Below are positions 1-64,000 of a stretch of 64,000 nucleotides of DNA, one piece after another; position 1 is the first letter of the stretch, and every line of letters begins with the position of its first letter. The notes below the pieces were generated by a model that saw only the letters and a list, made by a program, of their open reading frames with translations, had not been told where the DNA came from and did not search any database. The DNA is taken from positions 4,032,001-4,096,000 of the forward strand of contig CM000150.2 of assembly GCA_000004695.1 (NCBI GenBank). The letters are read 5' to 3'. The position numbers and the translations under genes are program-made. This stretch comes from Dictyostelium discoideum (Eukaryota).

Positions 1-293
1 GATAAAAATTTTAAATTAAAAAAATAAATAATTGAACTGTTTTTTGATAGAAATAATATTATTTTTAAATTAATCAAACAATTGTCCGATCATGATTAAT
101 TTTCAATAAAAAAAAAAAAAAAAAATTTAAAAAAAAAATTTAAAAAAATGAAAAAAAAAAAAAAATTAAAAAAAATGGAAAAAAATATTCGTTAATTTCA
201 TTTATTTTTAAATTTCAACAATAGGAACAAGGAAAAAAAAAATAACAACAACAACAATAATAATTAAATAAACCATATTTATATATTAAAAGA

Positions 294-2133
<1,840 letters not shown>

Positions 2134-2416
2134 AAATAAATTTTAAAAATTAAAATTAAAATTAAAAATAAAAATTAAAAATAAAAATAAAAAAATAATT
2201 AAAATATCAATGATCAAAAATATCTAAAAAATTAAAAATAAAAATAAATTAAAAAAAAAGAAAAATCATCAAAAAAAAAAATAAAAAAATATCTTTGCAA
2301 ATATCTTTGCAAATATCTTTGGGAAAAAAAAAAGAATATTCTTTTTTTTAATCAAAAAAACCATTTTTTTTTTTTTTTTATTTCATCAATTCACATATCA
2401 AAAATAATAAAACACA

Positions 2417-6553
<4,137 letters not shown>

Positions 6554-6648
6554 ATACATATATTTACTTATAAAAAATTTTTTTTTTTTTTTTTATTGGT
6601 TTATTCTGGAAATAATTTAAAAAAGTTTTTAATTATTCCATACAAACT

Positions 6649-6680
<32 letters not shown>

Positions 6681-6719
6681 CTTTAAATTTAAATAGGGAG
6701 AGGTAGTACTCTTTTTTAT

Positions 6720-6922
6720 TGACTCTGAAATGGTGCGATACAGAGCGAATACAACTTTAGATGTAATGAATAAAGGCATGCCGATATTATTATAATAACA
6801 TCTAAAAACCTCGAATAAAAAATAAGATTAAGTTCGAAAGCTATCACTTAGATAGCAGAACGATTTTAAGCGTTCTAGAACAGATACTACACTTGATTAA
6901 AGCTATTACGCTTCAAGAAGAT
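6720..6922 (-). ncRNA. U2 spliceosomal snRNA gene
   Basis: The minus-strand transcript begins 'AUCUUCUUGAAGCGUAAUAGCUUUAAUCAAGUGUAGUAUCUGUUCUAGAACGCUUAAAAUCG...'. This contains the invariant U2 branch-point interaction box 'GUAGUA' in the context 'AUCAAGUGUAGUAUCUGUUCU', identical to human U2 nt 28-48. There is a 5' stem I, a U-rich Sm-like site ('CUUAUUUUUUAUUCGAGG'), and 3' stem-loops ('GGCAUGCC', 'GCUCUG...CAGAGU'). A TATA-like 'TTAAAAAAG' lies about 20-30 nt upstream. The 5' end (6922) is well supported; the 3' end is approximate by about 15 nt. Confidence 0.75.
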
Positions 6923-7292
6923 TTTTGTGACTTTATTGCTTTTTTAAGGCAAAAAAAGTGATTTTAAAAGTTTTTAATTTCTTCATTTTTATATTCAACT
7001 TTTAAAAAATAATAATTTTGGGAAAAAAAAATCATCACTTTAAAAAATTACAACAAATAATGAAATTTCAAAAATAAAAATTTTTTTTTTTTTAATGAGA
7101 ATAAAATCTAAATCGAAAACTTTTTTTTTTATTTAATTACCCTTAAGAAAAAATTAAATGTGAAAATAAATGTTATATTTATTTTAGTATTGTTTTTTTT
7201 TTATTTCTTAATGCACCATTTGGTTTTATCTAATTTTATAAACTAAAAAAAAAAAAAATTTATTTTTGGAATTAGTTAAATTTAAAAAAAAT

Positions 7293-8823
7293 TTAAATTA
7301 AAATATAATTAATACTTACATCTTTGGTATATTCACCCAAAACTTTTGTAAATTCCTCAATGGAATTGATGTTTTGTAGATCACCATGTTTATTTTCAGT
7401 TAAGAGAATACAATAGATAAGATGATCTTGGCAATCTGGATGATATTTAATGATTTTTGAGTCTGTATCACTTGGAAAAGCTTTACATATTTTTTTATTA
7501 ATTTCATTATAATCTTTATCATCATGACCTTCTTCGCTATCACTTTGATCGCCTTCGATTTTATTTGGGAATTTAAATGGTTCTAAATCATCTTTAATTT
7601 TAACTTCTTTCAATTGAATGATGTTTTCATTTTTAATAAATTTCAATTTTTTATAAAGTTCTTTTACTAAATCAATATTTTTTAAATCGATATATATCTT
7701 ATCTGGGAAAGGTGCGAGTATTGATGTTGGTTCGATAACGGTATTTTGTGTTATAGCAGTTATCGTTTCTTTCCCATCTTTATTTTTTGATGAGGTAACT
7801 GTTAATGTTGATTCAACATAGATATCTTTAAACAATTGGTAAGATTTGGATTTTTCAAAGCTACAAGTGACATCATTATCATCACATAAAATAATTTCCC
7901 CATTGATTGATGGAAACACATTGAAATCGAATAACTCTGATTTGTATTTATTTGTTGTAGTTTGATCCTTAAGTTGGGTTAATAGTGGAATATAAACATT
8001 GTCATAACCATAATTATATTCATTTGAAAATAATTTATCTTCATCTTTTTCATTATTGTAAACGATAATAAATGGATTCAAATGATAGTATTTTTCATCA
8101 TCTCCATAACCTTTAACCTTGGTTTCAAAGTCTAGCTTTCTGTTACCTAAAATTTCTTTGAGATTATTTGGATATTTAGTTATTAATCCGTTTAAATTCA
8201 ACTTTTGACCTGCAATGCTATTTAATCTTAATGATTCTTTTTTAAGATATTGATTATTCTCTGGGTGTCTAATTATACCAACTCTTCTGTAAAAGTATTC
8301 AGAAAGATATTTCATTTTATCACTACAAAAAGCACCACCTCCACGTGCCTCTTGCTTTCCATGCCAATTTAAATCACCAAAGCAAATAGTCCCACCACCG
8401 CCACCGCTATCTACTTTATCTATATTATTGAATTGATAAGAAATTTTAGAATGGTCACTTCCTGAATCAGCACTAATAACTTTTGACCAAGGTTTCGAAT
8501 CTGTAAGAAAGATAAATTGATTCAACTGCTTGAGAAATTGCATTTTCACCTTTTGTAATCTTTGTTTGAGTATGGACCATTGTTTCAAAATTATTACCAT
8601 TTTAAAATTATCTATATAATGCCAAATTATAAAAAATTTAATTTTTTCCTTGTGGGTTTCTTCAATTTTTTCATTATACTCTTTATAAAGGTTTTTATTT
8701 GTTGTTTGAATGAAGTATCTCCCTTTATCACTTTCATAAATTTTATTATAGTGAACATTTGATTCAAGAGGATTTAGAGTCGGGTTTGATGATGTAATTT
8801 CTTGGTTTAGAATTAATTCTGCC
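7293..8823 (-). CDS. Hypothetical protein with a Gly-rich motif '...DSGGGGGTICFGDLNWHGKQEARGGGAFCSDK...'. The 5' end is unresolved.
   Basis: The ORF track lists 7293..8600 starting at ATG 8600. The same frame stays open and coding-like for a further 74 codons upstream ('AELILNQEITSSNPTLNPLESNVHYNKIYESDKGRYFIQTTNKNLYKEYNEKIEETHKEKIKFFIIWHYIDNFK') with no Met. It is bounded by 'aatag' at 8824-8828, a plausible 3' splice acceptor. This implies an unidentified upstream exon, or the ATG at 8600 is the true start. Confidence 0.5.
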
Positions 8824-8987
8824 TATTTTTTAAGAATATTGAATTGTCCAATTATTTTTTTTTTATTTTTTTTTTTTTTTCATTTCTATTATTTTTATTA
8901 TTTTATTATTATTTCTTTTATTATTTTTTTTTGTAATTAATCGAAACAAAGAGAACTGAGACTTAAACTCTTGTAAAAAATGTTAAG

Positions 8988-9032
<45 letters not shown>

Positions 9033-9314
9033 CATACAAAATAAAAATACTATGGATATTCAGTCCACCAAATGATTGCGATCAAAAATTAAAAATAAAA
9101 AAAAAATAAAAAAAATAACTGAAATTATTTTTTTTAATTTTCCCAGTGGTTTTGATCATCAATTTTTTCATTTTTTAAATTAATTTTTATTTTTATTTTT
9201 ATTTTTAATTTTTTTTATTTTTTTTTTAATTAATTAAAAAAGTCTCCCACATTTTTTTTTTTTTTATTTCATTTTCTTTCACAGCAGTTAATAAGTTAAA
9301 TTAAAAAAAAAAAA

Positions 9315-10649
9315 ATGAGTGGATTTATTAAAGATTTATCTCAACCTCAAAGTGAAGCTTTAAATCAATTTAAAGAATATTTAAATAAAAAAGAAACAAT
9401 TGTGCAAATTAAATCAGATATTAAAAATAAATTACCAACAACTACAACAACTACAACAACTACTAATACAGAAACAGAAGAATCATCATCATCATCATCA
9501 CCATCATCAAAAGAAGAAGAAAAACACTTAAAAATTTGGAATATTAATTTAGAAAATGATTCAAAAGAGCGTGATATTATTTTATTAAAATTTTTACGTG
9601 CTAGAGAATTTAAAATTGAAAATTCAAAACAAATGTTAATTGATTGTTTAATTTGGAGAAAACAAAATCAAGTAGATGATTATGAAAAGATAGTTAATGA
9701 AGCATTTCCAGACTATTATAAAAACATTGGTACCATTTTCAAGACTGATAAAGAGGGTAGACCAGTAATGATCAATCATTACCATGCAATTAATCCAGAT
9801 GTTATTTTCAAAGATGGTGTGGACCAATTTGTTCGTTGGAAAGTCCAACAAATGGAAATCGCCATTAGGGATACACTCATCCCATCGCAATGGGAAATTG
9901 AAGATTTAATAGTCATTCACGACTATAAAGATTGCTCATTCTTTAGAATGGATCCACGTATAAAACAAGCATCTAATCAAACCATTCAAACCCTTCAAAA
10001 TAACTACCCAGAATTTTTAGCTCGTAAATTCTTTATTAACATCCCATGGTTAATGGAGAAGTTGTTCTCAATTTTCACAGTATTCACATCAGAGCGTACA
10101 AAAAGCAAATTCATAATTTGTTCTGGAAATTATCGGGAAAAACTTTTAAAATATATTGAAGCAGATTCAATCGCTCCAAAATTATCTGGTTTCGAAGATA
10201 ACCAATCACCAATTTTAAATATTAAAATCAAACCTCAAAAATCACATTCAATTCAATTAGGTAAACTTGATGCTGATAAAACTATTGAATGGGAATTTTG
10301 TACAAATGAGATTGATTCTGAAATTGGTGCTAAAATTTTAATTGAACCAAATAACCAACCAACAACTTCTAATGATATTTTATATTTTAATAATAATAGT
10401 AATAATAATAATAATAATAATAATTCACCAACACCAAGTAATAGTAATTATCCATTCAATTGTTTTCTTTCAATTGAACCAAGAGAATTTAATAGTGGTT
10501 CAATTCAAATTGAAGATGATTCTTATTATACTTTAGTTTTTAATAATCATTTAAATAAACAATGTGATTTATTTTATCGTATAACTATAAAATCAAAAAC
10601 AACTCATTCTTCAACTACAACTTCAACAATCGAAACTTTAGGAAATTAA
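9315..10649 (+). CDS. Sec14-like (CRAL-TRIO) phosphatidylinositol-transfer-family protein with a C-terminal GOLD-like domain
   Basis: A CRAL-TRIO N-terminal motif 'ILLKFLRAREFKIENSKQMLIDCLIWRK' is present. The lipid-binding core is 'GRPVMINHYHAINPDV..LIVIHDYKDCSFFRMDP..YPEFLARKFFINIPWLMEKLF'. The C-terminal beta-rich region 'TIEWEFCTNEIDSEIGAKILIEP...YTLVFNNHLNKQCDLFYRI' is GOLD-like. It is a single exon with an AAAATG start. Confidence 0.8.
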   Translation: MSGFIKDLSQPQSEALNQFKEYLNKKETIVQIKSDIKNKLPTTTTTTTTTNTETEESSSSSSPSSKEEEKHLKIWNINLENDSKERDIILLKFLRAREFKIENSKQMLIDCLIWRKQNQVDDYEKIVNEAFPDYYKNIGTIFKTDKEGRPVMINHYHAINPDVIFKDGVDQFVRWKVQQMEIAIRDTLIPSQWEIEDLIVIHDYKDCSFFRMDPRIKQASNQTIQTLQNNYPEFLARKFFINIPWLMEKLFSIFTVFTSERTKSKFIICSGNYREKLLKYIEADSIAPKLSGFEDNQSPILNIKIKPQKSHSIQLGKLDADKTIEWEFCTNEIDSEIGAKILIEPNNQPTTSNDILYFNNNSNNNNNNNNSPTPSNSNYPFNCFLSIEPREFNSGSIQIEDDSYYTLVFNNHLNKQCDLFYRITIKSKTTHSSTTTSTIETLGN

Positions 10650-10886
10650 AATTAAAAATAAAAAAAATAAAAAAAAAAGATAATAATAAAGATTTTTTTA
10701 ATAAACACTAATTCTTTTAGATTTCTTTTATTCTTTATCCTTTTTTTTAATATTAATACAACTTTTTTTATTTTTTTTTTCTTTTTTTAATAAATTATTT
10801 AATTTTTTTGGTTAAAAAAAACTATTTTTGTTTTGTTTTGTTTTGTTTTAAATGAATCTCTATAGCTATAAAATATACATTATCTT

Positions 10887-13665
10887 CTAAAAATTAATAA
10901 ATTGGTCCAACTTTTTCATTAAATCTTCACTTGATATGTTAGATGCTGTTGGTGGTGATGATGTAACTGGTGTTGTTTTGTCTGTTGTTATTGTTGTGGT
11001 TGTCGCTGTTGTTGTTGGTGTTGTTATTGTTGTTGGTGTTGTTGTTGTTGCTATTCTTATTGATGGTGTTGTTTCTTGTGTAAATTGGTCCAATTTTTTC
11101 ATTAGTTCATCTGTTGATTTAGTTGATGCTAATGGTGGTGATGATGTAAGTGGTGTTGTTCTGTCTGGACTACTTGTTTTTATTGTTGATGTCGATACTG
11201 CTGGTATTGTTGCTGTTGTTGGTGATGTTGTTGTTGTTGGTGTTGTTGTTGGTGTTGTTGTTGTTGGTGTTGCTGCTGCTGGTTTTATTATAACTGGTGA
11301 TATTATTGTTTTCTCTGGACCTGCTGTTGTGGTTGTTGTTGTTGTTATTCCTGTTGCTGTTGTGGTTGTTGTTGTTGTTCCTGCTGCTATTGATGATGAT
11401 AATGTAATAGTTGGTTCAGCAGATGGTTTTGGTGCAGGTTTAATTCTAACCCAACCAAGTGTTTGAGTTCTTGGTCCTCTAGGTTTTGATGCAGTTGTTG
11501 GTGAACCTGTTGGCGTTGTTGTTGAATTTGATGATGATGAATTAGACTCATTACCACTACCACTATTATGATCATCGTTCAAAGGTGGTAAAGTTTCAAT
11601 AGTTGTAACGACTGATTGTGAAGGTAAAGTTGAACTTTCAATATTTGGACTATTATTTGAATAATTAACAACTATATTACTATTACTTCCACTACCTATG
11701 CTAATATTACTTGTATTTGTATTACTATTATTATTATCATCATTTGATAATTGATCCAAATCATTTAATTCTTCAATATCTTCAGAATCATTAATTGCAT
11801 CAGACATTGAAATTGGTAAATTAAGGAATTCATTTGTATTTAAAGGTGGTGGTATTTGTTTAATTAAAGTTTCAACGAATAATCTTTCATTGGGTACATT
11901 GTTTAACATTACATTTGCATCGGTTGAAGTACAACGTAAGATACAAGGTGCGAAAACCATAGCTAAATTACTAGTGCCCATTTTACTATGAGCAACAAAT
12001 TCGAATTTTGTGAAAATCTGTAAGAAATTAATTAGATAACATAATACACGTTGATTTATGATTGGTATGGTTTTAACGATTGCAATTGCATTGGTTGGTG
12101 TATCAATGCATTGTTGATAGAGTGAATCTGGTATTAAGGCAGTTGGTATATCACGTAACCACTGTTTTAATAATGCTGCTGGTGTTCTAACATCATCGAT
12201 ATTGGATAGATTGAAATCAGCCTTATCAATTCTAAGACGAGTTTCTTTAATGGTTGAAATGATACCAGGTACACGAAATATACCCTCGGTTACATGACCT
12301 TTCATTTGTGCGATTCTAGTTGACAACACTTGTAAAACGTATGGTACTTCCAATGTTGGATGATTATCCTTTTGTCTATTCATTAATTCATCCAATGATA
12401 CCTTAAATGATGCAGTTGGTAAAATTGGTTCATCCTTTTTAGTACCACCAATACCACCATTTAAATATGGATTTAAATTACCACTACTTGTATTATTTGC
12501 TGTTGCTGTATTATTATTACTACTTCTTGAAAATTGTGATAAAATTTTATTATTCCAAGTTAATGATATTGTTTTCTTTGTTAATTTACCTTCAATATAA
12601 GGTTCATATTGAAATGGTTGGGCCAATTGTTTTTTCATTAAATTCTTTCTAATAAATTCTTGAACATCATTAGTGATATCGATCATTTCAACTGATTTCT
12701 TTACAAATTCATAATTTTGTTGATAGGCTGAAGGCAACTCTATCAATACCGATACTAAATTTGTGAAATAACTTTTAGAGAAATGACTATGTGATATGAC
12801 GAAATGCTCGAAATCGTTGAGTATCTTTGGTAATTTCTCAGTGTTGTAGAGATGTTGGAAATCATTTGTCGCTTTAATTTGTTCACGATATTCTTCATCG
12901 CAATTTGAGAAATCCTGTTCACAACGTTGAATACGTCTTTCAATCTTTGAAATGTTATTTAAATCTGAATCAGAGGGTTGCTGTTGTTGTTGGTGGTCCA
13001 ATTGCTCACGATATTCTCTGAGTTCCATTCTACTTGATTCTAAATCCTTACCTGCTTTATCATATTTAAATTGTGATTTCTTCAATTCGTCAACCATCTC
13101 TTTCATATCCTGTTTAAGTTTTATACCCTCTTGTAGGATCTTCTTTCTTTTAGTCTCCATATCTTTAATCATCGCTTGAAGTGGTTGAATCACTTTATTC
13201 AATATAGAGGTATTCAATAGAGTATGTTGCTCAGATTCCATCATTGATGAATTTATTATCTTTTTCCAACTTGAATTATAACTTATAGCATTGATTGATG
13301 TACTTTCATCAATTGTCATCATGGTTTTTAATGATAATTTCTCTAATTTCTTTGAATGTTGTTCTTCTAATTCTGCTTTCTTTTTAAAAAAGTTTAATAT
13401 ATTTTTTGATTGTATTAAATCATTATCAGTTCTTTTAACTAATAAATCAAATCCATCCTATTAAATATATATTATAAATTGATTAATAAATTAATATTAT
13501 TATTTTTTTAATTTTTTTTTATTTATTATAATAAGTATGTGTGAGTGTGTGTGTTAATACACATATTATATATTATATATTTTCATATAATAAAATAGTT
13601 ACCCATAAATTATCTGTGAATTTAAATTTGGTTGTAGCTGGACTTGAATTCGCAGATGATGACAT
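10887..13665 (-). CDS. F-BAR (FCH) domain RhoGAP. Exon model is join(13603..13665,10887..13457).
   Basis: The RhoGAP domain has the arginine finger 'EGIFRVPGIISTIKETRLRIDK...LLKQWLRDIPTALIP'. The listed ORF starts at M 13322, but the frame is open upstream to an 'aatag' acceptor at 13458-13462. A first exon at 13603..13665 reads ATG..'MSSSANSSPATTKFKFTDNLW' and has a GTAACT donor. Spliced in phase 0 it yields 'FTDNLW|DGFDLLVKRTDNDLIQSKNILNFFKKKAELEEQHSKKLEKLS', a canonical FCH/F-BAR N-terminus. The intron is 145 nt. The Thr/Pro-rich C-terminus contains a duplicated 'S(T/S)(D/E)(E/D)LMKKLDQF' motif. Confidence 0.75.
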
Positions 13666-13932
13666 GTTTGTATTTTTTTTTTTACCTTTCGATCTTTATT
13701 GGTTTTTTTTTTTTTTTTTTTGTTTTGTTTTGTTTTTTTTTTTTTTTTTGTTTTTTTTTTGTTTTTTTTTTGTTTTTTTTTTTTTTTATAATAATTATTT
13801 GTTGTTGGACCCAAAAAAATTTAAAAAAAAAAATTAAAAATTATAAAGAAATTTAGATAATTATATCTTTTTTTTTTTTTGGCTATTTGTTTTTTTTTTT
13901 TTGTTTGTTAAATTTATGAAAAGATAATATGC

Positions 13933-13963
<31 letters not shown>

Positions 13964-14127
13964 AAAAAAAAGAAAAAGGAAAATAAAATAAAAAAAAAAA
14001 TAAAAAATAAAAAAAAATAAAATAAAATAAAAAATAAATTAAAAAAAAAAAGTAAAATATCCTTATTTAGATTCGGTGGATCAATTTTTTTTTATTTAAT
14101 TTTTGGTATAACTCTTCCTTTTTCCCT

Positions 14128-14173
<46 letters not shown>

Positions 14174-14766
14174 TTAATTTTTATTTGAACTTCAAATTTC
14201 TTTTTCAAAAAAAAAAAAAAAATAAAAATAAAAAAAAGAAATTAAAAATCAAATTGTGACTTTTGGTTTAGGAAATTAAAAAAAAAAAAAAAAAAAAAAA
14301 TCAAATCAAATCAAAAAAAAAAAAATCTTTTTCATAGTGGGAAAAACGTAAATATCTAAAAAAAAGTTTTTAGGGGGCAAACACAATCCCAAATAAAGAA
14401 GACAAATACAATAGGAGAACCGACCTAACTTTTATAATAACAGAAAAAAAAAAAAAAAAAAAAAAAATGAAAAAAAAAAAAAAAAATTGAAATTAAATTG
14501 ATATTCGAAAATTTAAAAAATTGCAAAATTGATTGTAAAGCTGGTAAAAAATGAATTAATTTTTTGAAAAAAAAAAAAAAAATTTGTTCATTGTTAAAGC
14601 TTGAAAAAAAAAAAATATCTAACAAAAAAAAAGTAAAACAAAATATTTAATTCTCCTCAATAAGGACATTTGAGGAAAAACCGCACTGAAAGGTATCAAC
14701 ATGTTGTTTCTCCATCAAGCTTTTTATTTTTTTTTTTTGATTTTTTTATTTTAATTTTTTTTAATT

Positions 14767-14800
<34 letters not shown>

Positions 14801-15218
14801 TTATCATTTTTGTTTTGTTTTTTTTTTTTTTTCAATTATTTTATTTTTTATTTTATTTTTATTTTTATTTTTTTTTTTTTTTTTTGATGGGAATTATCAA
14901 TCAATTGATAATTCAAAAAAAAAAAACAAAAATAAAATAAAAAAATTTTAAATTAAATTTTTTTTAAAAAAAAAAAAAGTAATATATAAACCAATCACCA
15001 CCACACACTCACAAACACAAATAAAATCTATTTATATCAAATGATAAACTTAAAAATAAGAAAAAAAAAAATATTTATAAAAATAAAATAAAAAAAAAAA
15101 AAATATTTATAAAATAAAAAAAAAAAAAAATAAAAAAAAAAAATTAATTTTATTTCAAAAGTCTCTCAATTCAAATAAATTTTCAATAAAAAAAAAAAAA
15201 AAAAAAAAAATAAAAATA

Positions 15219-15249
<31 letters not shown>

Positions 15250-15423
15250 AAAATTATATAGTAAACGATCACTTACTAATTTTATATATGCCAAATAAAA
15301 TATATAATTTTTTGGTAGAAATTTATAAATATATATAGAGAAGTTGTGGGTTATTTTATTTTTATTTATTTATTATTTTTTTTTTTTTTAATTTCCAAAA
15401 TAAAAAAATAAAATAATTCAAAA

Positions 15424-15487
15424 ATGGATCATACTGAGTGTAACAATCGCATAGAATATTTACAGGTAAATATAATAATTTTATATT

Positions 15488-15520
<33 letters not shown>

Positions 15521-16802
15521 TTTACTACATATAAAATTTATAATTATTTTTTATTTTTTTTATTATTTTATTTTATTTTATTTTTTTTTTTTTTTCATTT
15601 AAAGGGTTAAAAATAGCAATATATTTATATTTACTAACTTACCACTACTACTCTCTATTTTTTATTTTTTTATTTAATTTTTTATTTTTTATTTTTTTTT
15701 TCACTCTCTACATTCGAACTGCCCACAATTTTTTTATATAAAAAATTTAATTTGTTTATATTTTTTGTATTTTATATCTTTTTTTTTTTTTTAAATTATT
15801 ATTATTTTTTTTTTTTTTTTTTTAATTATTATTATTTATTTTAATTATTTATTTTTTTAATTATTTATTTTTAATTATTATTATTATTATTATTATTATT
15901 TTTTTTTTTTTAACTTATTACAATTTTTTCAAAAAATAAAAATAAAAAAAAATAAAAATAAAATAACATAAACCACACACAATAATAATATTATTATTTT
16001 TTATATTCAATAAACACAATACAATAATAATAATAACAACAAAATACAACACAATAATAATTATTTTTTCTTTCAACTAAATACTATTTTATTTTATTTT
16101 TTATAATTTTTAATTTTTATTTAATTATTTAAAAAATAATTATTCCAATCAATTCTTATTATTATTTTATTTTTCCAACTAAAAAAAAAAAAAAAAAAAA
16201 AAAAAAACCAATAATTTATTTATTTTAAATTTAAATTTATTATTATTATTATTATTATTTTTTTTTTTTATTTTTTTTTATTATTTTTTTTTGATTCGTA
16301 ATAAACTAAATAAAGAATAAAGTATTAGAATTAGAATCATTGAATGAGAATTTGAAGGGTCAGTTGGAATATTTTCAAACTAAATTTTTAGAATCAAATT
16401 TAAATAGCGAAGGAAAGGATATTTCATCATGTTTAACAGAAATTTATAATAGTTTAAGTTTGGATAATAATAATAACAATAGTAATAGTAATAGTAATAG
16501 TAATAATAATAGTAGCAATAGTAATAATAATTCATATTCAAATTTTAATTCTAATAATAATACAACAAACAATACAAAAGTTATTAAAAATAGAAATTTT
16601 AAAATAAATTTAACAAATAGTAATAGTACAAATTCAAGTCCTTATATTTTTGGAAATAATAAAGATAATAGTAATAATAGTAATAATAGTAATAATAATA
16701 ATAGCAACACTGAGTTAAGTAATGACCATTTATCTTTAGAAGATAATATAGCAACAACAAATACAACAACAACTACAACTATAAATACATCTAATAGTAA
16801 TA

Positions 16803-16876
<74 letters not shown>

Positions 16877-17324
16877 CCAACATCAAACCGTCCACCAGTA
16901 GCACCTAGATCATTTATTAGATCAAATTCCGATACATTTATAACACCACCAGGTTCACCAACATCAAGTCGAAATAGTCCAACCAATAAATCATCACCTC
17001 AATTTTTATCACCACTTTCTAAATCACCATTATCACAATCAACTCAATCCACAACAGTATCATCTCCTTCGCCATCTTGGACAACAACAGTACCACAATC
17101 AAAAATGAGATCTGAAACAATTGTACAATCAAAATCACCCTATAGTCCAGATACAAATATATCAAATAAATTAATAAATGAATTAGCGTCAAATATTGGT
17201 GCTCCAAATAGTAATGGCTCTGAAAGTCCTTCTAAAAATTCACCAAGATCATTAAATAGTAATAATAATAATAGTAGTGCAACAACATCAATAACAACAC
17301 CACCAACAACATCAACACCAACAC

Positions 17325-17356
<32 letters not shown>

Positions 17357-18103
17357 GAAAGAAGACCAGAAGATAGAAGAAGTAAAACATCACCATTTCC
17401 AAATGTTGGTACAACAACACCACCATTATCAAATAGTGCACATTTAGTTAGAACGCAATCTGCAAGTGGTGCAAATGCAGTTAAACCTCAATCACAATTA
17501 AGTACAAGTTGTACAGTCAATATGATAGGTGGTGGTGGTACACCACGTAGTAACAATAGTAGTAATGGTAGTTTATATCATTCAATGAGTAGTAATGGAT
17601 TAATTGAAAATTTATCAACATCATCATCATTATCATTATCATCAACATCACCATCACCAAATAATAGTCAACAAAATTTAACGAATCCATTTGAAATTGG
17701 TGCAGATGATGAATTGGAAGTATTGGATGATCCAAGATTGGTGATGGTAAAAACTGAAAATGGGTTCATAGTTAAAGGTGGCACAATTGAAAAATTAGTA
17801 AATCGTTTAATTGCAAAACATGACCCAGATTTCACATCAGCTTTCCTTTTAACCCACAAATCATTCACAACTTCAATTGAATTGTTAGACCTTCTAATTG
17901 AGTTTTATGTAAATAATAAAGATTCCTCATCAATAAATTCGAATTCATCTTCCTCCTCATCATCAGCAGTAGCATCATCATCATTTTCAAATATAAATTG
18001 TAATATAAGTGATTTAAGTAGTAGTACAAGTTCAACAAATTCATTATTAATAAATAGTATAACAAATAGTCCAATTATAAATAGTAACAATCAAAATAAT
18101 CAA

Positions 18104-18148
<45 letters not shown>

Positions 18149-19387
18149 CAATTAGAAATTAATGGAGATAAAAAGAAAAAAGCAATTAGATTAAAGATTA
18201 CAAATGTTATAAAATCATGGGTTGATAAACATTATTATGATTTTTCAGAGGATAAACAATTGACTTTGAAATTGGATCAATTCATTACCAATCATATTAT
18301 GTTTGATATGGATAAGATTGGATTCAATTTGAAGAGATTGTTAACCAATGATCGTGTTGTACCAGTGCCAACCTTTACCCAGGGCCCGCCAACACCAATA
18401 CCACCCAAAATGAAATCAAATGGGTCGGAAATCAATTTCAAAGATTTAGATCCAACAGAGATTGCAAGACAATTGACACTCTATGAATCTGACCTATTCA
18501 GAAAGATTGGTGCAAAGGAGTGTTTGGGTCAAGCTTGGAATAAGGATGGTAAGGAAGAGAATGCACCAAATATAGTCTCGTTCATAAAGAGATTCAATCA
18601 AGTTTCGTCCTGGGTTGCCACAGAAATCGTTAGACAGGAGAAATTAAAAGATAGAGTTTCCTACATAAAGAGATTCATTTTGGTGGCTCAAGAATGTAGA
18701 AAACTAAATAACTTTAATGCCACAATGGAAATTCTATCTGGTCTTCAAAATTCCTCAGTTTATCGTCTAAGAAAAACTTGGGAACGTGTTGAATCAAAAC
18801 CATTACTAAAGAATACTTTAGATGAATTAATGAGTTTAATGTCAAGTGGTGCAAATTATAAAAATTATATTCAAGAACTTCATAATATTCATCCACCTTG
18901 TATACCTTATTTAGGTGTTTATTTAACTCATTTAACTTTTATAGAAGATGGTATGAAGAATGTATTAACAACAACAACTGCAACAACAACCAATACTACA
19001 ACTACAACAACAACAACTACAACAACAACAACAACAAATACTACAACTTCAAATAATAATAATCAACAACAATTAAATGGTGCAAATCGTTCATTTGATG
19101 ATGTTATTATTAATTTTGAAAAATGTAGAAAAATATCTGTGGTCATTAGAGAAATTAAACAATATCAACAACAACAATATCACCTTCATACTGAAGAGTT
19201 TACTTTACGTTATCTAAGTAATTTACCTTCAATTCAAACTCAAAAATCAATGTATAAATTAAGTTTAATTTGTGAACCAAAAGAAAAAGAAACTTCAAGT
19301 TTTGATAGTGGTTATGGTTCAGTTTCTGATCGACCTTCAAAAAAAGAATTTTCAGTGACTTCACTTTTAAATTCTTTTAAGTCTTAA
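15424..19387 (+). CDS. Ras guanine-nucleotide exchange factor (RasGEF N-terminal plus CDC25-homology domain). Proposed model is join(15424..15465,16316..19387).
   Basis: The RasGEF N-terminal motif is 'IVKGGTIEKLVNRLIAKHDPDFTSAFLLTHKSFTTSIELLDLLIEFY'. The catalytic domain is 'LDPTEIARQLTLYESDLFRKI...RFILVAQECRKLNNFNATMEILSGLQNSSVYRLRKTW...IPYLGVYLTHLTFIEDG'. The large ORF has no ATG near its 5' end (the listed start is TTG) and opens right after a stop at 16307. An isolated coding island at 15424-15465, 'AAAATGGATCATACTGAGTGTAACAATCGCATAGAATATTTACAG|gtaaat' (MDHTECNNRIEYLQ), is a plausible first micro-exon. The acceptor aaag|AAT at 16315/16316 joins it in phase 0. Assignment of the first exon is inferential. 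Confidence 0.55.
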
Positions 19388-19947
19388 TAATAATAATAAT
19401 AATAGTAATAATAAAAAAAAAAAAAAAAAAAACTTTTTTAAAAAAAAATAAAATAAACAATTAAAAAAAATTATTAGTGTTTTTACTTTTATCCATTTTT
19501 AGGATAAAAAGTGTTTTTTTTTTTTTGTATTTCCACCTCCCTCTCCATCCTTAATTAATTTTTAATTTTTTTTTTTTATTATCTTTTTTAAGATTTTTTT
19601 TTTTTTTATAATCCACCATCCCGTTTTTTTATAAATTTTCTGAATTTGGTGAAAAACACCAAATTCTATTATTATCTAAAAAAATAAAAAATCTTTTTTT
19701 AGTAAGTGTTCATAAGTTATAACTTTTTTTATTTTTTTCGTTGGTCAAAATTTTGAAAGAAAAAAAAAAATAAAAAATAAAAAAAAAAAAGTTTTTTTTT
19801 TCAATTTTTTTTTTTTGTTTTTTTATTTTTTATTTTTTTTTTATTTTTTTTTTTTTTTTGATTATCATACTCGTTTTTTGAAAAAACATTTCATATATTT
19901 TTATTTATTTATTTCACTTTGAAAAAAAATAAAATAAAATAAAAAAA

Positions 19948-20745
19948 ATGATAAGAAATTTAAAAAATTTAAATTTAGTTGGAAATAGATTTTATAGTAG
20001 TGGTGAAATTAAACATACAACAATTGTTAGTAATGGATTTGGTGGTATGTTAAATATTTTAGGTGAGAATCAACATGTTACATTTAATAAGATTGAATAT
20101 AATGCAGATGGTGATTATGCAATTTGTAAACATCAAGTTGAGAATAAACCATTCGAACCAACAATTGTAAGCAAAAAAGTATTTGAAAGTAGATTAACAG
20201 ATGCTCAAATTGGAGAGATTCAAAAACTTCGTTCAACCAATTCACAAAAACAATTAGCAGAGAAATTCCAAACTACACCATATATCATTTCACGTGTTTC
20301 AAGAGGTACACCAGAGAAACGTCAATCATTGATCGATCAATTCCTATTGAAGAATCCAAAAAAGATCGTAGATAGTGAAGATGTTAAAAAGAATCGTTTA
20401 CAAGATTGGTTCCAACGTAATCAACAAAGAGAATACGAACAAAAGGTTATCAAAGCTGCTACTTCTTTTGAACGTATTAAAAGACAAAGACATTCACTCA
20501 ATGCTCATAATCAACGTATTCATAAAGAATCTTATGAATTTGTTCAAAAATCTCAAATCTCTGAATCTGAAGAAAATCAACCAAGAGTTTTCACAATGGA
20601 AGAAAAGAGAGCAAAAGAAAAAGAATTATCAAAACTTCGTCGTAGAAAAGTTACAACTGAAAAAGATAAAATAAATGAAAGTAATCAACGTATTAAAAAT
20701 AAAACTGAGAGAAAGATTCAAAGAGAAGAACAAGGAAATAATTAA
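19948..20745 (+). CDS. Hypothetical basic protein. It has an N-terminal presequence-like region and an HTH-like segment ('LTDAQIGEIQKLRSTNSQKQLAEKFQTTPYIISRV'), and may be mitochondrial.
   Basis: It is a single ORF with an AAAATG start. The 'LVGNRFYSS' N-terminus and the Lys/Arg-rich C-terminus suggest an organellar nucleic-acid-binding protein. No family can be assigned confidently. Confidence 0.5.
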   Translation: MIRNLKNLNLVGNRFYSSGEIKHTTIVSNGFGGMLNILGENQHVTFNKIEYNADGDYAICKHQVENKPFEPTIVSKKVFESRLTDAQIGEIQKLRSTNSQKQLAEKFQTTPYIISRVSRGTPEKRQSLIDQFLLKNPKKIVDSEDVKKNRLQDWFQRNQQREYEQKVIKAATSFERIKRQRHSLNAHNQRIHKESYEFVQKSQISESEENQPRVFTMEEKRAKEKELSKLRRRKVTTEKDKINESNQRIKNKTERKIQREEQGNN

Positions 20746-21111
20746 TAAATAATAAAAATAAAAAAATAATAAAAAAAAAAAATAAAAAAAAAAAAAGTTT
20801 AAAATTATATACACAAAAATTTAATTATAATTAAACATTATTTCTTATTTTATTAATGTTTGAATTTGGAAATAAAATAAAATAAGATAAAATTAAAATT
20901 TAAACATTTTGAAATAAAAAAAAAAAAATAAAAAAAAATAAAAACAAAATCTTTTTTTTTATATTTTTTATTTTATTTTTATTATTTTAACAAATTGAAT
21001 CTTCATTTTTTTTTTTTTTATGTTTTTTTTTTATTTTTTTTATTTTCATTATTTTTTTAATTTTCACCACAAAATTTTTTTTTAAAAAAACAAAAAAAAA
21101 TTAAATAGAAA

Positions 21112-22599
21112 ATGAATAAATTTGTTAGAGTTGGTCAATATGTTAAATCAAATTATCCACTTTATTTAGGTAGTAAACCAATTACAAAAACTTCATCAAG
21201 TTTAGAAGTTATTGATAAATTTACCAATGAAATTGCAAGTAAAATACCAATGGCAGATAAAGAAATGATTGAACAATCAATTGTTATTGCACAGAAAGCA
21301 TGTGAACCAATGAGACAATTATCAGCAGCAACCAAGAAACAAATTCTTTTAAATATTGCTAATGATCTTGAAAAGAGAGCAGATGAATTTGCTAAAGCAA
21401 TAGTTGTTGAAGTTGGTAAACCATTGGTTGATGCAAATGCAGAAGTTGGTAGAGCAATCGATACATTTACATGTGCAGCAGAGGAATCAATTCGTCAATA
21501 TGGTGAGCAGATTCCATTGGATATTTCATCACGTAATTTGGGTTTCCAAGGTATAACTAAAAGATTCCCAGTTGGTCCAATCTCTATGATTGCACCATTC
21601 AATTTCCCTTTGAATTTATGTGCTCACAAGATTGCACCATCGATTGCTGCTGGTTGTCCATTCGTTTTGAAACCATCAGATCGTACACCAATCAGTGCAA
21701 TGTTGTTGGGTGAACTATTGGCAAAACAAACACCACTCCTTCCAGAGGGTGCTTTCTCAATATTACCAACCACCCATCAAGATGCTTCCATTTTAAGTAA
21801 AGATGAAAGATTCAAGTTATGTTCATTCACTGGTTCACCAGCTATTGGTTGGAAAATTAAAAATGAAGCTGGTAAGAAAAAGGTGGTTTTGGAATTAGGT
21901 GGTGATGCTGCTTGCATCGTTGATTCTGCAACTCAACAATCAAGATTACCATCAATCGCTCAACGTATACTCTTTGGTGGTTTCTATTCTCAAGGTCAAA
22001 GTTGTATCTCTGTTCAAAGAGTTTTCATTCATGATTCACTCTATGATCAAATGAAACAACTATTGATTGATGGTGCTAAACCATTAATTCAACGTATGGG
22101 TGATCCAATGGATCCAACCACTTTTGTTGGTCCAATGATCACTGAACATGATGCTAAACGTGTCGAATCTTGGGTTAATAATGCTGTCTCCAAAGGTGCA
22201 AATGTTTTAGTTGGTGGTAAACGTAATGATCATTTCATGCAACCAACAATCTTGGAGAATTTACCATTGGATACTGAAATCTCTTGTAAAGAAGTATTTG
22301 GTCCTGTATTCTTTATTGAAAGATTCAATGATTTCAAACAAGTTGTTCAACGTGTAAACTCTTCAGAATTTGGTTTACAAGCTGGTGTCTTTACTGATGA
22401 TATTCATAAAGCCTACTACGCCTTTAACAATATAGAAGCTGGTGCTGTCGTTATCAATGATATCCCTTCAGTTCGTGTTGATGCTCAACCATACGGTGGT
22501 GTTAAAGAATCTGGTTTCGGTCGTGAAGGTATCAGACATACAATCGAAGAATATACTGAATTAAAATTAATGATTTTAAAAGATATTGGTAAAATTTAA
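21112..22599 (+). CDS. NAD(P)-dependent aldehyde dehydrogenase family protein
   Basis: ALDH signatures are present. These are the catalytic Cys motif 'FYSQGQSCISVQRVF', 'VVLELGGDAACIV' (the ELGG Glu box), 'FTGSPAIGWKI', the Rossmann 'GPISMIAPFNFPL..KPSDRTP', and C-terminal 'PYGGVKESGFGREG'. It is a single exon. Confidence 0.8.
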   Translation: MNKFVRVGQYVKSNYPLYLGSKPITKTSSSLEVIDKFTNEIASKIPMADKEMIEQSIVIAQKACEPMRQLSAATKKQILLNIANDLEKRADEFAKAIVVEVGKPLVDANAEVGRAIDTFTCAAEESIRQYGEQIPLDISSRNLGFQGITKRFPVGPISMIAPFNFPLNLCAHKIAPSIAAGCPFVLKPSDRTPISAMLLGELLAKQTPLLPEGAFSILPTTHQDASILSKDERFKLCSFTGSPAIGWKIKNEAGKKKVVLELGGDAACIVDSATQQSRLPSIAQRILFGGFYSQGQSCISVQRVFIHDSLYDQMKQLLIDGAKPLIQRMGDPMDPTTFVGPMITEHDAKRVESWVNNAVSKGANVLVGGKRNDHFMQPTILENLPLDTEISCKEVFGPVFFIERFNDFKQVVQRVNSSEFGLQAGVFTDDIHKAYYAFNNIEAGAVVINDIPSVRVDAQPYGGVKESGFGREGIRHTIEEYTELKLMILKDIGKI

Positions 22600-22670
22600 A
22601 ATAAATATAATTGTATAAAAAAAAAAAAAAAAAGGTAACATATTTATTTTTTATTTTATTAAAATTTTTT

Positions 22671-23436
22671 TTAATATGTTAAAGTTAAACCGTTTGATGA
22701 GAATAAAATTTTAACATTTTCTTCAATTTCAAAAATTTGGTTAATTCCAATATCTAATAATTCAATACCAATATTAATATTTTCAATGATTGATTTACAT
22801 TGATATTTTAAATTTTCTAATTTTAATTTAAAATCACCATTAAGAGTTTTAGTTTTACCCAATTCTTTTTTATCATTTTCTAATTTCTCTCTTTTTAAAA
22901 TTAATTCTTTGGTTTTAATTTCATTTTCTCTAATTTTGAATTCAACTTCACCTTTTTGAACTTGAAGATTACCGATATTATTACTTTTATTAATGATTTC
23001 AGAATCTAAATTCTTGATTTTATTTTCTAATTCTCTAATATTACTACTGAATAGACCTGGAATGTCACCGGAAAATGGCTTTAAACCACGGTTTAAATTA
23101 CTCCAGAAATCTTCTCTTGGTTTTTGTGCATTTATGTTATCATGTACTTCACTGATTTGTTGTTTGGAATTTCCAATTTCTTTAATGTAGTCTTGGATTT
23201 GACTTTCGTAACCTTGGAGTTGAACTTGTAAATCTTGATTTCTTTTTATTAATTCTTTTAACTCTTCTTATTTTTTAACAATTTCATCAGTAACTTGTAC
23301 TAATTGATTTATATTTTCTGTAATTAAAATTTCTTGATTATGAATTTCAACATTTACAATCGAAATCCTTTCTTCAAGTATACTATCAAGTTTATTTAAT
23401 TTAACAACTATAATTTGTTTTTCTGCATCATTCATT
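22671..23436 (-). CDS. Coiled-coil protein, either interrupted or with one intron. Candidate model is join(23359..23436,22671..23234).
   Basis: An ATG at 23436 opens 57 codons (frame mod-1: 'MNDAEKQIIVVKLNKLDSILEERISIVNVEIHNQ...EIVKK*') that stop at 23269-23271. A different frame (mod-0) is open from 23246 to 22671 for 192 codons. It reads '..LQGYESQIQDYIKEIGNSKQQISEVHDNINAQKPREDFWSNLNRGLKPFSGDIPGLFSSNIRELENKIKNLDSEII...KTKELILKREKLENDKKELGKTKT...'. This long frame contains no start codon of its own. A GTAAAT donor at 23353-23358 (phase 0) and an AG at 23235/23236 would remove a 124-nt intron and join the frames. Alternatively this is a frameshifted pseudogene. Confidence 0.4.
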
Positions 23437-23514
23437 TTTAATACTTTTTATTTATTATATTAATTATATAATTTTTTATTTTTTATTTTTTTTTTTTAAA
23501 AAGTAGTATTTATA

Positions 23515-23547
<33 letters not shown>

Positions 23548-23665
23548 ATATCTTAATCTTATTCAATCAATTTTCAAATCGTTAGATATTTGGTACAGGT
23601 TTGTGGAGTTTTTATTTTTTAAAAGAAATATACAAATAATATCTTTTCGAATAAACATGTTTAAC

Positions 23666-23699
<34 letters not shown>

Positions 23700-23931
23700 T
23701 ACATTTTATAAAAGATTTTTTTGAAGGACTAATTTCAAATAAAACTAAAAATGGTTTTTTTTTTTTTTTCCAGCCCGATCTAGATTAATTTTTTCAATCT
23801 AATCATGTTTTTATTTTATTTTTTTTGTAAAAATTTCGATTAGATTTAGATCAAATATATTTTTTATTTTTATTTTTTTTTTATTTTTTTTTTTCAAAAA
23901 AAAACTTTTTTATTATATTTATTATATTTAT

Positions 23932-24308
23932 TTATTTTTTATTATTATTCTTTTTTGAATTCCTTTTTATTATATTTTTAAATAAAAAAATAAAAACATT
24001 ATAATTATTTATCCAACAATAAAAAAAGAATAAATAAATACTTGAAAATGTAAATATTAAAACATCGAATGAAATTGGTTTAATTTGAATAAAACTCATA
24101 GTTGCTTTTGTTGGTTGATAAAATTTTACAGTATTTTCAATCTCTAATGTACCAGTTTGAAAAATATCTATTACACAATTTAATTTGTCATTATATTCTT
24201 TAAATATTAATTCAATACCATTAATTAAATCAATTTTATTATTATTATTTTGATTATTTATAATTGTTTGTTTTCTATTTTCATTATTATAATTATAATT
24301 ATAATTAA

Positions 24309-24357
<49 letters not shown>

Positions 24358-24498
24358 TATTATTTCAATTGGTTTTAAAGGTTGAATATAAGGAAACATT
24401 AAATTTGTATTTAATAAAACTTGATACATTGATAACATTGATTGTTCATTTATATCTAAAGAAAATTCTAAAAGTTTTGATAAATCATTATTATTATA

Positions 24499-24539
<41 letters not shown>

Positions 24540-25974
24540 TAATATTATAAATATATGATAATAATGAGGATGCAATTATTTTTGTATTTCTTTTTAAGAT
24601 TGGTAAACTTAATTTTGAATTTGTTGATAAAATTCCATTTGTAGTTGGTGTTGAAAATTGTTTTTGTGTAATTGTCATTGAATCAATATGTTTTCTTGAA
24701 AAGATTTCATGTTTAAAATTAATTTTTGGATTTGAAATATCAATTTTCTTTTGAATGATTGTTAAATTAATATCATCATTTTTTGCAGAGAATTGGTAAT
24801 TTCCAACAAGATTTTTAATTTTTAATGATTTTGTTAATGATTTTGAAATTTGAAGATATAATTTATTTTCATCATTTATTAATTCTTTTTCATTTTCATT
24901 TTCATCTCCATCATCATTATTATTTTTAAAAGTTGAATATGATTTCATACCAATTGAATCAATACATAATACATGATCAATTGAATTTAAAAATGATTTA
25001 GATTGTTGATCAATCCATCTTTTAACACCAAATTCATTTAAACTTGATGCACCAACTAATGTAAATACTAAATTGAATGAAATTGGTTGTGTATTTGGAT
25101 TTGAATATAACATTGAGAAAACTCTTAATAATTCAAAGATTGCTATTGAATTACCATGATTATTAATTTCACCTGATAATGCAGGTATAATACTATACGA
25201 ATCATAACTTGCTAATATTACAATTGTTTTTAGTGGTTGTGATGAATTTAATGATGATCGTTTACATTTTAAAGTTGTTTGAAAATTATAAGAATTTGGA
25301 TTATTTATAATTTCAGGTAACCCTAATGAAATTAAAAATTTAAAATCATTTTGTTGTTTTGGTGTGATAATTTTATCTTTTGAAATTTGGTGGTATGCAT
25401 ATTTAATTAATTCTTCATATTCTTCTTTTTTTACAAAATAAATTGGTACTTTAATTTTAATTTTTAAATTACTTGTATAAATTTTATCATATTCTGTTTC
25501 ACTTAATAATAATTTATCAATATTATCATCATTTTCACTATTTTCATTATTTTCATCACGATTAGGTAATGATGATGATGTTGATGACGGTGATGATGAT
25601 GATGATTGAAAAGGTTCAGTTGAAATTTTAACAATTATTGAATCAACTTTTTTTGAATTTAATATTAAAATAGTATCAATATTGAAATCTGATTGATCAA
25701 CTATTACTGATTTTCCTTCATAATCTGTTGATTGATAAAATTGTTTTTGATAAACCATTAATGATGAACTTAGACTTGCTTTTGAAGGTCCATTGATTGT
25801 TGACCCATTTTTATATTGTAACATTCTATATGCAAATATTTTATTATTTTCATTTCCTACTCTACTTTTATGTAAATTAATATTTGAAAAAAATGATTTA
25901 CTTTCATTTCTTTCAATTAGTATTAATAAAAATAGTACTATTATTATTAAATATAAAAATGATTTATTTAACAT
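23932..25974 (-). CDS. Nicalin/nicastrin-like M28-fold type-I membrane protein (likely non-catalytic)
   Basis: The true start is ATG 25974; the listed start at 25998 is GTG. The signal peptide is 'MLNKSFLYLIIIVLFLLILIERNE'. The core 'VILASYDSYSIIPALSGEINNHGNSIAIFELLRVFSML' matches the 'AxYDSxGxxPxLSxGAxxNGSGxAxLLELxRxFSxL' pattern of nicalin/M28-like proteins. There is a C-terminal TM ('VLIFTFSSIYLFFFYCWI'). Poly-Asn inserts are present. The family call is from motif memory only. Confidence 0.5.
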
Positions 25975-26449
25975 ATTATTATTATTATTTAATTTCACAA
26001 AAATGAAAAAAATAAAAAAAAAAAAAATAAAAAAAAAAAGTAAAAAAATAAAAAAATAAAAAAAAAAAAAATAAAAAAAAAATAATAATATGTGTGTGAA
26101 TGAATTTACAAAATCGTGCTATTAATAGAATTTTTTTTTTTTTTATGAAATTAATTTAATCCAAAAAAAAAAAAAAAAGAAAAAGGAAAAGTTAAGATCT
26201 TAATTGTTTTTTTATTTGAAGAACAATCATTAGGGAATAAATTTAATATTAAAAAAGGTTTATAAAAAAAATTATTCCCTACAAAAATGGTATTCTAAAA
26301 ATTTTGATAGACAAAACATTTGTTTTATAAAAATTATTGTGATTAATTACTTGTAAATAATTTTTTTTTTTAAAAAAAAATATTTTATTATTTATTCTTA
26401 TTTATAGTTTTGCAATTACAAAATTTGCCAAAAAGATTTAAAAAAAATA

Positions 26450-26483
<34 letters not shown>

Positions 26484-26683
26484 AGAATGGTTACATTGAT
26501 TTTTTTTTTTTATATTTTATGCATTTTTGAGTTTCTATTTAAATAAAATATAATAAATCATTGTTAAAAAGAAAAAAAAGAAAATATTAGTCCAGTATTT
26601 TTTCAATTTTTCGCACCCAAAATTATTTTAAGTTTTTTTTTTTTGTCCAGTGACAGACCATTAATTTTATTTTTTGGTTTTTG

Positions 26684-26714
<31 letters not shown>

Positions 26715-26776
26715 TTCATTTTATCAATTATCATTTATTCTAATAATAATATTAAAAAAAAAAAAAAAAAAAAAAA

Positions 26777-27072
26777 ATGGAACCATCAATAGACAATAAA
26801 CCATCTTTTAGAATTAATTTTACAAAAATGCACGGTGCAGGAAATGATTTTGTAGTTTTTGAAAAAAATAAAGTTGAAAGATTAAATGGCGATAAATCAA
26901 CAGTGACCTTTGAAGAAATTGTTGGATTTACAACAAAAATAGCACATAGAAAATTAGGAATAGGTTTTGATCAATTAATTGTCATTGATGATAATCCAAT
27001 TGATAAAAATGCAGCATATGGTATGGATGTAATTAATTGCGATGGTAATATTGGTATGTGTGTTATTAAAAC

Positions 27073-27105
<33 letters not shown>

Positions 27106-27949
27106 TATATATTTTATTTAAATAGTTAACAAATCATAATTATATTTATTAAATAAAGAGGTAATGTGTGGAAATGGTGTTAGATGTTTTTCAAAATATA
27201 TAGTTGATAATAAAGTTTTATCAAAAAATTTAAAAGAACAATTAAATTTTGATGGTGACGATGATATTGAACAAATTATTGAGACTAAATCAGGTATTGT
27301 CAAAACATATCCATTATTAAAACATCATTTAAATAATAAAGATAATGATGTTATAATGGTGAAAGTTAATATGGGAACACCAAAAGTTTCAAGATTTATT
27401 AACGAAATCGATCGTCATATTCCAAAAGTTTTAACAAATCAATCACCAATTGAGAGTTATATGTATACCATTGATATCGGATTACCATACTGTTCAAAAT
27501 TAGAATGTGTTTATGTAACAGTTGGAGGCAACCAATGTGTTGTATTTATCGATAGAAATATTGAATTGGGTTATTTAGATTCTTCATATGGTGATCATAC
27601 AAAATTCTCAACAATTGATTTTAAAGAGATTTCAGATATTATTCAAAGTAATGTAAATGGTTTTGATGATATTCCAAATGTTGAATTTGTAATTCAATCA
27701 CCACAAGATAAACTTGAAAATAAAGTTATCTCAAGAGTTGTTGAAAGAGGTAATGGTGAAACATTAGCATGTGGTACTGGTGCATGTGGTGTAGCAATAT
27801 CATCAATTCTCAAAGGTTATTGTAATGAAAATACTGAAATTACTGTTGAAATGCCTGGTGGTAAATTATTAATTCAATGGAATCCAAATAATGAAATTTT
27901 TAAAACAGGTCCAGCAACATCTGTCTTTAAATCTCAAATTTTAATTTAA
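26777..27949 (+). CDS. Diaminopimelate epimerase (DapF-type), copy 1. Exon model is join(26777..27053,27159..27949).
   Basis: It aligns along its whole length to bacterial DapF. 'FTKMHGAGNDFVVFE' matches 'FSKMHGLGNDFMVVD'. 'KLGIGFDQLIVID' matches 'HLGVGFDQLLVVE'. 'INCDGNIEVMCGNGVRCFSKYI' matches '[22 protein letters not shown]' (first catalytic Cys). 'VNMGTP' and 'GNQCVVFIDRN' are present. 'VERGNGETLACGTGACGVAISS' matches '[22 protein letters not shown]' (second catalytic Cys). 'EMPGGKLLIQW' matches 'ELPGGRLDIAW'. A phase-1 intron (GTATGT donor at 27054, aaag acceptor at 27158) splits the DG..E|xMCGNG motif. Confidence 0.8.
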
Positions 27950-28149
27950 ACTTAAAATAAAATCATTCACTAATTTAATTATTATTATTATTATTATTTT
28001 TTTCTCAACTAATTCTCAAATTTATGGAAAATTTTTTTTAAAAAAAAAAAAAAAAATCCAAACCAGGGCAATTCCATTGCGCAATCTTTTTTTAAACAAA
28101 AAAAAAAAAAATAAAACAATTTTCAATTTCCAATTTTTAATTTTATTTT

Positions 28150-28186
<37 letters not shown>

Positions 28187-28238
28187 ATTGGTCATTATTT
28201 CGATTGTTATCTTTTAAGTTAATAATAAATATTTTAAA

Positions 28239-29396
28239 ATGGAACCAATATTAATTACAAATAAGCCATCATACAGAATTAATTTTACAAAAATGCAAGG
28301 TGCAGGAAATGATTTTGTAGTTTTTGAAAAAAATAAAGTTGAAAGATTAAATGGTGATCAATCAATAATGACCTATGAAGAAATTAGTGGATTTACAAAA
28401 AAATTATCACATAGAAAATTAGGAATAGGTTGTGATCAATTAATTATTATTGATGATAATCCAAATGATAAAAATGCAGCATATGGTATGGGTGTAATTA
28501 ATTGTGATGGTAATATTGGTATGTATATGTGTGTAAAAAAAATAAACCAAATTGAATAATTAACATAAATATATTTTAACAATAAAATATTTAAACAAAT
28601 AGAAAATATGTGTGGAAATGGTGTTAGATGTTTTACAAAATATATAATTGATAATAAAGTTTTATCAAAAAATTTAAAAGAACAATTAAATTTTGATGGT
28701 GATGATAAAATTGAACAAATTATTGAGACTAAATCAGGTATTGTCAAAACATATCCATTATTAAAACATCATTTAAATAATAAAGAAAAGGATGTTATAA
28801 TGGTGAAAGTTAATATGGGAACATCTAAAATATCAAGATTAATTAATGAAATTGATTATAATATTCCAAAAACTTTAAGTAAACAATCACCACTTGAAAG
28901 TTACATGTACACCATTGATATTGGATTACCATACTGTTCAAAATTAGAATGTGTTTATGTATCAGTTGGTGTTAACCAATGTGTTGTATTTATTGATAGA
29001 AATATTGAATTGGGTTATTTAGATTCATCATATGGTGATTTCTCAAAATTCTCAATGATTAATATTCAAGAGATTTCAGATATTATTCAAAGTAATGTAA
29101 ATGGTTTTGTTGATATTGCAAATGTTGAATTTGTAATTCAATCACCACAAGATAAACTTGAAAATAAAGTTATCTCAAGAGTTGTTGAAAGAGGTAGTGG
29201 TGAAACATTAGCATGTGGTACTGGTGCATGTGGTGTAGCTGTAGCTTCAATTCTCAAAGGTTACTGTAATGAAAATACTGAATCTATTGTTGAAATGCCT
29301 GGTGGTAAATTATTAATTCAATGGGATTCAAATAACAGTGAAATTTTTAAAACAGGTCCAGCAACAACTGTCTTTAAATCTCAAATTTTAATTTAA
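28239..29396 (+). CDS. Diaminopimelate epimerase (DapF-type), copy 2, a tandem paralogue. Exon model is join(28239..28518,28603..29396).
   Basis: It is colinear with copy 1 and has the same motifs ('FTKMQGAGNDFVVFE', 'MCGNGVRCFTKYI', 'GETLACGTGACGVAVAS'). The intron is in the identical position and phase (GTATGT at 28519, acceptor aaatag at 28602). Confidence 0.8.
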
Positions 29397-29440
29397 TTTT
29401 TTTTTTTTTTTTTTTTTTTTCTAAACAAAATAATAAAAAT

Positions 29441-29490
<50 letters not shown>

Positions 29491-29904
29491 TACAATTATT
29501 TTATTTAAAATTTTATTAAATCTAGAAAAAAATGGTTTTAAAATATGAAAACCTGTTTAATTTTAAATTAAAAAAAATAAAATAAAAAAAAAAAAGAATT
29601 AATATATTTTCAGTATTGTAAAAAAAAAAATAAAATCAAATAATTACTTTTAAAAATTTTTTAAATAATTAATAAACGAATGTTTTGGTTGTTATAAAAA
29701 TTCCTAAACAGAAAAATAGAGTAAATAATAATAGATAAAATAAAAATATATTTAGAGGTTTATGTGAAAAAAATGCTATATAAGGTTCTACCATTATTTT
29801 TTTGAATATATAATATGTTTAAATTTTTTAAAATTAAATATTTTAAAATTAAAATAATAAAAAATAGTAATAATAAAAAAAAAAAAAAAACAAAAATAGT
29901 TATA

Positions 29905-29941
<37 letters not shown>

Positions 29942-30477
29942 AAAAATAGTAATAAAAAAAAAAAAAATAAAAAAAAAAAAAACAGATCAATTTTTTATAT
30001 AATATTTTGTTATTATTATTATTATTATTTCTCTTACTATTATTATATTTAATTGATAATATTTTTAATCGATCAAATTGTTTTTTTAATAACCCATATT
30101 AGTCATTTTACAAGTATTCAAACTTCTTATGTTTAAAAGATTTTTGAGATTTATTTTTTTTTTTTTTTGTTTTTTTTTTTTTATTAATGAGAAGATAATT
30201 TAATAAAAATTTTTAAATACAAACACAAAAGTATTAAAATGTTTATTTTACCACTTTTAATTGAATTTTTTTTAAAAAAATATAATAAAAATATAAAAAA
30301 TTGTAAGTAAAAACTAATTTATTACAATTTTTTGACATTGAATACTAATTTAATATCAATATTATATTTCAATTTTTTCAACCCTTACTTTTTTATATTG
30401 TAATAATAAATTAATTTACTAAATATCCAATTTAAATATTTGTTATTGGTGGTTTAATTTTTATTTTTTTTTTTATT

Positions 30478-30510
<33 letters not shown>

Positions 30511-30541
30511 AATTAATTAATTGTTTAGAAAATTCAAATTT

Positions 30542-30583
<42 letters not shown>

Positions 30584-30614
30584 AAGATAAATTTAAAAAA
30601 TTAATAGATTTAAT

Positions 30615-30865
30615 TTAATTTTTATTAAATTTTTTTAATTTAGTGGCATGTAAAATTACTTTAATTGTTGTACTTTTCTTATAAAGTGTAACTAATACGA
30701 CAACAATAATTGATACAACTACTACTGGTACAACAATAGCCACTGGCAATATCCATTTCTTTGAGTTACTATCATCACATTGATTTTTGAAATCACTATC
30801 TACTAAAACTGAAAAATCTATTTATAAAATATATATACATATATTAAATTTAGTATTTGTATTTT

Positions 30866-30915
<50 letters not shown>

Positions 30916-33900
30916 TATATATAATAATCATACCAGGATCAACAACACATTCATTTATACAATGTGGTAAATTTAATGTAATAATAATTGAATTTGAATC
31001 AGTTTTTGAAGTTGTTGAAAAGAAAGTTGGTCTTGAATCAGAGATTACTTTATTAATAAATCTACCAGCTAAAATTTTATTATTTTTTGAAATTTTGATA
31101 TAACTAAAAGTGGATTGATCATTAATATTTGTTGTATCAATTTCAGTATTTTTTGTATTACAATCTTCATTTTTATTAATTTGATCAACTGCTGATATTA
31201 AATCCAATTGTAGTGTATTTAAAGTACTTTGATAAGTATAATTTGTAATTGAAATTGTGAATTTAATAGAACCAGAATCTACAATGAAACTTGTATTGGC
31301 AAAAGTAAATTGTTTACCTTTCTCATCTTTAATCTCCTCAATAATAGTTTTTACAATGCACCCATTTAAAGTACCATTAATGAATTGTTTAAATTCATAA
31401 ATATTTGATTCTTTACTTTCAGTATTATTAAATGACCAATTCTTTAATAATGGATACTCTTTCACAACATTATTATTAAAATCAATTTCTTTTAATGATT
31501 TAAAATAAATTTGAAATTTAGTTTGATTATCTAAAATATTTGTTGAGCCTGATCCTGTGTCAATTGTTGTGTTAACACCTGCATTGTTATTGTTATTATT
31601 ATTATTACCATTTCCATTGCCAACACCATTTGTATTAATTACAGCACTACAATCATATAAAGTAAAACCTGAAAAACATTTACAAATTCCCGTTGTGGTA
31701 TTACAATTACCATTATTTGAGCATTTATTTGGACATTCAATTGTTGGATTTATATATTTAAAAATGTTATTACCAACATAGGTATAATCATTTTGAGTTA
31801 TTGTTACATTTTTAATACCACTACCTTTTGGTGCATTACATTTAATTACAGAACTTGAATTAAATATAATTGGTAAACATGGTTGATCACCGATTTTAAC
31901 TGATAAATCAGTATGTTTTGTACCAAAAAATCCATATAAACTAATTTCACCACCATTTATAGTTGTAGAATCAGAAGATGAGATATAATGGTAGGCTGAT
32001 GAACAATCATTACCAAACCATTTACCAATTTCACAAGAACAAATACCATTACTACTATCACATATACCTTGATTAGAATTTGTACAATTATTTAAACATT
32101 GATAATAAGGTACTTCACAAACTCCTGTTGACAAATTACAAATTCCAATTGTATCATTACAATTATTTGGACATTGAATATTATTTAAAAAACCAGGTTG
32201 AATTTTTATATAATAATTACTTGTTAAATTACCAACTGTGATTTGGAGTACATTTAAATCAATTGCAAAATCATTGGTGTTTGAAAATGTGCAATTTACA
32301 TGGGCAAAACTTGTTGAATCAAAATCACATGGTACCCCATTAACTTTAATAGATTGATATGAGTAACCCATATAACTTGATAAGAACTCACCATTAATTG
32401 ATAAAGTTGTTGGTGTTTGAAATATTGTTGATAATACTATTGGGAAAGTATAGTTATCTCGTGTTGGGAATGTTATAACTTGACTAATTGGTTGTGAAAA
32501 TTCAATATCAATTCGATCACTATTAGCATACATATTAGGTGTTACAGTATAAATTAAATATTTTTTACCATAAACTATTGTCAGTTGGCCTGAGCTTGCC
32601 TCGATTTTCCAATTGCTTGGTTCATAACCAATATCATTTCCATAGATTAAAATACCTCTTGTATCACTATAAACATCAACTCTTGGTGCAAATGTTGTAC
32701 ATTTTAGATTTCTATTTAAATTTTTAAAATTATTACCAAGGAATCTATCATACATTGATGGGAATCCTGCAAATGATCCACTTGCTGGTGCATTAAAATA
32801 ACATGAAAAACAACTTGGTATTTCACCTTCCATTTGATTATTTGTTAAAGAAATTTGTGTACCACACCAACTTGGATCAATTGTTGATGTAATATTATTA
32901 TTTGAGAAATCAACTAAATAATTTGTTGAATTATATACACCTAATGGACCAGGGCCAATTGAATTATAAATGAAGAGGTTTTCCTTACCAAATTGACTAA
33001 ATGGTTGAACTGATGATATATTACAATTGTAAAATTTAACTTCAACATTTGATGGATAAATAAATGGAAATCTACCATCAATATTCAATGAATGTGCTCC
33101 AAATATTGATAATGTATGTTGACTTTTAATTGATCTTAAATCAATAACACTTGTTGGTCTTTCAACATCACCTTTTACTGTTATATATGAATATTTGGGT
33201 GAAGTTTGTGATACAACTGATAATGGTATTACAATTCCATTTTCAGATGATATAAAAAGTTGAAAACTTGTGATTGTATTTATTAAATCAAAATTACCTA
33301 AAAAACATGAAGATATTGTTAAATTTAATTCGACCAATTTTGGTAAATTTGTAAAATCTATAAAATTACAAATTTCTAATTCTAATACAGCCAATGAATT
33401 TAATGGTCCTATTAAATCATTTTCCAATTTAACAGATGATCCTGATATTTTAAATGCTGTCAATCCTTGTAAAGATGATAATTTTAAATCTGGTCCTAAA
33501 TCTGTTTCAATAATCTCTCTATTTTCAAAAAAAATAAAAATAAAAATAATAATAAAAAATTATAAATTAAATTAGAAAACCATTATAATAATTAAAATAA
33601 TAGTAAGTAATCTTACATTGATTGATATTGCGGCATGGGTGTTAATAAAACTGATTCATCTATAAGGAGATTCATTATAATTTTTCTATAAATAATTGAA
33701 ATACAAGATAGTTTAGCTTGAAAAAAGGTTTTTGTAATTTCAAACCCAGTTAAATCTCTATTTAATAAAAAAAATTAAAAATTAAAATTCTAATCATATT
33801 TTGTATAAGTAATATTAATTCATACAATGTTACGAAATTACCAAGGCATGTGAATTGTGTTGGGTCTAAAATACCTTGTGTTTTATTACTTGCAATTAAG

Positions 33901-33929
33901 GTCACACTATAAAAATAAAAAATAAGATA

Positions 33930-33977
<48 letters not shown>

Positions 33978-34227
33978 ATCTTGTCAAAAGTAAAATGCAA
34001 TACCAACGTTCCATTAAGATAACCATTATCATCACAATCAATTAAAGGAACAACATTGCAAAAATTATAAAAACCTGAAGCATCCTTTGAAAAGGTATCA
34101 ATTTCATATTGGGTAACAATGCCTTTAAGACATTCATAAACAGGACTTTTTAAAAGCACTGATAAGTTTGATGGAATTGATATAATAATAAAAAATATTG
34201 AAACTAAAAGAACTATTGATTTATTCA
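30615..34227 (-). CDS. Paralogue of the 2417..6553 gene: a signal peptide/LRR-like/IPT-TIG/EGF-like type-I membrane protein. It has several exons, a main exon at about 30918..33463 and a TM exon at about 30615..30812.
   Basis: The signal-peptide exon begins at ATG 34227 ('MNKSIVLLVSIFFIIISIPSNLSV'). The main ORF has EGF-like modules ('CNLSTGVCEVPYYQCLNNCTNSNQGICDSSNGICSC', 'CSNNGNCNTTTGICKCFSGFTLYDCS') and IPT-like segments. It shares the conserved juxtamembrane block with gene A ('SIKFTISITNYTYQSTLNTLQLD', 'ILAGRFINKVISDSRPTFFST...LNLPHCINECVVDPG'). The last exon encodes 'KWILPVAIVVPVVVVSIIVVVLVTLYKK...'. Exon boundaries between 33.46 and 34.0 kb are not resolved. Confidence 0.6.
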
Positions 34228-34646
34228 TTTTTTTCTTTTTTTTTTTTTTTTTAATTAAAAAAAAAAAATCAAAAATGAAATAGATAAATTTCAAATATAA
34301 ATAGAATTTATTTTAAAAAAAAAAAATATGAACAAAATAAAAATAAAAATAAAGGGTAAAAAAAAAATAAAATAAAATAAAATAGCAAACAAAAAATAAA
34401 AAAAAACCATTATTTTTTTATTTTTATTTTTTTGATCATAAAAATATCTTTTTCTTTTCAAAAATATCTAAATATTTTTTTTTTTTTTTTTTTAATAATT
34501 TCTCTTTAACTAAAAAATTTTTCAAAATGGTTTATAAATTAAAAAATAAAATAAAATAAAATAAAAATAAGAATTTAAAAAAAAAAAATAAAAAAAAAAA
34601 TTATTTGACACAAAAGATCTTTTTATTAACTCTTTTAATTTATTTA

Positions 34647-34696
<50 letters not shown>

Positions 34697-34935
34697 TTTT
34701 ATTTCCACATTTTTCTGACCAGACAAATCACCCAATTTTTAAGGTAGGCCCTTATAACCAAAACACGTAAATTAATTTTTATTTTTTTTTTTATTTTTTT
34801 TATTTTTTATTTTTAATTTTATTTTTTTTTTTTTTGAATTAAATTTTTTTGTTTTGTTTTGTTTTTTTTTTTTTTTTTTTTTTTTTTTTTCTCAATTAAA
34901 ATTTTTATAACAATTTAAAAAAAAAAAAGAAAAAG

Positions 34936-35804
34936 ATGGGTGTACCAGAAGAGTATCAACAAATTCCAATAAACCAACCACAACAACAACCACAACAACA
35001 ACCACAACAACCACAACAACAACAACAACAACAATATCATCCACAACAACCACCACAGCAACCATCATCATCACCAGTACAACAACTATTAAATCAAAAT
35101 TATGATGTAAATTCATATACACCATCAATTGTAAAAACCCAACAATATAAATTAGCCTATGAAAAAGGTCATTTCAATTTTATGAATGGTTTTTCAAAAA
35201 TATACCCAAACGAATTAAATAATATATTAACACCAAATGAATATAATGATCTTGTAATTGAACTTAATGATATATGCCAACAAGATCCAAGAAAATTAAT
35301 TTTAGCAATTGTTATAGGTGTTATCTTAATTATTGTTGTACCATTTTCAATCGTTTTATCACTTATTTTAATTCCACTTGCTATACTTTTATTTTATAAA
35401 AGAGTAATTATTATTATTAAAAAAAAAAAAAAAAAAAAGAAAAAATATACACACCCATAAAAATAAAAATGATTCTAACTTTATTTATTTAATTTTATAA
35501 TTAGATGGATGCCAAAATGCAAAAAGTTATAGAAAAATATAATTGTAGTTTAATTACACGTGGTATCTATATTAACATTGCTAAAAGAATTGAAAGAAGA
35601 GATGTTTTAATTAATTATCCAATTGAATTAGCTTATTCTTTACAACCACAACAACAACCACAAGTTCCATTATATGTTCCACAACCATATCCACAACAAC
35701 AACCACAACAACAACAACAACAACCACAAATGATGGTTTTTAGTCAACAACCAATGAATAATGCTGTTGTTGGTGATAATATTACCCTTTTAGATAAATA
35801 TTAA
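34936..35804 (+). CDS. Gln/Pro-rich membrane protein of unknown function. Exon model is join(34936..35403,35505..35804).
   Basis: The N-terminus is (PQQQ)n-rich. There is a conserved-looking block 'YKLAYEKGHFNFMNGFSKIYPNELNNILTPNEYNDLVIELNDICQ'. The TM segment is 'LILAIVIGVILIIVVPFSIVLSLILIPLAILLF'. A GTAATT donor follows 'YKR', and an acceptor 'aattag' lies before ATGGATGCC (phase 0). The second exon is Q/P-rich again. Confidence 0.5.
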
Positions 35805-35906
35805 TTTAATTTATATTAATTTTAATATTAATAATTTTGGTATTAATATTAGTTAATTATGTATATGTAATAAAAAAAAAAAAAAAAATTTAAAAAAAAT
35901 TATTTA

Positions 35907-35912
35907 CCTTTA

Positions 35913-35998
<86 letters not shown>

Positions 35999-35999
35999 T
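35907..35999 (+). repeat. (ATT)n microsatellite, intergenic
   Basis: Seen directly in the sequence. Confidence 0.9.
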
Positions 36000-36159
36000 C
36001 AATTAATTTTTTGGATTTTTAACTTTATAAAATATATTAAATTAGATTAATATAAATTAAAATTATTTATTTTCATTTTTTTTTTTTTTTTTTTTTTTCC
36101 AAATTTTTTTTTTTTAATTTTTTTTTTTTTATATTTTATTTTTCAATTATTACAAAACA

Positions 36160-36462
36160 ATGGCAACAACACAACAACCTGAAGCTACAGAACATCAACA
36201 TTTTGGAGTAGTTGAAATTAAAGATTTAGAAAATCATAAATTTATAAAACCAGTAAAAGTTGTAACAAATGAAGATGATATTAAAAAGTTTTTACGTTCA
36301 GGTGCATGTAGAGATTTATTAGAATATATTCAAACATTAAGTGATAAAATTAAATCAAAACCAAATTCAACTAAAACTCAAAATTCAAATGTAATTATTA
36401 AATTATTATTTTTTAAAATTTTATTTAATTAAATATTTTATAATTTTATTAAAATAATAATA

Positions 36463-36498
<36 letters not shown>

Positions 36499-37244
36499 AA
36501 ATTAAAAATATAGTATCAATGTTAAATGAAATTAGTGTATATATTGATAATATACCACCATTAGCACAACCAATGAGATATGGTAATAAAGCATATCGTA
36601 CATTTTATCAAAAATTATTAGACAATGTTGAAGAATTACATAAACATTTATTACCACAATCAATGCATTCATCAATTATTGAATTATCATCATATTTAAT
36701 GGACGCAATGGGAAATCAAACTCGTTTAGATTATGGCACAGGCCATGAACTACATTTTGTTGTTTGGACTTACTGTTTGAGAAGAATTGGTTTTTTAAAA
36801 TCAACAGATGAGGAAGACATCGTATTGAATGTGTTCACTACATATTTGGATTTAGTTAGAAAGTTACAAAGAGTTTATGGATTGGAACCAGCTGGCACTC
36901 ATGGTGTTTGGAGTTTAGATGATTATCAATTCATTCCTTTCATTTGGGGTGCTTCGCAATTAATTGGGAATCCATTCGATATTAAACCTGCAAGTGTTAC
37001 AATTGAAAAAGTGGTCGATCAATATTATAAAGAATATCTTTACATTGCTTGTATTAAATATATTAACACCGTTAAAAAAGGTCCATTTCACGAACATTCT
37101 CGTGACCTTTTCAATATAAGTGGTGCTGCATCTTGGCAAAAAATTAATACCGGTATGATGAAAAAGTTCTATGACGATGTTTTATCAAAGGTACCAATCA
37201 TTCAACATTTTTTATTTGGTTCTTTAATTTCTTTTTCTGTTTAA
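36160..37244 (+). CDS. Serine/threonine-protein phosphatase 2A activator (PTPA / phosphotyrosyl phosphatase activator). Exon model is join(36160..36390,36498..37244).
   Basis: The PTPA signature is 'RLDYGTGHELHFVVWTYCL...LEPAGTHGVWSLDDYQFIPFIWGASQL' and 'PPLAQPMRYGNKAYRTFYQKL'. There is a GTAATT donor after '..KTQNSN' and an acceptor (a)nAG at 36497. It is phase 0. Confidence 0.8.
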
Positions 37245-37506
37245 AAAAAAAAAAAACAATAAAAAAAAAAAAACAACAAAAAAAAAAAAACAATAAAAAA
37301 AAAAAACAATAAAAAATAACCCAAACTCTTTTTTTTTTTTGAAAAAAACTTTTTTTTTTTTTTATTATTAACAAATCTCAAATCCAATTTAGATCTAACT
37401 AGCGAGTTTTCATGAAAAAATAAAAAAAATTAAAAAAAAAGTAAAAAAAAAAAGTAAAAAAAAAATGATTAAAAAAAAAAAAAATATTAAAAAACAAAAA
37501 AAAAAA

Positions 37507-37537
<31 letters not shown>

Positions 37538-39064
37538 TATAATAATATTTTTAAAAAAAAATTATAAAAAAAAAAAATAAAAAAAAAACCACAGGTTCTA
37601 TTTATTGTAATTTACTTGAATTCACACTTAAAGGTCTTTGCAGAACTTTTTTTTTTTTTAATAGTGGCGGGTCTTTGATTTTTTTTTTATTTTATTTATT
37701 TTTTTTTGATTTTTTTTTTATTTTATTTATTTTTTTTTGATTTTTTTTTTTTTTTTTTTTTTTAATTTTTTTTAATTTTTTTTTTTTTTTTTTTTTTTTT
37801 TTGATTTTTTAAAATTCTCAACACGAACAGTGTTTGATTTTAACTACACACTAAAGCAGTTTCATATTTTATTAATAAAATAATAAATAAAAAAGTCAAT
37901 TTATTTTCTTTAGTCAAACTAAGATTGTAATGTAAGATAACACTTTTTTTAAAAATTTATTTATTTTTATTTTTATTTTTTTTCTTTTTTTGGTTTGTCT
38001 GTTTTCCAAAAAAAAATTTATACGAAAATCACACACATTTGGGTGTTTTTTTTTTTTTTTTTTATTATTTTATTTTATTTTTTTAATTTAATTTATTTAA
38101 TTTATTTTCACTTTGTTATTTTCATATTTTTATTTGTATAAAATTATGTCCAAATAACGATATCATAATAAACAATCCAAACAGATCGCAACATATGTTG
38201 GCGGTCAAATAATAATATGAAGTGCCGCATTACAAAAAAAAAAAAAAAAATTAAAAAAAAAAAAAAAATTAAAAAAAATAATAAAAAAAAAAAAAATAAA
38301 TAAATAAATAATAATAATAGTAAATTGTAAATAGATATAAATATTTTGGTTTTATTAATCATAGATATTGATATCTCTATATAAATATTTTTAAAACTTT
38401 TTTTTTTTTTTTTTTTTTTTTATATTATTTATTTTTATCTTATTATTTTCTATTTATTTCATTTTTTTTTTTTTTTAATTCTATTTTTATTTTTTTTATT
38501 TTTATTTTTATTTATGTTTTTTCTTCTTTTATTATTGTTGGTAGTTGTTGTTGTAATAATCTTTGTGAAAGTGGGTGGTAAATTATTTAAAATTTTTTTT
38601 TATAATTATCCGTTTGTACTTTTTGGAATTGATTTATAATTAAATACAAGTTATCAAGAGTGGGGGTTATTAAAATTTTTACTTCTACCAATTTATTACA
38701 ATTAAAAAAATACCATATTTGCTTGGATTATTAATTTCAAGCAATGGATTGGTGGTCACATTAATAATAATTTTAATAAAAAAAAAAAATAATAAATAAA
38801 TAAAAAAAAAAAAAGTTATCCAGCAAAATTAACCGCTCATACATTACAACTTTACCAATACATAACTTTGTAAAAAAAAAAAAAAAAAAAATAGAAATAA
38901 AATTATAATAATAATAATAAAAATAAAAGAGGATGAGCACTTTTGCATAATTTTCTTATAACCATCAAACAAAAAAAAAAAAAAAAAAAATAAATAAATA
39001 AATAAAAAAAAAAAAAAAAAAAAAAATAAATAAAATATAATAATGGAAATACCAAATACTGATG

Positions 39065-39099
<35 letters not shown>

Positions 39100-40557
39100 T
39101 ATATATACTATACCATGAAGCTCATATAAATGTCAAAAATGGCACATCATAAATCTAAAAATAAATTTCACCACCATATAGACATTGTGTAGATTTAAAC
39201 CCTATTTTCAGATGTTGTTATAAATAACAATTCAAATAAAGACACACACACACATTTTCACACAAATAGATACAAGTGGCAAAAATGTGGAGTAGTCCAA
39301 CAAAAATACTAAAATGTAATACAAAGATATTTTAGTGTGCTTGTGTGTGTGTTTTTTATTGAAACTTGTATTAAGAATTTGCCAATATTTCAATTTTTTT
39401 TATTTATTCAATTTTTTATTTATTTATTTACTTTTTTTTTTATTTTTTATTTTTTATTTTTTTTATTTATTTATTTATCTCCAATTTTTTTTTTTTTTTT
39501 TTTTAATAATTGATTCATATTATTGCCATTTAATTTCATTTAAAACTTTATTCTAGACCACCCACACACTTTTGCTTCCACCTGTTTCGTACTTTTTTAT
39601 TTATTTTTTATTTTTATTTTTTTCCCACACCCAAATAATATAACAATAATAAAATTGATCTAAGCGAAGTAGTATTTGCTTTCGTTTTTCTAAATTGGAT
39701 CTACATTTACTCTATTATATATTATAATTTAATTTTAATTCGGATTTCCAATTTTTTATTTTATTTAATTTATTTTATTCTCCTACCTATTTTTAATTAT
39801 TATTTTTATTTTTTTATTTTTTTTTATTTTTATTTTTTTATTTAAATTCTTTTAAAAATCACATATCAAATTATTATAATTATTTTATAAAAATATCCAA
39901 TAATAAATTTAATTAAGATCATCATATAGTTTTTATTTATTTGTTCTTTCATCTTGGAAAAGTTCATATTATTTTTTTATTTTTTTTTGTTCTTTCATCT
40001 CCTCAAAAAAATTTTTTTTTTTTTGTTCTTTCATCTCCTCAAAAAAATTTTTTTTTTTCATTTGGTTTCTTTGTCTAAAAAAAAAAAAAAAATAATCTTT
40101 TAAGGGTTTAAAAAATATATATATTTAAATTAGATCCTTCGATATTTTGTTCTATTTCTTATTTTGACCGTTTTTTTTATTTAAAATTTTTATTTTTTAA
40201 AATATTTTTTAAAGATTTTAATTTTATATTTTCCCATATTCATAAAAAAATCTTCAGTTTCCCTGCTAAAAACATACCAATTTTATTTATTTTTTTTCAT
40301 TTTTTTTATTTTTTTTTATTTTTTTTATTTTTATTTTATTATTTTATTATTTTATTTTTTTTTTTTTGGTGGGAGAGAGTATGTGTGGGGTAATCAAAAC
40401 TTTGAAAAACACAAAACATTTCTTTATCGTTAAACATTTCACCTCGTCTCAATTTTTTTATTTTTTTTTAAATTAATTTTTATTTTTTTTAAATTAAATT
40501 TATATTTTTTTAATTTAAAATTATTTCTAACCTTTTTTAACACAAACATTTTTTTTT

Positions 40558-40591
<34 letters not shown>

Positions 40592-40696
40592 TATTTAATA
40601 TCACACAATTTATTTTACATATTTATTTTTATTTTTTTTTTTAAAAAAAAAAAAAAAATAAAAATAAAAATAAACTTTTGGTGTATTCCCATTAAA

Positions 40697-40729
<33 letters not shown>

Positions 40730-40746
40730 TAATAATAATAAAAAAA

Positions 40747-41187
40747 ATGCTATTCGCTCCACCAAATTTAGAAACTAAAGAGTTATTTTGGATTATATAT
40801 ATTTTAATCCTTATACCAAAAGTATTCGCTAAAGTAATGTCTGTAAGAGAATTATTTCCTTTTTTTAAATGGGTAAGTTTAATAATAATAATAATAATAA
40901 TGATAACAATCAAAAAAAAACAAATAATTAATAAATCGATTAATTAATCTTGACTTTACATATTTTTTTTTTTTTTTTTTAGGGATTTAATATAAGAAGA
41001 TCAAATTTTTTAGTACCAATTCTCAGTAATAACGTTATTGTTACTGGAGAAGAGGCAGTACAATATGAAAAACCTTTACCTTATATACCTCAACATAATC
41101 AACAACAGCAACAAAAACAACAACCATCACAAGATTATATACAGCAACCACAAAACGATAATAATATAAATAGTGGAAAAGAACAAG

Positions 41188-41222
<35 letters not shown>

Positions 41223-42515
41223 ACACCAGATATTACAAATCAACCAACAAAAACTAATAAAAAAATACCAATTAAAGAATTAAGTAATGAAGAAATTTTA
41301 ATTAAATTAGAAAAAGGTGAAGTATTGGCATATAGATTAGAAAATGAATTAGGTGATTGTTCACGTGCAGTAGAGATTAGAAGAATGTTGTTAGAGAAAC
41401 AATTATCGAAAAAGATTGAACCAATTCCACATGAAGGTTTTGATTTTGCAAAGGTTCAAGGACAATGTTGTGAGAATGTTATCGGTTACGTACCAATACC
41501 TGTTGGTACCGCTGGCCCAATTCAATTGAATGGACAATTGGTTACAATTCCAATGGCAACAACTGAAGGATGTTTAGTTGCCTCAACTCATCGTGGTTGT
41601 AAAGCAATCACTGAGAGTGGTGGTGCAAAATGTACAATCACATCACGTGGTATGACTCGTGCACCTGTCGTTAGATTTAGTGATATCGTTAAAGCATCAG
41701 AATTTGTATCTTGGATCAATGATACTGATAACTATCAAGCTTTAAAGGCTGTTTTCGATTCAACTTCACGTTTTGCACGTCTTTCCGCTATTAAATGCAC
41801 AATTGCTGGTCGTTCAGTATATATTCGTTTCAAATGTGACACTGGTGATGCCATGGGTATGAATATGGTTTCCAAGGGTGTTGAGGCCGTATTGGAACAT
41901 TTAAAGATCATTTTCGATGATATGACACTCTTAAGTATTAGTGGTAACATGTGCACCGATAAGAAACCTTCCTCAATCAATTGGACCGAAGGTCGTGGTA
42001 GAAGCGTAGTTTGTGAGGCCATGATCACTGGTGATGTCGTTCAAAGAGTTTTAAAAACAAACGTTCAAGCATTGGTAGATTTAAATATCGCCAAAAATTT
42101 AATTGGTTCAGCTATGGCTGGTTCAATTGGTGGTTTCAATGCTCACGCTTCAAATATCGTCACTGCTATCTTTTTAGCAACTGGTCAAGATTGTGCTCAA
42201 AATGTTGAATCTTCAAATTGTATCACCCAAATGGAGGCTTGTAACGATGGTCAAGATCTTTATATCACTGTCACTATGCCTTCAATTGAAGTTGGTACAG
42301 TTGGTGGTGGTACTTCATTACCTGCCCAATCTGCTTGTTTAGATATCATTGGTGTTAAAGGTTCTTCATCAAGTAAACCGGGTGCAAATGCTGATCAATT
42401 AGCTAAAACTATTGCTTCTGCCGTTATGGCTGGTGAATTAAGTTTAATGTCTGCATTATCTGCTGGTCATTTAATGAAATCTCATCTTCAATATAATAGA
42501 GCAAAAACAAATTAA
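40747..42515 (+). CDS. hmgA: 3-hydroxy-3-methylglutaryl-CoA reductase, membrane-anchored. Exon model is join(40747..40872,40983..42515).
   Basis: The catalytic-domain motifs are '[22 protein letters not shown]', '[16 protein letters not shown]', '[11 protein letters not shown]' and 'GTVGGGT'. Exon 1 ([42 protein letters not shown]) encodes a single TM. A GTAAGT donor is at 40873 and a (t)18ag acceptor at 40982. Exon 2 is in frame (342 nt to the listed ORF start). The length of about 553 aa favours the hmgA-type isozyme. Confidence 0.85.
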
Positions 42516-42912
42516 TAATTTAAATAATAATAATAATAATAATAACAATAATACAGTTTCCTCTTCTTCTTCTTTCATCTTCTTCAAGAATCTCGACGAA
42601 TTGTTAATGTTAAACTTTAACATTACAAAAAAAAAATCAAAAAAAAAATCAACCATAATTATAATATATACTCATTGATTATGTACACTATATAATATAT
42701 ATGGCGTGTATAATATGTGTATATAATGATAAAAAAAAAGAAAACAAAACAAAAAAAAAAAACGATTAAAATTTTTTTTTTTTAAAAATCTTCTTTTTAC
42801 AAAAATGTTTAAAGAAAAAAAAAAATTACTTGATAATACCATCTTTTGTATAAATAAAATTACTTTTTTTTTTTTAATTAAATTATATCGTTTTCTTTTA
42901 TTTCTTTTTAAT

Positions 42913-43410
42913 TTAATTTTGTACTAATGCTTGTGAAGCACTTCTAAAAGAATAAATCTTTTTAATTTTTGATTTAAATTTATCACATTCTTCATCAGAT
43001 AATTGTGATAATTGTTCTGAAGTTGTTATACCAAATCCATTAAGCTCTTTAATGGTCTTTGGACCAATTCCTTTAATATTGACTAAATCTATATAAATTT
43101 TATTGTTTTTATTATTGTTTGTAACAGGTGTTGTGATTGGAGTATCAATATTTGTGGTGGTAGTGGGAGTGGTTTCAATTGGTTCTGACAATGATGGGGT
43201 TGTATGGTTGTTATTATTTTTTAATAATGATTCATTTAATATTATATTAGTTGGTTTGGTGGTTGGTTGTTCTTTTTGTTCTTGTTGAATTCTTATTCTT
43301 TTTGCAAATTCTTCTCTAGTTCTCTTTTGAATTTGTGCCCATGGTTTTGCAATGATACCTTTAACATGAGTGAAACCTACTTTACATAAATCAAAAATAC
43401 CCATTTTCAA
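42913..43410 (-). CDS. Small helix-hairpin-helix (HhH) motif protein of unknown function
   Basis: The ORF reads 'MKMGIFDL...'. It has a Thr/Pro-rich linker and a C-terminal HhH 'LVNIKGIGPKTIKELNGFGITTSEQLSQL'. No family assignment is possible. Confidence 0.45.
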   Translation of the reverse strand: MKMGIFDLCKVGFTHVKGIIAKPWAQIQKRTREEFAKRIRIQQEQKEQPTTKPTNIILNESLLKNNNNHTTPSLSEPIETTPTTTTNIDTPITTPVTNNNKNNKIYIDLVNIKGIGPKTIKELNGFGITTSEQLSQLSDEECDKFKSKIKKIYSFRSASQALVQN

Positions 43411-43570
43411 TTAATTTATCTTTTTTTTGTTGGAATTGCGAAATGAAAAAAAAAATAAAAAAAAAAATACGAAAAAACTTCACCTTTTTTTTTTAATTTC
43501 GCAATTCCAACAAAAATAAGAAAAAAAAAAAAAAAAAGTGTTTAGAAAAAAAAAAAAAAAAAATAGAAAA

Positions 43571-47519
<3,949 letters not shown>

Positions 47520-47579
47520 CTTTGATAATAATAAATATAAATTTGATGTGTGTTTTTTTTTTTGGAATTGAAAATGAAA

Positions 47580-47613
<34 letters not shown>

Positions 47614-47614
47614 A

Positions 47615-47651
<37 letters not shown>

Positions 47652-47744
47652 ATAATTAATTAATTAATCACAAAGAATTTAAAATATAAATGTTTTATTT
47701 TTAATAATTTAATGAACAATAATTTTTTTTTTACCAAATTAATT

Positions 47745-48356
47745 TTAACTTGAAATTGATGGTGAGGTTTGATTTGATTTGATAGGTGTTATATCTTTTG
47801 TGCATGGATTTATATAACTTGTTTTATAAAGAATTTTATTATTATATGGATTAATTATACTAATGTCACTGCCACATCCTTTTGGAAAATTTAATAAAAA
47901 AGTTGATTTTTTTATATGTTGAACTTTAACAACTTTATTATAAATTACTTGATCAAGATCTTTTGAAAATATATAAATTTGAACAGGTTTTAACACTCTT
48001 TTACCATCAAAAAAGAATTGACCACGAAATTGTACATCTCCACCTGAATTTGGAATTTTTTCAATTGAATCAATCTCTTGGTCAAATGTAATTAATGGAC
48101 CACCATTAAATGATTGATCATGAAGTTTATGTTGATATTTTCTTGGATAAAAAAAGTGTTCACCTTGATCTTCAATTAATTCATATCTTAATAATTGATT
48201 ACTTAACGAGTGAAATGATATAATTTGATCTTTACCACATTCAATTATAACATTCGGACTAACCCCTTTAATTGGATAACATTTACCATTGACCCCAAAT
48301 TTGGTATAGTTAATATTAATTATTAAAATAATTAATAAAAATATAATTGTTTTCAT
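47745..48356 (-). CDS. Secreted/cell-surface hypothetical protein with a signal peptide
   Basis: The ORF begins with ATG at 48356. It has a hydrophobic N-terminus 'MKTIIFLLIILIININYTKF', several Cys, and a Ser-rich C-terminus. Confidence 0.55.
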   Translation of the reverse strand: MKTIIFLLIILIININYTKFGVNGKCYPIKGVSPNVIIECGKDQIISFHSLSNQLLRYELIEDQGEHFFYPRKYQHKLHDQSFNGGPLITFDQEIDSIEKIPNSGGDVQFRGQFFFDGKRVLKPVQIYIFSKDLDQVIYNKVVKVQHIKKSTFLLNFPKGCGSDISIINPYNNKILYKTSYINPCTKDITPIKSNQTSPSISS

Positions 48357-48380
48357 AATTTATTTTTATTAGTTTTATTT

Positions 48381-48389
48381 TTTATTATA

Positions 48390-48455
<66 letters not shown>

Positions 48456-48460
48456 ATTAT
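48381..48460 (+). repeat. (ATT)n microsatellite
   Basis: Seen directly in the sequence. Confidence 0.9.
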
Positions 48461-50407
48461 AATTAATATTATTATTATTATTTTTTTTTTAAAATTGCAA
48501 TCTTTAATTTTTATTTTATTTTATTTTATTTTATTTTATTTTATTTTATTTATTTTATAAAGTACAAAAAAAACAATACAATTATAAATAAATAAATAAA
48601 TATACGAAAAACTTAAAAAATAGAACAAAATTACTAATATCCAATAAATAATTTAAATTATTTTTTTTTTAAATTTTTAATTTTTGAAATAAAATAAAAA
48701 AAAAAAACAAAAACAATGATTTTTAGATATATTTTAAAAATAGAAAAAAGTAAAAAAATTTTAAATTGTTAAATTGATTTTTTGATTTTTATTTTAAAAA
48801 AAGAACGAATTAATAAAATTAACTTTTTTTTTTTTTTTAAATCTTTTTTTTTTTTTTTTTGTTTTAAGAAAAAAATAAAATAAAAAAAAATAAAATAATT
48901 AATAATATAAAATAAAAAATTTATTTTAAAACAATAATTGATTTGTGTTCTTACCCATAGTTCAAATTCTTCATATATTCAACACTAGATTATTCCAAAG
49001 GGTAGGTTATTTTAGTTGTTAAGTAAAAAATAATATAGAGTGGAGAGAGTAATATTAAATTAAAATATCATAAAAAATAGTAATTATGATTATTTGCATT
49101 TGATTCAAACACATACCAACATATAACCACATATATTTATACATTTAAAAAATGGAATTTTATTAAAAATTCATAAAAATAAATCTAAATAAAAAAATGA
49201 TGATTTTTCATATTTATCTTTCAAATTTTCAAAGGAAATAATAATGGTGGTGTAAAAAATGGTAAATGGTTTGGTAATTTTCGGAAAAATTATTCACACA
49301 CCCCACACACAAAAATAAAAAATATTTTTCATTCAAATCCAAGTAAATACCTCTAATACACATCCGATACCCCTTTTTTATCAATTTTATATAGATTATG
49401 AGAGATAAAAAAAGATATTTCTCTTTGTTTAAAATATTGACACACAAAAATAAATATACACACTCACATCGAATGAACATATTCAAATTATTTTCTTTTT
49501 AGCTTGTGTCCAGGTATAAAATTATTGTTTGTAAGTGTGTGAATGTGTGGGAATTTTATTGTGTCATGTAGTGAGTGATATTATAAAGAAAAATAATTTA
49601 AAAAATAAATAAAAAATAAATAATTTTATAAAATAAATAAAAAAATAAGATATATATGTGTGTGGTTATATATGTATTACTATTTTAAATCTTTTTTAAA
49701 AAAAAAGGTTTAAGTATTGTTGAATGTGGGTGAATGGGTGGGGGTGGGTTAATAAAAGGTGGTGTGTGTTTTTAAGTAATTTGTAAGATTACTCAGTTAT
49801 CTCATTCATGATGATATAAAAAAAAAAAAAATAAAAAAAAAAATGGTTTGGGGGTTATTTGTATATTTTCGGTAACATTGTTTAGAAATAAATATAAATG
49901 TGTGAAGTAATGATATATACATATTTTAGTATACAAAAAAAGGTATATTAATATGATTAAGTGTACATGAGAATATTGGAATTTTTTAAAATAGTATATT
50001 CATTAATTTTAATTTATATTTACTCATTGTATGAATAAATATATAAGCATATAAGTGGTCATTCATAATTTTCCAATTAATTTCTTTTTATTATTATTAT
50101 TATTAATATTATTATATTTTTTTAAAATTGTAATAATTATTTTAAAAATTCAAATAATGATGTTTGACTTAAATATATATTTAATTTTTTTTTATTTTTT
50201 TACTTTTTTTTTTTTTGTTGAAATTATTAATATATATGGGTACTATTAGTACTAATTGATTATTAATTGCTTGACTTTTTTTTTTTTTATATGACCAAAC
50301 TATTAAATTAAATTATTAATAATATTTGTAGTTTTAATTTTTAATTTTTTTTTTTTATTTATTTAATAATAACATTATTTTTTTATTTTTTTTATTTTTT
50401 TATTTAT

Positions 50408-53400
50408 TTATTCATCCATTTCATTATCTTCTTCTTCATCTTCATCTTCATCTTCAATTTCAGCAGGTAAAATATTAATATTTAATTCATGTTCTTGATC
50501 ACAACCATTATAAGAATCAGAGAAAAGATAAAGTGATAATTGATGTTTACCAACAGCAGGAGTTGGGAATTCAAATTTAACCTTTGTTTTCTTTAGGAAA
50601 GTGATTCTTTTGATTGCTAATAAATGATTATTCTTTGAATCACCAATTAAAGCCCACCAACCACAAATCTTTTCTTTTGGATAGTAAGGAGCAGAGACAA
50701 CATTGATTGAATCATTGATTTCGATTGGGTTTTCTTCATCATCACCTAAATCTCTTTCGATAACCATTTCAACCGTCATAATTGAGTCAGCATGTAAATC
50801 ATCTTCATCTTGAACTTGATAGGAGATATCGATATCAGGATATTTCATAAAGGATTGAACGAGATCATTTGATTCTTGTTGTGAGAGATCTAATAACTGT
50901 ATACGACTATTGTCATCCAATGACATTAAATCGAAAACACTTTCAATACCTTGAGATGTGATTGCATCGATACGACGTTTATTCATATGTGGTAATTGTT
51001 TGAAAACACTATCACTATCCCACATTGCTTGAGTGATCATTTGAGATAATTCCATAGCAGCAATTGCAGGTTGTAACCAACTATTACTTGAGATAACATC
51101 CACAATCGCTTGAAGTAAACGAGTTGCATTCTCTAATATGAATTTCTGATCTTGATAAAGGTCAGCAGAGATTGATTCTCTACTGAAATGACATTGAAGA
51201 AGTACATTAACTTTGGTTGAAATCTCTTGATAGTTTGGCTTATCAATCTTTTGAGGTAAATGTGAAGCTAGTTTCATCAAAATTTGATCCTCACGATGAC
51301 GAATTGGTAAAGAGTTAAACTCTGGTGCATTTGAAATAATATCCATGATACCTCTACGACGAGTGGTTGACTTTAATGATGAACCAAACAATTCGATAGT
51401 TTGATATTTAAGATAGTAATAACTTGCAATGATACCTAAATTCAATGGGGAAACTTTATCTTGATCGTCTTGAATGGTGATACAATTTGATTGTTCTAAC
51501 TCCACCAATGTATTTTCAACCAATTCTGAAAGATGTTCAGATAGATGTAAATGTGATACACCGGATAGATTGTAATAATTTGGGTTTTGATTTAAACGAC
51601 GATATAAGAAAGTCCAAGTTAGGTAATCCAAAGCATCTTGTTTCTTTGTGATGGTTTTAGTTACAATCTCTGAATTGAATTGATCATGTAAACAATGATC
51701 TAAATGTGATTCAACTGGTAATGGTTCATTTAAAAACATTTTGTAATACTCTTTCTTTGGTGCATGACATAGTAATAAAACTTTGGCAACTTTATTACTA
51801 ATGACACCACCACCCTCTTGTTTGCCAGCACGACCAATCATTTGTAGGATATCATTGATTGGATAATCAATGTATCTAATGTCTTTGCCTTGATATAATT
51901 GTGTACCCATAATAACTACCAATTGTGCAAAAACATTATCTAATAACCATGCGACTGAATGAGTTGCAATCAATACTCTTATTGAACCAGATCTAAATAG
52001 AATTTCAACTACACGTCTTTCTCTTTCGGTTAAACCATCATGATAGAATGCAACACCCATTTGAAGTGATTGTTTCAATGCAAATGAATCAACATCCTCT
52101 AGATAGGGTGTCAATACATGTTCTTCACAAACTAGATATGGTTTAGTTAAAGTATCCTCGAATGAACTAACATTTGCAATGATATCGGCTGCTAATGATC
52201 TTGATAACTTTCTTGTTGGTACGAATACAATTGATTGTTGATTCTTATTTTTGGCAACTTCATAAACTGTTGGTTTTGTCATTGCCAACATTCTTGCATT
52301 GAAATGTGGGAATTCGAAACCTTGAATTTGATATTCCACTGGTATTGGACGAACATTTGGATGGAAATTATAACAAGTTTGTGGTGTTGCACCAATCCAT
52401 AATACTAAATCTCTAGCGTTGGCAATGGAAGAGGATAAAGCAATCACACGAAGTGCATTACCAGTTTGTGTTGAAATGTAACGCATTCTTGAAACGACAA
52501 TCTCCATTGTTGGACCATATTCACCACCAATTAAATGTAATTCATCAACAATCAATAGATTGATAGATTGTAAAGCTTTACGTTGTTTCCATTTTCTAGA
52601 GAGGATATCCCATTTCTCACAATTTGTAACGATAATATTTGAACGATCTAAAATTTTATTATCAGTAACTGCATCACCAGTTAAATCAGAAACTACCAAA
52701 CCAAATGGTGATTTCACACCAAATTTGTTTGACCAATCCTTTAATCTAACAGAAGCTAAATCTTGCATTGGTGCTAAATAAACAACCTTTGCTTTTGGAT
52801 TTTGTTTGAAACATCTAATCAAAGCAATCTCTGCACAAACGGTTTTACCACTATTGGTTGGTGCAGAAATGAATGCATTATCATTGGATTGATACATACA
52901 ATTGAAGACTTGAGTTTGAATTGCATTGAAAATGGAGAAAGTTGGCTTAAAGATTGATTCAGCTTTTGGATCTTTTAAAACTTGAATTGGTAATGGTTGA
53001 AGATCTAACAAAGGTCTACATGGTGGATATTTCTCTGGTAAAATTAAATGTTGGAAACTGATTGGTAATGAATATTCTGCACCAATCCAATGATCACTAA
53101 TAACACGTACATAATATTGTGGTGGTAATGGTTGTGATAATGGTACGGTGAAACTAACCAATTGATCCTCACCATTGACCATCTTTTTCTTTAATGAGAA
53201 ATACTCAAAGTATAGAATTCTCTCACCATCCACATCCTCAACTATAATCCACCAACCGATTGAATTGTTATGATAACGTTCATCATACTGAAAATCGGGA
53301 GTAATTGATAATTCAACCCTTAAAAGGCCATGTAAAATTGGTTGAACATGTGCAGTTAAATCTAATTTTGGGAAATTATGAATTAAATCGAATAATTGTT

Positions 53401-56400
53401 TACCTTCGGATGGATTTTGAATTGCATTACCAAGTTGTTGAGAATTATATTCGTAGAGATCTTCAATTGGGATACCTCTTCTCTCGAGTTGATTCAATAC
53501 TTTTGGAGAGATCTTGTGGAATTGACGTAGTGGTGATTGTGATGACCACATTTTACTATCGATCATTTTTGCAAGGTTAAGTATTTTCTTTGCCAATTGT
53601 GCCCAACCTTTCTTTAGAACAATTTCAAACAATGCTCTTGTAATACGTGATGCAGATTGTGCAATATAAAACATATCGACCACCAATGCAAAACCATCCA
53701 ATTTCAAATTACTAATATAGGTTTGTAATAAAACATTGATCTTTGAGGAAGGTTCTTCTATATTCTCTTTGATTGGAATTGGTACACGTTCTAGTAATTT
53801 CTCTAATTCGAATTTTTCACCCTCTCTAACAACGACATTTTTAAATTCTGAAGAGAGTGAGAAAACACGAAGTAATTCGATATCAGACATTGAAGGTTTC
53901 AAATGTTCTTGATAGATTGACATTGATGAATTGGTGATATAATAATGTGATGCGACTTTACCCAATTCTGTCGATTGTAATTTACCTGATTTTCTATCAT
54001 ACTTTATGAGGGAATTCTTTTCTAAAATAGTTGCAGCTGAATGAACTAAATCTAGACGACGTTGTTCCAACAATGGGTCCTTTTCAAAGTCATCATAGGA
54101 TATCTCGTAAAGTGGTGGATTTCTAATCATACAAATGTAAAGATAAGTATAGCCTAACCAATTTACAGCATCACGTACGGTTTGAATTGAACCCAATACA
54201 ATCTCTGCATTTAAATTATCGGCTATTCTACTAATGAATTGACTCTCGATTGAGAGTTGAGTATTTAACAAAGAGAGATAGAATTGAAGTTCATGTTGAC
54301 TAGTGATAATTATACCCTCACCTTCTTTATCAAAAGGTGGACGACCTGCTCTACCCAACATTTGAGTTACATCCAATGGTGATAATTCACACCAACCTTT
54401 CTCTGGATTATAAATTTGTGTACCTTTGATGATTACAGTATGTGCTGGTAAATTTACACCCCATGCTAAAGTAGCAGTTGAAATGAGTACTTGAATTCTA
54501 TTATCCCCGAAAAGATCTTCAACCAATGAACGATCGGATCTTGATAGACCAGCATGATGTATACCAATACCATAGGGTAAAAGATCTTTTAACTCTGCAT
54601 TTTGAATTTGTTTTGATGCTGTTGCTCTCAAGATCTCTCTAGATGCTGGATCTCTAATATATCTATCTATCGATTGATCTTCGACGGCACGATCACGTAA
54701 ATCCTTACCTGTCTTTGCAGTTTCACGACGAGAATGAACGAAAATTAATATTTGATGATCACCAACTCTTTCTGATACTTTTGTGAATGTAATGTCATTG
54801 CAACGTTGTAATTGTTTAATACCTCTATCAGAGATACCAATGTATTGTTGCTCCAATGGTATTGGTCTATAGGATGAGTCAAAGTAGAACACACCATCGG
54901 GTTCAACACGTAAAAAGGTTGCAACATCTTCATAGTTTGGTAATGTAGCTGATAAACCAACCAAACGTACCATTTGTTGAGTTGATTCAATCATACGCAA
55001 TGTTCTTGCAACGATGCACTCCAACACAGGTCCTCTTTCATCATGAAGTAAATGAATCTCATCGATAATGATTAACTTCACCAATTGAGTGTATGCACGG
55101 TCACCTGACTTTCTAGTGATAATATCCCATTTCTCTGGTGTTGTCACAATGATTTGAGTCTCTGAGATTTGTTTATTAGTTAATGATTGATCACCAGTGA
55201 GCTCATTCACTACGATGCCATAGGATTTCAAACGTTTACTGAAATTACCCACCATCTCCTGTACGAGTGATTTCATTGGTGCAATGTAAACAATCTTAAA
55301 GGCATCCAATCTGATCTTACCACTATCTCTATCACGATTCTTTCCAATTTCATGTAGAATAGTTAACATTGCAACATTAGTCTTACCACTCGACGTTGGT
55401 GCACTCAACAATAAATTATTATCAGTCTTGAATGCACAATCAAATAATTTACTTTGAACTCTATTTAAACTCTTTACACCAGACTCTTCAAATGGTAATC
55501 TTGACCATTCTGGTAACTCCTCAATCGATATCAAACGTTCATTTGGATTAAATGGTGGATTTGCTCTTGCTGGTACATGAATCTCTTCAAATCCTTTATA
55601 TTGTTCACGTTTACTACCTTTTGGAAATTTAAATTCTTTATTTGTCATTAAATGACTACCTTGTTGAAATGATAATTCTTCTAAATTTAATAATTTTTTT
55701 GGTTTTTTAATTTCATCTTGTTGTTGTTGTTGTTGTTGTTTCATTTCAACATCTTTTTTATTTGATTCTGTTTTTTCTATTGTTTTTTCTGTTGTTGCTG
55801 CTGTAACTTCATTACCCTTTAATCTATTCAATATACTTAATGTTACTGGATTACTTGACATTTCATCTTCAATTTTTTTTCTTTCTTGATCGTTCTCTGC
55901 TTTTGCTAATAATGTACAATATAAAACTAAAAAAAAAAAAAATGTTAGTAAAAAAAAATTAATAAATTTTAATAAAATCAATTTGAAAAAAAATACTTAC
56001 TAGTTTGTTTATTATTTATAATTAATTTTAAAAAATCTAATTTATCAATTGTAAAAAGGTCAACTAATTGTTGTTCACATCTTCTAACATTTGGTTGACG
56101 TAAAATATTTAAAGTTTTCTCTGCTAATTGTTTTGATAAATCATGATCTCTTTCAAATTCACTAATTTTTCTTTGAATCCAAAATGAATCGATTTCATTT
56201 GGACTAATTAATTTACTATTATTATTTTTATCATCTTTTGTATTTTTTGTATCTGGTTTTTGTGATTTATTATTATTATTATTATTCTCTTTAATTTTTT
56301 GATTTTCATCATCATCATTATTATTTTCATCTTTAGTTTGAATTTCAGAATCTTGAGCTTCACTATCATTATTATTATTATCATCAACTTCATTATTATC

Positions 56401-57294
56401 AACATCATCATCATCATCATCATCATCTCTAATTTCAAAATCACTTAAATTCTCTTCTTCCTCTTCTTCATCAATAATGACAGCAACACCTTGCTCATCA
56501 TCTAAAGAATCCATTGATTGTTGTTGTTGCTGTTGTTGTTGTTGTTTTGCTAATTCGCTATCTTTGAAATCTGTAATTTGTTTACCAAGTTGAGTTAATT
56601 CAGCAAATGATACATCATTTAAACCTTTTAATAATTTTGAAATTTCAATTTTCTTTTCAGGTGCACGAATTGTATCGTCCTTTAAGATTGATAAAATTTC
56701 ATCCAATGCGCCTTTAACGACTTCAGTTGGTTGATCACCAACATAACGTTGAATAAATGTTAATAATGTTTCATAGGTTATACGAGTTTCTTTGGTTTTT
56801 GGTTTATATAATCCTTGAAATGATTCAGTTGCTGATAAAATATCAATTGGTTTTTCATTATTATTATTACCATTGGATTTTCTATTGGTTGATTTCTTTT
56901 CCAATGGATTTTGATTCTTTACTTTTTTAGTGGTTGAATAGGTATCATTGGATGAATTTACATCACCACCTTCCTTTTCAATGGTTTTTCTCTTTAAATT
57001 TTGCATCTTTTCTAATAATTCCAAAGGTTTTGAGTAGTTAACTCTATCTCCCATTTCACCTCTTAATCTACCCCATAATGTTTCTGGTTCACCCTTTGGT
57101 TCTTTTAATTCACTTCTATTTCTTTCTGAATAAAATACTAAATTTGAATTCTAAAAAAAAATAAAGAATAAAAATAAAAATAAAAATAATTAAAATTAAA
57201 ATTTATAAGTTGAGAGTTAAAAAAAAAAATAAAAAAAATAAATACTTACTTCTTTATATCCATATTGTTTTGATCTTGCTAATTCTTCAGACAT
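50408..57294 (-). CDS. brr2: Pre-mRNA-splicing helicase Brr2 (U5 snRNP 200 kDa helicase, SNRNP200 homologue). Exon model is join(57250..57294,56001..57150,50408..55926).
   Basis: It is colinear with human SNRNP200 throughout, with two Ski2-like helicase plus Sec63 cassettes. Shared blocks include 'EELPEWSRLPFEESGVKSLNRVQSKLFDCAFKTDNNLLLSAPTSSGKTNVAML', 'IVTTPEKWDIITRK', 'TATLAWGVNLPAHTVIIKGTQIY' and 'SIGWWIIVEDVDGERILYFEYF'. Exon 1 'MSEELARSKQYGYKE' (human 'MADVTARSLQYEYKA') is followed by GTAAGT. Exon 2 begins 'NSNLVFYSERNRSELKEPKGEPETLWGRLRGEMGDR' (human 'NSNLVLQADR...EPTGE..GTRMGDK'). A phase-1 intron (GTAAGT at 55995-56000, acceptor at 55927/55928) precedes '..ILYCTLLAKAEN'. Confidence 0.9.
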
Positions 57295-57971
57295 GTTTTT
57301 TAAGTGAAAAAAAATTAATTAATTAATTAATAAAAAAACAATGTCCTATTTGTTTGTTTATAAATAAAAAAAACAAATATGTTGAAATGAAATTTTTTAA
57401 AATTTTCTGAAATAAAAAAAAAAAAAAAATGGAAATTAAAAAAAATAAAAAAAAAAAAAAAAAAATTTAAAACAACGGTTTTTCATTTGTTGAATTTTTT
57501 CAAATGTGATCTTGAACTTCCCCATTTCTGTTTTTAAAATTTTTTTTTTAATTATCTTATTAAATTTTTTTCTTTTTTTCATAATTTAAAATTTTTCTTT
57601 TTTGGAATAATAATAATAATAAAACATTGGAAAAAAAGGTTTATAATAAATTTAATTTGGTTATCCTTACATTTTTTTTATTTTTATTTAACATTTCTTT
57701 ATTTAAAAAAAAAAAAAAAAAATAATAAAACTAAAATTAATAAAAAAGGAAAATAAAAAAAAAAAGGATTTAATAACAATTTCATTGCAACCATCAATAA
57801 ACGAATCGGGAAATTAAAAATAAACAAAAAAATAAAAATAATTCAAAAATAAAAAAAAATAAAATAAAAAAAAAAAAATTAAAAAAAAAAAAAAAAAAAA
57901 AAAAATCGCATTTTCATTAATTAAAAAAAAAAAAAAAAGCCCAATAATTATAGTTTTTATATATATATATA

Positions 57972-60037
57972 ATGAACAATGAAAACATAGAATCAATGGA
58001 TATTGAGCCTCCACCACCACCACCTTCACCACCACTTACAACAATAACATCATCATCATCGTCATTATCATTATCTTCATCATCATCAAACTTTAACAAA
58101 GAAGAATTAAAACTTTGGGTTGGTAGTTTACCAGATGAAGTAACAGAGTTAGAATTAAGAGAATTCTTTTCAAAATATTCAATTAACGAAATTAAATTAA
58201 CAGAGAATTCAAGTATACAAAAACAAAATGCATTTGTAACATTTTTCGATAAAGAATCAGCAAATAGAGCACGTGAAGAATTATCTCAACAATTATTTAA
58301 AAATCAAAGATTAAAAATCAATTGGGCAAGTGTAAAACCACAAAAATATTCTGATATGCCTGTAATAACAACAACAACAACGCCAACACCAACAACACCA
58401 CCATTAACAGCAACAGCAATAGCAATACCAACAACAACAGTATCAACACCACCTCATCATATTTCACAATTACATACGAAAACAATTCATATGGACCCAT
58501 ATAATAGTTTGAGTCATTATGGTACGGGTATTCATCATCATTATACTCATCCACAACCACCACAAACATTTTCAACTGGTTATCATTCAGTTTATTATGG
58601 TAATAAAGAAACTAGTGGTAAAGATAGTACTGAAACTAATAACTCCTCTGTAAATAATAAAGCATACCCACCAACACCACCAACCACAGTTTACCACCAC
58701 CACCACCACCACCACCACCACAAATGACAACAACATCAACAACAACTGTTGTATCAACACCACCACCACCTCATACACATCCACATACACATACACATCC
58801 ACACCCACACCCACATCCTCATTCATACCCTTACACTCATCAACATCATCCTCCCCCTCCTATTCCTATGCCCATTCCTATTCCTCTTCATCACCATCCA
58901 CATCATCCACATCATCCTCATCACCCTTCACCACCACCACCACCACCACCGCCACATTCATCACTTCATCATCATAGTAGTCATCATAGTAATCATCATC
59001 CAAAAATAATAAGTGATAATGATCCATATGTAAATAAAAAATTATTTTTGGGATCACTTGGTGATGAACCTGAAGAAGAAGTGCGTTATAGGTTTAGTAG
59101 ATTTGGTGAGATCGATTGTTTCGATTTAACAAGTAAAGGTGTCGCATTTGTTCGTTATTTAAAGACTGAGAGTGCAATTATTGCAAAAAGAGAATTGGGA
59201 TATAGATATAAGATACAATACGATAAAAGAGAACCAAGAGATCATTATCATTTCGATCCAAATGGACCATCTTCGTTCATTAGTGGTGGTGCTAGTCAAT
59301 ATTATGGTCCTGATTATTATTCTAAACAACAACAACAACCACAACAACAACCACAACAACCACCACTTTCATCTTCGACTTCGTCATCATTGTCATCATC
59401 TTCTTCACATCCAACACCACCACAACCATTACCATTACCATTACCACCATTACCACCAACGTCATCATCTTCCTTATCTACATTTTATAATGAACCTTTA
59501 TCAACAGAGGAATATAATCAATTTTTATTATTTTTAGAAAAATTACAACCAACTAGATCATTAATTAAAGTTTGTATATTCAAAAATAGTTTTAAATTAT
59601 TATTATCATCATCATTATTATTATTATTATAATTATTATCATCATAAATCCTAATATATATATGTACAACCCCACACATTCAAATATAGGAATCAAAAGA
59701 TTGGTTTATTTTACATTTAAAGAGTGGTAAACCAATAATTCAATTAATGAGCAAATATATTAATAATCAATTAACATTGACAACCGTTCAAAATAAGATT
59801 GAAATCATCTATTTAATCAATGATATTCTTTATTTTGGTGCATCAAGAAGGGGAAGTGAACAAAGTGATCAAATCTCTGATTTATTTGAACCATTTCTAC
59901 CAATTATTATTACTTCTTTCTCTAAAGAACCAATTCAAGTTCAACAAAAATTATTTCATGTATTGGATATTTGGGATTCAAGATATTTTTATCCTTATAA
60001 AGTTATTCAACATTTTAAAAATTTATTAAATAAATAA
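57972..60037 (+). CDS. RNA-binding protein with two RRMs, His/Pro-rich linkers and a C-terminal CID (RPR)-like domain. As sequenced it is split into 57972..58727 and 58724..59569 by a frame change, followed by a final exon at 59690..60037.
   Basis: RRM1 is 'KLWVGSLPDEVTELELREFFSKYSINEIKL...NAFVTFFDKESANRAREEL'. RRM2 is 'KLFLGSLGDEPEEEVRYRFSRFGEIDCFDLTSKGVAFVRYL'. The CID-like region 'EEYNQFLLFLEKLQPTRSLIK|ESKDWFILHLKSGKPIIQL...IYLINDILYFGASRRGSEQSDQISDLFEPFL...HVLDIWDSRYFY' matches the RPRD/Pcf11 CID pattern (L..W..H...; LYLANDV.Q.S.RKG.EF; RVL.IWEER.VY). The proposed last intron has a weak GTTTGT donor at 59570 and an atatag acceptor at 59689, and is phase 0. Confidence 0.6.
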
Positions 60038-60099
60038 AATAAAAATAAAAATAATAATAATAATATCTTTACCATTATCATTTGTATTTGATTTTAAAT

Positions 60100-60131
<32 letters not shown>

Positions 60132-60197
60132 TATTACTATTAAAATAATTTATATGTATTGTTTTTTTTTTTATTTCTTTTTTTTTTTTTTTTTATA

Positions 60198-60792
60198 AAT
60201 ATGATACTGTTAGTGGTACATCATTGGTATGACCCATTGATACAACACTATCTAACATCATTGTATATAAATATAAAATTTTTTCTACTGATTCAGGACT
60301 TTTAGCCCAAATTGATTCCTCGTTTGAATCAATTTCTAATACCAATTGATAAGTACCATTTGGGAATTCTAAATTTGTACGACCTTCTTTACAACCTACA
60401 ATACTATCTTTTGATAAAGCTAAATCAATTGGACAATCATTGAAACCAATTGATGGTAATAATTCAGTCTTTAAACGTGTTAAAGCCTCTTTTAATAATA
60501 AACATTTTCTTACATTATCACCATTTTCATTAACGCTATTATTATTACTATTATTATTATTATCTTCATTTGTATTGATCCAATTTGTAAATTCTTTATT
60601 TTTATCATTACCAACTGTCGTTATAAAAATTTTATCAAAATCACAATCTGCTTTAACTTTACCAGTTGTTAATAATCTATCTAATGTTGAATGAATACTT
60701 TCAAAAGAAAATGTAAATTCGCTTGATAATTTAATTGGTGTCTAAATTAATTATTATTATTATTATTTTTATAATTAGGATAAATTAATAAA

Positions 60793-60832
<40 letters not shown>

Positions 60833-61572
60833 ATAATATTAAATTTAATATTATTATAATTATTTACTTTAATTTTTAAAATGAATGATGGTTCATTATC
60901 TTTATTTTGTGGTTCAATTCTTTCAACGATTGTACTAATCCATTGATTTTTATAAAGTATATGAATTGGACCAATTGAAGTATCGTCATCAGTTAATACT
61001 GGGAAATCTCTTTCATCTCCATTATCATCAGTTCTAAAGAGTTTATTTTCTTTTTCTTTTTCTTTTTCTAATCTTTCCTTTTCTATTTGTTCTTCTTGTT
61101 TTTGCTCTGTTACATATTGATCTTTAGCTGAAATCATCTCTTTAATTAATTGTTTTCTACTTGCTGATAATGGTAAATTTAAATCTAATTTATATTGTGA
61201 TTGTGGTGTTGAAGTTGGCTGTTTTTGTTTTTGTTGTTGTAATAAAATTGCTCTTTCATCTTCATATTTAATTGGTTTAATTAGTGATGATTCTATTCTT
61301 TTTCCAACTAATTTACAACTTAAAACACACCAACATTTTGGTTTTGGTGGTATTGAAGTGGTTGGTATATCTAAAATATTTGGAGTTGCTGTTGATGGTG
61401 ATGATGTTATTGGTGGTGGTGTTTGTTGTTTATTCTTTGGGTCAACTTCTTCATCCAAGTGTGGTGAGGTTGATGTACTACTAAAATCTCTTTTTGTATT
61501 GATTGTATTATTAAAAAATTTATTTGAATTAATTTTTAATTTTCTAATTTTTATTATGTTATTACTAATCAT
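60198..61572 (-). CDS. Hypothetical protein. Exon model is join(60848..61572,60198..60742).
   Basis: The upstream ORF ends '..EPSFILKIK' at a GTAAAT donor. The acceptor 'aatttag' at 60743 continues in frame with 'TPIKLSSEFTFSFESIHSTLDRLL...VRKCLLLKEALTRLKTELLPSIGFNDCPIDLAL...VEKILYLYTMMLDSVVSMGHTNDVPLTVSYL*'. It is coding-like throughout. No family is recognised. Confidence 0.5.
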
Positions 61573-61668
61573 TTTATATAAATGTATATATTGTTTTATT
61601 TACAAATATCAAATATCAAAAAAAAAAAAAAATTATGAAAAAAAGAAAAGTTTTTTTTTTTAAAATTG

Positions 61669-61711
<43 letters not shown>

Positions 61712-62260
61712 TAAAAATTATGTATTTGTTTCTTATTTACACCCTTATTTGAAACATTTTTTTTATATTTTTTTTATTTTTTTATTTTTTTTTTTTATTT
61801 TTTTTTTATATTTACTTTATAATATAAAAATTGTTGTTATATTCAAAAAAAAATTATTTGCACTATAATTGGAAAAAAAAAAATGAAAATTAAAAAAAAA
61901 AAAAAACAAATAATTAATTAATTTAATAAATTTTTTTTTTTTTTTTCTTTTTTTATTATAATCATTAAAATAGAAAAATATATATTTTTGATTTATTAGA
62001 TATATTGTATCTAAAATGTGTGCCATAAATCTTTTTTTTTTTTTATTTTAATTTTCATTTTTTTTTTAATTTTTTTTTTTAATTTATACATTTGTTATTT
62101 CTAGGAAATCAAAATAATTTAATATTTAAATCATAGTTTAAAAAAAATAAAAAAATAAAAAACATTTTTTTAAAAAATTTTCAAAACTAACAAATAATTA
62201 ATTCCCACAGCAACATTATTACTTAATTCAGTAAGGGATCTTTTTTTTTTTTACACACAA

Positions 62261-62300
<40 letters not shown>

Positions 62301-62303
<3 letters not shown>

Positions 62304-63092
62304 AGTTTTTCACAAAAAAAAAAAATTCACTCACTCCTCCAAAAATCAAACCAACAAACATTCAATGATAATATTTTAAATAATGACAACAACAACTACA
62401 ACAACAACTACAACATTGAAAATGGTATTGGTTTAATAGATGTATCATCATTTACAAATCTCTCAACTCCATTCTTAACATTTAAAAAAGATGCATTTTC
62501 AATTCCACCATCCGTATCTCCACCATTGTCACCAAGTCTTTCATTTGTTATTGCACCAACTCCGATTATTGCCTCTCCAATTGCTTTGTTGTCTTCATCG
62601 GTATCAAGTACACCATCTACCTCTCCATTTGCTTCTCCAATTAAACACTTTCAAGATCCTACTGATTCTAATTTAAATTATAACAATAATAATAATAATA
62701 ATAACAACAACAATAATAACAACAACAACAACGATAATAATAATAATTATAATAATAATAATAGTGGTACCTTTAGCTTTTATGATAGCATAAATAACAA
62801 CAATAATACTCAAGGATATTATTATTCTAATGGTTCATCATTATCATTATCATCGTCTTCATCATTATCATCTCAAAACTCTGGATACAGTGTTGAATCA
62901 TTCTATTCACCATCAAATTCATACTCTCCTTTTGATGATAGTATTCTCTCCCCTTCTTTGTGCTTAATTTCTCAATCTCCATCTCAGTTTTTATCATCTC
63001 ATTCACCATTTCAATCATTTTCACCACCACCAACACCATCACCATGTACTATTCATAATAACTTTAACAACAGCAACATTAATAAACAATCA

Positions 63093-63171
<79 letters not shown>

Positions 63172-63921
63172 GTAGTAATTTAATAACATCACCACCACCA
63201 AGTTCATTACCACATCAACAATGTCCAATTCAAGAGAATATTCGTAATGTAATTAATTATTTAGGATGTTGTTATAGATTTGGAAAAGTTGAAAAGAGTA
63301 CATTGGTAAAGTATTTGGATTTAGCATTCAATGATTTTGGTGTATCTGCCGAGTATTTCGCAAAGAGATCATTGGAAAAGGATGCAATCATTCCAGACGT
63401 TTATTGTAAAATGATGGATATGAACATTGATAATTTATTGAATGAATTGGTAAACTTTGGTTCAAAGAGACATTTCTATTCATTTGCAAGAAAGTATTCA
63501 TGTCTCGATTCAAGAAGTTACTTTGATGATTATATCGAAGGTACAATCATTAAACAAATCTTGATCGAAATTAAAACCACAACCGATACTGGTACTTTAT
63601 TGGTAGATAATGAAAAATTTAATGAAATCTATTCAGATGGTTTAATTTGTTTCAATGATAGCGAATTGTTAAACTCAAAAGGTTTCATTCCATCAGAAGC
63701 TTTACCATCGAATCATATCACCGAGAATGTTCTCTCAAAGAAGGATTCAAAAGCTGCCATCAACTATTTCAATTATTTAATTCATGGTTCGGTAAAATTA
63801 ATCATTGGTAGAATTGAATATACTTGTGTTGGTTCTGTTGATATCCTTCCAAATAGAAAGTTATGTGGTAGTTTAAAAAATAAATTCTTAAATGCCTATG
63901 CAATTCATCAACAATTGACTC

Positions 63922-63986
<65 letters not shown>

Positions 63987-64000
63987 AAACAACAAATTGG
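62301..64000 (+). CDS. Hypothetical Ser/Asn-rich protein, 5' part only. The ORF runs off the window end and is not in the ORF track.
   Basis: A continuous frame runs from ATG 62301 ('MSFSQKKKIHSLLQKSNQQTFNDNILNN...') through low-complexity S/P/N-rich sequence into a globular-looking region ('QCPIQENIRNVINYLGCCYRFGKVEKSTLVKYLDLAFNDFGVSAEYFAKRSLEKDAIIPDVYCKMMDMNIDNLL...GRIEYTCVGSVDILPNRKLCG'). It is open to 64000. Frame continuity was checked by eye only. Confidence 0.5.

Follow-up and report, generated by a model that had tools for sequence, protein, structure and literature searches.

On the minus strand of the window, i.e. the whole 64 kb stretch of Dictyostelium discoideum AX4-type DNA analysed here, a U2 snRNA gene is located in the 647-bp gap that separates a ComC-like gene from a DNase II-like gene (Table 1). 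According to the search with Rfam covariance models, RF00004 (U2) matches the window at 6922..6708 (-) over model positions 1-192/192 with 77.1 bits (E = 1.8e-13), the gathering score being 46. U2 is the sole RNA family above its gathering score in the 64 kb window. A preliminary description of this DNA had proposed a minus-strand U2 gene and suggested a covariance-model search, and the search bears the proposal out. The GUAGUA box, stem I, the Sm-like U-tract and the 3′ stem-loops named in that description are all located in the matched region. The gene had also been placed outside any ORF, and this holds, as the ORFs overlapping U2 are merely mechanical (21-48 aa); exact look-ups of two of them gave no match. 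The locus is confirmed as a genuine U2 snRNA gene of D. discoideum.

The gene shares with the RF00004 family the full-length model match, the AUCAAGUGUAGUAUCUGUUCU core, stems I, IIa, IIb, III and IV, a U-rich Sm-like tract and the GCAC loop of stem-loop IV. It differs from the family in its AT-rich stems, the 30-nt expansion of stem-loop III, the sequence AAUC, an Sm-like site ending in A, and a probable 37-nt 5′ leader hairpin, which is located outside the family model. In AX4, 36/37 checked pairs of the U2 stems are standard. The remaining pair is a G.A in outer stem IV, and it is present in every lineage compared (AX4 and the assemblies ACTFIW, ACTFIR and ACTFIY, hereafter the four lineages). 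The sequence UAUUUUUUAUU (6824..6813) is a tract of six U flanked by A. The A replaces the usual G of RAU4-6GR and is kept in the four lineages.

Before the branch-point box, AAUC stands for GAUC. In the pairing scheme of U2/U6 helix Ia, the change from GAUC to AAUC would swap G.U for A-U against a U6 of the GAUUAGC type. The U6 on metagenome contig L009 is of this type and reads ACAGAGAAGAUUAGC. AAUC is also found in a 164.7-bit U2 of an unrelated eukaryote (metagenome contig L010). The change was considered as a pseudogene defect and rejected on these two grounds, i.e. the 164.7-bit U2 has AAUC, and the pairing with a GAUUAGC-type U6 would improve. In two metagenome scans, the U2 and U6 genes detected were all from unrelated eukaryotes, and no dictyostelid U2 was among them. 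L009, which is eukaryotic, has at 1397..1625 (-) a U6 gene and, immediately after it, a U2-like sequence; the two matches overlap by a few bases.

Table 1. Features of the U2 locus and of genes in the window (window coordinates)
Feature	Position	Strand	Remark
SF3a3/Prp9 ORF	874..2133	+	4.6 kb from U2
ComC-like gene	ends 6553	+	flank of the 647-bp gap
Genomic A29 run	6652..6680	-	directly after the trailer, from 27 nt past the Rfam 3′ end
Conserved 3′ trailer ACUACCUCUCCCUAUUUAAAUUUAAAG	6681..6707	-	nearly invariant in the four lineages
U2 snRNA body	6708..6922	-	215 nt, RF00004 full length
Stem-loop IV	6753..6715	-	U2 body; GCAC loop
Stem-loop III	6806..6756	-	U2 body; 30-nt expansion
Sm-like U-tract AUUUUUUA	within 6824..6813	-	U2 body
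Stem IIb	6856..6840	-	U2 body
Stem IIa	6876..6857	-	U2 body
U2 core AUCAAGUGUAGUAUCUGUUCU	6897..6877	-	same in all four lineages
Branch-point recognition GUAGUA	6890..6885	-	inside AUCAAGUGUAGUAUCUGUUCU
Stem I	6916..6897	-	U2 body
Linker CACAAAA	6923..6929	-	single-stranded, from hairpin to canonical U2 5′ end
Predicted 5′ leader hairpin ACUUUUUUUGCCUUAAAAAAGCAAUAAAGU	6930..6959	-	30 nt, 5 + 4 bp; predicted start at its first base (A, ~6959) or beside it
TATA box TATAAAAA	6986..6993	-	same position in the four lineages; TATTAAAA in ACTFIY
DUSE TCCCAAAA	7016..7023	-	exact [AT]CCCA[AT]AA; unchanged in the four lineages
DNase II-like gene	7201..8737 (ORF 7293..8600)	-	ends ~7201
Brr2	50408..57054	-	43.5 kb from U2
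Two RRM then CID	57972..60037	+	adjoins Brr2

Promoter elements and the predicted 5′ leader

The DUSE consensus [AT]CCCA[AT]AA is located ~63 bp upstream of the ncRNA genes of D. discoideum and D. purpureum, all spliceosomal RNA genes included (PMC3188802). The spacing has also been given as ~60 nt, and the DUSE serves Pol II and Pol III genes alike (PMC7919456). At the U2 gene, the DUSE is located at -101..-94 from the canonical 5′ end, which is 38 nt too far in comparison with the published spacing. The preliminary description had noted a weak DUSE-like box at about -100, further upstream than usual. The position and the unusual distance (-101 against the published ~60-63) are correct, whereas the box is not weak, as it matches the consensus exactly. 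The motif has 11 matches in 128 kb (both strands of the window), fewer than in shuffles, and a same-strand match within 150 nt upstream is a ~1.3% chance event. The matches at 59053 and 53373 were considered as further ncRNA promoters and rejected, because both are inside coding ORFs.

Counted from the canonical U2 start, the TATA box is at -71..-64; in all four lineages, it is 34 nt upstream of the base of the predicted leader hairpin. TATA-like, A/T-rich motifs are common in the D. discoideum genome; a TATA-type motif is expected by chance in the correct 11-nt window at 0.5-1.7%. The TATA-like element that had been assigned to -20/-30 turned out to be the A-rich loop of the conserved leader hairpin, and the true TATAAAAA is at 6993..6986. 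A perfect 11-bp inverted repeat, TTTTAAAAGTT / AACTTTTAAAA (7007..6997 and 6972..6962 (-)), brackets the TATA box, with one mismatch in ACTFIY. The repeat could be a factor-binding palindrome, or it could have arisen by AT-rich chance at roughly a few per cent.

When the 40 nt before the U2 start are folded separately for each of the four lineages, the leader hairpin is the MFE structure every time, with energies from -4.2 to -8.1 kcal/mol, the AX4 hairpin being weak (-4.2 kcal/mol). Among shuffled sequences, a fraction of 0-0.04 reaches the hairpin energy or falls below it. The distance between the DUSE and the hairpin base is 64 nt in 4/4 lineages, whereas the distance between the DUSE and canonical U2 is 101, 100, 100 and 99 nt. 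The changes in the latter distance come from indels in a U-run and in the linker. In ACTFIY the linker is 2 nt shorter, and the DUSE-to-hairpin spacing is unaffected.

In the outer stem of the hairpin, a compensatory change U-A -> C-G is found between AX4/ACTFIY and ACTFIW/ACTFIR. These paired changes are the sole two substitutions in -100..-1 between AX4 and ACTFIW/ACTFIR. According to a simulation, the chance that two random substitutions make a compensated pair is ~0.002. A MAFFT gap in the stem of the hairpin was adjusted manually; the single-sequence folds give the same hairpin, and the covariation is independent of the edit. The compensatory pair, which is one event among lineages ~3% diverged, suggests that selection acts on the structure of the RNA or of the single strand. 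The conservation of -1..-100 could come partly from promoter function.

Because of the promoter geometry and the one covariation event, we infer a start at ~6959. The odd position of the DUSE would then be accounted for, because the start is probably located ~37 nt upstream of the canonical U2 5′ end, before the conserved hairpin. In the proposed mechanism, the DUSE and the TATA box would set the start ~64 nt downstream of the DUSE, and the primary transcript would consist of the 30-nt hairpin and the 7-nt linker, followed by an otherwise standard U2. As in any other U2, the body would base-pair with the branch points of introns and with U6. The leader would be either kept, giving a variant snRNP, or trimmed, in which case the long transcript would be a precursor. 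The locus would be one paralogue of a small U2 gene family, found at this place only in the D. discoideum species complex. The predicted transcript contains internal U7 and U6 runs. Such U-runs are Pol III terminators. Since they would terminate Pol III, transcription is presumably carried out by Pol II. The best explanation is a functional Pol II U2 gene that is driven by the DUSE and the TATA box, starts at ~6959, and produces a transcript with a 37-nt 5′ leader hairpin, and we assign it a probability of roughly 0.6.

A rather unlikely alternative is a canonical U2 which starts at AUCUUC (6922), with the DUSE acting from -100 and the intervening stretch being promoter DNA, not RNA. The body has every U2 hallmark and a typical AUC start, and the A-rich TTAAAAAA is located at about -27 from 6922. 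However, the distance from the DUSE to 6922 varies, while the spacings of 64 nt (DUSE) and 34 nt (TATA box) to the hairpin are fixed, and the sole two substitutions in -100..-1 between AX4 and ACTFIW/ACTFIR are the compensatory hairpin pair. Moreover, the box ~60 nt downstream of the DUSE in Class I RNA genes is itself a suspected precursor start (PMC7919456).

The fixed geometry and the covariation also fit to a start at ~6959 from which the 37-nt leader is cut off, resulting in a U2 of standard length; the hairpin would then act as a signal for processing or stability. Against such trimming, Sm-class snRNAs keep the capped primary 5′ end (textbook), on which cap hypermethylation and import depend, and we know of no 5′ trimming of U2 elsewhere, nor of any capped Sm-class snRNA. 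In addition, Hinas et al. in 2006 reportedly described stable U2 species which keep an extra 5′ stem-loop. The layout is analogous to that of the Class I genes, which have a far-upstream DUSE and a TGTG box, the proposed precursor start (PMC7919456). We regard the trimmed leader as improbable, and the start at ~6959 with the leader in the transcript is the reading adopted below.

At the other end of the gene, the 3′ trailer possibly carries a 3′-end formation signal. In the region 6712..6700 (-), UACUAC is a perfect complement of GUAGUA, and the MFE fold pairs both. The trailer was thus considered as a branch-point mimic masking GUAGUA; this was rejected, as 11-12% of the shuffled or genomic controls reach the duplex energy of -9.2 kcal/mol. 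The A-run that follows has a length of 20-29 among the lineages. As a speculation, oligo(dT) could prime read-through transcripts at A29 and so mimic polyadenylation; polyadenylated snRNAs have been reported.

Conservation of the gene in close relatives

The interval from the ComC-like gene to the CRAL_TRIO gene was compared in seven assemblies. The CRAL_TRIO ORF near U2 encodes 444 aa and is identical to D. discoideum XP_646478.1/EAL72361.1. At the syntenic site, U2 is present and co-oriented in AX4, ACTFIW, ACTFIR and ACTFIY. ACTFIW and ACTFIR are labelled D. discoideum and ACTFIY D. cf. discoideum, and the three show ~3% nucleotide divergence from AX4 in the CRAL_TRIO CDS. The amino acid identity of their SF3a3 ORF to that of AX4 is 87% (13% differing), and the gene content differs too. 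According to these sequence differences, the three assemblies look like cryptic sister lineages of AX4, i.e. distinct species. In D. citrinum and D. dimigraforme, no U2 was found at the syntenic site, though SF3a3, the ComC-like gene and CRAL_TRIO are retained. Only the D. discoideum complex has this U2 locus, which is a recent gain there. The position of U2 is occupied in D. citrinum (L004 ~16700..16900 (-)) and D. dimigraforme (L007 ~9100..9420 (-)) by a common small coding-like segment (...GATATTAAAGATCAATTAAAATA...GAATATTGTGG...).

The U2 orthologues score 77.9 (ACTFIW), 72.3 (ACTFIR) and 66.9 bits (ACTFIY) with RF00004, and the ACTFIY sequence is intact. The U2 body shows zero indels among the four lineages. 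The 37 body pairs include two changes of C-G -> U.G and one pair broken only in ACTFIR (stem IIb), over the four lineages. Nine more variable columns are found in the U2 body, and all of them are unpaired. Hardly any variation is seen in the 5′ 90 nt and in stem-loop III. The four lineages are too similar for the U2 body to show covariation.

Selection was examined by comparing the unit of 315 nt (-100..-1 and the U2 body) with four segments of ordinary intergenic DNA from the same loci. Between AX4 and ACTFIW, substitutions amount to 2.2% in the unit and 5.9% in the flanking intergenic DNA (p = 0.01, Fisher), and gap columns to 0.3% and 16%, respectively (p = 4e-19, Fisher). By this comparison, the U2 unit is under purifying selection. 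The concern that the copy might be a pseudogene, raised at the outset, is not borne out by these values.

Because substitutions and indels are depleted and the promoter is intact, a decaying or silent U2 pseudogene, which would seem intact because the compared lineages are so close, is disfavoured. The locus is young, as its absence from D. citrinum and D. dimigraforme shows, and its score of 77 bits is modest in comparison with the 150-165 bits of the U2 genes in metagenome contigs L010/L011. The pair of stem IIb broken in ACTFIR, the scores falling to 66.9-72.3 bits in two lineages, and the A-run after the gene, as in retroposed copies, also fit to decay. However, the depletion relative to the flanking intergenic DNA is found especially in indels, the promoter elements keep their fixed spacing, a retrocopy would not carry the DUSE and the TATA box, and the 5′ 90 nt and stem-loop III hardly vary. 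The pseudogene is thus highly improbable, and the functional gene with the predicted leader is preferred.

Known U2 variants and small RNA promoters

D. discoideum snRNA genes were reportedly catalogued in 2006, with 17 verified genes. Expressed, divergent U2 species of D. discoideum, with the U2 hallmarks and an extra predicted 5′ stem-loop, are said to have been described by Hinas et al. in 2006. These U2 variants reportedly follow the ncRNA promoter, show cytoplasmic enrichment and are regulated during development. The present gene resembles them in the organism, the U2 motifs, the predicted 5′ stem-loop and the DUSE promoter, whereas its body is not strongly divergent. On structural grounds, the locus most likely fits the 5′-extended U2 variant class of D. 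discoideum. The retention of the leader and the identity with the published variants, like the start site, are what we infer here. The papers citing Hinas et al. 2006 and related work do not go into the details of these variants.

The number of 'rnu' genes in dictyBase is 18 (PMC3188802 supplement). The annotation of D. discoideum almost certainly includes the locus already; any Infernal/Rfam pass finds it, and the finding itself matters little beyond annotation. The additions made here are comparative, i.e. the probable explanation of the DUSE oddity by a leader at fixed spacing, the recent gain, and the accidental linkage described below. If the leader start is confirmed, the gene would provide a sequence-unique handle on the function of 5′-extended U2 and on the DUSE spacing rule.

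In the Class I RNA genes whose DUSE is far upstream, a TGTG box with the sequence AAATGTG lies ~60 nt downstream of the DUSE and may be the precursor start (PMC7919456). The U2 gene is similar to these genes in that the DUSE is >60 nt from the mature 5′ end and a defined sequence is located ~60 nt downstream of the DUSE. However, the box here is AAAATCAC, not AAATGTG, and the product is U2 snRNA, not a ~60-nt Class I RNA. The U-runs here argue for Pol II, whereas Pol III has been suggested by the authors for Class I (PMC7919456). One may go further and suppose a young U2 isoform of the D. discoideum complex in which the retained hairpin alters cap accessibility, localisation or partner choice, with the order DUSE - 64 nt - start - leader - mature RNA as a design of Dictyostelium in general that the TGTG-box Class I genes also have. 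This extended proposal is doubtful. If the general design is true, it answers whether the Class I TGTG boxes mark precursor starts.

In the case of plant and vertebrate snRNA promoters, a USE or PSE, with or without a TATA box, at a fixed distance sets the start, and this arrangement is common to Pol II and Pol III. The promoter described here is similar in having an upstream element at a fixed distance and a TATA box, whereas the sequence of the DUSE is unrelated. To our knowledge, spacing rules for polymerase choice are not established in Dictyostelium.

Neighbouring genes

The proximity of U2 to two genes of spliceosomal proteins had been noted, with distances of 4.5 kb to sf3a3 and 44 kb to brr2, and a spliceosome-gene neighbourhood had been judged a probable coincidence. 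The measured distances (Table 1) agree with these values, and the synteny of D. citrinum, D. dimigraforme and D. purpureum backs that judgement. The genes from U2 to Brr2 are unrelated. In D. purpureum, no U2 was found within 10 kb of SF3a3. A spliceosome gene cluster was thus rejected, since U2 is missing near D. purpureum SF3a3 as well as at the D. citrinum and D. dimigraforme syntenic site. Because the linkage of U2 with sf3a3 and brr2 is not conserved, it is regarded as accidental.

The DNase II-like gene is found between the U2 promoter and CRAL_TRIO in AX4-type assemblies only. The corresponding interval of ACTFIW, ACTFIR, ACTFIY, D. citrinum and D. dimigraforme does not contain it. The gene is a recent insertion, or it was lost elsewhere.

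Elsewhere in the window, a sub-threshold match to sR30 was rejected as a TGATGA-rich coding repeat, and a match to MIR1507 was rejected because it is far under its gathering score. The RRM-RRM-CID gene mentioned in the preliminary description is present, and its two RRM domains come before the CID (RNA polymerase II CTD-interacting) domain. In Nrd1/SCAF8-type proteins the CID is N-terminal, and the order RRM-RRM-CID is unusual beside them. Two tandem ORFs of ~260 aa each (27164..27949 and 28608..29396 (+)) have a diaminopimelate-epimerase domain (PF01678).

Follow-up and report, generated by a model that had tools for sequence, protein, structure and literature searches.

What does a bacterivorous amoeba without peptidoglycan do with two adjacent genes for a bacterial-type diaminopimelate (DAP) epimerase, DapF? 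The lysine auxotrophy invoked in the original prediction for this locus agrees with the literature, according to which lysine is an essential amino acid for Dictyostelium (bioRxiv 10.1101/227983). The genes lie in a stretch of 64,000 nucleotides (the window) of D. discoideum AX4 chromosome 1, and the proteins predicted after splicing, 355 and 357 aa long, match at 100% the NCBI proteins XP_646484.1 (gene 1, DDB_G0270030) and XP_646485.1 (gene 2, DDB_G0270032), respectively (Table 1). As predicted, both copies carry the same phase-1 intron, a GT..AG intron of 105 nt in gene 1 and of 84 nt in gene 2; it does not split the catalytic motif, as had been claimed, but adjoins it, two codons 5' of MCGNG. 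The copies are indeed in direct tandem, although not 1.3 kb apart: their starts are separated by 1,462 bp, and the spacer between the genes is 289 bp. Their coding sequences are 92% identical and their flanks only ~59%. The pair begins only ~12 aa ahead of the bacterial start and shows no obvious targeting peptide, and the products are cytosolic epimerases of amino acids that adopt the DapF fold and work with two cysteines and without PLP.

Table 1. Features of the tandem dapF genes, in window coordinates.
Feature	Position	Strand	Details
Gene 1 exon 1	26777..27053	+	codons 1-92 and base 1 of codon 93; motifs GAGNDF (Asn11 equivalent), DQL (Gln44 equivalent), INCDG (Asn64 equivalent)
Gene 1 intron	27054..27158	+	105 nt, GTATGT..AAAG, phase 1, 9.5% GC
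Gene 1 exon 2	27159..27949	+	stop codon ends at 27949
Gene 1 Cys73-equivalent codon	27167-27169	+	
Gene 1 altered motif	27518-27535	+	T-V-G-G-N-Q
Gene 1 Cys217-equivalent codon	27770-27772	+	
Intergenic spacer between the tandem copies	27950..28238		289 bp, AT-rich, 13.8% GC
Gene 2 exon 1	28239..28518	+	spliced product = XP_646485.1
Gene 2 intron	28519..28602	+	84 nt, GTATGT..ATAG, phase 1, 14.3% GC
Gene 2 exon 2	28603..29396	+	stop codon ends at 29396
Gene 2 Cys73-equivalent codon	28611-28613	+	
Gene 2 altered motif	28962-28979	+	S-V-G-V-N-Q
Gene 2 Cys217-equivalent codon	29214-29216	+	

Several lines of evidence place both proteins in the DapF family: (i) they score 107 and 103 bits against the Pfam DAP_epimerase model PF01678 (cut-off 34.7) and 155 bits against the DapF equivalog TIGR00652 (cut-off 114.65), covering positions 1-268 of the 270 in the latter, so the profile search proposed for them was passed by both products. 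(ii) Each aligns as one domain to an HMM built from bacterial sequences only (model positions 3-277); the alignment described in the original prediction as end-to-end holds if lineage-specific insertions of ~80 aa are allowed. (iii) The best sequence matches among solved structures are all DapF, from 4.7e-31. (iv) The AlphaFold2 model (pLDDT 91.9, pTM 0.90) retrieves DapF chains from the PDB with Foldseek as its top 26 matches, except for two chains of the homolog DcsC, the DapF matches having E ~1e-26 and TM ~0.8 (normalised to the target). The related PhzF (PF02567) and proline-racemase (PF05544) identities were rejected: Pfam gives only PF01678 at E <= 0.01, and structures of both families fall below every DapF structure, with E 1e-15 to 1e-17 vs 1e-26.

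The pair does not represent the whole DapF complement of D. discoideum. A third, canonical paralog, DDB_G0289455, overlooked in the original prediction, lies on another chromosome and, with the single-copy genes of Cavenderia, Heterostelium, Acytostelium and P. violaceum, constitutes the canonical dictyostelid DapF. This shares with the pair the same amoebozoan lineage (bootstrap 99-100), the insertions and the intron site just upstream of MCGNG; it differs in keeping S-M-G-N-P-H and in scoring 191-221 bits rather than 155 against TIGR00652, and is ~50% identical to the window genes. The intron site is common to the DapF genes of Cavenderia, Heterostelium, P. violaceum, D. purpureum and the D. 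discoideum paralog, offset by 1 nt in the dictyostelid genes other than the pair, its phase being 0 in canonical dictyostelid DapF and 1 in the pair. Among the amoebozoan homologs the pair has the lowest TIGR00652 score, the canonical paralog reaching 191 bits and the other amoebozoans 215-235.

The closest relatives found are dictyostelid, Clastostelium and Ceratiomyxa proteins, the last two from protosteloid or myxomycete-like amoebae that are the closest non-dictyostelid relatives found. In a neighbour-joining (NJ) tree, from which Ceratiomyxa, present in the alignment only, was left out, Dictyostelia and Clastostelium form a clade distinct from the bacterial sequences (bootstrap 99), and the gene is therefore old in the lineage. 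Dictyostelia are recovered at 100 and the tandem-type clade at 98, the placement of the latter within Dictyostelia having a bootstrap of 11-23. This clade is confined to the genus Dictyostelium, is faster-evolving and has the longest branches, and every species that carries it also keeps the canonical paralog. The shared intron site and the tree thus bear out the proposal of an old acquisition of a bacterial-type DapF followed by duplication. A bacterial-type dapF was present in the lineage by the time of the dictyostelid radiation; a duplication within Dictyostelia gave rise to the canonical copy (DDB_G0289455) and a faster-evolving one, and the D. discoideum/D. citrinum lineage later doubled the latter in tandem, with gene conversion between the two tandem copies. 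The nearest non-amoebozoan sequences are metagenomic proteins, one encoded in a lysA-dapF-dapA operon and one adjoining an aminotransferase gene, and the named bacterial matches are spread over several phyla and pick out no single donor.

The active site of the pair combines a conserved reaction centre with a loss specific to this clade. Residues are numbered here as in H. influenzae DapF, and the roles of the DAP-ligand residues are those assigned from PMC8225329. Each gene keeps both catalytic cysteines, as predicted: Cys73 in MCGNG and Cys217 in ACGTG, which correspond to Cys96 and Cys297 in gene 1 and to Cys97 and Cys298 in gene 2, and whose columns are invariant among 103 aligned sequences. 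Also conserved in both are Asn11, Gln44, Asn64, Gly74, Asn75, Asn190, Glu208, Arg209, Gly218 and Thr219. All the residues that bind the reacting stereocentre (Asn11, Gly74, Asn75, Gly218 and Ser/Thr219) are thus in place, as are five of the six of the distal site (Gln44, Asn64, Asn157, Asn190, Glu208 and Arg209). The one lost is Asn157, which makes a hydrogen bond to the distal carboxylate of DAP (PMC8225329). It belongs to a motif, Asn157-Pro158-His159, that is invariant in 85/85 bacterial and 13/13 other amoebozoan sequences (98/98 outside the clade), and in whose place the clade has G-N-Q (gene 1), V-N-Q (gene 2) and, in the orthologue from D. purpureum, G-A-H; two independent alignment methods concur on the Gly and Val at position 157. 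His159, which PMC3581254 lists among the catalytic residues of PDB 1BWZ alongside Cys73, Glu208 and Cys217, is replaced by Gln in both window genes and retained in the D. purpureum orthologue and the 98 others. Correct on the cysteines, the original prediction had missed this divergence, and the pair probably has an altered affinity or specificity relative to the canonical paralog. DapF is an antibacterial target under study, and the disappearance from this one clade of a motif that is invariant elsewhere provides a natural experiment on Asn157 and His159 in substrate recognition.

What could such enzymes do? Our preferred reading, to which we give a probability of roughly 55%, is that they serve to salvage the LL/meso-DAP of prey for lysine, in concert with the DAP decarboxylase reported for dictyostelids. 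Cys96 and Cys297 of gene 1, the equivalents of bacterial Cys73 and Cys217, would remove and return the alpha-proton at one stereocentre of 2,6-diaminopimelate, the reaction being the interconversion of LL-DAP and meso-DAP. The DAP would most likely come from digested prey, both from cell-wall stem peptides and from cytoplasmic pools, and meso-DAP would flow on through the decarboxylase to lysine. We regard prey as the likeliest source because the amoeba obtains lysine from food, lacks peptidoglycan of its own and lives on bacteria. Dictyostelium and Polysphondylium sequences appear in a tree of EC 4.1.1.20 (PMC3846528), and UniProt D3AYE6 is described as a complete amoebozoan DAP decarboxylase in PMC3287585; with these reports the scavenging option put forward in the original prediction is plausible. 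Neither the window nor the surroundings of the dictyostelid DapF loci examined contain other DAP or lysine genes, no DAP decarboxylase gene adjoins those loci, and we found no enzymology, knockout or isotope tracing in the literature for any dictyostelid DapF. Against salvage we count the loss of Asn157-Pro158-His159, the lowest TIGR00652 score, a dN/dS of 0.51 between the two copies, and the nature of the prey: Gram-negative peptidoglycan contains meso-DAP, a direct substrate of the decarboxylase, and an epimerase is required only for LL-DAP. If salvage is correct, a DapF/LysA route would let a bacterivore use the walls of its prey as a source of lysine, which in Dictyostelium is a major nutrient signal besides an essential amino acid. 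Such a route would also be a testable case of 'you are what you eat', with acquired bacterial genes shaping the metabolism of a predator that is genetically tractable.

The strongest competitor, possible but doubtful in our judgement, is that the pair has given up free DAP and epimerises or racemises another prey-derived substrate (stem-peptide DAP, amidated DAP, lanthionine, hydroxy-DAP or another D-amino acid), and that DDB_G0289455 alone epimerises DAP. Several points favour this: (i) the invariant motif is lost specifically in this clade, and the copies differ from each other at position 157; (ii) the clade has the longest branches and the lowest DapF scores; (iii) a canonical paralog is present wherever the clade is; (iv) the inter-copy dN/dS indicates relaxed or diversifying constraint; and (v) there is a precedent in the DapF homologs DcsC (PDB 7vdy) and PddB (PMC8225329), which use other substrates. 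However, 11 of the 12 DAP-contacting residues are kept, including those that hold the distal carboxylate (Arg209, Asn64 and Asn190) and the distal amine (Glu208 and Gln44). PddB, by contrast, replaced Gln44, Asn64, Asn157, Asn190 and Arg209 together, and the window genes only Asn157, with Pro158 and His159. Moreover, the D. discoideum group has an Asn at the neighbouring position 158 that could compensate, and both proteins remain above the TIGR00652 equivalog cut-off. A narrower version, which we consider unlikely, is that the clade is a genus-Dictyostelium epimerase with a remodelled distal pocket whose substrate is a DAP derivative of the prey wall and not free DAP; this could be, for example, the free D-centre of stem-peptide DAP, or amidated DAP. 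Were that so, the amoeba would have a dedicated step to dismantle or detoxify peptidoglycan fragments, beside lysine salvage by canonical DapF/LysA.

Much less probable still is that the genes are decaying or functionless duplicates, relics of an old transfer without a present role, as the loss of the catalytically annotated His159, the ratio of 0.51 between the copies and the absence of a function in print for the pair might suggest. Orthologous tandem-type genes have a dN/dS of 0.11-0.28 (0.14 for the canonical paralog), and the genes are therefore functional; this purifying selection, with open reading frames intact in many strains, rules out pseudogenes. Reading frames and splice sites are intact in both window genes, the annotation shows two such genes side by side in D. 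citrinum and in four additional assemblies of D. discoideum or D. cf. discoideum, and the confident model has a complete fold. A chromosome 1 PF01678 array feature also gives a regulated signal in amoebae that are feeding on bacteria, and such a signal in growing cells speaks against decay. One short D. citrinum model (P0004) without MCGNG proved to be an annotation error, the genomic sequence splicing to E-M-MCGNG.

As the original prediction maintained, these are resident eukaryotic genes, because their introns and flanks are AT-rich (9-14% GC; exons 25-28%), their neighbours are eukaryotic (RasGEF, ALDH, ComC-like, PTPA and HMG-CoA reductase) and their intron site spans dictyostelid groups. 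Its claim of Dictyostelium codon usage is likewise sustained by the 90% A/T at third codon positions, and the order ALDH - DapF - ComC is held in D. citrinum, with the tandem, and in D. firmibasis, with a single copy. Bacterial contamination or an assembly artefact, which has nothing to recommend it except that bacteria supply the nearest relatives outside Amoebozoa, is already refuted by the spliceosomal introns, the host-typical composition and codon usage, the eukaryotic genes on both sides, the synteny across independent assemblies of several species and the 150 bits by which amoebozoan sequences outscore the best bacterial match. The window contains no tRNA genes.

The annotation itself is unsurprising and not a new discovery, because DAP epimerase is the existing annotation of both genes and salvage has been put forward in print for other protists. 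In UniRef both proteins carry the name "diaminopimelate epimerase", the chromosome 1 PF01678 features are listed as diaminopimelate epimerase in a microarray paper of 2008, and for another protist that eats bacteria the idea of a DapF and a decarboxylase turning food DAP into lysine has already been published (PMC11528492). A literature search for the three gene identifiers or 'dafE' found nothing.

The closest known systems compare with the pair as follows: (i) The bacterial enzymes (H. influenzae 1BWZ/2GKE and E. coli 4IJZ) have the same two-domain fold, the same Cys73/Cys217 pair in MCGNG and ACGTG, the same residues at the reactive centre and the same distal Gln44, Asn64, Asn190, Glu208 and Arg209. 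The pair differs from them in its ~80 aa of insertions, in the replacement of Asn157-Pro158-His159, in sequence (~30% identity) and in being nuclear and intron-bearing, in a host that lacks peptidoglycan and is a reported lysine auxotroph. (ii) Arabidopsis chloroplast DapF (PDB 3ejx), likewise a nuclear-encoded eukaryotic enzyme, resembles the query (1.3e-28) on a par with the bacterial ones, but works within a DAP pathway that is complete in the plastid, carries a transit peptide and has its active site in canonical form; plant DapF is reported to be cyanobacterial in origin (PMC3518814). (iii) DcsC, an O-ureidoserine racemase, and PddB, a 2,4-diaminobutyrate racemase, share the fold and the cysteine pair, and reached their new substrates through remodelling of the distal pocket. 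(iv) Leucomyxa plasmidifera (PMC11528492) and Herpetomonas muscarum (PMC3846528) keep only the last two DAP steps, the upstream pathway being absent, and a conversion of food-derived LL/meso-DAP into lysine has been proposed for the DapF and DAP decarboxylase of Leucomyxa (PMC11528492). Their genes differ in origin, those of Leucomyxa being left over from a plastid pathway and those of Herpetomonas stemming from a Bacteroidetes-like transfer, and neither a paralog expansion nor the loss of an active-site motif is mentioned in these papers. Both organisms are nevertheless, like Dictyostelium, eukaryotes that eat or host bacteria.

The DNA between positions 26777 and 29396 of the window carries two genes, arranged head-to-tail on the forward strand, whose spliced products match exactly XP_646484.1 (gene 1, DDB_G0270030, Q55CJ7) and XP_646485.1 (gene 2, DDB_G0270032, Q55CJ6) of D. 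discoideum AX4, both located on a 4.92-Mb chromosome-scale record. This confirms the original prediction of a tandem pair of diaminopimelate (DAP) epimerase (DapF) genes, with small corrections, among them to its spacing: the genes lie 1,462 bp apart from start to start, separated by a 289-bp spacer. The proteins (355 and 357 aa) are 85.7% identical; identity reaches 92% in the coding sequence and just ~60% in introns and flanks, and codons 106-150 and 256-285 are nearly identical. GC is 25-28% in the exons, whose third codon positions are 90% A/T, and 9-14% in introns and flanks. The neighbours are ordinary eukaryotic genes (RasGEF, aldehyde dehydrogenase, ComC-like, PTPA, HMG-CoA reductase, Brr2-type helicase and SF3a60), and no other lysine or DAP gene was found among those in the 64-kb window. 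Between the two Brr2-type ORFs there is presumably either a short intron or a frame change near 55980. In D. firmibasis, the position of the 688-aa ORF is taken by an 881-aa gene that likewise lacks a Pfam match.

Features of the window and comparison loci (L)
Feature	Position	Strand	Remarks
ComC-like gene	4099-6378	+	ComC supersandwich, LRR_ComC, TIG, EGF domains
265-aa ORF	19948-20745	+	no Pfam match; flanks locus
Aldehyde dehydrogenase	21112-22599	+	PF00171, 441 bits; upstream of DapF pair
688-aa ORF	23932-25998	-	no Pfam match; between aldehyde dehydrogenase gene and DapF pair
Gene 1 exons	26777-27053, 27159-27949	+	105-nt GT..AG intron
Gene 2 exons	28239-28518, 28603-29396	+	84-nt intron
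ComC-like gene	30818-33463	-	ComC supersandwich, LRR_ComC, TIG, EGF domains; immediately downstream of DapF pair
Brr2/SNRNP200-type spliceosomal helicase	50408-57054	-	two long ORFs, 1857 and 358 aa
DDB_G0289455	L002:3001-4170		canonical motif S-M-G-N-P-H; phase-0 intron at same site as tandem pair
D. purpureum DICPUDRAFT_155352 (P0010)	L007:2001-3155		canonical-type
T. lacteum DLAC_11075 (P0017)	L008:2001-3167		sole homolog found for species; intronless
D. citrinum ACTFIV_000310 (P0004)	L011:6001-7143		annotated model 341 aa
lysA-dapF-dapA operon	L012:1739-4813		contains P0023, the closest non-amoebozoan DapF; metagenomic contig, Logan SRR22387992

Both proteins belong to the DapF family. DAP_epimerase is the sole Pfam family matched (107 and 103 bits; cut-off 34.7), and both pass the TIGR00652 DapF equivalog with 155 bits (cut-off 114.65). 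All significant matches to solved structures are DapF, except DcsC, a DapF homolog. AlphaFold2 models gene 1 with high confidence (pLDDT 91.9, pTM 0.90), and Foldseek places DapF structures on top among PDB entries, with proline racemase and PhzF ranking far lower; both of these identities are rejected. Relative to the 274-aa bacterial enzymes, the tandem proteins carry ~80 extra residues spread over several insertions, most of them common to other dictyostelid homologs.

These genes and their predicted function are already in public annotation: UniRef labels both products 'diaminopimelate epimerase', and the supplement (files 1 and 3) of a 2008 whole-genome microarray paper (PMC2474670) includes two PF01678 features of chromosome 1, placed on separate version-1 contigs. 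DDB0190752 carries no name, and DDB0189351 is given as 'dafE, diaminopimelate epimerase (Fragment)'. Neither feature could be mapped onto DDB_G0270030 or DDB_G0270032, and one may be a further fragment. Our literature search found no paper that studies either gene.

The active site is where the pair departs from canonical DapF. Using residue roles from PMC8225329, itself citing H. influenzae structures (whose numbering we follow), both genes keep Asn11, Gln44, Asn64, Cys73, Gly74, Asn75, Asn190, Glu208, Arg209, Cys217, Gly218 and Thr219. The claim that both catalytic cysteines are retained is therefore correct, although it masks the loss of the NPH motif, which the original prediction overlooked together with a canonical third paralog. 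N-P-H within S-M-G-N157-P158-H159 is invariant in 85/85 bacterial and 13/13 other amoebozoan sequences; the motif reads T-V-G-G-N-Q in gene 1, S-V-G-V-N-Q in gene 2 and S-C-G-G-A-H in the D. purpureum orthologue, in a gap-free alignment obtained identically by MAFFT and by an independent HMM built from bacterial sequences only. Asn157 belongs to a trio of asparagines forming hydrogen bonds with DAP's distal carboxylate (PMC8225329), and the catalytic residues given for PDB 1BWZ are Cys73, His159, Glu208 and Cys217 (PMC3581254). The third paralog, DDB_G0289455 (Q54HH7), lies on another chromosome and shares ~50% identity with the tandem pair; it is the best candidate for, and probably is, the true DAP epimerase of D. 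discoideum.

Two lines of evidence support the proposed old acquisition followed by duplication: (i) In a neighbour-joining tree (107 sequences, 272 columns, 100 bootstraps; Ceratiomyxa left out), dictyostelids and Clastostelium are monophyletic (99%), Dictyostelia receive 100%, and the faster-evolving, tandem-type clade (98%) contains solely members of the genus Dictyostelium, with low bootstrap values for its exact attachment point inside Dictyostelia. Homologs occur in the non-dictyostelid amoebozoans Clastostelium and Ceratiomyxa; D. purpureum has one canonical-type and one tandem-type copy, and P. violaceum, Acytostelium, Tieghemostelium, Heterostelium and Cavenderia returned one apiece. 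In a profile search Clastostelium scores 420 bits, and the highest-scoring sequence after it, a bacterial gene within a lysA-dapF-dapA operon, reaches 269 bits; this raises the idea that dapF and lysA (encoding DAP decarboxylase, LysA) could have been co-transferred into the amoebozoan ancestor. TIGR00652 scores fall stepwise from bacteria (300 bits) through Clastostelium (235), early-branching dictyostelids (215-221), canonical paralogs of the genus Dictyostelium (191) and the D. purpureum tandem-type gene (170) to the window genes. (ii) The intron between ..NCDGNI and E-x-MCGNG is shared with DDB_G0289455, both D. firmibasis genes, the D. purpureum tandem-type gene, P. violaceum, Heterostelium and Cavenderia. 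Most of these introns are phase 0, but an unambiguous 1-nt shift makes it phase 1 in the tandem-type genes of D. discoideum, D. citrinum and D. firmibasis. The intron, and hence the DapF gene, is older than the dictyostelid radiation. The intron is missing from Tieghemostelium and from the canonical D. purpureum copy, whose own intron separates ..GAGETL from ACGTG, immediately ahead of the second catalytic cysteine. The T. lacteum protein also has a ~70-aa Gly/Ser-rich low-complexity insertion, and at position 209 Asn takes the place of the Arg that forms a salt bridge with the distal carboxylate.

Annotation places two copies side by side in another four assemblies of D. discoideum or D. cf. 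discoideum, as well as in D. citrinum, while the locus is single-copy in D. purpureum and in D. firmibasis, where it is syntenic (aldehyde dehydrogenase - DapF - ComC-like); both of these neighbours are also conserved in D. citrinum. Comparing window 26777-29396 with L011:6001-8551, dS between within-species copies (0.14 in D. discoideum, 0.10 in D. citrinum) is below that of between-species orthologues (~0.3), a sign of ongoing gene conversion within the tandem pairs. The annotated D. citrinum model ACTFIV_000310 uses a wrong splice acceptor and skips MCGNG; the genomic sequence, spliced correctly at ..TTAAAG|AG, gives E-M-MCGNG and the gene is intact. Against D. citrinum orthologues, dN/dS is 0.11 for gene 2 and 0.20 for gene 1 (0.22 and 0.28 against the single D. 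firmibasis gene; 0.14 for the canonical paralog; 0.51 between genes 1 and 2), orthologue values that place both genes under purifying selection, somewhat relaxed in gene 1.

What would such enzymes do? Since the pair keeps 11/12 DAP-contacting residues, a DAP-like substrate is most likely, although, given the remodelled pocket, a change of specificity has to be taken seriously as an alternative. Lacking any obvious targeting peptide, the tandem proteins are probably cytosolic. A chromosome-1 PF01678 array feature, not assignable to one gene, was detected in Klebsiella-fed cells and was lower with P. aeruginosa PA14 (log2 -1.06; PMC2474670). Lysine is essential for Dictyostelium (bioRxiv 10.1101/227983, citing Marin 1976 and Franke & Kessin 1977), and DAP decarboxylase has been reported in dictyostelids (PMC3846528; PMC3287585, UniProt D3AYE6). 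The simplest model would have DapF turn LL-DAP from bacteria eaten by the amoeba into meso-DAP, and LysA turn meso-DAP into lysine. Such scavenging from prey, also part of the original prediction, is plausible, and the two-step idea is not new: the bacterivorous stramenopile Leucomyxa has retained only DapF and LysA, and the same salvage rationale has been published for it (PMC11528492).
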